Below, piece by piece: positions 1-64,000 of a stretch of 64,000 nt of DNA. Every line of letters begins with the position of its first letter. The stretch's first letter is position 1. The DNA comes from Phyllobates terribilis (lineage: Eukaryota), in assembly GCF_046119375.1 (NCBI RefSeq), contig NW_027362763.1, forward strand, positions 782,006,001 through 782,070,000. Reading direction: 5' to 3'. The translations under genes and the position numbers were made by a program. The notes below the pieces were generated by a model. It did not search any database, was not told where the DNA came from, and worked only from the letters and a program-made list of their open reading frames with translations.

Positions 1-2340
1 AAAGCAAAGCCACAAAACTTTAAAAAAATGAAAGCTGAGCTCTGATTGGTTGCTGTGGGCCACTCTCTTACACAGTTTGGAGGTCCAGTTGTGTCTATTT
101 TATACTTATAGGTAGGAGGCATCCATTATGTCTACTGTGCATGTGCGAACTGCCATTAAGGAACTACAATACGTATCCATGGGCAATGATGTAGGCCAAA
201 TCCTCTAGCATGACTATCATTTCAGGGGATGATATCCAAAGCAAAAAGAAAATGTTGAAATTGGTTACACTTGATAACTTTATATATTTTAGGATTTGCG
301 GTCACTGAGCAGATTGATATTGTAGGAATAACCCTTTAAGTTTATATTTGGACATTAACCAAAGTTCCAATATGCAAATTACTCAATTTATAACATGTAT
401 AGCAATCTGGAAAAACATCACTAAACTATACATTTCTCTCTCAGCCTGGGCTAAAAAAAAATAGAAATTCAAAAACCAAAAAGAACAACAAATAAAGAAA
501 TACATGTGTTAAAATGGATTCATAAGGGCCAAATAGGTCATCAATCATAATATTGTAGAGAGGGCAGAACAGTAACTAGAGCTGTGCCCTATAGTAAATG
601 GTTAGGTTCTGTCATATGTTAATGTCGTTCTGACGGTAAGAACAGATCAGGAACATTCTCAGCAAATATAATTATGGTTCCTGATTTACCATATGAAACC
701 CTGTCTCACTCTTCAAATGACAAAAATTTGACCCTAAAATAGTCTGAACACACCCAGTCCTAAGAGTATGTTCATACTGCGTCTTTTTGAGTCATTTTTA
801 AAGCGTCTCTGGAAAAAGCACCGTTCCAGCTCCCTGCACTACCACATTGACTGGAAGCAAGTGGCTACAGGGAGAATATGTCTTAATTTTCTCCCTGTAT
901 CCGCTCTTCTAGTAAATAACCCTAAAGCTATGTTCACATGTCCAGTAATCATCCGGTAAAATGGATCTACCAGCAATTTGTTGACAAATAAGTTGTGCAG
1001 ACACAACTTTTTTGTCCAGTTAAAAAAACTGGTTTCAATTGAATCAGGTTTTTTTAACATTAAAATCTATGTAAAATGGATCCATTAATTAGCCATGTGT
1101 TTCCTTCCATCTGACACTGATCCAGTAAGTAGAAAAATGGATCCTTTTCAAATGAAAGAAAAACTGATGGCTAATTAACGGATATGTTTTCCATAGATTT
1201 CAATGTTAAAAAAAAACGGATCCAGTTGAAATCATTTTTTTTTTTACCAGGACAAAACAGTTGTATCAGCACAACTTTCTCCACTTATGAGCCACTGCCC
1301 CATGCCAGTACGGTAACCCTTTAACGTACAGACCAAGAGGTTCAAAATCCCAGTCAGGACATTCCCTACCGTACAGACCCAGGGGGTTGACTTAAGTCAA
1401 TAAGTTGTCTGCAAACACTTACTAAATGCTTTGCCACCCCTCTGACGGAGCGTTCAGACAATTTAAAGGGAACCTGTCATATTGAAAATATCTGCTCTTA
1501 AAGGACGATGTAATAAAGCAGAGGGAGCTGATCAGATTGATCTACGTTTTTTTCAAGAAGAGTTTCAGTAAAACTTGTATTTTATACATTAAAATCCCGG
1601 GTGTTTTTATGAATACGAGTCCAGTGGGCGGTCCTACGCAGTGATTCACAGTCTTTCCTGTATGACTGTGCATCCAGTGATAGCTGACAAATCACTAGTA
1701 GAACCACCCACAGGACTCATGTATACAAACAGCAGGGATTTCAATGAATACATGACACTGAATTATACTGAATGTTTTCCTCTAACCTAAATATCATCAA
1801 TTTCTCCTCTATACTATGCTGTCCACAGATCGGCCTTCATGTGCAACGTGGCAACATCTCTTTAAGTAGCAGTTTAGAGCATATCTATGGCAGAGGAAGT
1901 TGTCCAGAACTGGATCTTAAAGGGTTAGTCCTGCTCCGCTCACTTCCACATGAGGAGAGCAGGTCAGGTGCCGATATCTTTCGGGACGCATGTGCAATCG
2001 GCAGACATTCATTAAAGTGGGATTCCGAAACCTCATGCTGCTTTTCACGGCATGACCACAGTGAGGAGGAGTCTGCATTGCCTGGTAGTCATGGCTAGTC
2101 CATTCAAAGCCCTTATGGCAGAGCTGACCACATAGACAAAGCATGGATCAGTTTGGCATATATTTGACCACCGCTCTCTTCATACTCCTCACTGCTTTGT
2201 TGCTAGATAGAAATATGATGTTTAGGCAGAGCTGAAGACCCTTATTTAATGATCATAGGGGTCCCAGCTGTGAAACCCCAAGTGATTATGCATTTATCAC
2301 AGAGGCTATCACCCCTGTTCATATTTGTATACAAACTCCT

Positions 2341-2695
2341 TAAATGGATTGTCCACTAGTAGAACAACCTCTTCTCCATCTGATTGTTTGCACCCGTTAA
2401 AATAAAAACACTTATACTCACCTCCTGTGCTGGCACCGTACCAGTGATGTTGGCACTCACGCTTACGGGGCTCTTGTGTGGTTGTTATGTCACATGAGCC
2501 CTTTGACCAATCAGCGCTGGCGTCACTGTCCCCGCTGTTGGCCAGCCGCAGATCTCACTTGAGCCCAGGGAACACAAGTGCCGACATCATTGGAACTGTG
2601 CTGGCACCGGAGGTGAGTATAGGTGTTTTTTTTTTCTAACAGGGGCAAATATTCAAATTGAGAAGGGGTTCTCCTAATAGTGGATAACATTTTAA
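2341..2695. mobile_element. T2/Kolobok-type MITE, same family as 56365-56854 (approximate ends)
   Basis: Inverted termini ...gtccactagtag / ctaatagtggataac; cttatactcacctcc and ggaggtgagtatagg inverted inner motifs; shares caatcagcgctggcgtcactgtccc core with the 56.4 kb copy. Confidence 0.6.
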
Positions 2696-2799
2696 CATTA
2701 AAGTTGCAACACCAAGAAGGAAAAGTCATGGAATTCTGTAAATCCCAGGAATAATAGATGTGTTAATTAATCAGGTATGAGTTCCACACGCAAAAATAC

Positions 2800-3830
2800 A
2801 CGCAGTTACACACCTTCCCATGTTATCAATGGGGTTATCAACGATTGCCTAAGGAATATACTGCTTCGCTGAAAGCATTCTAGCCCGAAAATCATCAAGA
2901 TCCGCTGCTGGCTGCTCCCATTGCAATTGTCAACCAACAGGAAACAAGTCTGGAGACGTTGCAGGCCATGTTATCACACATAGGACATGCAGGCTGCTCA
3001 CCGTAGCACGAGCGACATGTAGCTTGGGGTCCTCATGTTGAAAAATGGTTCCTAAAGACATGGCCATACCACTGGTTCCACAGTTGATCTATTCTGTACT
3101 GCATCTGAAATTGGACATCACACACCAAGCCTAAGGCTTCAAATAGTGTCTACATAAACCATAAGAATCCATTTGGACAACACGCCATCCAGATTTGGTG
3201 TTCCACTGACCACACACCACTGTTCTCAAAGGCTATCATGGTGCAGAGGAAGACTGGAATGGAGGTCTATGGTTTTTAGCGATGAGCCCTGCTTTTGTCT
3301 ACCAACAATGAAAGCCAGCATTTGGTTTTTAGCCTACTTAGCCAACGCTATGAAGAGGCCTTCACAAGGGAACCGTTTTTAATATCACAACTCAATGCCA
3401 CATCTTGCTCATGACACTGTGAGCATCCCACTTTAGTCTTGGACACAATGATAGCCAGAGATGGGTCTGGAGACCATGTGGGCAACACCATGAAGAGGCC
3501 TTCACAAGGGAACGTCACACCGGTCCTCCTCCAGGGATTATGGTGTGGGGTGGCATAGTGTATGTTAGCCGGACCTCGCTAGCCTTCATTCCAGATACAC
3601 TAACAGCTCGGTGTTACATTCATTTGATCTTGGATCCAGTGGTACGGCCATTTCTCCAAAGTGTCCCAGGAACCGTTTAACTACACAATGCCAGGACACA
3701 TGTTGCTTGTGGTACTGTGAGGAGCCTCCATGGCCTAACCGTGCTACCATGGCTGCAGCGTCACCAGACTAGTCTCCTTTCAAGCACATCTGGGATGTCA
3801 TTGGTCGGCAATTGCAAAGTAATCTGCTAG
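2800..3830 (+). mobile_element. Degenerate Tc1 transposase relic (approximate ends)
   Basis: Broken motifs VFSDEPCFCL (DESRF-like), IMVWGGI, NARTH and a decayed HIWDVIGRQL; many stops and frameshifts. Confidence 0.6.
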
Positions 3831-4074
3831 CATACCAATCTCTGTGCGATTGTATTCCATATTGAATAAATAGAGATATTTTGAATATTTTGTCTCTCCC
3901 TTTTTTTCCTCCTTACCATATCTACCGATCCTGTGAGTTCCGTAATTCCAGGACTGATCCCTTTTTGGTGGTGTCGCAATTTTAACATTGAGCAGGAATG
4001 TATATACATCATTGTAACATTTCTATATACTGATCACCATCATCCCCACTTACTGACTCATATATATATGTATC

Positions 4075-5143
4075 TGTGGCACCCCAGGGGTCTGGTTTCC
4101 ACAGTAACAAGCAATGTTATGTCTGAGAGCAGGTGGGAGGTCTCTTGGTCAGGAATCCTATGCATGCCACACCTCCTGCCCAGTCCTGGGAGGGGAAGGA
4201 CTTCCCCTATATAAACCTGGGGCTGAGGCAGGGTTAGAGAGTTCAGAGGGAGAGATCAGCCAGGAGGGCTGACAGGGAGCTGTGGCTCCGGCTGGGCCCA
4301 GCTCCTGGGCCATGCCAGAAGTAGAGACAGAGAAGAGAGGCAGCTATGGGAAGAACAACAGGAGCTCTGTGGGAGCAGTGTTACAAGGAGTCAGGGGCTG
4401 GCAGCTGCAGAGCTCGCCCTGACAGAGAAGATTTCTTACCGGACCCGGAGTCCGAGGCTGTGGGGACTAACTCCTACCCAGCAGCAGAATCCGTCAGGCA
4501 GGGGATTTCAGGTCCTCTGGCCAAGAAACCCGAAGGCACGGTCACACGCATGGGACCAGCACCGCCGTCGTGGAGCGGAAGCTACTAGAAGGCCCCGAGT
4601 CACCGGCCATACGGGTGAGCACCACACGGTACACTCAGGGACGTGGGCTACTTATACTCGCTTCTAGCAAGGTAGCCAGAAGAGTACAGTTAGTTTGGGA
4701 GGCCTACAACTCCGCCTGGCTAGGGGAGATCCCATCTGCTCAAGGACTGACCAGGCCCCAATCGCTAGCCAGTACTCCGGGAGGGTCTATCTTTGTCACC
4801 AGTAAAGACCCTGAACTACACCGTACCGTCTCCGAGTGGTTCCTGCTACCCCCATCATTCACGTCGGCTGCCCTGAGGCCATACCCCTCCCGTTGGGGGT
4901 GATACTATCACGCTGCACAATCCTACCACCGGCCTCAGCGGTCTGCCCTGCAGCGGCAGCTCCTTCGCTGCATTCAACGGGTGGCGTAGTCGTCCAACAT
5001 CTACCGCTAATACATCGCCGCTCAGTTTGACTCCCTGGGCACGGACCGGGTCACCGCCACGAGACTACAACCCTCAACAGATCCGGCTCCGGGTAAGCTC
5101 CCGTGCGCGCGATGCCGTGCGACGAAGGCCCAGGGGTGCGTCA
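4075..5143 (+). repeat. 5' LTR
   Basis: TGTGGC...GCGTCA; TATATAAA at 4208-4215; followed by the PBS. Confidence 0.93.
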
Positions 5144-5148
5144 ACTTT

Positions 5149-5166
5149 TGGCGTAGTCGGCAGGAT
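5149..5166 (+). other. Primer-binding site complementary to the tRNA-Ser 3' end
   Basis: TGGCGTAGTCGGCAGGAT is the reverse complement of the vertebrate tRNA-Ser(AGA/TGA) end ATCCTGCCGACTACG-CCA; starts 6 nt after the LTR. Confidence 0.88.
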
Positions 5167-5235
5167 TTCGTGCCCGCAACCACCGGGTACTGCGTGCCTG
5201 AAAAAGACTGTTCAAACTTACCTGTGGTGAAGATT

Positions 5236-5360
5236 CCCGCCATCCGGCGCCATCTTCCGCTTCCTTCCCGCCATCGGTGGAGTTTTCCCGCCATCCGGCG
5301 CCATCTTCAGCCTTCTTCCCGCCATACGTGGAGTTTTCCCGCCATTGGACGCCATCTTGA
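5236..5360 (+). repeat. 51-bp tandem repeat (about 2.5-3 copies) in the LTR-element leader
   Basis: CGCCATCTT recurs at 5248, 5299 and 5350 (period 51). Confidence 0.8.
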
Positions 5361-5584
5361 GGACGCCGCGCGGGAAGAAGAGGGGCGTGGACTCTGAAAG
5401 CGCGCGAGAACTGAAGCCCCGCCTCACGTCCGGACGTTGCGTAAGGTCCTGGAAGGAGCCCAGCAGACGCCGACGTCACAGGAGCGCGACGGAAGGTCCT
5501 CAACCCTGACGATCCACTGCGGAGCCGCGGCCTACGGAAGAGGATCATCGCAAGGTAGGCCACGGTCCACTAGGGGGGAGGAAG

Positions 5585-5986
5585 ATGTCGGATCCGGAGG
5601 AGAGCTTCACTGCCTCAACCCCCGCCAGCGCCACCGCTGCTGCAGTCATGCCTTTCACCATGCCCTATATCCCGGGAGCGGCCTGGCTACCCCAGTACTC
5701 AGGGGAGTCACATACCCTGCATGACTTTAGAGAAAAGCTGGATAGCCTCTTCCAGGTGTATCCCCTCACAGAAGAGCAAAAAGTGAGCATCCTGGTGGCC
5801 CAATTAACCGGGGCAGCCCAAAGGGAGGTAAAGTCCTGGCCACCTGGGAGGAGGACTGTCGCAGAGATACTAACCCAGCTAACCGAGGAGGAGCTGCAGT
5901 ACTACCAATACGAGGAAAGCCAAGAGGACCCGGACGGGTCTGAGGACTACCCTCAGGAGGGAGCACAAAGAGGACATAGCTACTGA
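5585..5986 (+). pseudogene. Truncated retrotransposon gag (capsid/PNMA-like N-terminal part), 133 aa
   Basis: ATG ORF after the PBS; LPQYSGE...FREKLDSLFQVYPLTEEQKVSILVAQLTGAA resembles Gypsy gag/PNMA capsid; the tail looks like a deletion junction. Confidence 0.65.
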
Positions 5987-6096
5987 AGGGAAGTAGCGTG
6001 AATAAAGAGCTGTACATAGTTACCCGTTAGGGTACAAGGACTGCTGCTAATTAAAATATGGTCCCCGTTGGGATTAGTGAATTGTTCCCCGTGTGT

Positions 6097-6210
6097 CCCT
6101 ATCCCTTACCAGGCTGAGGACTGTGAGCAGCCATCCCCTATCCCTTACCAGGCTGAGGACTGTGAGCAGCCAATCCTTATCCCCACTGGCCGAGGACTGA
6201 GAGCGGCCAT
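6097..6210 (+). repeat. 39-bp tandem duplication (about 3 copies) in the LTR-element internal region
   Basis: ccctatcccttaccaggctgaggactgtgagcagccat at 6097 and 6136, with a degenerate third copy. Confidence 0.8.
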
Positions 6211-6525
6211 ATCCTGTAAATAATTATGTGTTTCTAGTAATTTATAGGAGTCCTTGGTGGATTTACCGGGAATCCTTTGTACAGTTAGTGGAGCGTAACC
6301 CAGGATGGACTAAAAGACTGTTAAGGACTCGGGGAGGACAGACCCCTACCTGGTTACGTCTCCCTGTTTTGGTGAGATGGACACCTTTGTTTTCTTCAAA
6401 GACTGCACCCGGTTGCGGACACACCGTGACCATCTTTATGTGTTTTTCTTATTGTATTATTATTGTTTATACCTTGTTATGTTTTTTCTAAAAATATGTT
6501 TAGTCCCGGAGTACTAAATTTCACT

Positions 6526-6534
6526 AGGGGGGAA
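6526..6534 (+). other. Polypurine tract
   Basis: AGGGGGGAA directly abutting the TG of the 3' LTR. Confidence 0.8.
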
Positions 6535-7603
6535 TGTGGCACCCCAGGGGTCTGGTTTCCACAGTAACAAGCAATGTTATGTCTGAGAGCAAGTGGGAGG
6601 TCTCTTGGTCAGGAATCCTATGCATGCCACACCTCCTGCCCAGTCCTGGGAGGGGAAGGACTTCCCCTATATAAACTTGGGGCTGAGGCAGGGTTAGAGA
6701 GTTCAGAGGGAGAGATCAGCCAGGAGGGCTGACAGGGAGCTGTGGCTCCAGCTGGGCCCAGCTCCTGGGCCATGCCAGAAGTAGAGACAGAGAAGAGAGG
6801 CAGCTATGGGAAGAACAACAGGAGCTCTGTGGGAGCAGTGTTACAAGGAGTCAGGGGCTGGCAGCTGCAGAGCTCGCCCTGACAGAGAAGATTTCTTACC
6901 GGACCCGGAGTCCGAGGCTGTGGGGACTAACTCCTACCCAGCAGCAGAATCCGTCAGGCAGGGGATTTCAGGTCCTCTGGCCAAGAAACCCGAAGGCACG
7001 GTCACACGCATGGGACCAGCACCGCCGTCGTGGAGCGGAAGCTACTAGAAGGCCCCGAGTCACCGGCCATACGGGTGAGCACCACACAGTACACTCAGGG
7101 ACGTGGGCTACTTATACTCGCTTCTAGCAAGGTAGCCAGAAGAGTACAGTTAGTTTGGGAGGCCTACAACTCCGCCTGGCTAGGGGAGATCCCATCTGCT
7201 CAAGGACTGACCAGGCCCCAATCGCTAGCCAGTACTCCGGGAGGGTCTATCTTTGTCACCAGTAAAGACCCTGAACTACACCGTACCGTCTCTGAGTGGT
7301 TCCTGCTACCCCCATCATTCACGTCGGCTGCCCTGAGGCCATACCCCTCCCGTTGGGGGTGATACTATCACGCTGCACAATCCTACCACCGGCCTCAGCG
7401 GTCTGCCCTGCAGCGGCAGCTCCTTCGCTGCATTCAACGGGTGGCGTAGTCGTCCAACATCTACCGCTAATACATCGCCGCTCAGTTTGACTCCCTGGGC
7501 ACGGACCGGGTCACCGCCACGAGACTACAACCCTCAACAGATCTGGCTCCGGGTAAGCTCCCGTGCGCGCGATGCCGCGCGACGAAGGCCCAGGGGTGCG
7601 TCA
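6535..7603 (+). repeat. 3' LTR
   Basis: About 99.3% identical to the 5' LTR; TATATAAA at 6668-6675. Confidence 0.93.
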
Positions 7604-7820
7604 TATCTGCAGTGTCAGTGTGGTGTTTTTGGGGATGATGGTAATCAATAAATTTACATTTTACAGTGATGTATATACAATGATAAATTATGTATATTGC
7701 CAGCTGCAGACCTGCCACCTGCCTATAAGAAATACATAGGACCCCCAGATCGTATAACAGTAGGGGCCATTGTTTCTATAGATCTATCTCCTTATCATCG
7801 ACAGCTCGGCCTTCTTCCGA

Positions 7821-7911
7821 CCAATCAGAGACGTCCTCTCATAGCACTCAGCTCTGGATGCCGATGAGACGCGGTCACCTATTGGCTGGCTGCCCTGACA
7901 TTGGCAATTGG
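7821..7911 (+). promoter_or_regulatory. Putative GPR75 proximal promoter (CCAAT-box cluster)
   Basis: CCAAT at 7821 and ATTGG at 7881, 7900 and 7907, at the start of a CpG-richer stretch upstream of GPR75. Confidence 0.4.
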
Positions 7912-8485
7912 TTGTGAGTGGGGAGCGGGGCTGCGCTGGCTGCAGCGGGCAATGTAGTGCACGGTCCTCCGGTCTCCGGTCCGCTGCATCCATCTGTCAT
8001 CCAGCGGTGGACAACGGCACTACCGCAAGGTATGAAGGCTGCCGCATGACGCGATCGCCCATAGAGCGCCATGTTCTGCCAGCATCCCTGCAGAGCCTCA
8101 TCCCATCATAGATCAGCGCAGCTATTTGGCTGTAAATGGGCCCTGCAACTAGAGGGAGGCTGCTGCTGATGGTGGTGGTGGTGATGATAGTGGAGGAGGG
8201 TTCATGTGATGCAGGGGAGGACTGACCACAGCCTGGTGCTGATGATGGGGGTTGTTGTGATGTTGTGATAAAATGGAGTCTTGTGTTGTAGGTGACATGG
8301 AAATCCTGCAGCAGCCGGAGCATTGCATGTGAGGAGGAGCAGTATACAGTATATACTCCTGCCATGGCTCGTTGCATCCGTGTATTTGTGGCCGGCCGGC
8401 TCCTGCACATCGGCATTCATCCTGGCCTGCAGTAAGGCTCTCTGAAGACGGCTGCCTGCTTCATGCACTTTCCTGGGAGAGCGGA

Positions 8486-8635
8486 CCTTCTCCGGGGCTA
8501 CACCTGCTCCGTTGCCCTTCTCCGGGGCTACACCCGCACCGTCGCCCTTAATCGGGGCTACACCTGCACCATCGCCCTTCTCCAGGGCTACACCCGCACC
8601 GTCACCCTTCTTCGGGGCTACACCCGCACCGTCGC
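8486..8635 (+). repeat. 30-bp minisatellite, 5 copies, in the GPR75 5' leader
   Basis: Unit ccttctccggggctacacccgcaccgtcgc x5, ending 26 nt before the ATG. Confidence 0.92.
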
Positions 8636-8661
8636 CCTCCTGGATCACGTCAGTATTAACC

Positions 8662-10275
8662 ATGAATTTATCAGACAGAATGACAGATTTTGCAGATCAG
8701 ACCAGATATGATTATGTCAACAGCACCTCAGTGTCTCACGTCAGCAACGGGACGCTGAGGGACATCCAGCAGATCATCCACACCGCCACGCTTGTCATCT
8801 GCACCTTCCTGCTGGTCATTATCTTCTGCCTGGGTTCCTACGGGAACTTAGTGGTGTTTTTGTCTTTTTTCGATCCGGCCTTTAGGAAGTTTCGGACAAA
8901 CTTTGACTTCATGATCCTGAACTTGTCCTTCTGCGACCTCTTTATCTGTTGCATCTCTGCTCCCATGTTTGCTTTCGTCTTGTTTTTCGACACCGGCAGT
9001 AATGTTCCTGACGCTTTTTGCTTTACTTTTCATCTCACCAGTTCTGGATTTATTATTATGTCTTTAAAAACGGTCGCCGTGATCGCTCTTCACCGACTGC
9101 GGATGGTCCTGGGGCAGCAGCCCAACCGGACGGCCTCCTTCCCCTGCACTTTAATGCTCACGGTTCTCCTGTGGACCACCAGCTTTACCCTGGCCACATT
9201 GGCTACACTGAGGACACGGAAATCGCGGATCTGCCTGCCTATGTACAGCTTGATTAGCGGAGAGGGGAAAATTATCCTGTATTTGTATGTGATAGATTTT
9301 ACCTTCTGTGTTGCCGTGGTGTCAGCCTCGTACATCATGATTGCCCAGGCATTGAGAAAAAATGCCCAGGTGAGGAAGTGTCCTATCATCACGGTGGACA
9401 CTACCAGACCTCAACCCTTCATCACCCCCGGAGTGGATGGGGTACAGTGTGCCGTCCCTGCTTTATACAGGAACCAGAACTACAATAAACTTCAGCACGT
9501 CCAGACGCACGCCTACACAAAAAAACTGAGCCAAATGCCCGTGCCGGCCAGCAGACTACAGCTGGTGTCGGCTGTCAACCTGTCCACCGCCAAGGACTCC
9601 AAAGCCGTGGTGACGTGTGTGGTCATTGTATTATCTGTCCTCATCTGCTGCCTGCCGCTGGGCATTTCTTTGGTCCAAGATGTGTTGACGAACAGCAGCA
9701 GCTTCATCCTGTACCAGTTTGAGCTTTGTGGGTTCACACTGATCTTTTTGAAGTCGGGATTGAACCCATTCATCTACTCCCGTAACAGCGCCGGCTTGAG
9801 GAGGAGGGTGCTGTGGTGCATCCAGTACGTCGCCCTTGGCTTTCTATGCTGCAAACAAAAAACAAGACTGCGAGCTATGGGCAAAGGCAGCTTGGAGGTG
9901 AACCGAAATAAGTCCTCTCACCATGAAACCAACTCTGCTTATATGTTGTCGCCAAAACCCCAAAAAAAGTTTGTGGACCAAGCGTGCGGCCCAAGCCATT
10001 CAAAAGACAGTATCCTGAGCCCTAAGGGATCAGGGGGGCACCAGCACTATGCCCAAAGCAGTTCTACTCCCATCAATACCCGCATAGAGCCCTACTATAG
10101 CATCTATAACAGTAGCCCCTCCCAAGAAATAAGTACCCCCAACAGCCTGCAACCCGTCAACTCCACCTTCGGATTTGCCAAATCCTATATTGCCATGCAT
10201 TATCACACCACAAATGACTTAATGCAAGAGTGTGAGACCACTTCTGCCAAGCAGATCCCCGTGCCATCTGTCTGA
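8662..10275 (+). CDS. GPR75: G protein-coupled receptor 75 (class A 7TM), 537 aa, single coding exon
   Basis: [13 protein letters not shown]...[44 protein letters not shown] and C-terminal AKQIPVPSV match vertebrate GPR75. The ORF-track start at 8512 is a TTG; the first in-frame ATG (AACCATGA) is at 8662. Confidence 0.97.
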
Positions 10276-11704
10276 CAGCCGGGCTACTGGAATATGCATC
10301 TTGGAAGCATTTTATTAAACTTGCCATAAAGTTTTAGGTTTACAGTTTACAGTTTCATAAGTATTATAGGACTCAATGTACAAAAAGATATTTTTCATAA
10401 AACTTAACACTTCCCGATAACAAGAAGAACTACTTTTTTTTTATTCTTTAGTTTGCATTTGGGGATCCGACCATTGCACCATTTCTCATTTTTGTAAGTC
10501 TATGATCTGAGCACTGTTATTGGATGCGATTTTAGTCCGTGTCACACAACATATACAACATGTTCATGTTATTATCTCTGGATCTTCTGCATTATCGGGG
10601 TGTTGGGGCGTCATTAGCATTATTCCCGATGGGTTTGGAGTATGAGGTGAACAGACATTTGGGAAAGTGACCTTCAGTGTTTGATAGATAGATAGAACGG
10701 GGTAAATGAGTTTTTTATTATTAATATGTATTTTTGTACTAGATGTAAAATATGTTTAATTGTGAGCAAATATTTTGGGGGAAAGTTTTGTAAGAAGATA
10801 GTAATGATTTTAAATATTTGCGGCAGTCTTATCATTGTGAAAAAAAAATTGTATTCTGTTATCTCGCTCATGATTAAACAGATGCAATACTGCAAATTAA
10901 TCATCCATCTTTTTATGCGACTCGTAGCAAGACATGTTGTAATTAACGTAACACTCCAGCTATTTTTTTTGCACATATTATGCTAACTCTCCAGCAATGT
11001 TGTATATTGTTATATCCCTGCTCAGTTACATCCTTATAGGCCAAGGATACCTTTGACGTCGGAAACATTATTTATACGTTAGTGGTTACATTTAGTTAAT
11101 ACAATTGCACCAAGTTTCAGTCAGCAATCTTCATTTATTCATTTTCAGACCTCCCGATATGTAGTTTGCAGACTGATCCAAGTTTCAGATTTTTCCTTTT
11201 GTAGGAGTGTCTCTCTAAATAATATAGGCAGGATGTCAGCTCTCTGTGTATCCAGGGTGCTATTGTCTTTACTTGCTTTCACGTATCAGAACAGCTCCAA
11301 TACGTCACTTATTTCCTCTTCTTTTGCTTTCCTCTTTGTCAATAGCCTATTTTGTCTGCCCTCCCTGAGATACTTTCTCCCCTTTCCACTTCAAATCTGT
11401 GAACAACCCTCTCTCCCTGCCTCCTGCTATCTTCAAAGATAGAGAGAGCTATGAGGAGCTCTAGTGGATTTGTATTTTATTTGCAGATCTCTTGTTTAGA
11501 AAATGGACTTACAGATACTGAAGCCACAAAATACTAGAACATTTTTAATGAAGACTATTTAGAAAGTTACTTACCTTTGTTCTCAGGAATCAAATAAAGT
11601 GTTTAAATAAATCTGTGGGAAGGTGTACATAGCCTTTAGATATTGAACCCTATCATTATATGGCTGTGTCATATAATCTCCAGTCTAGCAACCAGACAAT
11701 GTCT

Positions 11705-12087
11705 GCCTATGTTCACACGTTACGTTTTTGCTGCGTTTTTTATTCAAATTAAAAGCTGCAGTACCAGCAAAAGCTATGAGATTTCAGAAATCTCATGCAC
11801 ACACATTGTTTTTTTTTTCCTGACTGAATTGGAAAACTGATGCATTATTGCAGCACGTCACTTCTTTCAGCTTTTTTTCATCCATAGAAAGCAACTAGTA
11901 AGTGCAAATACGCAGTAAAACACACGTGTCAGGTTTTGCTGCATTTTTGGTGCAGAAAACTCAGGAACAACAGGCACTAAACTGTATCAGCATGAAAAAC
12001 GCAGCAAAACTGCTTTTCTTAAGCAGCTTCATTACTGCCAAGAGCAGGTTTTGCTGCAGAAAAAAGACACAGCGTGTGAACATAGAC
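11705..12087. mobile_element. PIF/Harbinger-type MITE
   Basis: TIRs gcctatgttcacacg / cgtgtgaacatagac, followed by TAA. Confidence 0.65.
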
Positions 12088-12626
12088 TAAGGGCTAATGA
12101 GTAGGGAATTTTTTTTAATTTTTTTAGTAGCTGGTATGTTGTAGCCTGACTTTCTACTTACAATGGTAAGTATAAAAATCATGTGCGTTTTGGATCACCA
12201 TTATTTGTTCCTGCACTCAAAGTGACAAAACAGTACCTAAAGCACAGGGCAACACTATATAAATGTCTTTCGGGTTTGTCCATACAATAGGGGCAGTAAT
12301 AATGTTCAGTACTTGAGGCAAAGATTTTTGGGATTACTCTTGGGGAAATCTAATCGAAGTTATCGGGCAAAATCATAACAAGTCAGTAAATGACTCTGTT
12401 CACCCTCCAGAAATCAGCGGAGCTCTTCTATACTTTCAAACAACGTAATATAATTTAATAAATGTTGTAATAAATAGATAATCTGCAAATTTAATTCTTC
12501 AAAAATTATATTGTCTTCTCCCTAAAAAAAAAATCAAGGAATAATGCAGGCCATTATAGTAACAGAGATGCAAAGCCAGATATCAGGAAGAGGGGGGTGG
12601 GATTTGGCTCTGCTCGTCTTTACATA

Positions 12627-14161
12627 CATAAGCTTCTCACAAAATTAGGATATCATCAAAAAGTTAGGTCTTCAATCCAAAAAGTGAAACTCCTATAGTA
12701 TATAGAGTCTTTACAAACAGAGTGATCTATTTTAAGTGTTTATTTCTGTTAATGTTGATGATTATTGCTTACAGCCAAGGAAAACACAAAAGTCATTATC
12801 TCAGTAAATTAGAATAATTAACAAAAAACACCTGCAAAGGCTTCCTACGCATTTAAAAAGATCCCTTAGTCTGTTTCAGTAGGCTCCACAATCATGGGGA
12901 AGAATGCTGACTTGACAGATGTCCAGAAGGCAGTCATTGACATACTCCACAAGGAGGGTAAGCCACAAAAGGTCGTTGGTAAAGAAGCTGGCTGTTCACA
13001 GAGTGCTGTATCCAAGCTTATTAATGGAAAGTTGAGTGGAAGGAAAAGGTGTGGCAGAAAAAGGTGCACACGCAACCGGGATAATGGCAGCCTTGAAAGA
13101 ATTGTTAAGAAAAGGCCATTCAAAAATTTTGGAGAGATTCACAAGGAGTGGACTGCTGCTGGAGTCATTGCTTCAAGAGCCACCACACACAGACGTATCC
13201 AGGATATGGGCTACAAGTGTCGCATTCCTTGTGTCAAGTCACTCATGACCAATAGACAACGCCAGAAGTGTCTTGCCTGGGCCAAGGAGAAAAAGACCTG
13301 GACTGATGCTCAGTGGTCCAATGGTGGTGTTGTAACTTTTCCATTTCATTTGGATATCAAGGTCCCAGACTCTGGAGGAAGAGTGGAGAGGCCACAATCC
13401 AAGCTGCTTGAGGTCTAGTGTGAAGTTTCCACAATCAGTGATGGTTTGGGGAGCCATGTCATCTGCTGGTGTAGGTCCACTGTGTTTTATCAAGACCAAA
13501 GTCAGTGCAGCCATCTACCAGGAAATTTTAGAGCACTTCACGCTTCCCTCTGCCGACAAGCTTTTTGGAGATGGAAATTTCATTCTCCAGCAGGACTTGG
13601 CCCCTGTCCACACTGCCAAAAGTACCAATACCTGGATTAAAAACAACAGTATCACTGTGATTGATTGGCAGCAAACTCACCTGACCTTAACCCCATAAAG
13701 AATCTATGGGGTATTGTCAAGAGGAAGATGAGAGACACCAGACCCAACAATGCAGACGAGCTGAAGGCTGCTATCAAAGCAACCTGGGCTTCCATAACAC
13801 CTCAGCAGTGCCACAGGCTGATCGCCTCCAGGCCACGCCACATTGATGCAGTAATTGATGCAAAAGGAGCCCCGACCAAGTATTGAGTGCATTTACTGAA
13901 CATACATTTCAGTAGGCCAAGATTTCAGACTTTAAAAACATTTTTCAAGCTGTTGTTATAAAGTATTCTAATTTACTGAGATAATGACTTTTGTGTTTTC
14001 ATTGGCTGTAAGCCATAATCATCAACATTAACAGAAATAAACACTTGAAACAGATCACTCTGTTTGTAATGACTCTATATAATATGAGTTTCACTTTTTG
14101 TATTGAAGAACTGAAATAAATTAACTTTTTGATGATATTCTAATTTTGTGGGAAGCACCTG
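12627..14161 (+). mobile_element. Tc1-family DNA transposon with long (about 200 bp) TIRs; transposase frameshifted
   Basis: TIRs gcttctcacaaaattag...ttagaata / tattctaa...ttttgtgggaagcacctg, TA flanks; ORF pieces 12894-13418 (HTH), 13408-13698 (VMVWGAMS, QQDLAPVH) and 13665-13886 (NSPDLNPIKNLW). Confidence 0.92.
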
Positions 14162-14661
14162 TATAGGCAGAACAGATATAGGCTTTCAATTCTGTGCAGA
14201 CAAGCCAGTTACAATGCATGCTGGGAAGTGACAGAAAAAAAGTCAGGGAAAGTGAGGTTCCTGCAATTATTGTGCTGACAGAATGCTGATGAAGAGGAAC
14301 AGTCCGTTGAAGAAGAGGACAGTTCCTGGACATACGAAACTGGTATGTGCACCAAAAGCAATTGTAGTAGATGATGGGGGCAACCAGATCTTTTCTACAG
14401 GTAGGCTTTACATTTGGAAATTGCATTCATTCCTTGATGATTAGTGATTTGTAACATTGGGGCAGTTTATGGCAAAAGGTGGTATAAACTCATTTAAAAA
14501 ATTGGAGCCATTGTCTACATTAGGAAAATGTGGTTATTAAAACAGATAAAAGTAAATGAGAGTGTGAAGCTATAATATATTCTGCTATCATGTGGAGCCT
14601 CAATCAGCTGGTAAACCACAACTAGCCTTCTTCTACCTGTAGACATATCCTGTGTCTCTAA

Positions 14662-15156
14662 GGCTATGTTCACATGTAAAGCAACCCTCCATTAGAATGG
14701 ATCCAGCAGCAATCTGTGCAGACACAACTTTTTTTGTCTAGTTAAAAAAACTGGTTTCAACTGAATCCGTTTTAACATTGAGATCTATGGAAAACCTATC
14801 CATTAATTAACCATCTGTTTTCTTCCATCTCAAACTGATCCAGTAAGCAAAAATCCTTTTCAAATGAAAAAATTGGATGGCTGATTTCAACTGGATTCGT
14901 TTTTTTTAACATTGAAGTCTATGGAGTTTTAATTCTTTCATTTGAAAGGTGTCCATTTTTTGCTTACTGGATCAGTTTCAAATGAAAGAAAACTGATGGC
15001 TAATTAACAAATCAAGTTTCTTTAGGCTACAGTGTTCTCATCCAGTTGAAATCAGTTCTTTTAGCCAGACAAAAAAGTTGTGTCTGCATAACTCTTGTCA
15101 ACGGTTTGCTGCTGGATCCGTTCTAACAGATGATAACTGGACATGTGAACGTAGCC
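14662..15156. mobile_element. PIF/Harbinger-type MITE (a partial relative lies at about 925-1265)
   Basis: TIRs ggctatgttcacatgt / acatgtgaacgtagcc, TAA/TGA flanks; internal sequence shared with the 0.9-1.26 kb copy. Confidence 0.7.
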
Positions 15157-15444
15157 TGAGGAATCTCCGATGGTCATCTTATTTTTACTTTACTCGCTTA
15201 TATAGCGCTGTGACGACACAGCTTCTAATCTTAAATTATTTGTGTTTTTCGTTGGCTGGTCAAGTAGGACAGTGACTCAGGGTAATAGAACAATAATGTT
15301 TGATAATATGCTAATTACATATTGAACCAGGCCAGATAGCTTGTTGACTCACAAAACAGGAGGACAAACTACGCAAATTGATTAAATGCTCAAACAATGA
15401 GACATGAGCCCAGCATCTTCCCCCCTGACCTGTGTACTCGTTTA

Positions 15445-15655
15445 TATAGTGCAATAATTTTCTCAGCACTTTACAATCATCATCATCACCGGGGCTCACA
15501 ATCTAAATTTCCTATCAGTATGTCTTTAGAGTGTTGGAGAAAGCCATCACAATGACAAGGATAACACACAAACTCCTTGCAGAGGTTATCGTTTGTGGGA
15601 TTTGAACCAAAGACCCCAGTGTGGCAAGGCTACACCGAGCCACTGTGCTGTCTCA
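15445..15655 (-). mobile_element. Degenerate tRNA-headed SINE (V-SINE-like; approximate ends)
   Basis: Minus strand has a B-box GGTTCAAATCC and an A-box-like gtggctcggtg; core atgtctttagagtgttggagaaa...caaactcc resembles the V-SINE domain. Confidence 0.55.
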
Positions 15656-16659
15656 ATATAGGCTGTTTTCACACATCCAACATTCACGGTTTGAGCATGT
15701 ATCGCAATGATCAGTTTGGCCATTGGTCTGCTAATGAGGCTGTTGAGTTTTGGTCAGGAAACTGATCCAGACATTGTGGTCTGAACACAGACTGTGAATG
15801 TTGGAAGTGTGTAATTGGCCTTCTAAGCTCCCACACACTTCAGAAGACCTGAAGTTCAGTAGAGAGTTGACATTCTCCAGGGAACAGAGAGCTTTCTGAT
15901 TTACAACAACTGCGCTTCACAATGCACAAAGAGTAAATTTATTGATTACGGTGAACATCTGTAGGTCACAGCATCCTCAACTAGAGGAACACATCCAGAG
16001 AGAGTCAAGAGAATGGAGCAACTAGTGATATTATGCAAGACTGTCCTCTGACAGTCTGCATTATCACAGTATACATTAGTCATGTTTAGGAACCTTTGAA
16101 CAAGAGGAAACATAACATTTTAGTATGTTCATAATAAAAAAAAAAAACATACACATTAGATAGCTGTTGGCTAAAGGATCGTTCAGCTGCCAATTCTCTC
16201 CTGACGCAGGTGCCATGCAAAGGAAAACTCAGCTCAGATGATTGTTCCCATGTTCTCCAGAACTGCTCCCAAACTCAAAGCTGATCTCAGCCCCTATAAA
16301 TGCATCCGCTCTTGAAATTCCAACGTCAGAATCTGTTGCGAGTCCACTATACATATCAGACAACCAATATTGGCAAACTTAAAAAGAACATCTGGCTTGG
16401 CTATATAAGGTCAGCATACACAACTGCCCATGCTCACAAGGATAGCAAGTCTGTGTTGTGTATGGATAGTACATAAGATACCCGGTGAGGTAAGGACGTA
16501 TTGGTCTTCATGGATATTGGCCATTCTCTCAACACGGTGTAGCAAGTGGTCATACAGATAAAAATAATTCAGATAGTGTATTGGTAGACCTGCTAAGGTG
16601 CATGGATTCAGCCCAACTGTACTCAAACATTAGCTCAGAGTCGTCATAAATTGTACATT

Positions 16660-17420
16660 CTCTAAATGGGACATAATCAGCTAGGGCCGATTCTTTTTAA
16701 CCTCTTTATTAATGATCTAGTGGATGGGACAGAGTAAAGTGTCAGTCTTTGCTGATGCCACCAAACTATGTAGGATATTAAAATCTGACTTTGACATTAC
16801 GATATTGCAGAACGATCTGGATAAGATGACTGAATGGGCAAACACTCGGCAAATTAGGTTTAATGTAGATAAATGCCGAGTAATGCACCTAGGATGGAGT
16901 AATCCTATTGCTGCATATTCATTAAATGGGAGTATACTCGGGAATACAGAGCAGGAGAAGGACTTGGGTATTCTGGTTACAAGTAAGCTGAGCAGCAGTA
17001 CTCAATGTCAAGCAGCAGCTGCAAAAGCAAACAAGACTTTAGGGTGTATAAAAAGATAGATACAATTCTGTTATCCCAATGTACTGTTACCCTTTTATAA
17101 ATCACTTGTGAGGCCACATCTAGAATATGAGATCCAGTTTTGGGCTCCACATTTTAACAAGGATGAGTCAGTTCAAAGGCGGGCAACTAGATTATCACAA
17201 GGGATAAGAGGCCTCTCATATGATGACAGGTTGGAAAAGTTGGGCTTGTTTAGCTTAGAAAAAATGTCTCAGAGGACATCCCATTTATAGTTATATATAT
17301 ATATATATAAATACATGTGTGGTCAATACAAAGGACTGACACATGACTTATTCCTTCCGAAGACAATACAAAGGACCATGGGGTACTCGTTACGGGTGGA
17401 AGGATGGAAGATTTGAGACA
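16660..17420 (+). mobile_element. CR1 LINE 3' fragment (RT C-terminus), decayed (approximate ends)
   Basis: SVFADATKL, LQNDLDKM.EWA, FNVDKCRVMHLG, EKDLGILV, RPHLEY, VQRRATRL. Confidence 0.88.
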
Positions 17421-17548
17421 AGAAGCATCCCCAATACTAAGGTTCTTATGAAGGTAAAGCAACTTTGGCAGATGGATTAAATCCACTAACTGAAGAGGAT
17501 ATAATATACAATTACAAATACAATACAATTAGAACCTTTTTTTTGCAA

Positions 17549-18073
17549 TTAAAGGGGTTTTCCCACAAACAAAAATTAATTTTAATCAATACATCTTGGA
17601 ATAATAATAAGTTTCACAATTGGATGTGTTTAAATAAAATGTTCCTGTGCTGAGATAATCTTATAAATGTGCCCCTGCTGTGTACTGTGTAATGACTGTG
17701 TCTGATCGTACCACAGCTCCTGGGCAGGAAGCAAAAGCGTATACAGACCGGACAGCACGAGATCACAACTGATTCTGTGAGGTAAAACATTTCCCTGCCT
17801 GTTTTTAATCAAAGTTTTACTTGAAAGAAAGAATCATTAGCGATCCTGTACTGTCATGTCTGTCCAGTTTTTTTTTTACTCCCCTCCAGATATGGTACGA
17901 TCAGACCATGTTCCTGTACGGTCAGACACAGCCATTACACAGTACACAGCAGGGGCACATTTATAAGATTATCTCAGCGCAGGAACATTTTATTTAAACA
18001 CATCCAATTGTGAAACTTATTATTATTCCAAGATGTATTGATTAAAATGAACTTTTGTTTGAGGGAAAACCCC
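17549..18073. mobile_element. T2/Kolobok-type foldback MITE
   Basis: TTAA-AGGGG start; about 160-bp near-perfect inverted arms (17553-17712 vs 17895-18073). Confidence 0.8.
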
Positions 18074-18619
18074 ATCGTTCTCACTCTACTTCATGTTCCT
18101 GGTTGGAAGCAGGTGACATATGCCTGGGTCAGACCTCCAGAGCTGCCCCGTGGTCACAGTCTGGACATTACAGCAGCAGAGGTATCAGTCTTTGCAAAGA
18201 GGGTGCTAAAAATGGCGATATCTGTCCCCCTCTTTTAAAATTGCTTCTAAATCACCTTTGGGTGCTGCCGGAGGACCAGGAAGATTAAAATATTATTCTG
18301 AATGCAGCACCGTATCCCACCCTAATCAAGTGTGTTGCTGCATATGATACATGTACGGTATCCATTATCTCCTGCGGGTGTTAGGGTATGTGTATGCGAC
18401 ATGTTTCCAGGCGGCAAACCCGCCAAATTTTTCAGGAAGATGTTTTCTTTCCTTAGGCATCTTTTTTTTTTTCTTTATCATTTCCGGGGTGCTTTTTAAC
18501 AATTTGACCTCTGATTAGGTTTTATTTTAGCGTTTTTCCAGTTTTGAGGTGTCTCAATGGCAGTTTCTGTTCTTTTTTTTTTAACTCATTCAGCAATGAA
18601 GAAAACACTGGCAAAATGC

Positions 18620-19477
18620 TTAAAGGGAACCGGTCACCAGTTTTTTGGTTTATAAACCAAGCTCAGCACCTTTAAAATCATGTATTAGGGTTCCCACAAC
18701 CCCTTTATATCCTCATAGATGCACCTACATACCTCCGAAAAGTGTTTTATACATGTCCCACGCTGTATGTAAATTGTGTGGGTTGGTCCCATGGGCGAAT
18801 TCAGATTGTGATTAGCGCCACCCGGTCCCTTCAAACGCCACCTCTTCTATCTGTATGGACGTGGATGACATCTCTAAGTCTTCCGCCGATGTTGTAGTCA
18901 TTTAATGCAGGGTTCCCCAACTCCAGTCCTCAAGGCCCACCAACAGGTCATGTTTTCAGGATTTCCTTAGTATTACACAGGTGATAATTGCATCACCTGC
19001 ACAGGCAATAATTCCATCACCTGTGCAATACTAAGGAAATCCTGAAAACATGACCTGTTGGTGGGCCTTGAGGACTGGAGTTGGGGAACCCTGATTTAAT
19101 GCACAGGCGTCGTCTTCAATTGTACGTGATCAGCTCCCTGTCTGTTCAGTAGGGTACAGTGAGGCGCCTGTGCAGGTCTCCGATCCCACTGTGCAGGCGC
19201 GAGACTTCAAATAATGTGGATGACAGATGTCCTCCACTTCCATCAGATAGAAGAGGCGGCGTATGAAGTGACCGGGGTGGCTCTGATCACAATCTGGATC
19301 TGCCCATCAGACCGGACCACAGTTTACATGCAATTCGGGACATGTATAAAACACTTTCAAAAGTATGCAGGGGCATCTATAAGGCTATAAAGGGGTTGTA
19401 GGAACCCCAGTTACATGATTTTAAAGATGATGGGCATGGTTTTTAAGACCTAAAACTAGTGATAGGTCTCCCTTTAA
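18620..19477. mobile_element. T2/Kolobok-type MITE carrying a nested hAT MITE
   Basis: TTAA at both ends; agggaaccggtcac / gtgataggtctccct termini; diverged inverted arms. Confidence 0.75.
18908..19093. mobile_element. 186-bp palindromic hAT-type MITE
   Basis: CAGGG...CCCTG termini, near-perfect arms, 8-bp TSD ATTTAATG (18900-18907, 19094-19101). Confidence 0.9.
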
Positions 19478-20845
19478 GCGTTTTGCTGTCAGACCTGAAA
19501 CTGGTGCATTAGGTCCTGGGTTTTCCCTAGTGCAGGTCAATGTTCAGACTCACGAGGCCAGAGGGGGTAGGCAGCTTCTGGACGACACAGGTATTGATGT
19601 AATTGACTTTCTCCTGTTCCCCAGACAAAAATCCAATTGAGAATCTCTGACATTATGTATCGGTGTATCCAACAAGGTCAAGTAGCCCACCGACGGGCTG
19701 GGAGGAGATCCCATAGGACACAGGCAACATCTCATCAGGTGACACAAGTTGCTGTGGTGAAATGCCCGTGATTCCAATTTTTTTACTTTGGTTTTTGGGT
19801 TGATTTGGAATCCAGCCTCTGTTGGTTGATGATTTGGTTTCCATTTACTATTTTGTCTTTTTTTTTTTTTTCCAATAGATTTCTCACAATTTATATCAGT
19901 AAAATTTTCAACTTGAATCTTTTGTTCCTCACAATGAGATATGTGATTTGAAAACATTCTCCGGGAACAGAGAAAAATAAATTAATAAATGTCATTATAC
20001 CGTATATAAATTACTAAATACTTTTATTTGGCAAGTCACCATTGCTTGGTCTGGGGAGATCATCAAGATAGAATTAAAATGGCTGCTGTCTTGTTACACC
20101 GCCAGTGCTGGAGATGGAGAGGGTGAATACTATCTTTCTTACTTTACAGTATACAAATTGTTTGGGTTCCACTTTTCTAAAAGTGGAAAACCCCTTTAAT
20201 ATAGTAAATTGTGTTTTTGGCTGAGCTTGTATGTACTTTGTCTTTATATTTTAAGGAGACGGGTAACTTCTCTTTTAAATAGCTAAATCGGACCCCTTTT
20301 GTTTATATATAGTCTTTCAGAGAGGAGGTTGGCTTAAAGAGTATCTATTACTAAAAATGTAATTGTATTAAAAAGGAGATTTTTGTGTACTCACCGTAAA
20401 ATCTCTTTCTCTTAGCTGCTAATTGGGGGACACAGGACCATGGGTGTTATGCTGCTGTCCACTAGGAGGCGACACTATGCATAACCTGAAAAAGATTAAC
20501 TGTGGCTCCTCCTCTGCAGTATACACCCCCGGACGGCATCAGCCTTCTCCAGTTTTGTGCAAAAGCATTAGGAGGAAAGTAACATGGATAACATACCATG
20601 CCTATAAGAAGGCAACTATGTACGAACTCAAGAAAAAACAATATGAGAACTCAACATAACAGCCCGGAACGGGCGACTGGGTGGGAGCTGTGTCCCCCAA
20701 TTAGAGGCTAAGAGAAAGAGATTTTACGGTGAGTACACAAAAATCTCCTTTACTCTGTCGGCTCATTGGGGGACACAGGACCATGGGAAGTCCCAAAGCA
20801 GTCCCTGGGTGGGAAGCAATGGACGAATATTGTGTAGACGGGCCC

Positions 20846-21900
20846 CTACAATTGGGGTATCGCCGCCTGCAGAACACGTCTACCCAGGCTCGCGTCTGCT
20901 GAGGACTGGGTATGAACCCTGTAGTGTTTGGTAAACGTGTGTAGGCTAGTCCAGGTGGCTGCCTTACACACTTGTTGTGCCGAAGCCTGGTGCCGAATGG
21001 CCCAGGAGGCCCCTACCACACGTGTAGAGTGTGCCGTAATACCTGCTGGAATAGGAGAATTTTTGAGGCGGTAGGCCTCTTGTATGGTGGATTTGATCCA
21101 CCTGGCAAGGGTAGCTTTGGAAGCTGGCTGGCCCTTGCGGCCGCCTTCCGGAAGAAGGAAAAGAGAATCAGACTTCCGGAAGGGCGCAGTCCTAGACACA
21201 GATACGCAATGCCCTGACAAGGTCAAGCATATGCAGAGCCTTCTCCACTCTATGAACCGGGACCGGACAGAGGGATGGCAGTGAAATTTCCTCATTGAGG
21301 TGGAAGTTGGACACAACCTTCGGAAGGAAGGATGGGACCGTACGGAGAACTACCTTGTCCTGGTAAAAAGCCAGGAAGGGCCGTCTGCAGGAGAGTGCTG
21401 TCAGTTCAGACACCCTGCGTAGCGAGGTGATTTAGACCAGCAAAACCGCTTTCTTGGATAGAAGGCGGAGTGGGACTTCCCTAAGGGGTTCAAAGGGTGT
21501 TTTCCTGCAATGCTGTCAGCACCAGGTTGAGGTCCCACGTTTCTAGTGGTCGTCTGTAGGGGGGAACCAATCGGGAAACCCCTTGAAGAAATGTCTTTAC
21601 TTGCGTCTTGTTAGCAATGCACCTCTGAAAAAGCACTGAGAGAGCTGACACCTGGCTCTTAAGGGAGGCCAGGGACAGTCTGGCCTCCAGACCCGATTGG
21701 AGAAACCCAAGTACCCTGGGGAGGGAATAAGGGAATGGGGTCTGGCCGCGAGATTCGCACCAGGTAAAGAAGGCTTTCCAGGTACGGTAATAAATCTTAG
21801 CAGAGGTTGGCTTCCGTGCCCTGATCATGGTTCCAATGACGTCTGGCGAGAACCCCGACTGGGTTAGAACCCAGGTCTCAATGGCCACGCCGTCAAATTG
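20846..21900 (-). pseudogene. DIRS-A tyrosine recombinase, disrupted
   Basis: AHSTRVVGASWA and TFTKHY in ORF 20846-21316; LRTVPSFLPKVVSNFH in 21192-21413; WDLNLVL at the end of 21490-22995; pieces are in different frames. Confidence 0.85.
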
Positions 21901-21920
21901 AGGGCCCCTGAGTTCTGGTG

Positions 21921-23662
21921 TTAGAACGGGCTTTGTGACAGAAGATCCGGGCGGTCGGGGAGACGCCAGGGGACGTCTGCTGTGAGCTGTACGATGTCGG
22001 CGTACCATGTACATCTGGGCCAGTCCGGTGCGATTAGGATGGCTGGAACTCCCTCTCGCTTGATCTTCCTCACCACTCTGGATATCAAGGGGAGAGGTGG
22101 AAAAATGTACAGGAGCTGGAACTGGGTCCAGTCCTGAACCAGGGCGTCCGCTCCTAGTGCCCGCGGGTCGTGAGTTCTGGTCATGAAGTTGGAGACCTTG
22201 GCATTGAAGTGGGATGCCATTAGGTCTATGTCCGGAGTCCCCCAGCGATGGCAGATCTGTCGAAAAACTTCGGGATGGAGAGACCACTCTCCCGAGTCCA
22301 TTCCTTGCCAGCTGAGGAAGTCTGCTTCCCAGTTGTCCACACCCGGAATGTGGACCGCAGAGAGAACCAAACCTGTGTCTTCCGCCCAGTGGAGAATGCG
22401 AGAAGTGACACATATCGCCTGGGCACTGCGGGTCCCCCCTTGGTGATTCACATATGCCACAGCCGTGGCATTGTCCGACTGTACTCTGATGTGAGAGGCT
22501 GCCAGTAAGTGATGGAAGGCTCTCAATGCCAGGAGGATGGCACGAATTTCCAAGATGTTGATGGGCATGGTCGCTTCCGCTGGGGACCACTTGCCCTGTG
22601 CTCGGTGGTGTAGGTGTACCGCACCCCAACCCGTCAGGCTTGCGTCGGTGGTCAGAACCTTCCATTGACCCGTGAGAAAGGATTTCCCCTTTGTTAGTGA
22701 GGTTGGCTTGAGCCACCAGTGCAGGGACCTCCTGGTTGACGATGTCAGCTGGAATTCCCTGTCGAGAGGAAAAAGGGTTCCTGTCCCATGACTTGAGGAT
22801 GGCTAGTTGGAGAGGCCTGAGGTGAAGCTGGGCAAATGGGACCGCTTCTATTTCCGCCACCATCCTGCCGAGGACTCTCATTGCAAACCGGAGAGATCGA
22901 TGGGGTTTGTTGAGAAGAGTGCGAACTCCTAGGCGGAGAGGCAGTGCCTTGTCCTTGGGAAGGAGCACTAGACCCCTGAAGGTGTTGAATAGCATTCCCA
23001 GGAAGGTCAGAGACTGACTCGGGGTTGGCGATGACTTTTGTAGGTTGACTAACCAACCCAGGCGACTTAGTGTCGATTGTGATTGAGACGCAGTCCTTGA
23101 AGGTGGGAGCCTTGATAAGGAGATCGTCCAGATATGGAACGACTACTATGCCTCTGGAGTACAGGACGTCCATGGTGGCTGCCATGACTTTGGTAAACAC
23201 TCTGGGAGCCGTGGCGAGTCCGAGCGGGAGAGCCACGAACTGGTAGTGGTCCTGGTCGATTGCGAACCTGAGAAATCTCTGATGGGTGGGTGCAATTGGT
23301 ATATGCAGGTATGCGTCTTGTATGTCTATGGAGGCGAGAAATTCTCCCTTTTCCATGGACGCAATGATGGGCCGAAGGGACTCCATGCGGAAGTGACGTA
23401 CCCGTACATATTTATTGAGCTGTTTTAGGTCCAGTATGGGCCGTACGCCGCCTCTTTTCTTGGGGACTACGAATAAATTGGAGTAGAACCCTCGGAAGCG
23501 CTCGGCCGCGGGGACCGGTACTATGACTCCTGCTTGAAGAAGTGAGAAGACCGCTTGGCGGAAGACACAAGCCTTGTCTGGCGGTTTTGGGGGAACAGAA
23601 AGTCTGGTGGGTTTGAAGTGAACTCTGTCTTGTATACCGAAGACACTCGTTCCCTGACCCAC
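21921..23662 (-). pseudogene. DIRS-A RT/RNase H/methyltransferase-like pol, frameshifted
   Basis: IDIQDAYLHIPI, LPLGLATAPRVFTK, PYLDD (22745-23662); SDNATAVAYVNHQGGTRS, DLMAS and YIFPP (21921-22568). Confidence 0.88.
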
Positions 23663-23746
23663 CTGTCTTCTGTAATAAACAGCCAGACTTGATGAAAGAG
23701 CAAAAGTCGGCCGCCTACAGGTGGGGTGTCTTCCGGAGTCCGTGAG

Positions 23747-25333
23747 TCATGATGAGGAGGAAGTCTGAGATTTTCCTCCTTTAAACTTTGACTGGCTTGC
23801 CTTTGACTGCCAGGTCTTGTCCGACTTTTGCGTCGACCGCGAGTTGTCCCTGCGTAGGGAGCGGTTGCTATTTTGTGCTGGCCGCGAGACGGACCAGCCC
23901 GAAGAGTTCTGAAAGGATCGGAATCGAGTTTGGTTACGCTTCTTGTAAGTGCATTTGGGTTTCAGTTGGGGGAGAGAGGTACTCTTACCCCCGGTGGCGT
24001 TGGATATCATCGTGTCCAACTGTTCACCAAAAAGTCGACCACCGAGGTACGGGAGGTGGGTGAGGGACTTCTTTGAGGTTGCGTCTGCCTTCCATTCCCA
24101 CAGCCAGAGGATACGCTGAATCGTGATGGCGTTTGATGCTATCCCCGCTGCACCCCTTGCAGAATCCAGAGCTGCATGAAGCATGTAATCTGCTATGACT
24201 GCTATTTGAACCGCTTGGTCCGACAGCTCAGGGGCTGATACTTGGAGGCCAGCTTGTAAATTTTGGGCCCAAGCCAGGATGGCCTTGGCAGCCCAAACTG
24301 AAGCGAACGCGGGAGCCAGGGAGGCCTCTGCAGCCTCGAAAATTGAACGAGCCATGCGTTCTACCTGCCGGTCTGCTGTGTTCCTGAGGGTTGAGCTATC
24401 TGGCAGTGAAAGGAGGGACTGTGCTGCTAGCCTACAGACTGGGGGATCCACTTCGGGTGGATCTGTCCATTCCTTGGTGGTCTCCTGTGGGAAGGGGTAC
24501 CGCGCCTCCAGATATTTGCGATTGGTAAACTTCTTCTCAGGCTGTGAGAACTGCTTTTTAAGGATCGACTTAAACTCTGGGTGGTCAAAGAAGACCTTAG
24601 GCGGCTTCAGAACTCCTTCAAAGGAAATCTTGTGTTGTGGTGCCTCCGGGGGCGGATCAGAAATGTCCAGCACCCGATGGATGGACGAGATTACGTTCTC
24701 AACTAGCGCTGTATTGCTAGGGGGGATTGGGATCAGGGACCCTTCAGTTTCCTTGTCTGAGTCGGAATCACAGATGCCTTCCGAATCCTGTGTATCGCTA
24801 AGGCGGCTCCTGCTGGGTGAACCAGGGTGGAGGCCTTCTCTGGTCGGGGATCGCTGCGGAGAACTGCAATATCTGTCCCTGGTAGGGGACGGCCTAGATG
24901 ACCTGGAACTACAGTGTCTCTCCCTAGAAGGGGATGACCGTGTGCTATGGGATGACGCAGATGAACGTGACCTGTGGGTCCGCTTGCGTCCTGACCTAGA
25001 CGTGGATGTGCCCGGGTCGTCATGTCCCTGAGTCGAGCCTTTCCTTTGCTGGGTAGCGTTCATAGCCGAGGCATGACTCTGCAGAGCCTGGAGCAGTGTG
25101 GAGGTTAGGTTATCTATAGACTGCGTCATTGATTGCGACATCTGAGTGACCCACTCCGGCGTGGCATTAGACACCGAAGCATTGGCAGGGGCTTCTTGGG
25201 GCTCTGGCACAGTAGTATGGATGCAGTCCTGGCAGTGCGGATACGTGCTGCCTCTTGGGAGAGTATTGCTGCAGGCTGTACAGAGTGCATAATAGCAGTC
25301 CTGCCTGGTTCTCTTGGACCTTGAGCCCGGCAT
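23747..25333 (-). CDS. DIRS-A gag-like ORF1, 528 aa, uninterrupted
   Basis: N-terminal CxxC...CxxC (CTAC...CQDC), Ser/Arg-rich linker, DPPVCRL...DRQVERMARSIFE, RLFGEQLDTMI typical of vertebrate DIRS ORF1. Confidence 0.85.
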   Translation of the reverse strand: MPGSRSKRTRQDCYYALCTACSNTLPRGSTYPHCQDCIHTTVPEPQEAPANASVSNATPEWVTQMSQSMTQSIDNLTSTLLQALQSHASAMNATQQRKGSTQGHDDPGTSTSRSGRKRTHRSRSSASSHSTRSSPSRERHCSSRSSRPSPTRDRYCSSPQRSPTREGLHPGSPSRSRLSDTQDSEGICDSDSDKETEGSLIPIPPSNTALVENVISSIHRVLDISDPPPEAPQHKISFEGVLKPPKVFFDHPEFKSILKKQFSQPEKKFTNRKYLEARYPFPQETTKEWTDPPEVDPPVCRLAAQSLLSLPDSSTLRNTADRQVERMARSIFEAAEASLAPAFASVWAAKAILAWAQNLQAGLQVSAPELSDQAVQIAVIADYMLHAALDSARGAAGIASNAITIQRILWLWEWKADATSKKSLTHLPYLGGRLFGEQLDTMISNATGGKSTSLPQLKPKCTYKKRNQTRFRSFQNSSGWSVSRPAQNSNRSLRRDNSRSTQKSDKTWQSKASQSKFKGGKSQTSSSS

Positions 25334-27987
25334 AGTGCACTGGGGTGGCTATGCAGAGGGGCCTACAGGGGTGGTGTATAAGGAATAATGGACTCACAGC
25401 CGAGGAAGAACTCCAGCTGTGATCTTATCCCACCAGTGTGCCCCTAGGTCCAGCGCTGAAGATCCACAGTCCTGTGCCCCCCTTGGAGACCAGCTGGTCT
25501 TCCCTTATCCTGCAGCAGATAATGGCCGCCGGAGTAAAGTTAAGAAAGAAGGGGGGCGGAGAGTTGAAAAGGGCATTAGAACTGTGAAATCGCGCCCTTT
25601 CAGTCTCGATCCGCCCCCTCTATGACACTGTAGAGTGTCATATTTGTCATCCGGGGGGCGGGCCGGGGAGAGGAGGTGGCGGCTTCGGCCTAAATTAGAT
25701 GCCTGATGCCCAAAGGGACTGCAGGCCAGCGCGGAAGTCCGGATATGAACCGGACCCCCCCGGATTTAAAGGCAGGATAGCGGTGGGGTATAAGCGGAAG
25801 GGGGGGCTCTGTAAAGAGTCCCCCTGAGGCACCGTAGAGCTGGTGCTGCCGCAGAAACAGGGCGCAGGGAGGCCTGTGTCTCTGTTGTGTTTTGGCTGCA
25901 CTCCCCCCGGCCCCGCCAGGAGCCCGCAGCAGGGCTGGGGTCCCTGGATTCAGCCGTAGTGTGCTGGCTGCTGGGAGCTGCTGCCTGTACAGGCCCTACC
26001 TGAGGCGTTTCAACCTAATACCCCCAGGGGGGGGATTAGGGAAGTGCTGTTGTCACCATCAGGGGGCTATATCCTCGCCTCGACCTCAACCCAGAAACCA
26101 AAAGGAATTGGGGAAGGAGGGGGTCTCGACTTCGAACCAGCACCCGAGGGTCTGGGGAAGGAGCGACATGGGGAATAGCCATCTCGACTTCAACCGTGCA
26201 CCCCATAATAAGGGGCCGAGGAAGGAGCCATGCCGGGAGTCTCGCAGTAGATCCACTTTTCTTCATCTATAACCCGGTCGATGAAAACGGAGTAAGAGTT
26301 TTAGGTGTGCCTCCTATGCGACACTAAGCAAAAACTGGAGAAGGCTGATGCTGTCCAGGGGTGTATACTGCAGAGGAGGAGCCACAGTTAATCTTTTTCA
26401 GATTATGCATAGTGTCGCCTCCTAGTGGACAGCAGCATAACACCCATGGCCCTGTGTCCCCCAATGAGGCGACAGAGTAAATGTAATTATATGTGTTTAT
26501 TTATTTTAGATGCTAACTGCTTTGAATGTCATTATCTAAAAACATTTTGTTTTATGTTTCCTATTTTTTAATCGAAGTGCGCTATCATCTGGTGGAAAGC
26601 GCGTCTTTTCACTGATCCCTCTGCACGTCGCATGCTTCTAATGGGCAGGCAGAGAGCCCGGAAGAGCGCTGCTCCCAGGGACATAGTGCTGCTTTATTAG
26701 AAGAATGTTCACTGCACACCTGCAGCTTCACTATCTACCATTGTCACACTGATCTGTGATCTGATAGGAGTAAGAACGCTCCGATCACAGCAAAGACCAA
26801 TGTAATGGTGATAGATAATGAAGCTGCTGACAGGCAGGGACGAGTGTGATAATATACTCATCGCTGCGGGAGTGGCCATGACCGATCTTCTAATAATGAA
26901 GTGGTGTCCCTGGTAGGAACACTCCTGGTAAGACTTGCCGGACTCTGCACACTATGTAGAGACTCCGTGATAACTTGTGAGATTGCTCTTTTTAGTGGGA
27001 AAAGAGACCAGAAAGTGTTATCATATGCGCAGTTCCTGGGGTCATCGCTCCATTGCCCTTCACCAGCAGTAATTATATTATTACCGATTTCCCTGATGCT
27101 TCCCTATGTCACTATCACACTGGTCTTTGCTGTGATCAGAGCGTTTCCACTCCAATCAGAGCACAGACCAGTATGACAATGATAAATAGTGAAGCTGAGG
27201 AGCGGCAAGAAAAATTCTTCTAATAAAGCAGCAGTTTATCCCCCCGATGCAGCGCACACTCACTGCACAAAACTGAACATGGAATCTGCTCAGATCAGAT
27301 ACGTCACTTCCATGTTGTGGAGTGATTTAGTGCCAAAAGGTATTTTGGGAAATGGTGGCAACTTTTTACTGATAGTCGTACTAGCATATCATTTAAAATC
27401 TTCTCTCATAGTATTAACAGTCCCTTCCTTAATGATTTTTTCAATTATATTTAGAATGTGGTCTTTATTTTTTATTATAAAAATCACTGTTTTAATCAGA
27501 AGAACATGATTACTAGAGGACTAGTAAACCTGCTATCATGTAGTTCTCCATATTCATGAGCTCTGTATAACCCTGTCCTCACCACTGATTGGCAGTGTTC
27601 TGCCTATGCACAGTGTATATAGAAAGCTGCCAATCACAGGTGTGGGTGGAGTTATAAAGAGCTCAGCATTCAGAGAACTGCTAGATCTGCAGATGATAAA
27701 ACAGGGATTTTATAAAAAATGAAGAAAGCAGCCCATTGACACATCGTTGGAATCAGGGTTTCTGCCCCCACATTATTCTGCTCTGAGATGGAGTAGCAAA
27801 AACCTGGTGACAGATTCCCTTTAACGCGGACAAACCTGGAAACAAGGAGCACAATTTATCTTGAAGAAACATTGCTGACTGGCCCTTGGGTAACCATAAT
27901 ATTTTTTTTAAGTGCACAATTAATTTACTATACGCCAACTGTGGAAATTCCCAACCTGTAATAGAATGCATGGTTATTATGTGGAGA

Positions 27988-28355
27988 TTAAAGGGGTAGT
28001 CTGGTCTAAAGTAGCAAGTCTGTAGTCATTCTATGTGACTGCAGACTTGTGAATCCTCACATAGCGCGCAGTGTGCGCTGAGGATTGTCAAGTGTCAGCG
28101 CCAGGAACAGCAAATGACTGCAAGTATGCAATATGCATACTACCAGCCAGAATCCATCTAGATTGTTTCTGGTGCACTCAATGCAAATATATTGCGCAAG
28201 GCCGCCGGAAAAAAGTCTAGTCAGATTCTGGCCGGGAGTTTGCATATCACATAACCGCCATTCCCGGCGCTGACACATGACAATCCTCACAGTGTGTAAA
28301 GCACGCTATGTGAGTGACAGCAGACTTGTCGTTTTATACCGGACAACACCTTTAA
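27988..28355. mobile_element. T2/Kolobok-type MITE
   Basis: TTAA flanks, aggggtagtctgg / ccggacaacacct termini, palindromic interior. Confidence 0.7.
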
Positions 28356-28766
28356 GATATTATATGGTATTACTGAGTTTTTGTCTAGAACACCATTATC
28401 AGGTCACACTTTAATCACTATCCAGTGGATAGCTGATGAATGATTTCTGTACGATTTCCCTTATAAAGTTCTGCATGTTTAGTAACCGTTGCCAATTTTG
28501 CAGAGACTGTGCTCACTTTTTTTTTTTTTTAAATGTTTTCAACTTAAAGAATTGATTGAATGGGGTTCTGATGTATCATCCAATTACGTCATTGCCAAAA
28601 CAAAAAAAAAAGTTTCATAAATATACAAAAAGATTATTGTATTCAAAATCTGTATTCTCCAATATATACACACGTACATATACACAAATCATTTCTGAAA
28701 TTTTGTACACTTGATCCTGCGGACTGATTACAGGTCTCAGCAGAACAATCATCTTCATTCTGTGCT

Positions 28767-28838
28767 TCAAGTGGGAATAGAGAGGAGTCCATTTTCATCA
28801 GCGGTATCTAGAATCTTACATATCACTGGGGATTCCAC
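28767..28838 (-). CDS. ERLEC1: ERLEC1 exon 14 (coding part)
   Basis: cccag|[23 protein letters not shown] (TGA). Confidence 0.96.
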
Positions 28839-31800
28839 CTGGGTAGCAGAACGACACAAATTCATTATTTCCATGGAACGCTCTGACATCACGTTGCACA
28901 ATCCTGCCATGGTCCTTTTTTCTAGGTCTGACATGAGTTTTGATGTTCATTTTTAGAAATATATTTTATCCTCCAAATCTGAGCCTTGTCTCATTGCTTC
29001 CTTGGGGTATAGAGGGTAAAGGTACAAAGCCGATCTGCCATGGACACAAACTTGAATTTATAAAGGGTGGATGTTGAGTTGCAGGCATGAGACTGACATT
29101 CTTGTACAAAACTCAATATTGAGATGTACAGCGAGCGGAAAGTGGATTAGCATATGATGCTGGACACAAAATAGCCATCTTTCTACAAGTGTACCCGTCC
29201 TTTCACACAGAACCTGTAGAACATCATGGTCCTGCAGCACATGTACAACAGAAGCAAAAACTACCCCGATGTCCTATAATTTGCTCTCAACCCCTCTGAG
29301 TAGGGGTTTCCTCTTCATTATCATTCTACCTGTACTATAGGGGCTGGAACTTCTATTCTCTCATTCCCAACATACATTGTGCCTGGCACTGGCCAATGGT
29401 TTGTCTGGCCTGAGATCCCGCCTTCCTGTTAGGCCTGTATGCAGTTTGACAGACAGGAGAGCAGGAGCACAGAGACAGATCTCTGCACAACCTCCTGTAC
29501 TATATCTTGACATCTCTGCTGCTTGGGATGGATTAGACTTGACAACAGGCAGGAGACAGACTGTAGCGATCAGTGTCGGATGGGGCTGCCAGGGGCTCAC
29601 CAGTAACCAAATCCAGGGCCCCACTATTCAACTACATGCAAATGTGACATTATTCTCAATCACAAATTTATATAACAATGAACTGGGCAGATTGTTAAAT
29701 GAATAAGATGCTGCCTTTGTCTGTACATAGTGACTCAAGTATATTGTGCCAAGTTCTGCTCTTATATGAGAGCGTGGTGGCCCACCGGAGGATTCTCCTC
29801 TTCTCCTGTGGGCCAGTCCAAGCCTGGTAGTGAGACACCCAGTGGCTAGTACTTTGGTGCGATTTTTGGGAGTAAATCAAAGAAACGTTTTAATAAAGTG
29901 ATTTACAGATTATCTATCTATCAAATAATGTCTGAATGTACAGTGACTATTTAAGACACAGGGATGTATACTTACTCCAAGTATGTACTGACAAGTCTGT
30001 GGCTCAAGCATATATACAGTGACGGCGTGTGGCGACTCGGATTCTTTACACCTAATAGGACAACACGGATAGTTGAGTATTTCCATATTTCCAGCATGAC
30101 TTGTAGAACTATAAGTGCAGGGAATACTCACTTTAGTTTTACGATCACCTGCCTGGGTTTATTTGTCAGCTCGCAGTTATCGCCACCGCCATAGAAATGT
30201 GACACCATTCTGTAATAAAAGATTAGTTTATATTTTCGTCCAAGGACAAGCAACATTTATCCGAAAATAATAATATTAATAATAAAAAAAAAAATCTACA
30301 TGGGAGACTAACTAGATCCTCCGAAAAACAAACTAGGAGTGTGAGACATTAGGATAGCTTTTATTAAATCTGGTGCAAAGGATGTGGCTCAAGTGCCCAC
30401 AGCCAATCAGATCCCAGATCAAATTTTTCAGAGGTCTTTTTAAAAACGAAAGAACAAATCTGATTGGTGGCGACGGGACGTTGGAAAGTCTCCTCCTGGC
30501 CGGGTGAGTACCTTTACTGTTACCTTGTGATGCCACAAAAGTCTATTATAAATGTCGCTATGACCAACCAAGATCAACCGTATTGAATTATTGTTCATCT
30601 TTCTTGCAATCATTTTCCTTTTTCTCTTTAATATAAATCCTTAAAATAAAATATACTCTCATGTGTTAATACCTGGGCGAGAAATCAGCAGCACAATTAT
30701 CCATTATCATAGTTGCCAACATTTCTGGGATGTTTAAAAGAGTTGCTCATCTCTCCCGGGAATGCCCCTGTCCCACCATGAAATATCCACGATGGAGCGG
30801 GGTTTACATACCTTCTCCCCATTTTGGCACAGATTTACGGGAAAGTCTGGAGGAAGTTGGTTACTTTGCATTACCAACATACCAAAAAGATGAGTGCATG
30901 GATAGTTAATACAGCGCAAATGCTTATTCACCCTTTTGCACTAATTAACCGGAGCTACACTAGAGATGTTGCTTTACAGCAGTATTGTTCCTATTTTCCA
31001 GATTCTGTTCACACTCGTACTCTTTGCTATGCTTACCATGTTTTCCTATGCACTTGTTTCAGGAAGACCCAAAATTATTCTTCAAAAAACAAGCACAAAT
31101 CAATAATTTACAGCAATCCTCAACACTGTGAAAACTGTATGGGGACAAAAGATTGTTCCAAAAATCCCTATAAAGTCTGCAGTATTTTCGCCAGAACATT
31201 TGGGTTGAATAAGAGGGGTTGCTTTGCGGACAATGCCTGCATGAGAGATACGATGAGAGAACAACGCTGGGCATGGTTATGCGGACAAAGATCAGAAACA
31301 AGCATTTCTAGGAAAACGTGTTCAGAGATTATGGGTCTCTGCCTGTATAGATAAGATCAGGAGTGCATCACCCTTTTTGCTCAAATTACCAGATCAATTC
31401 AACCACATGGGCCGCCATAAAAAAAAATCAAACTTCAATACAAAATTATCTAATAGGTGCTGAATAATGAGCAGGACCCGTGGATGTTCGGGTTCATAGG
31501 GTTCGACCTAACTTTAGTTCAAAGTTCGGTTTGGGTACCAGAACTCTACCTGAACCCCATAAATGTCAATGGGGACCCGAACTTTGGTGTTGTAAAATGG
31601 TCTAGTAAGGGCTAGGGGGCCCCCCAGAGAATCAACCTCTCTTTCTCTCTATACAAACACTAAAACGGATTTCCGGGAGAAGTCAGCGTTCGGAATTCAG
31701 CATTGGACACTAGGTGTCCAGTACGAGCCCTGAACTTTACAGTTCGGGTTTGCTCATCTGTACTGCAGATTAAATTTTTAAGACATTTATCAGGAGGGTA

Positions 31801-34800
31801 AAAGTCCTCTTCTCATCCATTTACAATCCAGAGAAGAAGAGAATCGAGTGTTTCCATTGTCCCATAAACTACAAGGATTATGGCAGCACTCATGAACGGC
31901 CACTTCTTCACCTCATCTACTCCTTACCTGGATGATGACATGGCCACATAGTCCACCATTAATAGGTGCCCATTGCTACCTGACACTTCTGTACTCCCCA
32001 ACATGGAAAATACACATGAGCACCCACCATACGCCGTCAGGCCAGTCTGTGCCTATATAGGTGAGAGCTGCACAGAAAGGCATCAAGGGGCTATACGTGG
32101 CCCCCCGGCCCAGGTTGTGTCCCCCTGGATTAGTGGGAAACAGAGGCTGAGTAACAGGAGACTTGCCTCACAGTCTGCACGCCCTCATCAGGGGGATGGT
32201 ACAACCGTGCAACGTTTTTCTTGGCCCAATCTAAATGTTGTTCTTCTCTCCAAGTACCAACAACAAGGGTTGTTTTGCCGGAGTCCTTATCCTGCATATG
32301 AAAAAACACAAAAGAAATGTATTAAATCAGCCATAACGGTCTTGTCATAGAATAGAGCATTATACACACACCTCTATCTAGTGGGAAAAGTCCATACACG
32401 CACTTACCTCATGATACTGATGGACATATTTTCCATAGCAGAATTCATACTTCCACCAGCCAACACCCTGCAAAAAACACAACTTATACATAATGGAGGA
32501 AACTAATTTTACCTAATAAGAGGCAATTGAGGAAAAATACAGGTAATGTGATCTGTGGTCTATACACTGCCATGCGGATAATTCTTGGTGCAAGGGAGGC
32601 GAGGACAATTACACATCGTAATCAAAGCAAAATTCTAGTTTTACATAATCACTCGCTACTTTACCTGGGAAAATTGCTGTAACGTCTAATAGAGATGCTC
32701 AACCGTACATACTTTGACTTATGAGAAGTGAGAGGGGACTGAACCTCAGTGATGAGAAACATCCTTGCACCAAGTGGTCTTTCCCACATGTCGCCCCACT
32801 ACAAGATAATTGTACGCCTTTCTGGACGTCTGCAGCTTATGTGGTGCTCGTATTTCCATCCTGCCGAATTCCTTCTTCATTTGTTAACAATGTACAGATA
32901 CAGTTTTGAGGAGCGTGTTTTCATTGTGAAAACTTATTGGAAAACTGAGTCCTTGAAGAGGTGCCAAAGGGAGTTTCTAAAGAAGTCTGGAGGTCGAAAT
33001 CCGCCTACAAACCTAGTATTGAAGCCTTCTTTGATGACAGAGTAATCTCGAAGAGACTGTGGCCACCAAGATTGACGGATTTAACACCGCTTGATTTTTT
33101 TCCCTTGGGGCCATTTGAAAGGTTGAGAGTACAATAACAAACCAGGAACCATCCAGCGAGAAATTCAGGCTGTGACCCCAGACTTCCTGCGGAATACATT
33201 CAACATTATGGAGCAGAGTGTGCAGGCGTGCTTAGATGCGAACGGTGGACATTTTCAACACCTGCTTTAGAACATCAGTTTCTTATGAACCAAGGAATAT
33301 ACAGCCCAAATTTCAGTACGCTATATCGTCTCTTTTGGAAGTTACACCAATTTTTCCAAGTAAAGTAGCAAGTGTATCACCCTGTAAAATGGCTCCTTCT
33401 CATTTTTAAGCTCTCTGTTTGGGCCCAGGTCCAAATCTACAATTCAGAACAGCTAAGGATGCACGCTCTGGCAGATAATTTTGCACTATAAAATTTACAA
33501 AAAGGCTAATAACTCTAAGAAAAACCTTCTTACTAAAAATGCATATTATAAAATAGATCCCTGTTAGCCGTATAATAACAAATGTGCAGTGTAAAAGTAA
33601 CGATTTATTTTAAATAAACTTCATAAGCAACAAACACCTCCTATAGCCCAGTAGTACATCATGTTAAAGGGGTTGTCCACTACATTGTTTATAATAAAAA
33701 TGGGTCTATGAGGGTCCTAAAGAAAAAAAGACAATCTACTCACCTAGTCCTACCTTTGCCTCCACTAGTCTCCTCATTCCCTTTTCCGGCAGTCAACGTC
33801 CCATGACTACTGATGTTCTGTCTGAGCCAGAAGATAGTCTGTAGATGACTAGTGGCCACTGATTGGCTGCAGCTGTCACGTGATGTTTCCACCGGAATAG
33901 GAAGTAAGGAGACAGGTAGGGACACAAGCAGCCATGTGGCTGACAAGTAGGGGTCCGATGAATCCTTTTTTATATTCAAAAAATGTGGGCACTACCCTTA
34001 AAGACTTGTTGTATTTGGTTCAATAATTTTCAATTTCTCCGATCCTATGATTGTCTACAATGTATCAGTGCATGTCACGGCATTAGCGAGAACTGTGTTA
34101 ATCATTGTTTTGATGGCAATCTCTTACATATACCGTATTTTGCGGATTATATGACGCAACCCAAATTTTGGGGAGGAAAATAGGAAAAAAATGTTTTTAA
34201 ATAAAATAGTGGTGCATCTTATAGTCCGCTTTTATGGTAGCTTACCCGGGGAAGGAGGGGGTGCCGGCTGCGGTGGAGCAGGGTCCCAGGAGGCAGGGTC
34301 GCTGTTGCAGGAAGCTGGTGGCGGCAGGCATGGGGTGTTTGGTGGTGTGAGGCTGCTGCATGCCCCGGGCTTTCACAAAATGTCTGGAGTCCCCGCACTT
34401 CCCATCCTTTTCAATGAGGTGGACTTCAGGAAAATGGCCGCCGGAGGCGGTGCATGCGCAGACTGAGATCTTGGCAGCCGGATGGGAAGTGTGGCGACTC
34501 CAGACATTTTGTGAAGGCCCAGAGCCCGTAGCAGCCTCACTCCCCCTCCTTCCAGCACGGTGCCCGCAGCATCGCCCCATGCCTGCCGACAGCTTCCTGC
34601 AGCAGTGACCCTGCCTCCTGGTACCACGTCCCATCGCATACCACACCCCCTCCCCAGTAAGCTACATTCAGATTATAAGATGCACACCCATTTTCCCAAA
34701 AAACTTTGGGGGAAAAAAAGTGAGTCTTATAATTCAAAAAATAAGGTAATTGTAAAACATGGGTCACATATCCCAGTTACATGCCTGAGACCTGTACCTG

Positions 34801-37800
34801 GCATTGGATTGTGCAAGAAGAAAGAGGTGTGCTCTCAGTCTAAAACTAAGCAACTGTTCTCAATTATTTTAATAATTTTGAAATTTCTAATCATTATAGT
34901 AACTTTCTCCATTCTGAAGCTTATGAATGACTTACACCATGAAAACAGTATGAACCGGTGAGGAACTCCTTGATCAACTGCTCATCAGTCAGTTTGGAGA
35001 TGTGTGTGGTTCCCACAGTGACGTGCTGCTGGGAGCCCACCGTCACCGGCTTATGGATGGTGGAGAACTTTTCCTTCAAGCCTTGCTGCTCTTCCTAGAA
35101 AAACAGAGACGGGAGCAAAGATTGAAAAGTCACATCTGGATGTTTAACGTGCAGTCTCACAATGCCAACTAAAATGTAATATAAGTTACTGAACTAAGGG
35201 AACAAAAAACCTTAGTACAGCGTCCGACGAGCACGAAAGGCAGCTCACCACCCGACAGACGGCCTCAGCTTAAAAAAAGAAATTACTTGCCGGTCTTCAT
35301 TCTTCCCCCTCTGCATTTCACCAATAATAGCTTTATTTTTCCTTTGATGTGGCTGTATGAGGCCTTGTTTCAGGTGGGAGAATTTATATTTTTTTGAGGG
35401 GGGACAATTTATTTTGGATTGAAGCACAAATAGGAAAAAAAGGTTAATTTCCTTGTTTGTACTGTTCACATTTTACATTGAATAAGCAGTTAAATTAATT
35501 CTTCATATTATTAGGCTCATGTGATACCGTTAATTTTCACGATCTCCTATGAACACCAGCCACCAGCCAGGAGGATCGTAATGACAGGCATAGGAGTTAT
35601 CAGCAGACCCCCAGATGTCATGATAACCCATCGGCGCCCCACAATCACCTCATGGGAATGTGGAATGACGCAACCCACTGCCAATCCCGATTTAACAGGT
35701 TAACTGCCGCGGATGAAGCTCCACTCCAGCAGAGTGTTAAAGGCACATGATGGCTAATTAAATCAGCCATCATCTGCTGAGAAAGATTGAGGCAGGGACA
35801 TGACATATGATGTACATGTACTAACCAATAATGGATTTATATTTTATATGTACATTTTATTTTATAATTTTCAATGTATTACCATAGTTCTGAATGTTAA
35901 TAGAATGAATCCCATGTCTCGATGACCAGCTGCAATTAGGGCTACTCTTTTTCGGGGAAATGTACTAATACGGTCTTAAATTTTGGTTAAAACGAAGTTC
36001 GCCAGATGCAAGATGTGCCAACTATATATATATTACAGTGGCTAGCGTATGATAAATCTTCCCAAACATACTAAACAATTTTCTCTTCTTTTTACCACCT
36101 CTAGGCTACCTTTACACTATTATTCAGCCCCAAAACTTTGGTGCATTTTAAGCCTCACTGCTGGTTTCTAAGCCAGTCCCAGACAGTCTACAGAGGCGCA
36201 AAAAAGTGGCTGAAGAACATATTAAATCCAGCACAGGGCAGAAGCAGCAGGTTTTTTTGCCAAAAAATGAGGCAGAATTTTGTGTTATAGCTTAGCAAAC
36301 CTCTGTTGGTGTGCCCTAAGAAAAGGCTTAGTGTACAGACTGTCCTTTCTAGGCTCCCGGGCTGACTATACAAAGGGCTCTCAGTCCTCGATTAAGGTAG
36401 TCGAGTCGGGAGTTTAGCCAACATTTAGCTCATGGCTATGGCCAACTAAACACATGTATAACATTTATTAGGTTTACCTCTTTATTGGGCTTGAATGGTG
36501 GCCTGATCATCTCTCGCTGCTGTTCAAGTTTCTCCAGGCTTTGTGGTCTTAGTGGTGACCCTGGCATTGACTGGCAGAAAATATCATTTATAGGAGAGGT
36601 CTTAAACCTGTGCAAAATAGAGATAATCACATTGTAATGTTTTCCTGAAACTTGTACAATCTACATAACATCAAGACAGCATTTTCCATTGCTAAGGCAT
36701 TGGAATCAATACAAGATGGATGGTATCTGGGGTACCTTACCTGTAGTTTGGATGAGTACAGAGAAGAGGCGTCAGTATCACCACCTCGTATTCACATGTG
36801 ATGACTTCGGCTACAGACAGGATCTCGTGTTTGGCCTCTGGGTGACAGATGTACATTACAGTTGTGATCCGGGGTTGGTTCTGTTTCAAACTGCATGGCG
36901 TCCCATTCCCCATTTCAATAGGGAAATACGGTGTCATCTGTCCTTCAATGTTTTTGGTTGGGATCTAAAAGGAAAGCAAAAATATTCTACAGTAAAATTT
37001 AATTCTAACATTTTTAGGAAATTTGGTGTAAAAGGGTTAACATAGCTCCGTGATAAAGGAAATGTATTTTCCAGGAAACCAAACATGAAACATTGATAGA
37101 TCATATTCCCTGTAATCAGGTTCCTGAGACCCCCACCGGTCGCTTACACCAAGGGGCAATGGCGCTTAGTTGTTCCATTTGATTTAATTCTTCTGTGGGT
37201 TTCTTAGAATCCAGACATTACTATTAGTATTACTAAACAGGGGCTAGAACATGTCGAAAAATATTTCATAGTTTAGTTACCTTTTCCCTTCAATGGATCA
37301 TATTTGTTAGTGGCTATCAGACAACACAAACGTCATTTTAACAATATTATTATTATTATTTTAAAAAGTGAACACGCTATAAGTGCTCTAAGTAGACAAT
37401 AGTGTCCCATTTATGAACCCATACATCGGTGAAAAAGGAGCGGATCGCGTCTTCATAACTATGACAAGCACAAGTGATCTGATTTTGGAGAAGGAAAGCT
37501 GCAGACTATATCCTGAGACATCCCTGCCAACCTGAAAGTAGGCAGTCTGCTTCATTAAAAAGATGCAGAATACAAGCCACCATCAGCGGCAGCCTGCACT
37601 CTGGGAAGAGCATCATGAAACCATTCTGAAACTACTGCAAGGTAAAGAGAATAACGTACGGATTTAGGGATTCCAGTTTTTTCCTCTTCCTGCTTCTCAC
37701 CTGTTAAATACATGGAATTTTTTTTTTTTACCAGGGAAACGTTAATGCAAATATCATGCTTGCAAATTAAAGAAATAAACGATAAAATTAGGCTCTGTGC

Positions 37801-40800
37801 AGTGTGTTAAAGTGGTATTCCCATCTCCAAGATCCTATCCCAATATGTAGTAGGTGTAATAATAATTATATTAGCAAACATCTTCAATTAGAAATGTAGT
37901 ATAGTATTTTTGATTCGCTACGCCACTTACCTCATGTGCAGACAATACAGGACCTTAGGTATCCATGGTTACGTCCACTGATAAAGTGACAGTTAGCTGC
38001 TAGTGGTCGTAACCGTGGATACCTAAGGTCCTGCAATGCCCTGCACATACAGATAAGTATAATTTTTAGTTTATAGAAAAGTGCAATAGAATGTGTTTAA
38101 CTACACAGAGAGCCACTCCAAAAAAGTGGCCACCATACAGGATATTTTTCTTCTTACACGTGAAGTATCGGAGTCTTCTGACAGGTATCAGAAAATCTTC
38201 ACGGCATAAATCTCCTACAAAGATAATTGAACACAGAGCCCTAAATGTAATAAAATCTATGCCTACCCCAATACTACATTGTTAACAAACCTGTGTCAGA
38301 TGAGCTTTTTTTCACCATGTTCCCGAGGAAATACTCTTGCATATTAGTTTGCTAAAAAAAATAAAAAAATTTAAATCTATGAATAAACTTTACTTAAAGA
38401 AAATATCATCGCTTAGCACAAAGGAGCGATTTTGCTCCTCTGATCGCCCATTAAATAGACAGATTATATATATCTAATAGATAACTAACTTTGTGTGATG
38501 TCCTCTCATATTGTTACAAGAGGGTGGCAGGTGAAGTGACCGAAAAACAACAATTCTGACATTTTGATTTTTTTTTTCATGCCGTTTACCATATGGGTTA
38601 ATTCATTTTATATTTTCATAGATCTAAGAATTAAGGATGCAGCAGTCCCAAATATGTTTGTTTTTTTTCTTTATTTTCAGATTGGGAAAAGGAGATCATT
38701 CAAACTTGAGTCTTTTAATATGTTTGAAAACTTTTCTAATTACTTTTCCCTACATTGGGAAAGAGTCACTCTGCCTTCCCAGCGCCTGTGCACAAGTTCC
38801 CTGCGCACTACACTGACGGCAGGGAGAAGAGCGCCGTCCGTACAGAGGAAACAGCGCAGGCGCAGGATCCGGCCGGGAACTGCACGTCACAGGGCCCTGT
38901 GCAGGGGAGGTGGGGTGAGTATGGAAATAGGGCTAGAAGGCGGGCACTTCTTGGCGTCCGGGGAACGCGAACCTTTGCTTTTTTATTAAATTATTTCTGC
39001 TATTTCACAACAACCAGACCTCTAATATGGGCCATACAGGCATGTATAGATTCACATTTCTATAACCTGTATGCCCATATTAGCGGTCTGGAAAGTCCCA
39101 GGGGGTGACAGATTCCCTTTAAATAGAGATGTTCTGATTAAAGGGTTATTCTCAAGTTGTCTCTTGAGCAGCACACAGCTTTCCAGTCTCCTCACTTCCT
39201 GGTTTATGGCAGGGCGGTCTCTCCTCCTTGAGTGACAGTTCTGGCGAGGAGCAGAGCTGTAGTATTAGTAGAACAATAAATAAAGCTCAGCGCAAGTTCT
39301 TCTATAACACATTCAGCTTTCAGTGGTTGTTCTGGGTCTATACTATTATCACTATTTCTACGTATAGGGATCACAAGGCATTTGGGGGACGTTAGACTGG
39401 ACTGAAAAGATCCTAGTTACTTACCGGTAACGGGATTTTACAGAGCCCATGACAGCACCACCTGAGAGAGGGTATCCGCCCACCAAGGACAGGAACCTAC
39501 TGAATAAAAAGGCGGTACCTCTCCTCCGCATCAGTTTTGTTTCAGAGCATGAGAGTGACTCCGAAGACAGGTTAATACATAACCACCACCTCAACATTTG
39601 TACTAAACACCTTAAAAAGTGCACACCACAGTGATAAAGGGGAGGGAATTAATAGGGTGCTGTCATGGGCTCTGTAAAATCCCGTTACCGGTAAGTAACT
39701 AGGATCTTTTCCCCTTCTCCCATGACAGCACCACCTGAGAGATTTATAGAGATCAAATACCAGAGGGAGGGATCACCGCTTGCAACACCCTTCTACCAAA
39801 GGACAGATCAGAAGAGGAAAGGTCAAGACGGTAATGTTTGTAAAATGTAGCGGGGGATGACCAAGCGCCTTACATATGATGTCGATGGGCACATCCGCCT
39901 TCTCAGCCCAGGAAGCAGCTACCGCTCTGGTGGAATGGGCCTTCAGGTTCTCAGGAACCGGCAGATTGCTAGAAGAGTAGGCTAAGGTAATAATATCCCT
40001 GACCCATCTAGCTATGGTCCCCCTTGTAACCTTAAGTCCTTTCCTAGCCCCCTGAAAGGATATAAATAAAGCGTCACTCTTTCTCCAGGCTTTTGTCACT
40101 TCCAAATACTGGACTAACACCCTCCTAACATCTAAGGTGTGAAGCTTATATTCCTCAGAATCCCTAGGATTAGGATAGAAGGAAGGGAGAGTGATTACTT
40201 GCGTCCTATGGAACTTGGAGGCTACCTTTGGAAGATAGGCCGGGTCTGGTCTTAAGATTACTCTATCCATACATACTTGAGTGAATGGATGGTTAACGGA
40301 TAGTGCGTGTAAGTCACTGACTCTACGAGCTGATGTCAGGGCCACCAATAGCGCAGTCTTTAAAGTTAAGATTTGCTCTGAAACCTTCTCTAAGGGCTCG
40401 AAGGGAGGTTTGGTTAATGCTTCCAGAACTAAATTAAAGTCCCAAGGAGGCATTCTTGGAACAGGAATAGGTCTGGATCTATGACAGGCTTTAATAAATC
40501 TAATGATCCATCTATTTGCTGCCAAGTCATAATTATACAGTGCCCCCAGAGCTGATACCTGTACCTTAATAGTACTGGTGGCTAGTCCCATGTTTAACCC
40601 CTTCTGGAGGAATTCTAGTATGGCCTCAATAGGAATCCTCCCTTTGGCGGACTGACCCGAGGTAGACAAGAACTTAGCCCAGGTTCTACCATAGATTCTA
40701 GTTGTTATCAGTTTTCTACTTGCTAGAAGGGTAGTAACAAGATCCGGAGAAAACCCCCTTTGCGTCAATAGCGACCTCTCAAAATCCAAGCTGTCAAATG

Positions 40801-43800
40801 CAGGCCCGCTCTTTGGGGATGACAGACTGGGCCCTGCCTGAGGAGATCCGGAAGAACCCATGGATCTGCTTGGGACATTCTCTTCATCCAAGTGAACCAT
40901 GGTCTCTTGGGCCAGAACGGGGCGATCAATATAACCCTCGCCCGTTCCTCTCGGATCTTCCTCAGGATAGTAGGGATCAGTACTAAAGGGGGAAAGGCAT
41001 AAGCTAGAGTGAAATCCCATGGAATCTGCAGCGCGTCCACCGCAAACGCCCCCTCTTTTGGATTCAGGGAGCAAAAGGTTTCGGTCTTCCGATTGTGTCT
41101 GTTTGCAAATAGATCTATCTGGGGCTGTCCCCACCGATCCACAATATGCTGAAAAACGGCTGGATTCAACTCCCACTCTCCTTGTTTCAGGATGTGACGA
41201 CTCAAGAAATCGGCCTTTATGTTCTCTTCCCCTTTTATATGCAGTGCCGAGAGCATAACCAGCCGACTCTCGGCAAACCTGAAGATCTGATCCGCTATTA
41301 GCATCAGAGGGAGAGACCTGGTACCCCCCTGACGATTGATGTAGGCGACTGTTGATCTGTTGTCTGACATTATCCTGACGTGAGGACCCTGAAGAACAGA
41401 ACTGAATTCTTTTAGAGCGTTTCTGGCTGCCAACAGCTCTTTCATGTTGGAAGAGAGACTTGTCTCGCTGTCCGACCAGAGGCCTTGAACAGAACGATCC
41501 CTTAGGTGAGCTCCCCAACCTTCCGCACTTGCGTCTGTTGTAATTGTATCCGACACCTGGGAGGTCCAAGGAACCCCCAAAGATAGGTTGACCGGAGATG
41601 TCCACCAGTCCAGGGAGTTGATCACGACACCTGGAAGAGATATTTTCCCATTCAGGCGACCTTTGAGCCGCCTGTCCGCTGCCAGAATCTCCTGTTGAAG
41701 ACATCTGGAATGGTGCTGGGCCCACTGAACCGCCGGGATGCAAGATGTCATTGTACCCAACAGAGACATTGCACTCCTCAGGGTCATGGACGGATTGCTG
41801 ACAACCTGAGATATTAGGGATCTGATCTTCAGCTTCTTTTCCTCTGGCAGAAGACAGGTTTGGTTTTCTGAGTCCAGAATGAGACCCAGGAAAGACTGAA
41901 CCCTCTTTGGTTCCAGCCTTGACTTCTCCAGATTTAACAGCCAACCTAGGCGTCTTAGACTGGCCATGACGTCCGCCAGGGCTAGAGCACAGAGTTGACT
42001 TGATCTGCCCACTACTAAGAAGTCGTCCAGATAAGGGATGACCAGAATATCTCTTTCCCTCAAGTGCGCCGTGACCTCCAGAATAATTTTTGTGAAGACT
42101 CTCGGCGCCATGGAAATGCCAAAGGGAAGAGCTGCGAACTGAAAATGCCTTACGTGCCGGCCGAATTGTACAGCTACTCTTAGAAACTGTTGATGATCTG
42201 GCAAAATCGGGACGTGGTAGTAGGCGTCCTTCAGATCGAGGACGCACATAAAACAGTCCGGAAATGACATCTTTATGGCCGATTTTATTGTTTCCATCTT
42301 GAACGGCCTGTAGATTAAATGGTCGTTCAGCCTCTTTAAGTTCGCAATGGTCCTGAAGGAGCCGTCCGGCTTCTTTATTAGAAAGAGAGTCGAATAGAAT
42401 CCTCTTCCTTGCTCGGGTGCAGGTGTTTCCACCAGAACTCCTTTCATGAGCAGAGAGAGAACTTCCTGCTGTAAGGCTATCTGTTCCGCTAAACCTCTGG
42501 GGGCTGATATTTTGACAGTGTTCTTGGGCCTGCTTTTGAACTCTAATGTGAGCCCCCTCCTGATTATCCCTAAGATCCAAGAATTGGATGAAATTTCCTT
42601 CCAGGCATGCAGGAAGTGGGACAATCTTCCTCCCACCTGGGGGGAACTGTCACTTAGGGGCTTTCTTATTCTCGGAGGAGGGACCCCCGAATATGAAGCC
42701 TCTGTTATACGGCTTTCGGTCTTTCCAGTTACCTTGGTCTCTGGGAGCTTTACTGCGGCTGTATTTTCTCTTCCGAAAGGAACTGTTAAATCGGGAACCA
42801 GACACCGTGGGAAATCCATGTTTTTTGTCTGCGGCTTTATCTAGGATGTCATCTAGACCTTTGCCGAACAAGAAGTCCCCCTCACAAGGGATTGAGCACA
42901 GTTTAGACTTTGACTGCACATCTCCTGGCCAGCTCTTGAGCCATAGCGCCCTACGGGCTGCATTAGAGAGGTTTGCAGACCGGGCAGCCAGCCTAACTGA
43001 ATCTGCCGATGCATCTGCCAGGAATGCAGCCGCTCCCTGCACAAGAGGAAGGTCTGATAGAATTTTCTCCCTGGACACATTCCCCCTGATCTGGTCTTCC
43101 AATTGTTGAAGCCAGATCATCATAGATCTAGCTGTGCAGGTCGCTGCTACTGCCGGTTTAAGGGCCCCTGCTGACGACTCCCAGGCTTGTTTAAGGAAGG
43201 ACTCCGCTTTTTTATCCAGCGGGTCTTTTAAGGCTCCTAAATCCTCAAAGGGCAGAGTGGATTTTTTTGAAGATTTTGAAATGGCCACGTCAATCTTAGG
43301 GGTTTTGTCCCATTTAGCCGCATCCTCATCCTCAAAGGGGTACCTCCGCTTGGAGGATGACGGCAGCTGACCCTTCCTCTCCGGTTTCTTCCATTCCCTT
43401 TCTATCAGAGATTTAATCCTGTCATTGACCGGGAATGAGCGTCTCCTCCTTTGGTCTAAGCCCCCGAACATAACATCCTGGACTGTTCTGGGCACCTTGG
43501 TATCGGTAATACCCATAGTCCCTCTGACGGCTTTAACTAGTTTCTCAGTATTATCAACCGAAAAACAAGGTCTGCCCCCCCATCATCATCCGAAGACTCC
43601 AATGACGATGAGGAGTGATTAGAGGAGGAAGGCAGTTCTCTCGTAAAACGGGACTCCACTGATTCCTTTGATTCTGAAGAAACTAGTTTTCGCTTCTTCT
43701 TTTTGAGTGAGGTTAAGCCTCTTAAAGACTCTCTGACCTCTGTCTGGATTAGATCCTTTAATTCTAAAGAAAACCTGGGGGACTCCTCTGCAATGGTTTT

Positions 43801-46800
43801 CTGAATACAGTCCGAGCAAAGGTTTTTGGCATAGGAGGTGGGAAGACCGATTTTGCATAAAGCACACTCCCTGTTTTTACTTTTAGCACTACACTTCTTC
43901 GCCTCCTGCCCCAAGAAATGAAAGGAGAAGAAGGAGGAAAAGAGAGAGAGAGAAGAGCACATTATTCAGGGTGAGACTTTCACGAAGATCACTCACCACA
44001 CTGCCGTTCAGACTAGGGTACCGGAGGCGGTGGTTGCCGTCCACATGAGGGCTCCCATCTGGCGGAGGTGGACTGACGAAGTCTTTTCTGACCAGTCTTG
44101 CCGGAACTTGTACGCCCTCCACTGCTGTGACTTTGTCGATGGGAAGATTCTCGTTCCATTTGTTTAAGCTGCTTGCGCTGCTTTGATGGCTGTGGCTGCT
44201 GCTGTACTTCCTGTAGCGGTGACAGCTGCTGCCCAGGTGACTGCGGCTCCTCATCCTTCATGGAGGGGATGCAGACACCGCCATCCTGATTGCTCCCCAT
44301 CCTTAAAAAGCAGTAGGGCTCCACCTCCTTTAGCCTCCTCCCCTTCCGGCAGCGTGCTCATTTCAATCTCTTTTTTTTTTTTTTGAATTTTAGCCAGCTG
44401 GCGCGCTACCCGCATATCCACTCGCTTCTGCGCGTGAACAGCCCAGCGGCACCCGGCGCGCTTGCAGCGGGATGACAGCTTCCCACCCGCGCATGCGCAG
44501 ACCCGGCTTCCGGCGCACTCCGTGATAGAGCGCGTCAGCACCCCGCACTTCCGGCGCGCTCCGTCACAGGGTGCGACGCGACCCCCACGTGCGCAGCCAG
44601 GAAGACCTGCAGGCCGGCGCGCTCAGTTCGTCTTTGCGAGGCGCAGACACGGCCGCAGGCCACGGCGCACGCGGGGAGGAATCCAAAAAAGCAGCACCTC
44701 CTCCCCAGACCCGGGCAGCAGCCAGACGGGCTGGGAACAGGAACCATCTGCTGCTTCCACGGCCTCCAGGCCGCACCGTCCATAATCCAGGTACGTGAGG
44801 TACCACCTGGTGAGGCTCCCATCAGGGACAGGAACCAAAAACTGATGCGGAGGAGAGGTACCGCCTTTTTATTCAGTAGGTTCCTGTCCTTGGTGGGCGG
44901 ATACCCTCAGGTGGTGCTGTCATGGGAGAAGGGGAAAATAACAGCTTGTCAGGAGCAGAGAGGGAGGGTGATGGAAATGAGCAGTTGCATATAAATCATG
45001 GAATGGAGAAAGCTGACTGGTATGTTAGGAATTAACTCCTCTCCTAGATAGTAGCTACTGGGCAGAACTGGTGGCCGAGACCCACGGAAACCAGCTGTAC
45101 ACCATGTAAGATAAAGCTCTCACAGCAGGAGAATGGCAGCAGGTAGAAAAAGAATGTCAATTGCAAACTTACTTATTTTCATGCTGTCTAACTAATTAAA
45201 GCAATTAACTTGATAATACTCATTTAATTAGTATATGTCCAATTTTGTGTGATGTGCTCTCCTGAAATGTCTCATACTATCTGTACAAAGAGGAAAAACA
45301 AAAAAAAATGTGTTTGTGAGAAGTCTGTATAATGAAGAAAAAAAATGTAAATAAATTAGAAAGGTTTTGTTTTGTTTAGACAAAGAATAGGGTTATAAGA
45401 ATTCTAATAACTAAGGAAGCAAAAGTTGGTGTGCTTAAAAGCTGCGATAAATGTATATGTACACGAATATAATGCTATGTGCTTATTAATGAGAAGAAAA
45501 ATATAAAATTTCATTAGTTGGTGTTATGATACTGGCACATTGGAGGAGAGCATTTTATAATTATTCTACTATGAAAATTGCGGACATACCATTAAAGGGG
45601 GAATTAAATGGAATAATGAGGGACAATAGTTTTTATAGTGAAAACCTATGTTTTAAATAATGTACAAATAATTTTATCTCCAAAAGTAACGAGAACATTA
45701 AAACATTTATAAATATATAGTGAATACAAAACCCTGGGAGAAATACAATGGATGTAAAACAATAGGACTATTAAATTGTAGAACACTGGGTAAAACGGTC
45801 ACCGAGAATGATTGGGGTGTATGGGTGGATGACCAGTGTCAGGCAGCTGCTGCCAAAGCAAATAAAATAGTATCTATGCCTCTTTTAATGCATCCCATTC
45901 ATAGCAAGAACTTAGTTTTACTAATCAAGTCACTAGTGCGGCCACACTTCGAATACCGTGTACAATTTTACTCTCCGGTGTATAAGACGGACTAAGCTGA
46001 ACTACAGCGGGTAGCAGAGAAGAGCGACCAAGGTCATTAAGGGAATCGGTGGACTGTGATAATAAGACAGGTCATCAAACTTGGGGTGACGCAGTTTGGA
46101 AAAATGAAGGCTATGGGGCGATCTTATTAAAGTGTGCAAATATACGAGGGGACAGTAGAGAGATCTTTCTGATGAGCTTTTTACACCTACACAAGTTACA
46201 AGGGAGCATCTGCTAAGTCTAGAGGAAAGAAGGTTTAATCATAATAATGATAGATGATTCTTTACTGTAAGAGCAGTGAGACTATGGAACTCTTTGCCAC
46301 ATGATGTTGTAATGGTTGATTCACTAAAAAGGTCAAGGAGGGCCTGGATGCCTTTCTTGAAAAATGTAATATTTAACACTAGAGGTGTGCGGGTCCTAAT
46401 TGTTTCTTTTTTGACTCTCTAAGGGCTTGTGCATATGACCGTAAAAATCGGATGAGTGCTATCCGTCATTTTGATGGATAGTACTCATTCCCATGTTATC
46501 CTATGGGGCCGTGCACATGTCCAATTTTTTTCTTGGAACGTGTAGGTCTGAGAGATTTTTTTTTTCTTCTCCATATCCGAGAAAATAGGATCACAGTCTG
46601 ATCAGCATAATCGGACAGATTTTCTCAGATGAGAAAAAACGGTTGAGTGACTCTAGCCTAGTGTGGGACAATTAGCTATCTGCCTCATGGGTTTTTTTTT
46701 TTTCTCTGAATCAACATGCTAGGCCGGAGTCACACTAGCGAATCACATCCGATGCGAGAGTCTCGGATACAATATGCTAATGACACTTGGCTCCTGCTCT

Positions 46801-49800
46801 GCTGTGTGTGAGCCAAGTGTCAGTGCTCCGTGCTCTCACATGAAATAATCGCAGCACAACTGTGGAGGGGATGGGGAAAGTAATTTCTCCATCACCTCTG
46901 TTACTGGGTGTCGGCGGGAAGAATCGCACTGCACTTGGGTGATATCCGAGTGCAGTGCAATGTTTCACACGCACCCATAGGCTTATAGGGGTGCATGCGA
47001 TCCGATTTGTGTATGCAATCGCAGCATGCTGCGATTGTTTTTACATGCCGAATCAGCATGAGAAAATAATGTGAACTGCACCATAGAGTAACATTGGGGC
47101 AAATACAATCCAATTTTTTTATCGGATTGCACTCGTCCGATTGCATCGCAAGTGAGAGCGAGCACTTAGGCAATAAATTGAACTCTATAGAGTTATGTCC
47201 ACTTTCAACCTTAAAATCTATGAAGAAAAATCATAGACGGCACTCCGTTTCTGTCCTGCATGGACCTTCATCAGATAAATGCTGTGATGTTGTAATTGAG
47301 AGTGAGTATGTGATACAATAGGCGGTGAGAAATGAACGGACTGTGTCAGCTGATCAGCTATAGGATGTCTGCACTATAGTATAGTATCAGAAGGCACTAG
47401 TACTTTAGTGCAGACATCCTATACCTGATCAGCTGACACAGTCCGTGCACTTCTCACCGCCTATTGTATCACATAGTCACTCTCCATTACAACATCACAG
47501 CATTTATCTGATGAAGGCCCATGCGGGACCCAAACGTCATTAACTAGTTGTTTCTTCAGACTGATCTATTGTACATAGAAATCTGAACTGTGGTTTCAGG
47601 AATGAAAATTAAGAGATTTTTGGTACCAACCGCCATATCTTTGCGAGACACAAGAAAGTTGAGCGGATGGTTTCTACATGTGTGGTGCCCACTGTGAAGC
47701 ATGGGAGGAGGTGTGATGGTGCTTTCCTGGTGACATGGTCAGTGATTTTATTCCAAATTCAAGGCACACTTGCCCAGCATGGCTACTACAGTATTCTGTA
47801 ATGACATGCTATTCCATCTAACTTGGACTTAGTGGGACTATCATTTGTGTTCTAACAGGACAATGGCCCAAAACAAACCTTTGGGCTGTGTGAGGGCTGT
47901 GTGAGGGCTGTGTGAGGGCTGTGTGAGGGCTGTGTGAGGGCTGTGTGAGGGCTGTGTGAGGACTGTGTGAGGACTGTGTGAGGACTGTGTGAGGACTGTG
48001 TGAGGACTGTGTGAGGACTGTGTGAGGACTGTGTGAGGACTGTGTGAGGACGCAATGCTGTGTCAGATGACATGGCCTCCTCACTCACCCGCCCTCAACC
48101 CAACTGAGATGGTTTGGGATAAGTTCAACAGCAGAGTGAAGACAAGGCAGTCAGCAAGTGCTCAGCACTTCCGGGAACGCCTTCAAGGCTTTTGGAACCA
48201 TTCCAGGTGATGACCTCATGAAGCTGATTGAAAGAACACCAAGGTGGCGTTAAGTGGTCATCAGAGTAAAATATGGGTACTTTGAATAATCCTAAAGGTT
48301 CAACACATATTTTGGTTTATTTTGCACTTGTTCCTTTACTCCTTGTTTCCATATATGTTCCTTCGTGGTTTTGCTGTCTTCAGTCTGAATCTACAATGTG
48401 CACACTCCAATAAGGACAAGGAAAACCATTGCATGAACAGGGATGTCCACACTTGACAGGTACTGTATAAATTCTTCCTGCTTGCTGTCACCCAATGGGA
48501 AGCAGTTTTCTTCCAGAGGACTAACCCTTGCCCTGTGGAGGACACACAGGTGTACGGCCCGCTCCACTTACGGTATAGTTATCAGAGCGCTCTCATTAGA
48601 AGCTGCGTACCTGGACAGACCCCAACACCATGACACGTGGCCTATTTTTGTTTTTTTAACGTTTTTACATTTCCCTAAACATTACATGTTAGTAGTAAAG
48701 ACGGAGATACAGCCAAAATCCGGGATGAGGAGCATCATGGTAAACTACTATGCCCCATGCAGGCAGATAAGACCTAAAGCGAACTTACATCCCATAAGTA
48801 GAGTGTAGACCAGCCCTGATCCATCCACAATGCACATACCTGCCCGGCTTCTTTCTCCTCATGGTACTGCCGGATGTGTTTTCCATGGCACACCTCGTAT
48901 GTCCAGTACGACTCGATCTAAAACATTGTAAAGGAACAATGAGTCGAGGAAGATTCTCTTGTTCAATCTGACCATTTATGAGTAAATGCAAGTTACCCTG
49001 TATGAACAGCTGGTTTGCTTGAAGAGAGGATCTAAAAGTTCTCCAGGAGATGGTCCCTTATATTCACCTCCTTCTTCCTGAAAATAACAATGACGATTGC
49101 TTAATACCAGATGAAATACTTCTACAGTGACAATACCATGATCCCTGAAGTAGGAGTCAGAAGATTTCCTACCATATTTGATTGGCTGTACATCGAGGTC
49201 ATTTTGCCCTTTTCACAAATCAAAACTAAAACATAGAAAAATATCACCGGCATATTGATGACTTCTGACAGCAGATCCTCTACAGAAAGCGATGAGGTAC
49301 AAAGCTGCCTCATACGGAGCCTTAAAGGGGGTTGCCTGCTTGGCACAACCTCTTTCCATAAGCCCTGTTAGGACACGAGGACGTGTCCGGTTCTATCAGC
49401 ACATCTAAACGTATCACCCCTAATGCATGCCATACAGTTGTATACACTGACCGTTAAAGAGGTTGTCCATTTTTGTGGTCAGTTTACTTTTACACAAAAT
49501 ACACTTATTTAGAGCTAAAAATATTTTTTGCAATTGGGTTTCATTAACAATTTTGCACCGTTTACCTTAACTGAGTTAACTTAGAATCCATCAGTGAGCT
49601 CGGGTTGACAAGAGAGAGTTTGTAACACTTATCTGTTTTTATTTTACCAAGTTCCTCTCAGCTGACTTATGACCATAGACCACATCAAAGATAAAATGGG
49701 CAGGGGGTAAAAAAAAAAAAAAAAAAAGAGCCTGTAAAAGCCAAACTGTGCAAAATTGTTAATGAAACCTAATTGCATAAGTGGTTTTTTTTTTTAGTCC

Positions 49801-52800
49801 CAAATATATGCATTGAAGAAAAAAAATAATTAAATGTCCCCAGTCATTTATTTAATTCCACCTCCCAAAAAATCTACACTATACTTTTTGGGAGAACCCA
49901 GTCATTTTGGGAAATGTTGTCAACGGAGACTGTATATAGTATTTTGAAGCAAACATATGCAGAACTGTTCTGTCACAATATATGATTAGATAGGATAGTT
50001 TTATTCTCCGTAGATGCAGATTGCCACCATAGTCCTCATGTGTGATGTGAATACTGCCTTAAGCCCCCGTCTCACATAGCGATATCGCTAGCGATATCGC
50101 TGCTGAGTCACGGTTTTGGTGACTCACCAGCGACCTCACCAGCGATGTCGCTGTGTGTGACACTTTGCAACGATCAGGCCCCTGCTGTGAGGTCGCTGAT
50201 CGTTGCAAAGTGTCCTGGACCATTTTTTGGTCGTTGGCCTCCCACTGGCCAGCACACATCGCTGTGTGTGACCAGCGGGACCAACGATCTGGCTGGTAAC
50301 TATGGTAAACATCGGGTTACTAGGGGCACGCGCGCACTTAGTAACCCGCTGTTTACCATGGATACCACTCTGCTACGGTGCGCGGAGGCTCCCGCGCACC
50401 GTAGCAGAGTGGTATCCATGGTAAACAGCGGGTTACTAGGGGCACACGCGCACTTAGTAACCCGATGTTTACCATAGTTACCAGCCTGCTCCTGCTTGCA
50501 GCAGGCTGGTAACGGGAGCAGGACATCGTGGAACGATTCTTTCCACGATATCGCTGCTCCCCTGATCGCTGGTGAGCCTGCCTGTTTGACAGCTCACCAG
50601 CGATGTATTAGCGATGCAGCAACGATCCCTGACAGGTCGTATCGTTGTCGGGATCGCTGCTGCATCGCTTAGTGTGACGGGGCCCTTAGAGTTGGCACTG
50701 TGGTTCATGCGTTAAACCAAGGTTTAATATTCAATGCTTGATTCCTTCTGCAGATAAAGTACAGTATCCCTAATGATAACAGTCAGCGAAAACTGTCAGA
50801 AATAGCTCTCACATAAGACCCCATTGTAAAGGTCAAAATATAAGCATTCTAGAGAACTTCAATTAAATTCTAAGATGTCTCCTGTCTCTCAGGGGCGGAC
50901 AATGACAGTGGAGAGCCCCCAGGCAGGACTTGTGTCTTGGTCCTCCTCTGACATGCAGTCACATTGGACACTCATACAAACTTGACTTTAAATTTTACAT
51001 ATTTATACACGTATATAGAAACGTACTGGTATACAGTGGCATGTAAGAGTTTGGGCACCCCTGGTCAAAATTACAGTTATTGTGAACAGTTAAGCAAGTT
51101 GAAGATGAAATGATCTGTAAAAGGCCTAAAGTTAAAGATGATACATTTCCTTTGTATTTTAGACAAAAAGTGTAATTTTTTACATTTTTAAAATTACAAC
51201 AAGGAAAATGGGCACCCTGCATGGTTAGTACCTAGTAGCACCCCCTTTTGAAAGTATCACAGCTTGTAAACACTTTTTGTAGCCAGACAAGAGTCTTTCA
51301 GTTCTTGTTTGAGGGATTTTCATCCATTCTTCCATGGAAAATTCTTCCAGTCCTGCGAGATTCCGGAGTAGTCTTGAATTCTCTGCTATTTTGAGGTTTA
51401 GCCACAGATTTTCAATGATGTTCAGATCAGGGGACTGTGAGGGCCATTATAAAACCTCCATCTTACGCCTTTTGAAGTAGTCTATTGTGGATTTTGACGT
51501 GTGTTTAAGATCATTATCCATTGGTAAAAGCCATCTTCTTTTCAACTTCAGCTTTTTTTTTACAGATGGTATTATGTTTGAATCAAGAATTTGTTAAAAT
51601 TTTACTGAATCCATTTTCCCCATACCCGTGAAATGTTCCCCGTGCTAATGGCTTCAACACAACCCCAAAGCATGATTGATCCACCCCCATGCTTAATGGT
51701 TGGCGAGATGTTCTTTTCCTGAAATTCTGTGCCCTTTTTTCTCCACACATACCATTGATCATTGCGGACAAAGAGTTCTATTGTAACCTCATCGGTCCAC
51801 AGGACTTGCTTCCAAAATGCATCAGACTCGTTTAGATGTTCTTTTGCATACTTCTGTTACTGAATTTTATGGTGTGGATGTAGGAGAGGTTTTCTTCTGA
51901 TGGCTCTTCCATGAAGGCCATATTTGTGCAGGTGTCTCTGAACAGTAGAACAATGTACCACAACTCCAGAGTCTGCTAAATCTTTCTGAAGGTCTTTTGC
52001 AGTAAAGCGGGGGTTCTGATTTGCCTCTCTAGCAATCCTATGAGCAGCTCACACTGAAATTTTGCTTAGTCTTCCAGACCTTATCTTGACTTCCACTGTT
52101 CCTGTTAACTACCTTTTCTTAATTACATTTCGAACTAAGGAAAAAGCAACCTGAAAACGCTTTGCTATCTTCTTATAGCCTTCTCCTGCTTTGTGGGTCT
52201 CCACCATTTTCATTTTCAGAGTGCTAGGCAGCTGCTTAGAAGGACCCATAGCTGCTGTTTTTTTGGCACAAGGTTATTGGAGGCTGGCATTTTATAAAGC
52301 TGGGAAATTTGCATCATCTGGCCTTTCCTAACGATGATAGGGAACAAGCCATACCCCTAACAGGCTAATTAAGGTCTGAAAACTTGATCAAAGTTATCTG
52401 AGCAAACAAATCTCCAAGGGTGACCAAACTTTTGCATCAACCCATGTTCTTTTTTGTAATTTTTAAAATGAAAAAAAAAAAAACAATATTTTTTTTTTTG
52501 CCTAAAATACAAAAGGAAATGTATCATCTTTAACTTTAGGCCTTTCAGAGATTATTCAATCTTCAACTTGCTTAACTGTTCACAATAACAGTAATTTTGA
52601 CCAGGGGTGCCCAAACTTTTACATGCCACTGTATAGAGATGTATCTCTATGTACCAATACAACGTGCCTGTAAAGAAGAAGAATATAGTTTAGATCTTTA
52701 TGCAGAGAAAATCCTTCTATAATTAGCAGTTCAGCAGCTGTGGCTCATTGCTAAAGTTTCTGCTTGCCATGCTACAGGTTGTGGGCTTGAATCCTGGGAA

Positions 52801-55800
52801 AGTCCATACCTGTGAGAAAATAGGATGATCATAGCAGCTGAACCGGCCGTGCGTATGATATGAAGTCCCCTGAAGTCCTCCCTATCTGATGACCGGTCAC
52901 TTTAAATCATTTTATAATTGGAAGCAGCTAAAATCCTGGTAATTAGAAAGGACTGTAGTGCATATAACAGGGATATGAATAGTGTATTCATATGTCATGG
53001 TCAATGTCACTGGAATTGAAAAAAAAATGATATAGTTAAAAAGACTACTGTTTTGTTTTTTTGCTTTTCATTTTCCCCTCTGTTAGCAGTCAGCTATGTG
53101 TGTTGAGTGTATTCTAGTACTTACCACCACTGTTTAAGATTTTCAACACCAATATAATACCACGTGACTGAATTTGTGACCTGCCGACTCAACTCTGTGT
53201 GGACCAGAGGTCACATTCTCAATGGAAGTCTATGAGACTCAACAACAACAAGACGCCTCCTTCTGAGTCTCATAGACAATAAGTTAGGGTATGTGCACAC
53301 GATCAGTGTTCGCTGCGGATTGGACGCAGCACAAGTGCGCTGTGTGTAATCCGCAGCAGCCAGATGTTACAGCATAGTGGATGGGATTTATACAAATCCC
53401 ATGTCCACTATGCGTCTGCGGCTCACCAGCGAAAACAGGCATGCGGCACATCTTTCCAGAAAGCAACATATCTATTTCCTCCTGCGGGTCCGCATACGGG
53501 CTTTCCCATAGACCTAACCTCTATGGGGAAAGCCCGCTTGTGAGAGAAAAAAAAAACCTGCGGCTTCTCCGCAATCGGCTCCGGATCGTCTGCGCACACC
53601 CTAAGAGACCCCCGGGGTCCAGAGAGAGGATGCTGGAACAGCATTGGAAACAGCAGAAAACTGCGACCAGTAAGTATCAGAATACACTCCCCACATACAC
53701 ATCACTGATAGCAAGCAGGNNNNNNNNNNNNNNNNNNNNNNNNNNNNNNNNNNNNNNNNNNNNNNNNNNNNNNNNNNNNNNNNNNNNNNNNNNNNNNNNN
53801 NNNNNNNNNNNNNNNNNNNNNNNNNNNNNNNNNNNNNNNNNNNNNNNNNNNNNNNNNNNNNNNNNNNNNNNNNNNNNNNNNNNNNNNNNNNNNTCTACGC
53901 CCGGGTGGCGAGCATTTTTATTGGTATATGGTCTCCCATCCTGGTATTTGTCCTGCCCCATCCTGGTATTTGTGCTGCCCCCATCCCGTTATGTGCTGCC
54001 CCCACCCCCAATCCTGGTATGCATGGCACCCCTCACCCCCAATCCTGGTATGCATGGCACCCCTCACCCCCAATCCTGGTAAGCATGGCACCCCTCACCC
54101 CCAATCCTGGCAAGCATGGCACCCCTCACCCCCAATCCTGGCAAGCATGGCACCCCTCACCCCCAATCCTGGCAAGCATGGCACCCCTCATCCTGGAATG
54201 CATGGTACCCCATCCCTCATCCCTATCCTGGTATGCATGGTACCCCTCATTCTGGTATGCGTGGCACCCCTCACCCCCAAATCCTGGCATGCATGGCACC
54301 CCTCACCCCCAATCCTGGTATGCATGGCACCCCTCACCCCCAATCCTGGCATGCATGGCACCCCTCATCATGGTATGCATGGCTCCCTCATACCCAATCC
54401 TGGTATGCATGGTACCCCACCCCTCATTCCTATCCTGGTATGCATGGTACCCCTCATTCTGGTTTGTGTGACCCCCACACCTCCCAATCCTGGTTTGTGT
54501 GGCCCCCCTCACCCCCCAATCCTGGTATGCGTGACCCCCCTCACCCCCCAATCCTGGTATGCGTGGTACCCCCTCACCCCCCAATCCTGGTATGCGTGGT
54601 ACGCCTCATCCCTATTCTGGGATGTATGGTACCCCTCATTCTGGTATGTGTGCCCCCCCCCCCCGCCCCCCAATCCTGGTATGTGTAGACCCCCCCACCC
54701 TTGGTATGCGTGGTACCCCTCATTCTGGTATGTGTGGCCCCCCACCCCCCAATCCTGGTATGTGTGCCCCCCGCACCCCCCAATCCTGGTATGCGTGGTA
54801 CCCCCTCACCCCCCAATCCTGGTATGAGTGGTATGCCTCATCCCTATTCTGGGATGTATGGTCCCCTCATTCTGGGATGTGTGGCCCCCCCCCCACCACC
54901 CAATCCTGGTATGTGTGCCCCCCCACTCCTGATATGTGTGGCCCCACCCCCCACTCCTGGTGTGCGTGTCGCCCCACCCCCCACTCCTGGTGTGCGTAGT
55001 GCCCCCCCCCACTCCTGGTATGCGTGGTGCCCCCCCCCACTCCTGGTACGCGTGGTGCCCCCCCCCCCCACACACACCTGGTACGCGTGGTCCCCCCCCC
55101 CACACCTGGTATGTGTGCCCCCCCCACCCCCCAATCCTGGTATGTGTGGCCCCCCCCAATCCTGGTATGTGTGCCCCCCCCAATCCTGGTATGTGTGCCC
55201 CCCCCCAATCCTGGTATGTGTGGCCCCCCCACCCCCCAATCCTGGTATGTGTGGCCCCCTCATCCCTTTCACGCTGCACACAGAAAAAAAAACACTTATA
55301 CTCACCTTTCTTCCCTGTGCTCCAGAATTGCTGTATCCTGTTCTGCCGGAGGCCAAGGGGAGGAGTGTGGCGCTGGAGTACGCGCGTGTCCATACTGCGC
55401 TGTCTGGCGCCATTTTGCTGAAGACACACTGCACCGACGGTGCATTAATCTCCCGGCTACCGGCCCGAAGACACAGCGCGGTCTCCTGGATAGGTGAGTT
55501 GTTAGGGGGCCGGAGATCGTGGTATGCGTTCAGTGCTTAAGCATACCGCGATCTCCAGGGCCACAATCCTCATTCTAAACTCCTCATTTAGGATGTGGTT
55601 GCGCTCCTCTGTGGGGTCCAGACTGCACATCGCGCTTGCGCTGTCTATAGAGGCTTCAGACAGAGGGACGCTTGTACGATTATATTATAGATTATACACA
55701 CATACACGCCAGATTGCACCTTCAACATATATGATTGCACAGTCACAGCAGCAGGATGATAGGTGACAATGACTATAAAGAGCAGTCATGAGCTTCATAA

Positions 55801-58800
55801 ATAATATTGCATTTACACAGTCTATTCAGGTACAAGAGATATGTCCTTATAGATAAGATAAAGGTAATTTTATTAATAAAGTTTAAAAAAAAGCGCAGCA
55901 TATTAGTATAAGCAGTAATACCTGGTGATCCCCGGCAGTAATGGGAAGTAGACACTTGTATTTCTCTTTGTCGGCCGTGGTCATAATGATGTAATTGTCT
56001 TCTTTGTACGGTATTCCTGTGGTCGGCTGCAAGAACAAGAATTATTTTCAGATCCCAGACAACGTGGTGAGAGCAATTAATGCTGTGAGTCACGAGCCGC
56101 TCAGTCAATGACCCGTGTCCAAAGTGAAATGCTGGATTTCACATCCCTATACCTACAAAGTGACCCCTACTCCAACAATTAACATCAATTTATCACCAAA
56201 GCTATAATTATATACTGTGTGGACTATTAAAAGCACCGCATGTGCCCAATTCATATACCACTTAGGGACATGGCATGTCCCCCTCCCACAGGGTGAGGAC
56301 CAAGGACTATCTGGTTGATAATAATCAGCGGTGACTATCCACATGGCTCATAGCAATCAACTTGTTAAAGGGGATGTCCACTACTAGGAAAACCCCTTCT
56401 TGAACTAAATGTTTGGCCCCAATAAAATAAAAAACCTATACTCACCTCCCGTGCCGGCGCCACCCCAGTGGTGTCAGCACTCGCGGTTCAGGGGCTGTGA
56501 TGCGGTGGGATGACACGTGGTGCCCAGCGCCCAATCAGCGCTGGCGTCACTGTCCCCGCCTCCTGTCGAAATGAACATGAAGAGGAAGGCAGATCGGCAG
56601 CAGCCCAGACTTTCTCTTCATGTTCAGTTCGTATGAAGGTGGGGACAGTGACGCCGAAGGCGGGGACAGTGACGCCAGCACTGATTGGGCACCGGGCATC
56701 GTGTGTCATTCCACCGCATCACAGCCCCTGAACCGCGAGTGCTGACACCACTGGGGCGGCGCCGACATGGGAGCTGAGTATAGGTGTTTTTATTTTATTG
56801 GGGCAAAAGATTTAGTTCAAGAAGGGGTTGCCCTAGTAGTGGATACCCCTTTAAACAACTCATGTTACAAAGTGTCTCCTTCACTAAAGGCTATCACTCA
56901 GGTCTAGCGTTTTGCCTCATTCAGACCTCAATGATTTTCCACATATGCCAAAAAGTGGTCCGAGTGTCATCAGTGTCCTGGATCAGAGTTTCATCAGTGT
57001 TTGGTCAGTTTTTCCCAATAGTGTTTGGTCAGTGATTTTCAAGGCTGGATAGATATATTACAAAGCCTCTCCTCTCCATTAGCATTAATCACAGACAGCA
57101 CATGCATTGCCGCTGATGCCATCCGTGTCCTGTACATGATTTTCACAGACCCACAGAATTGTATTTGTACTTTTCAACCGTGATGTCAGTAAAAACCAGA
57201 CATGTATCCATGATTTTTGCACGGTCAATATCAACCCTATAGGTTATAATAAATTTGTGTTCTATCCATGAAAATTACTTCTAGGACATGTAGGTGAAAC
57301 ACATAACAAAAGAAAACTGGTGTGTACAGATATAAACTAAGAGTTGCCATCTCTATACATAACAAAGTGTTACACTCTATCGCTATAGCATTTGAACATG
57401 AAATATATGAAATATGAATTGCATTACTGCTTTAGAAAATAAGAAAAAAATTGAGATGCTTAGCACATAATTTGGCCAATTCATGCGTGCCCAGCAGCAA
57501 GGCGATCTGTTGCTGCAGGCCCGTCCATAGCTTCAATGCCTTCATCATGCAGGAACTGCTGACACACTCCAGCCACATGAGGTCTGGCATTGTTCTGCAT
57601 TAGGAGGAACCCAGGGCCAACCGCACCAGCATATGGTCTCACATGGGTCTGAGGATCTCACCTCGGTACCTAATGGCAGTCAGGCTACCTCTGGCAAGCA
57701 CATGGAGGGCTGTGCAGCCCTCCAAAGAAACGTCACCCCACACCATTACTGACCCACTGCCAAACCGGTCATGCTGAAGGATGTTGCAGGCAGCAGATCG
57801 CTCTCCACGGCGTCTCCAGAATCTGTCACGTCTGTCACATGTGCTCAGTGTGAGCCTGCTTTCATCTGTGAAGAGTACAGGGCGCCAATGTCAAATCTGC
57901 CAAGCTTGGTGTTCTCTGGTAAATGCCAATCCTTCTGCACGGTGTTGGGCTGAAAGCACAACACCAACTTGTGGACGTCGGGCTCTCATACCACCCTCAT
58001 GGAGTCTGTTTCTGACAGTTTGAGCAGACAAGGATGTTAGTGGCCTGCTGGAGGTCATTTTGCAGGGCTCTGGCAGTGCTCCTCCTGTTTCTCCTTGCAC
58101 AAAGGAGGGTAGTGATCCTGCTGCTTGGTTGTTGCCCTTCTACGGCCCCCTTCACGTCTCCTGGTGTACTGGACTGTCTCTGGGTATCTGCTCCATGCTC
58201 TGGACACTGTGCTGACATACAGCTACCCTTCTTTCCACAGCTCACATTGATGTGCCATCCTGGATGAGCTGCACTACCTCAGTAACTTCTGTGGGTTGTA
58301 GTCACCGCCTCATGCTACTGTACCTCTAGGGGTGAGAGCAATGATAGAATGCAAAAGTGACTAAACCAACAGCCAAAAAGGATGAGAACAGAGAAATGGT
58401 CTGTGGTCACCACCTGTAGAACCTCTTCTTTATTGGGGTTGTCTTGCTAATTGCCAATCATTTGTATCTGTTGTATGTTCCAATTGCAGCAGGAGAAATT
58501 CATTCACAATCAGTGTGATTGGATTTGGAGTTACATTGTGTTGTTTAAGTGTTCCCTTTATTTTCCTGAGCAGTGTATATTGGCTCTCTGACCGAGCACT
58601 CCACCCTCCAGCGGTTTTGATGCAGCAGGATCTTACCTACCCATAAATGCAGGCTTCAGTCTAGGAGAGGATTCACATTACATAGGTTCCCAACAACCAG
58701 AGATCGCCTTGTCGTTGGCTGCAGGGCACACATTAATTGGCCAAATTATGTGCTAAGCATCTCCATTTTTTTATTTTATTTTCTAGAGCAGTAATGCAAC

Positions 58801-60395
58801 TCCAATATCATATTTCATGCTTACATGCTATATAGCATTACAGAGTGCAACTTGTATTTGTTTGTTACGTAGGTGAAACACAGACGCGTGAATGAGGCTT
58901 TTCTTCAGTTTTTCTCTATCAGTCTATGGAAACCAGAAGGGATCAGAGCGCTGTGACTTTTTCATGGGCCCATAGACTTTCTTTGCCAAGTTTGATCCTA
59001 CACTCGTATCAATATCGGACATATCTTCAGGATTTCGCAAGGACAAGTGAACAACCCCACACACTATCACAGGTACAAGTGCTATCCGAGAAAACATGGA
59101 CAGCACTTCTATGCAAAAAACTGAATGAGTCCTAACTTCGGAATCAAAACCATTATAGATAATGGAAACAAATAATTTTGCAAATACATTGATGTATCAA
59201 AAGTGTACCATTTTTTCACATTTGGCCAGCTCTCCACCGTGTCCCACTCTTTGCATATCCTACTAAGCCTATGGGAACGACCACTGCTTCAATTTACCAG
59301 CGGTGGCCACTAGTGTTGAGCGAGTAGGTTTCGTTAACCCTTTTGGCAAGAACGCTCGGGTGCTCGCCGAGTATTCTGGCGTGCTCGGCATTTCTTACTG
59401 TGGACGCAAGTGTCAGGGCTGTTAGAAAGAGATGTGACACATGCAAAGATTGCCTGTTTGACAGTCAATCTCTGCATGTGTCACAGCTGTCTAACAGCCG
59501 TGACACTTGCAGCCACGGCCACAGTAAAAGAAATACCGAGCACGCCAAAATACTCGGCGAGCACCCGAGCGTGCTCGCCAAAAGGGTTAATGAAACCTAC
59601 TTGCTCAACACTAGTGGCCACACTTGCTACTCATTTTGCATGGACTATTGCTGGGCTATAGGGTGGCTCTATATGACTATATAGGACAGCTATTGGGAAC
59701 GCACAGTAGCCCTTTGGCCATTTTATACTGCCACATGTGCACTAGAATTGTCTCATTTTCAGACAGAATTCTCCTGCATTTTAATTATGTAAATCTGCGG
59801 TGGGTGACGTGAGGACAACGGAGAAGGTCTTTTATAATTCTGCAGACGTCTTGTATTTTACATCATCCCCTGGGGCTGAATGTACAGAACAACATCCATA
59901 AGGTCCGAGGCCACAATCATCGTTACATCAGCCACACATCAGCTCTCCCCATCCATGCGGGGTCTTTCCTGAGAGCTTCACACAATGGGACCTGTAATCT
60001 GTAAGGTTCTGTATTCCCAGACACTTGTGAAGAATTGCTGCAATAGGTCCATGTTGAGGGGTCTCCACCCCTCTGTGACCCTGACATCACTCTCCTAACC
60101 CCCCATACGCTGTACACCCCGTACAATACCGCCATGTGTAGACTTGGCACAGAACCTGCTATTGTATCAGTAACTCGGCCCGACTACCGCAGCTATGTAG
60201 TCGGAGCACACCCTCCAGCCCCAGCAGTGTCCCCGGACTGACCAGAGAGAAGTCCGGCCCCGGCCAGTTGAGGCGGAATGGGATGTCATCGCTGATTCCT
60301 GGCAGTGCCCTGCCGCCGCTGCACTCCCGGAGCAGCCCGTACAGGAGCAGCAGGGCCGGGGCACAAGCACGGACAGCCCGCTCTCCCCGGTGCAT
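28767..60395 (-). CDS. ERLEC1: Endoplasmic reticulum lectin 1 (XTP3-B/erlectin), 14 coding exons, 1443 nt, 480 aa
   Basis: All exons located with splice dinucleotides; lengths 153,105,81,78,61,41,224,130,159,60,125,78,76,72 sum to an open frame; signal peptide and two MRH/PRKCSH domains ([32 protein letters not shown]). Confidence 0.96.
29976..30051 (-). CDS. ERLEC1: ERLEC1 exon 13
   Basis: ttag|(R)[25 protein letters not shown]|gtaagt. Confidence 0.97.
30132..30209 (-). CDS. ERLEC1: ERLEC1 exon 12
   Basis: acag|(R)[25 protein letters not shown](K)|gtgagt. Confidence 0.97.
31466..31762. mobile_element. Degenerate hAT-type MITE (approximate ends)
   Basis: atgagcaggacccg... / ...cgggtttgctcatc inverted ends with gttcgg-rich subterminal motifs. 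Confidence 0.5.
32167..32291 (-). CDS. ERLEC1: ERLEC1 exon 11 (GC donor)
   Basis: gcag|[41 protein letters not shown](R)|gcaagt. Confidence 0.95.
32408..32467 (-). CDS. ERLEC1: ERLEC1 exon 10
   Basis: gcag|[20 protein letters not shown]|gtaagt. Confidence 0.97.
32643..33386 (+). mobile_element. Internally deleted Tc1/mariner-superfamily element
   Basis: Diverged TIRs (cactcgctactttacctggg... / ...ccaagtaaagtagcaagtgtatcaccctg-TA); [14 protein letters not shown]-terminus fused to a decayed [12 protein letters not shown] motif. Confidence 0.7.
33664..34001. mobile_element. T2/Kolobok-type MITE
   Basis: TTAA-aggggttgtccactac ... gtgggcactaccc-TTAA. Confidence 0.6.
34133..34746. mobile_element. 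Tc2/pogo-type foldback MITE
   Basis: TA-ccgtattttgcggattatatgacgca / gagtcttataattcaaaaaataagg-TA; GC-rich internal inverted repeat. Confidence 0.7.
34936..35094 (-). CDS. ERLEC1: ERLEC1 exon 9
   Basis: ctag|[53 protein letters not shown]|gtaagt. Confidence 0.96.
36478..36607 (-). CDS. ERLEC1: ERLEC1 exon 8
   Basis: acag|(R)[43 protein letters not shown]|gtaaac. Confidence 0.96.
36741..36964 (-). CDS. ERLEC1: ERLEC1 exon 7
   Basis: ttag|[32 protein letters not shown]...[19 protein letters not shown](R)|gtaagg. Confidence 0.97.
37660..37700 (-). CDS. ERLEC1: ERLEC1 exon 6
   Basis: aacag|(G)[13 protein letters not shown]|gtacgt; its 41 nt restore the frame between exons 5 and 7. Confidence 0.85.
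38291..38351 (-). CDS. ERLEC1: ERLEC1 exon 5
   Basis: ttag|[20 protein letters not shown](G)|gtttgt. Confidence 0.9.
39773..42580 (-). CDS. DIRS-B tyrosine recombinase ORF (935 codons, TTG start; last about 30 codons probably frameshifted)
   Basis: [44 protein letters not shown] motifs; overlaps pol by about 1.8 kb. Confidence 0.85.
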   Translation of the reverse strand: MDLRDNQEGAHIRVQKQAQEHCQNISPQRFSGTDSLTAGSSLSAHERSSGGNTCTRARKRILFDSLSNKEAGRLLQDHCELKEAERPFNLQAVQDGNNKIGHKDVISGLFYVRPRSEGRLLPRPDFARSSTVSKSSCTIRPARKAFSVRSSSLWHFHGAESLHKNYSGGHGALEGKRYSGHPLSGRLLSSGQIKSTLCSSPGGRHGQSKTPRLAVKSGEVKAGTKEGSVFPGSHSGLRKPNLSSARGKEAEDQIPNISGCQQSVHDPEECNVSVGYNDILHPGGSVGPAPFQMSSTGDSGSGQAAQRSPEWENISSRCRDQLPGLVDISGQPIFGGSLDLPGVGYNYNRRKCGRLGSSPKGSFCSRPLVGQRDKSLFQHERAVGSQKRSKRIQFCSSGSSRQDNVRQQINSRLHQSSGGYQVSPSDANSGSDLQVCRESAGYALGTAYKRGREHKGRFLESSHPETRRVGVESSRFSAYCGSVGTAPDRSICKQTQSEDRNLLLPESKRGGVCGGRAADSMGFHSSLCLSPFSTDPYYPEEDPRGTGEGYIDRPVLAQETMVHLDEENVPSRSMGSSGSPQAGPSLSSPKSGPAFDSLDFERSLLTQRGFSPDLVTTLLASRKLITTRIYGRTWAKFLSTSGQSAKGRIPIEAILEFLQKGLNMGLATSTIKVQVSALGALYNYDLAANRWIIRFIKACHRSRPIPVPRMPPWDFNLVLEALTKPPFEPLEKVSEQILTLKTALLVALTSARRVSDLHALSVNHPFTQVCMDRVILRPDPAYLPKVASKFHRTQVITLPSFYPNPRDSEEYKLHTLDVRRVLVQYLEVTKAWRKSDALFISFQGARKGLKVTRGTIARWVRDIITLAYSSSNLPVPENLKAHSTRAVAASWAEKADVPIDIICKALGHPPLHFTNITVLTFPLLICPLVEGCCKR
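40765..42819 (-). CDS. DIRS-B pol: RT, RNase H and methyltransferase-like domain, 684 aa, uninterrupted
   Basis: ATG start; [34 protein letters not shown]; [21 protein letters not shown]; IDLFA and YAFPP. Confidence 0.92.
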   Translation of the reverse strand: MDFPRCLVPDLTVPFGRENTAAVKLPETKVTGKTESRITEASYSGVPPPRIRKPLSDSSPQVGGRLSHFLHAWKEISSNSWILGIIRRGLTLEFKSRPKNTVKISAPRGLAEQIALQQEVLSLLMKGVLVETPAPEQGRGFYSTLFLIKKPDGSFRTIANLKRLNDHLIYRPFKMETIKSAIKMSFPDCFMCVLDLKDAYYHVPILPDHQQFLRVAVQFGRHVRHFQFAALPFGISMAPRVFTKIILEVTAHLRERDILVIPYLDDFLVVGRSSQLCALALADVMASLRRLGWLLNLEKSRLEPKRVQSFLGLILDSENQTCLLPEEKKLKIRSLISQVVSNPSMTLRSAMSLLGTMTSCIPAVQWAQHHSRCLQQEILAADRRLKGRLNGKISLPGVVINSLDWWTSPVNLSLGVPWTSQVSDTITTDASAEGWGAHLRDRSVQGLWSDSETSLSSNMKELLAARNALKEFSSVLQGPHVRIMSDNRSTVAYINRQGGTRSLPLMLIADQIFRFAESRLVMLSALHIKGEENIKADFLSRHILKQGEWELNPAVFQHIVDRWGQPQIDLFANRHNRKTETFCSLNPKEGAFAVDALQIPWDFTLAYAFPPLVLIPTILRKIREERARVILIAPFWPKRPWFTWMKRMSQADPWVLPDLLRQGPVCHPQRAGLHLTAWILRGRY
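42650..43905 (-). pseudogene. DIRS-B gag, split by one indel in a G homopolymer (about 43575-43581)
   Basis: CALC...CSDC zinc finger in the 43537-43962 frame continues as ...[25 protein letters not shown] (42650-43516 frame) if G7 is read as G8. Confidence 0.8.
45740..46380 (+). mobile_element. CR1 LINE 3' fragment, decayed (approximate ends)
   Basis: [27 protein letters not shown] and a CR1-like 3' end. Confidence 0.8.
46722..47163. mobile_element. PIF/Harbinger-type MITE
   Basis: ggccggagtcacactagcg / cgcaagtgagagcgagc termini. Confidence 0.6.
47232..47280 (-). ncRNA. Type I hammerhead ribozyme-like motif (Penelope-type), degenerate; sense to the ERLEC1 pre-mRNA
   Basis: Minus strand reads CTGATGA-A-GGTCC-ATGCA-GGACA-GAAA-CGG-AGTG-CC-GTC: both core boxes, stem II, stem III and a GUC triplet. 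Confidence 0.55.
47250..47532. repeat. About 125-bp-arm palindrome with a 29-nt spacer
   Basis: Arms 47250-47376 and 47406-47532 are reverse complements with few mismatches. Confidence 0.9.
47501..47543 (+). ncRNA. Second hammerhead-like copy (GAAA box mutated to CAAA)
   Basis: CATTTAT-CTGATGA-A-GGCCC-ATGCG-GGACC-CAAAC-GTC-ATTAA. Confidence 0.45.
47580..48465 (+). mobile_element. Tc1 3' fragment with an internal microsatellite
   Basis: [14 protein letters not shown] and [10 protein letters not shown] remnants; right TIR ...acttgacaggtactg-TA. Confidence 0.75.
47885..48050 (+). repeat. 11-bp tandem repeat CTGTGTGAGG(G/A), about 15 copies
   Basis: Direct reading; the first block ends in G and the second in A. 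Confidence 0.92.
48840..48917 (-). CDS. ERLEC1: ERLEC1 exon 4
   Basis: ttag|[26 protein letters not shown]|gtatgt. Confidence 0.97.
48997..49077 (-). CDS. ERLEC1: ERLEC1 exon 3
   Basis: tcag|[27 protein letters not shown]|gtaact. Confidence 0.96.
50063..50685. mobile_element. PIF/Harbinger-type MITE with a triple-hairpin core
   Basis: TAA-gcccccgtctcac / gtgtgacggggccc-TTA; internal hairpins at 50292-50485. Confidence 0.75.
51034..52631 (-). mobile_element. Full-length Tc1 element (1598 bp), long TIRs, decayed transposase on the minus strand
   Basis: TA-cagtggcatgtaagagtttgggcacccctggtc ... gaccaggggtgcccaaacttttacatgccactg-TA; [32 protein letters not shown] starts near 52248. Confidence 0.9.
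53720..53893. other. Assembly gap (174 N)
   Basis: Run of n. Confidence 1.
53930..55260 (+). repeat. C-rich minisatellite, variable 21-31-bp units (core caatcctggtatg), adjacent to the gap
   Basis: Unit caatcctggtatgcatggcacccctcacccc drifting to caatcctggtatgtgtgccccccc. Confidence 0.92.
55922..56026 (-). CDS. ERLEC1: ERLEC1 exon 2
   Basis: gcag|[35 protein letters not shown]|gtatta. Confidence 0.96.
56365..56854. mobile_element. T2/Kolobok-type foldback MITE
   Basis: TTAA flanks; long inverted arms across almost the whole element. Confidence 0.82.
57510..58575 (-). mobile_element. Tc1 5' fragment (3' end lost)
   Basis: 5' TIR cactgctcaggaaaataaagggaacac with TA; [15 protein letters not shown] and QDNARPH remnants on the minus strand. 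Confidence 0.85.
59311..59613. mobile_element. 303-bp hAT-type MITE
   Basis: TAGTGTTGAGC...GCTCAACACTA termini with an 8-bp TSD GTGGCCAC (59303-59310, 59614-59621). Confidence 0.9.
60243..60395 (-). CDS. ERLEC1: ERLEC1 exon 1 (coding part; signal peptide)
   Basis: [51 protein letters not shown]|gtcagt. Confidence 0.95.
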
Positions 60396-60399
60396 CCTC

Positions 60400-60860
60400 T
60401 CCCTAGCTGCGGGCGCCGCTCTCCCGACTCTGCACACAGCCAATCACATCGCGGCACAGCGCACACAGCAGGGGCGCCACGTCTCTTCCGGGATCAGTGG
60501 AGCCGGGCCCCAGCTCTGCACTTCCGGAGTAGCTTTTTTTTGTTTTGTTTTTTTTTTAAATAAACTTTATTACACATAACATTTCCATATTTATCAAATC
60601 TCCGCGTGTATCTGCAATTGTCACCACACTGTGGAGGATTTAACCCCTTGAGGACGCAGCTCCCTCCCCGTACGACTCCGCCGATCCCCGTGGTCTGCTC
60701 CCTCAGCTCAGGCTCCTCCAGCAGATGGTGTCATCGGATTATATCGCCATCTGCTGCGGATTTTGTTTCCAAGCCGCTGATCTTCTTTTCCACCTTATGT
60801 CCCCTCTGTCACCCCGTAGCGTCAGCGGTTGCTAGGCAACAGTGCAGCGTCTCTGGGCAG
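60400..60860. promoter_or_regulatory. GC-rich, probably bidirectional promoter
   Basis: CCAAT 60440, GCCACGTC 60476, CTTCCGG 60485 and ACTTCCGG 60520 (ETS), inverted CAGCAGATGG pair 60718-60757, X-box GTTGCTAGGCAAC 60828. Confidence 0.7.
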
Positions 60861-61006
60861 TTGTGATGGCGAGCTCTCACCAGGACGCAGTGCTTGCTGC
60901 ATCGTGTGTCCGCACCCCTGTGAACCCCCGCACCCGAGCTCCCCGCACCCTGTACGAGAGGCAGGAGGAGGAGAAGCGGCGGGGCTGCACCGAGGAGCCG
61001 GGCCTG
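60840..61006 (+). other. Candidate non-coding first exon of the head-to-head gene (ASB3 by mammalian synteny; start approximate)
   Basis: GC-rich segment ending CTG|GTGAGG (donor at 61007). No ASB3 coding sequence was seen in the window, so the identity is inferred only. Confidence 0.4.
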
Positions 61007-61136
61007 GTGAGGACGTGCCCGCCATGCCTGTAGGGCTTGTGTCTGGCCGGCGCCCGAGTGCGCTATTCTGCCGCCTGTGTGTGTGAGCGCCCGGCTTATT
61101 GATTGCTGATGAATTTAATTTGTAGTAAAATTTGCC

Positions 61137-61623
61137 TTAAAGCGGAACTTTCACAACATTCATGATGTTGCTGTGTACAGATCACTTAGAGGGGCGGAGG
61201 ATGGAGTATAAGGTTTCCCTCCACTCCTTTGCAGAGATATGGGCTTCAGAAGTGTAAGTCTATCCTTAGGATATGTCATCATGTCTGATCGGTGGGGATG
61301 CGACACCCGGGACCCCCTCTGATCAGCTGTTACCGGTGTCGCCGGTGGCCGGAACTGCACCTCCGTCCACGGAATAGTGGCCTCGGTTGGGTAACAACAC
61401 ATCTGTAACCTAGTGATTTGAATATGGGGCGGATGTGCAGTACCGCCGTGGCTACTATACATTTGACGGAGCTGTGCTGTGCTGCTCCATAGCTGAGCAC
61501 TTCTGACCAACGCCATAAGCTGATCGGCGGGGGTGCCGGGTGTCGCACCCCCCACTGATCAGAGATTGATTAACTATACTAAGGATAGGCCGTCAATATT
61601 AAAGTCCCAGACAACCCCTTTAA
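61137..61623. mobile_element. T2/Kolobok-type MITE
   Basis: TTAA flanks; gacacccgggacccc...ctgatcagc and gctgatcggcggggtgccgggtgtc inverted motifs. Confidence 0.6.
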
Positions 61624-61671
61624 GGCGCACAATATCCAAATTTTCCCTTCAGCCAAAGGGGCAGTTACAGA

Positions 61672-62561
61672 GATTCTCCTCTGTTTCACACGTCCGGATA
61701 TTTCCTGTAAAAACCGGTACCGGAGATATCCGTGTCCATGTGTCTTACGTGTTGCATCCATGTGCGGCATGTGTGCCGCATCAGGATCACACGGACGGGC
61801 GCCTGGGAATCAGCGCTACAGTTAGCGCTGTTCCCAAGCGGCGGTGCTGAACGCTGCCCTCATCCCTCATCATGGTTCCTTCCAGTGCTGCGATCAGCAC
61901 CAGCAGGGACAGTGATGAGGGTAGTGATAGTCTGATCCCGATGTCTCCACCTGTAAAAATAAGAATAAAATCCTTATACTGACCTCTCCTAGGTGTCCCC
62001 CGCTGTAATCCATGCAACCGCTGAAGCCGGGGTGAATGAGCCACTCTGGAGCTGCGCTCAGTGAGTGACAGAACACCGCTCCTGAGCTGTAGCTCCGGAG
62101 CGGCTCATTCTCCCCGGCTTCAGCGGTTGCATGGATTACAGGAGGGGACACCTAGGAGAGGTGAGTATAAGGATTTTATTACTTTTTTCTTATTTTTACA
62201 GGTGGGAACACCGGGCTCAGACTACCACTACCCTCATCATGGTCCCTGCTGGTTCTGATCGCAGCGCCGGCAGGGAACCATGATGAGGGCAGTGTTCAGA
62301 ACCTGGCACTTGGGAACAGCGCCATTCCCAGGCGCCGGTACATGTCACACGGATGTTATCCGTGTAGTACATTTTGCGGACTGTTTATCCGCAAAAAAAC
62401 GGACTTGCCTCCATGTAGAGCACACGGAAGCACGGTCCATGAAAACACACTGAGATGTGCACAGACCCATAGATTTGAATGGGTCTGCGTGTGTCAGTGT
62501 CTCCGGTACGTGTGGAAACTGTCACCACACGTACCGGAAATACGGACGTGTGAAAGAGCCC
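61672..62561. mobile_element. PIF/Harbinger-type MITE with an internal duplication (approximate start)
   Basis: tttcacacgtcc / ggacgtgtgaaagagcc termini; ccctcatcatggt...cag and ccggcttcagcgg motifs recur in direct and inverted form. Confidence 0.55.
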
Positions 62562-62819
62562 TTAGGCAGAGTTATAGGGGAGAAAAAGAGCAAACGCCCC
62601 AGAGAATGCCACGACAGTCTTTCTCATTATAATCTAGTAACACTGATGTGTCTCACCTGATCACATGGAGATCTCATCACTCCTGGCACTTACTGTCATT
62701 ACAAGCGCCAGGAGAGAAGAACTGCAGCTTGGGGCAGTGACAGTCACCCTGGGAGCAGAACATGTCCCATGGACCTACTACTGGGGCTAAGTAAATTGAT
62801 GGGACATCCTGATACTGTA

Positions 62820-62968
62820 GACTGTAAGCCCATAAGAGCAGGGTCCTCTCCCCTCTGTACCAGTCTGTCATTGTTAGTTTGTAATTTATATTTGTATCTT
62901 GTATGTAATCCCTCCTCATGTACAGCACCATGGAATCATTGGTGCTCTAAAAATATATAATAATAATA
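62820..62968 (+). mobile_element. L2-type LINE 3' tail
   Basis: gactgtaagccc...gcagggtcctctc...tgtacagcaccatgg...aaaaatatataataataata. Confidence 0.6.
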
Positions 62969-62989
62969 CTTGTAGTAGGTCCAGCTGCT

Positions 62990-63967
62990 CCCACTGTGAT
63001 CTGTGTCGTTCCCACTATGATCTGTGCCGCTCCCACTATGATCTGCGCCACTCCCACTACAATCTGCGTCACTCCCACTACAATCTGCGTCGCTCCCACT
63101 ATGATCTGCTCCGCTCCCACTATGATCTGCTCCGCTCCCACTATGATCTGCTCTGCTCCCACTATGATCTGCTCCTCTCCCACTATGATCTGTGCCGCTC
63201 CCACTGTGATCTGTGCCGCTCCCACTGTGATCTGTGCCGCTCCCACTGTGATCTGTGCCGCTCCCACTGTGATCTGTGCCGCTCCCACTGTGATCTGTGC
63301 CGTTCCCACTGTGATCTGTGCCGTTCCCACTGTGATCTGTGCCGCTCCCACTGTGATCTGCGCCGCTCCCACTATGATGTGTGCCGTTCCCACTATGATC
63401 TGCGCCGTTCCCACTATGATCTGCGCCGCTCCCACTATGATCTGCGCCGCTCCCACTATGATCTGTGCCGCTCCCACTATGATCTGCGCCGCTCCCACTA
63501 TGATCTGCGCCGCTCCCACTATGATCTGCGCCGCTCCCACTATGATCTGCGTCGTTCCCACTGTGATCTGCGCCGCTCCCACTGTGATCTGCGCCGCTCC
63601 CACACTCCCTCTGTGATCTGTGCCGCTCCCACTGTGATCTGTGCCGCTCCCACTGTGATCTGTGCCGCTCCCACTAGGATCTGCGCCGCTCCCACTGTGA
63701 TCTGTGCCTCTCCCACTAGCATCTGCGTCGTTCCCATTATGATCTGCGCCGCTCCCACTATGCTCTGTGCCGCTCCCACTATGATCTGTGCCGCTCCCAC
63801 TATGATCTGTGCCGCTCCCACTATGATCTGTGCCGCTCCCACTATGATCTGTGCCGCTCGCACTATGATCTGTGCTGCTCCCACTAGCATCTGCGCCGCT
63901 CCCACTATGATCTGTACCGCTCCCACTATGATCTGTGCCGCTCCCACTAGCATCTGCGCCGCTCCCA
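62990..63967 (+). repeat. 21-bp minisatellite, about 46 copies
   Basis: Unit cccactatgatctgtgccgct, with one interruption near 63600. Confidence 0.95.
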
Positions 63968-64000
63968 TGTTGCAGCTCTCCTCCACTACTGGGGATGTAA

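Follow-up and report, generated by a model that had tools for sequence, protein, structure and literature searches.

The gag gene of a DIRS1-like retrotransposon in the frog Phyllobates terribilis is split by an intron of 116 nt (44021-43906, minus strand), and a small share of the genomic copies lack precisely this segment. Coordinates refer to the window, i.e. the whole 64,000-nucleotide stretch of DNA that was analysed. Splicing very likely creates the message for full-length Gag, with unspliced RNA serving as the main template for copying. The exact junction, the repeated independent loss of the intron, the selection on the joined reading frame and the presence of the same layout in other families were all observed, the junction being recorded in genomic copies of the spliced form rather than in transcript reads across it.

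The element and its surroundings

Judged by its sequence, the 5.5-kb element at approximately 44938-39405 on the minus strand is a young DIRS1-like tyrosine-recombinase retrotransposon. It is full length (39405-44938), with the same termini as other copies that have differing flanks. A DNA search of the 10.6-Gb host genome with the element gave 741 candidates, and the 40 of these that were scored had identities of 97-100 %. Inverted terminal repeats are present, as is an internal complementary region, as is usual for DIRS1-like elements. In the left terminal repeat (44838-44938) a 71-nt arm at 44838-44908 is 100 % complementary to 39468-39538, and in the internal complementary region with the right terminal repeat (39404-39740) the 56 nt at 39404-39459 are 100 % complementary to 39656-39711. 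Pfam matches were obtained to LAP2alpha (PF11560, E 8.8e-21) in the gag-like ORF1, to RVT_1 (E 1.5e-15) and RT_RNaseH (E 8.4e-6) in the overlapping pol ORF (40765-42840, minus strand), and to Phage_integrase (E 4.1e-7), the tyrosine recombinase (YR) in the last third of ORF3 (39773-42649, minus strand), which overlaps pol. A general Pfam scan of the pol ORF gave no match at E 0.1 to a methyltransferase-like domain after RNase H. ORF3 abuts the gag TGA in the same frame (TGA-CAG, 42652-42647), lacks an early ATG and, in several copies, stays open over some 970 codons; it may be expressed by read-through or by an additional splice.

Gag is encoded by two exons on the minus strand. Exon 1 (44022-44361) has in the family 113 codons from the ATG at 44361, and exon 2 (42650-43905) has 418 codons in intact copies, with a zinc-finger motif (CxxC...CxxC) at about 43866-43807 followed by the LAP2alpha domain. 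The gag model is thus corrected by an extra exon of 113 codons, and full-length Gag has 531 amino acids, not the approximately 504 given in a preliminary description of this DNA. The copy in the window is itself damaged: exon 1 has a frameshift within a T-run (near 44309), which leaves 93 codons from an ATG at 44300, and exon 2 has one within a short G-run near 43582, already noticed in the preliminary description and confirmed in the sequence. The closest database protein is P0001 (98 %), which its source assigns to a poison frog.

The element sits on the same strand within an intron of a host gene (28770-48920, minus strand; exons near 48917, 36964, 35094, 32321, 30158 and 28946), which resembles ERLEC1, and because of this orientation the host transcript could make use of the splice sites of the element. 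A second, distant DIRS element lies at 20372-26468 on the minus strand. Its 528-aa gag is uninterrupted, only 24 % identical to that of the first element and free of any such intron, and acceptor-like sequences just before its ATG at 25333 hint at an intron in the 5' UTR. The window also holds a 7-transmembrane-like ORF in a single exon (8446-10275, plus strand), preceded by an in-frame 30-nt tandem repeat and presumably resembling GPR75.

Genomic copies without the intron

Copies with long open frames were collected by a search with the exon-2 protein, and among 30 loci inspected two, L035 and L036, lacked exactly 44021-43906. Exact pattern searches of the genome then gave 14 copies with this junction and 375 with the matching unspliced boundary, the latter including older subfamilies, so that the intron is retained in about 96 % of the counted copies and the leak is about 4 %. 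In a separate set of 30 copies, selected by the exon-1 protein alone, two were without the intron, and L232 is a fifteenth young intronless copy which the exact junction pattern missed. All 14 copies have lost the identical GT-AG segment of 116 nt. The left terminus is present in 14/14 and the right terminus in 13/14, and the flanks are distinct in all of them. In five the gag frame is intact over 541-546 codons, of which 531 follow from the ATG; another copy has a longer open frame that ends at the gag stop. The ends GT...AG and the pyrimidine tract are those of U2-type spliceosomal introns, and base-exact intronless copies (14 against 375 intron-bearing) bear out the earlier proposal of a spliceosomal intron within a retrotransposon gag. 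In four copies of an older subfamily, approximately 80 % identical, the same donor is joined to that subfamily's own, different acceptor sequence.

Loss of the same 116 nt could in principle also result from a deletion hotspot, where template switching or repair would remove the segment. Such deletions do occur in these elements and can spread, as seen from a 123-nt deletion in gag (43589-43467), with short homology at its ends, that is common to the intronless sister copies L080 and L085. Among 53 full-length copies, 39 of which are intron-bearing and were chosen by the donor-1 pattern, so that their donor-1 conservation is by construction, 21 other deletions of at least 40 nt were found. Their ends were scattered, with one deletion common to two sister copies. 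Apart from the gag intron, nothing deleted in these 53 copies had GT-AG ends, and a spliced-out pol is accordingly not supported there. At the 44021/43906 join there is microhomology of only 2 nt, the ends are GT and AG, the phase is 0 and the frame is restored, and the older-subfamily copies use another acceptor sequence.

The number of events was estimated from a tree of 34 copies, i.e. the 14 intronless ones and 20 of the hundreds of intron-bearing ones, from which the intron columns had been removed. The intronless state required 12 changes on this tree (shuffled mean 10.9), at least eight of them forced by strong branches, and a single intronless clade was rejected (p-AU 1.6e-18). The intronless set is thus polyphyletic, which suggests that spliced RNA has been copied back repeatedly. 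At least eight, and probably 12, independent and identical events make a deletion hotspot extremely improbable. As the identical GT-AG loss has recurred with just 2 nt of homology, reverse transcription of spliced RNA is the best explanation, and we infer by established retrocopy logic that the intronless copies derive from spliced, genome-length RNA.

The route into the genome could differ, however. Resident copies might have been converted by spliced cDNA instead of new copies being inserted, and the full termini and distinct flanks suit either route. We found no direct evidence for gene conversion, and it would still need splicing at donor 1; we regard it as unlikely. Only two sister pairs occur among the 14 intronless copies of the tree. 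L080 and L085 share their 123-nt deletion in gag, and the defective intronless element behind them seems to have been copied in trans.

The donor used and the coding frame of Gag

In unspliced RNA the frame from the ATG at 44361 runs into a TAG at 44013-44015, and a phase-0 GT at 44021 lies shortly before this stop. This GT belongs to donor 1 (CCG/GTACCC, 44016-44024), a weak but used site in which CGGTA is invariant in 11 aligned introns. Database models support the same joint: P0001 and P0068 are identical over both exons to L225 and L214, two loci that bear the intron, and are joined at donor 1, although the evidence used by the annotators is not visible, and P0069 starts instead at an ATG inside the intron. 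Between the young and the old subfamily the donor-1 frame has 12 synonymous and nine non-synonymous differences, with 16 of 26 changes at third positions. An 86-codon frame that leads to a second donor (donor 2) has two synonymous and 20 non-synonymous differences. By this comparison, coding selection acts on the frame joined at donor 1 and not on the 86-codon frame.

Donor 2 (43965-43999) consists of GTG/GTGAGT at 43996 followed by a conserved motif that could form a small hairpin, and GTRAGTG is kept in 11/11 aligned introns. The preliminary description had taken it for the splice site in use, joining the 86-codon frame from the ATG at 44254 to exon 2 by removal of 91 nt. The donor sequence is indeed present and near consensus, its GTRAGT is kept across families, and the frame is open in the window copy and in 30/30 of the closest, young copies. 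Intronless copies do exist in the genome, but none carries the 43996 junction (14 carry that of 44021), against 409 unspliced boundaries at this donor. In 21 copies the sequence departs at the first two bases of donor 2; each of them keeps the intron and has either point changes or a deletion of 3 nt at this place, and in none of these 21 candidates was donor 2 joined to any acceptor, the method registering only RNA that was copied back. Moreover, the 86-codon frame is without coding constraint, 19 of 22 older-subfamily copies have no ATG in it, and in 27 of the 49 distant loci described below a stop follows within nine codons of donor 2. As a source of Gag the 43996 donor is therefore largely refuted, and we consider it highly improbable. 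Eight of the genomic copies examined (L205-L212, 429.8-430.8 Mb) are near-identical, share the same GT-to-GC change in donor 2 and lie about 100 kb apart; they make up a tandem segmental array and do not stand for eight insertions.

The other parts of the intron were largely described correctly. The acceptor (GGGGCAG/GAG, at 43906) holds, whereas the length does not, as the segment removed is the 116 nt from 44021. The pyrimidine tract with its variable (CT)n and the acceptor CAG (43906-43957) are kept in 30/30 of the closest copies and are thus a family-wide feature, not a copy-specific microsatellite. The stretch free of AG before the acceptor is real, but it begins at 43976, with AGs at 43993 and 43978. 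The ATG at 43962 inside the intron is also present; as a start for in-frame translation of unspliced RNA it fails in 9/30 copies, in which it is out of frame. Read-through of the intron in the 86-codon frame was considered and rejected: this frame is open only where the length of (CT)n permits, e.g. in L044, L047, L049 and L052, and in several distant families it is interrupted by an acceptor whose TAG is in frame. In two copies, L034 and L121, the tract has grown into long simple repeats; the intron of L121 is 405 nt long, and the acceptor of L034 has been replaced.

Contigs from six of eight sequencing runs, none of the eight being recorded as RNA, were also viewed. They crossed the intron unspliced, one of them over 4570 nt, and none of the joints listed for these six runs was at either donor. 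As contigs drop rare variants and the runs may not be RNA, this tells neither for nor against splicing.

Conservation in other DIRS families

A distant set of 60 loci of the same genome was selected only by exon-2 protein segments of two other frog proteins. These loci fall into eight families at 75 % identity and are 34-46 % identical to the gag segment of the window. The two-donor layout could be parsed in 49 of the 60: a phase-0 AG that precedes the zinc-finger motif by 9-14 codons, a donor of the form GTRAGT, and a weaker donor (xG/GTA) 23-31 nt before the GTRAGT. In six of the 49 the acceptor was called wrongly. Of the 11 remaining loci four were without donor 1, three without donor 2, two without a phase-0 AG and two without a zinc-finger match. 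No intronless copy was found among the 60. In 37/49 parsed loci donor 1 shares its frame with an ATG at least 40 codons upstream, as donor 2 does in 6/49, and the donor-1 frame meets a stop inside the intron in 48/49. Going by these alignments, the weak donor, the strong GTRAGT, the pyrimidine tract and the phase-0 AG before the zinc finger recur in eight other DIRS families of the genome, in which the use of donor 1 is suggested by frame and conservation. Both donors are nearly invariant across the 11 aligned introns and the spacer between them is variable. One T upstream of the pyrimidine tract is invariant in the same alignment. Protein models from other frog species have a low-complexity N-terminus, often ending in proline, followed by the same basic stretch and zinc finger; as proteins, these would fit a shared intron.

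A possible mechanism

Spliced RNA would be the message for full-length Gag, and unspliced RNA would yield only a 115-aa exon-1 peptide that stops in the intron, in which case Gag production depends on splicing. Because nearly all counted copies keep the intron, unspliced RNA is probably the usual template for copying; the earlier suggestion that copying proceeds mostly through unspliced RNA agrees with the counts of 375 and 14. It had also been suggested that regulated splicing separates gag mRNA from genomic RNA. A division of labour of this kind is plausible, but what was copied from spliced RNA had genome length and could integrate, so this RNA was not gag-only, and regulation would be a further step. 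The loss of an intron is one-way, and a leak of a few percent would therefore erase it over time unless intron-bearing copies were favoured as parents.

The most likely form of control is that the strong, conserved and apparently unused donor 23-31 nt downstream competes with the weak donor 1 for U1 snRNP: donor 2 would bind U1 and damp splicing at donor 1. Splicing would then stay partial, leaving enough unspliced RNA to carry the intron into new copies, and donor 2 may in addition belong to a packaging signal. We tentatively propose a clade-wide two-donor switch in frog DIRS gag, in which the weak donor gives the Gag message and the strong decoy donor with a stem-loop keeps most RNA unspliced and marks it as genome. 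If true, such a switch would let the elements keep the intron across tens of percent divergence despite a steady intronless leak. Folding of the whole region over donor 2 gave z values from -1.29 to +1.13 (11 sequences), and the local donor-2 hairpin beat 95 % of shuffles in 4 of 13 sequences. Donor 2 was more paired than donor 1 in 11/13. None of eight pairs of the hairpin had a compensatory change, with 73.5 % of cells paired in an alignment whose window row is shifted by one column. A hairpin over donor 2 is possible, with neither covariation nor stability speaking for it.

Splicing could also be real and unregulated, the intron persisting because it contains an element that acts in cis in packaging or in reverse transcription, or because it shields copies from intron-sensing silencing, and intronless copies being poor parents. 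Between subfamilies, conservation is higher in the intron's 5' half (45/47 sites, 12 of them set by the search pattern) than in exon 1 (193/224) or exon 2 (230/298), and the scarcity of sister pairs among the intronless copies points the same way. In human cells HUSH represses intronless elements (PMC8770142); its extension to frog DIRS would be by analogy. Against this reading, the two sister pairs suggest that intronless copies can be parents, in a tree that held 20 of hundreds of intron-bearing copies, and no covariation indicates a structure. We consider unregulated splicing possible but less likely than not, and compatible with splicing for Gag and copying through unspliced RNA rather than exclusive of it.

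Comparison with known systems

Little work has been done on gene expression in vertebrate DIRS elements, and few retroelements retain introns in sense orientation. In the present case splicing at one base has left many records in the genome itself, and the leak rate can be read from it. For an abundant class of transposable elements the gag model gains an exon, and intron-bearing copies with their intronless counterparts form natural pairs in which ideas on packaging, U1 decoys and intron-based silencing could be examined.

The element resembles the anuran DIRS1-like elements DIRS_XT/XL of Xenopus, which have three overlapping ORFs (gag with LAP2alpha, RT/RH and YR), terminal repeats that are inverted, and an internal complementary region (PMC9210276). 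ORF1 is treated there as a single ORF, and the strings 'intron' and 'splic' are absent from the main text. In the literature searched, with founding papers, Repbase and supplements outside its scope, no publication was found that describes a native intron in the gag of DIRS1-like elements. Older papers on YR elements reportedly mention introns in some elements. The word 'intron' is absent from the text of PMC9210276, PMC3266345, PMC3783388, PMC6681497, PMC4157794 and PMC4495291; the 'intron' passages available from PMC7192593 (12 of 22) deal with an engineered marker, and the accessible parts of PMC5890265, PMC5718144, PMC9341512 and PMC12477816 hold nothing relevant to a DIRS gag intron.

Penelope-like elements likewise keep spliceosomal introns through retrotransposition, which PMC8557442 terms highly unusual. 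They belong to another order with another integration chemistry, and their introns characterised there overlie an internal promoter within the 5' UTR. In the plant Ty1/Copia elements, Arabidopsis EVD (PMC5580714) and barley BARE1 (PMC3735527), one element makes a spliced RNA for Gag and an unspliced RNA for copying, roles that in frog DIRS are probable. U1 snRNP is described as involved in the control of EVD (PMC5580714). In Copia the splice is around the protease domain and gives a short Gag-only RNA (PMC5580714, PMC3735527). In the frog DIRS elements, by contrast, the intron is close to the 5' end of gag, the gag frame is put together by splicing, and the copied form of the spliced RNA has the length of the genome. 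Its copies run through pol and YR to the right terminus (13/14), so that early termination of the Copia type was not encountered, although a short isoform could still exist.

Retroviruses have their packaging signal directly downstream of the major splice donor, and by analogy donor-proximal intronic sequence could mark unspliced DIRS RNA as genome. The frog elements differ from retroviruses in having no envelope gene, and a role of the intron in packaging is putative. Gag splicing was already known from Copia; this analysis adds evidence from genomic copies that is exact to the base, corrects the donor and describes a two-donor layout that is conserved.
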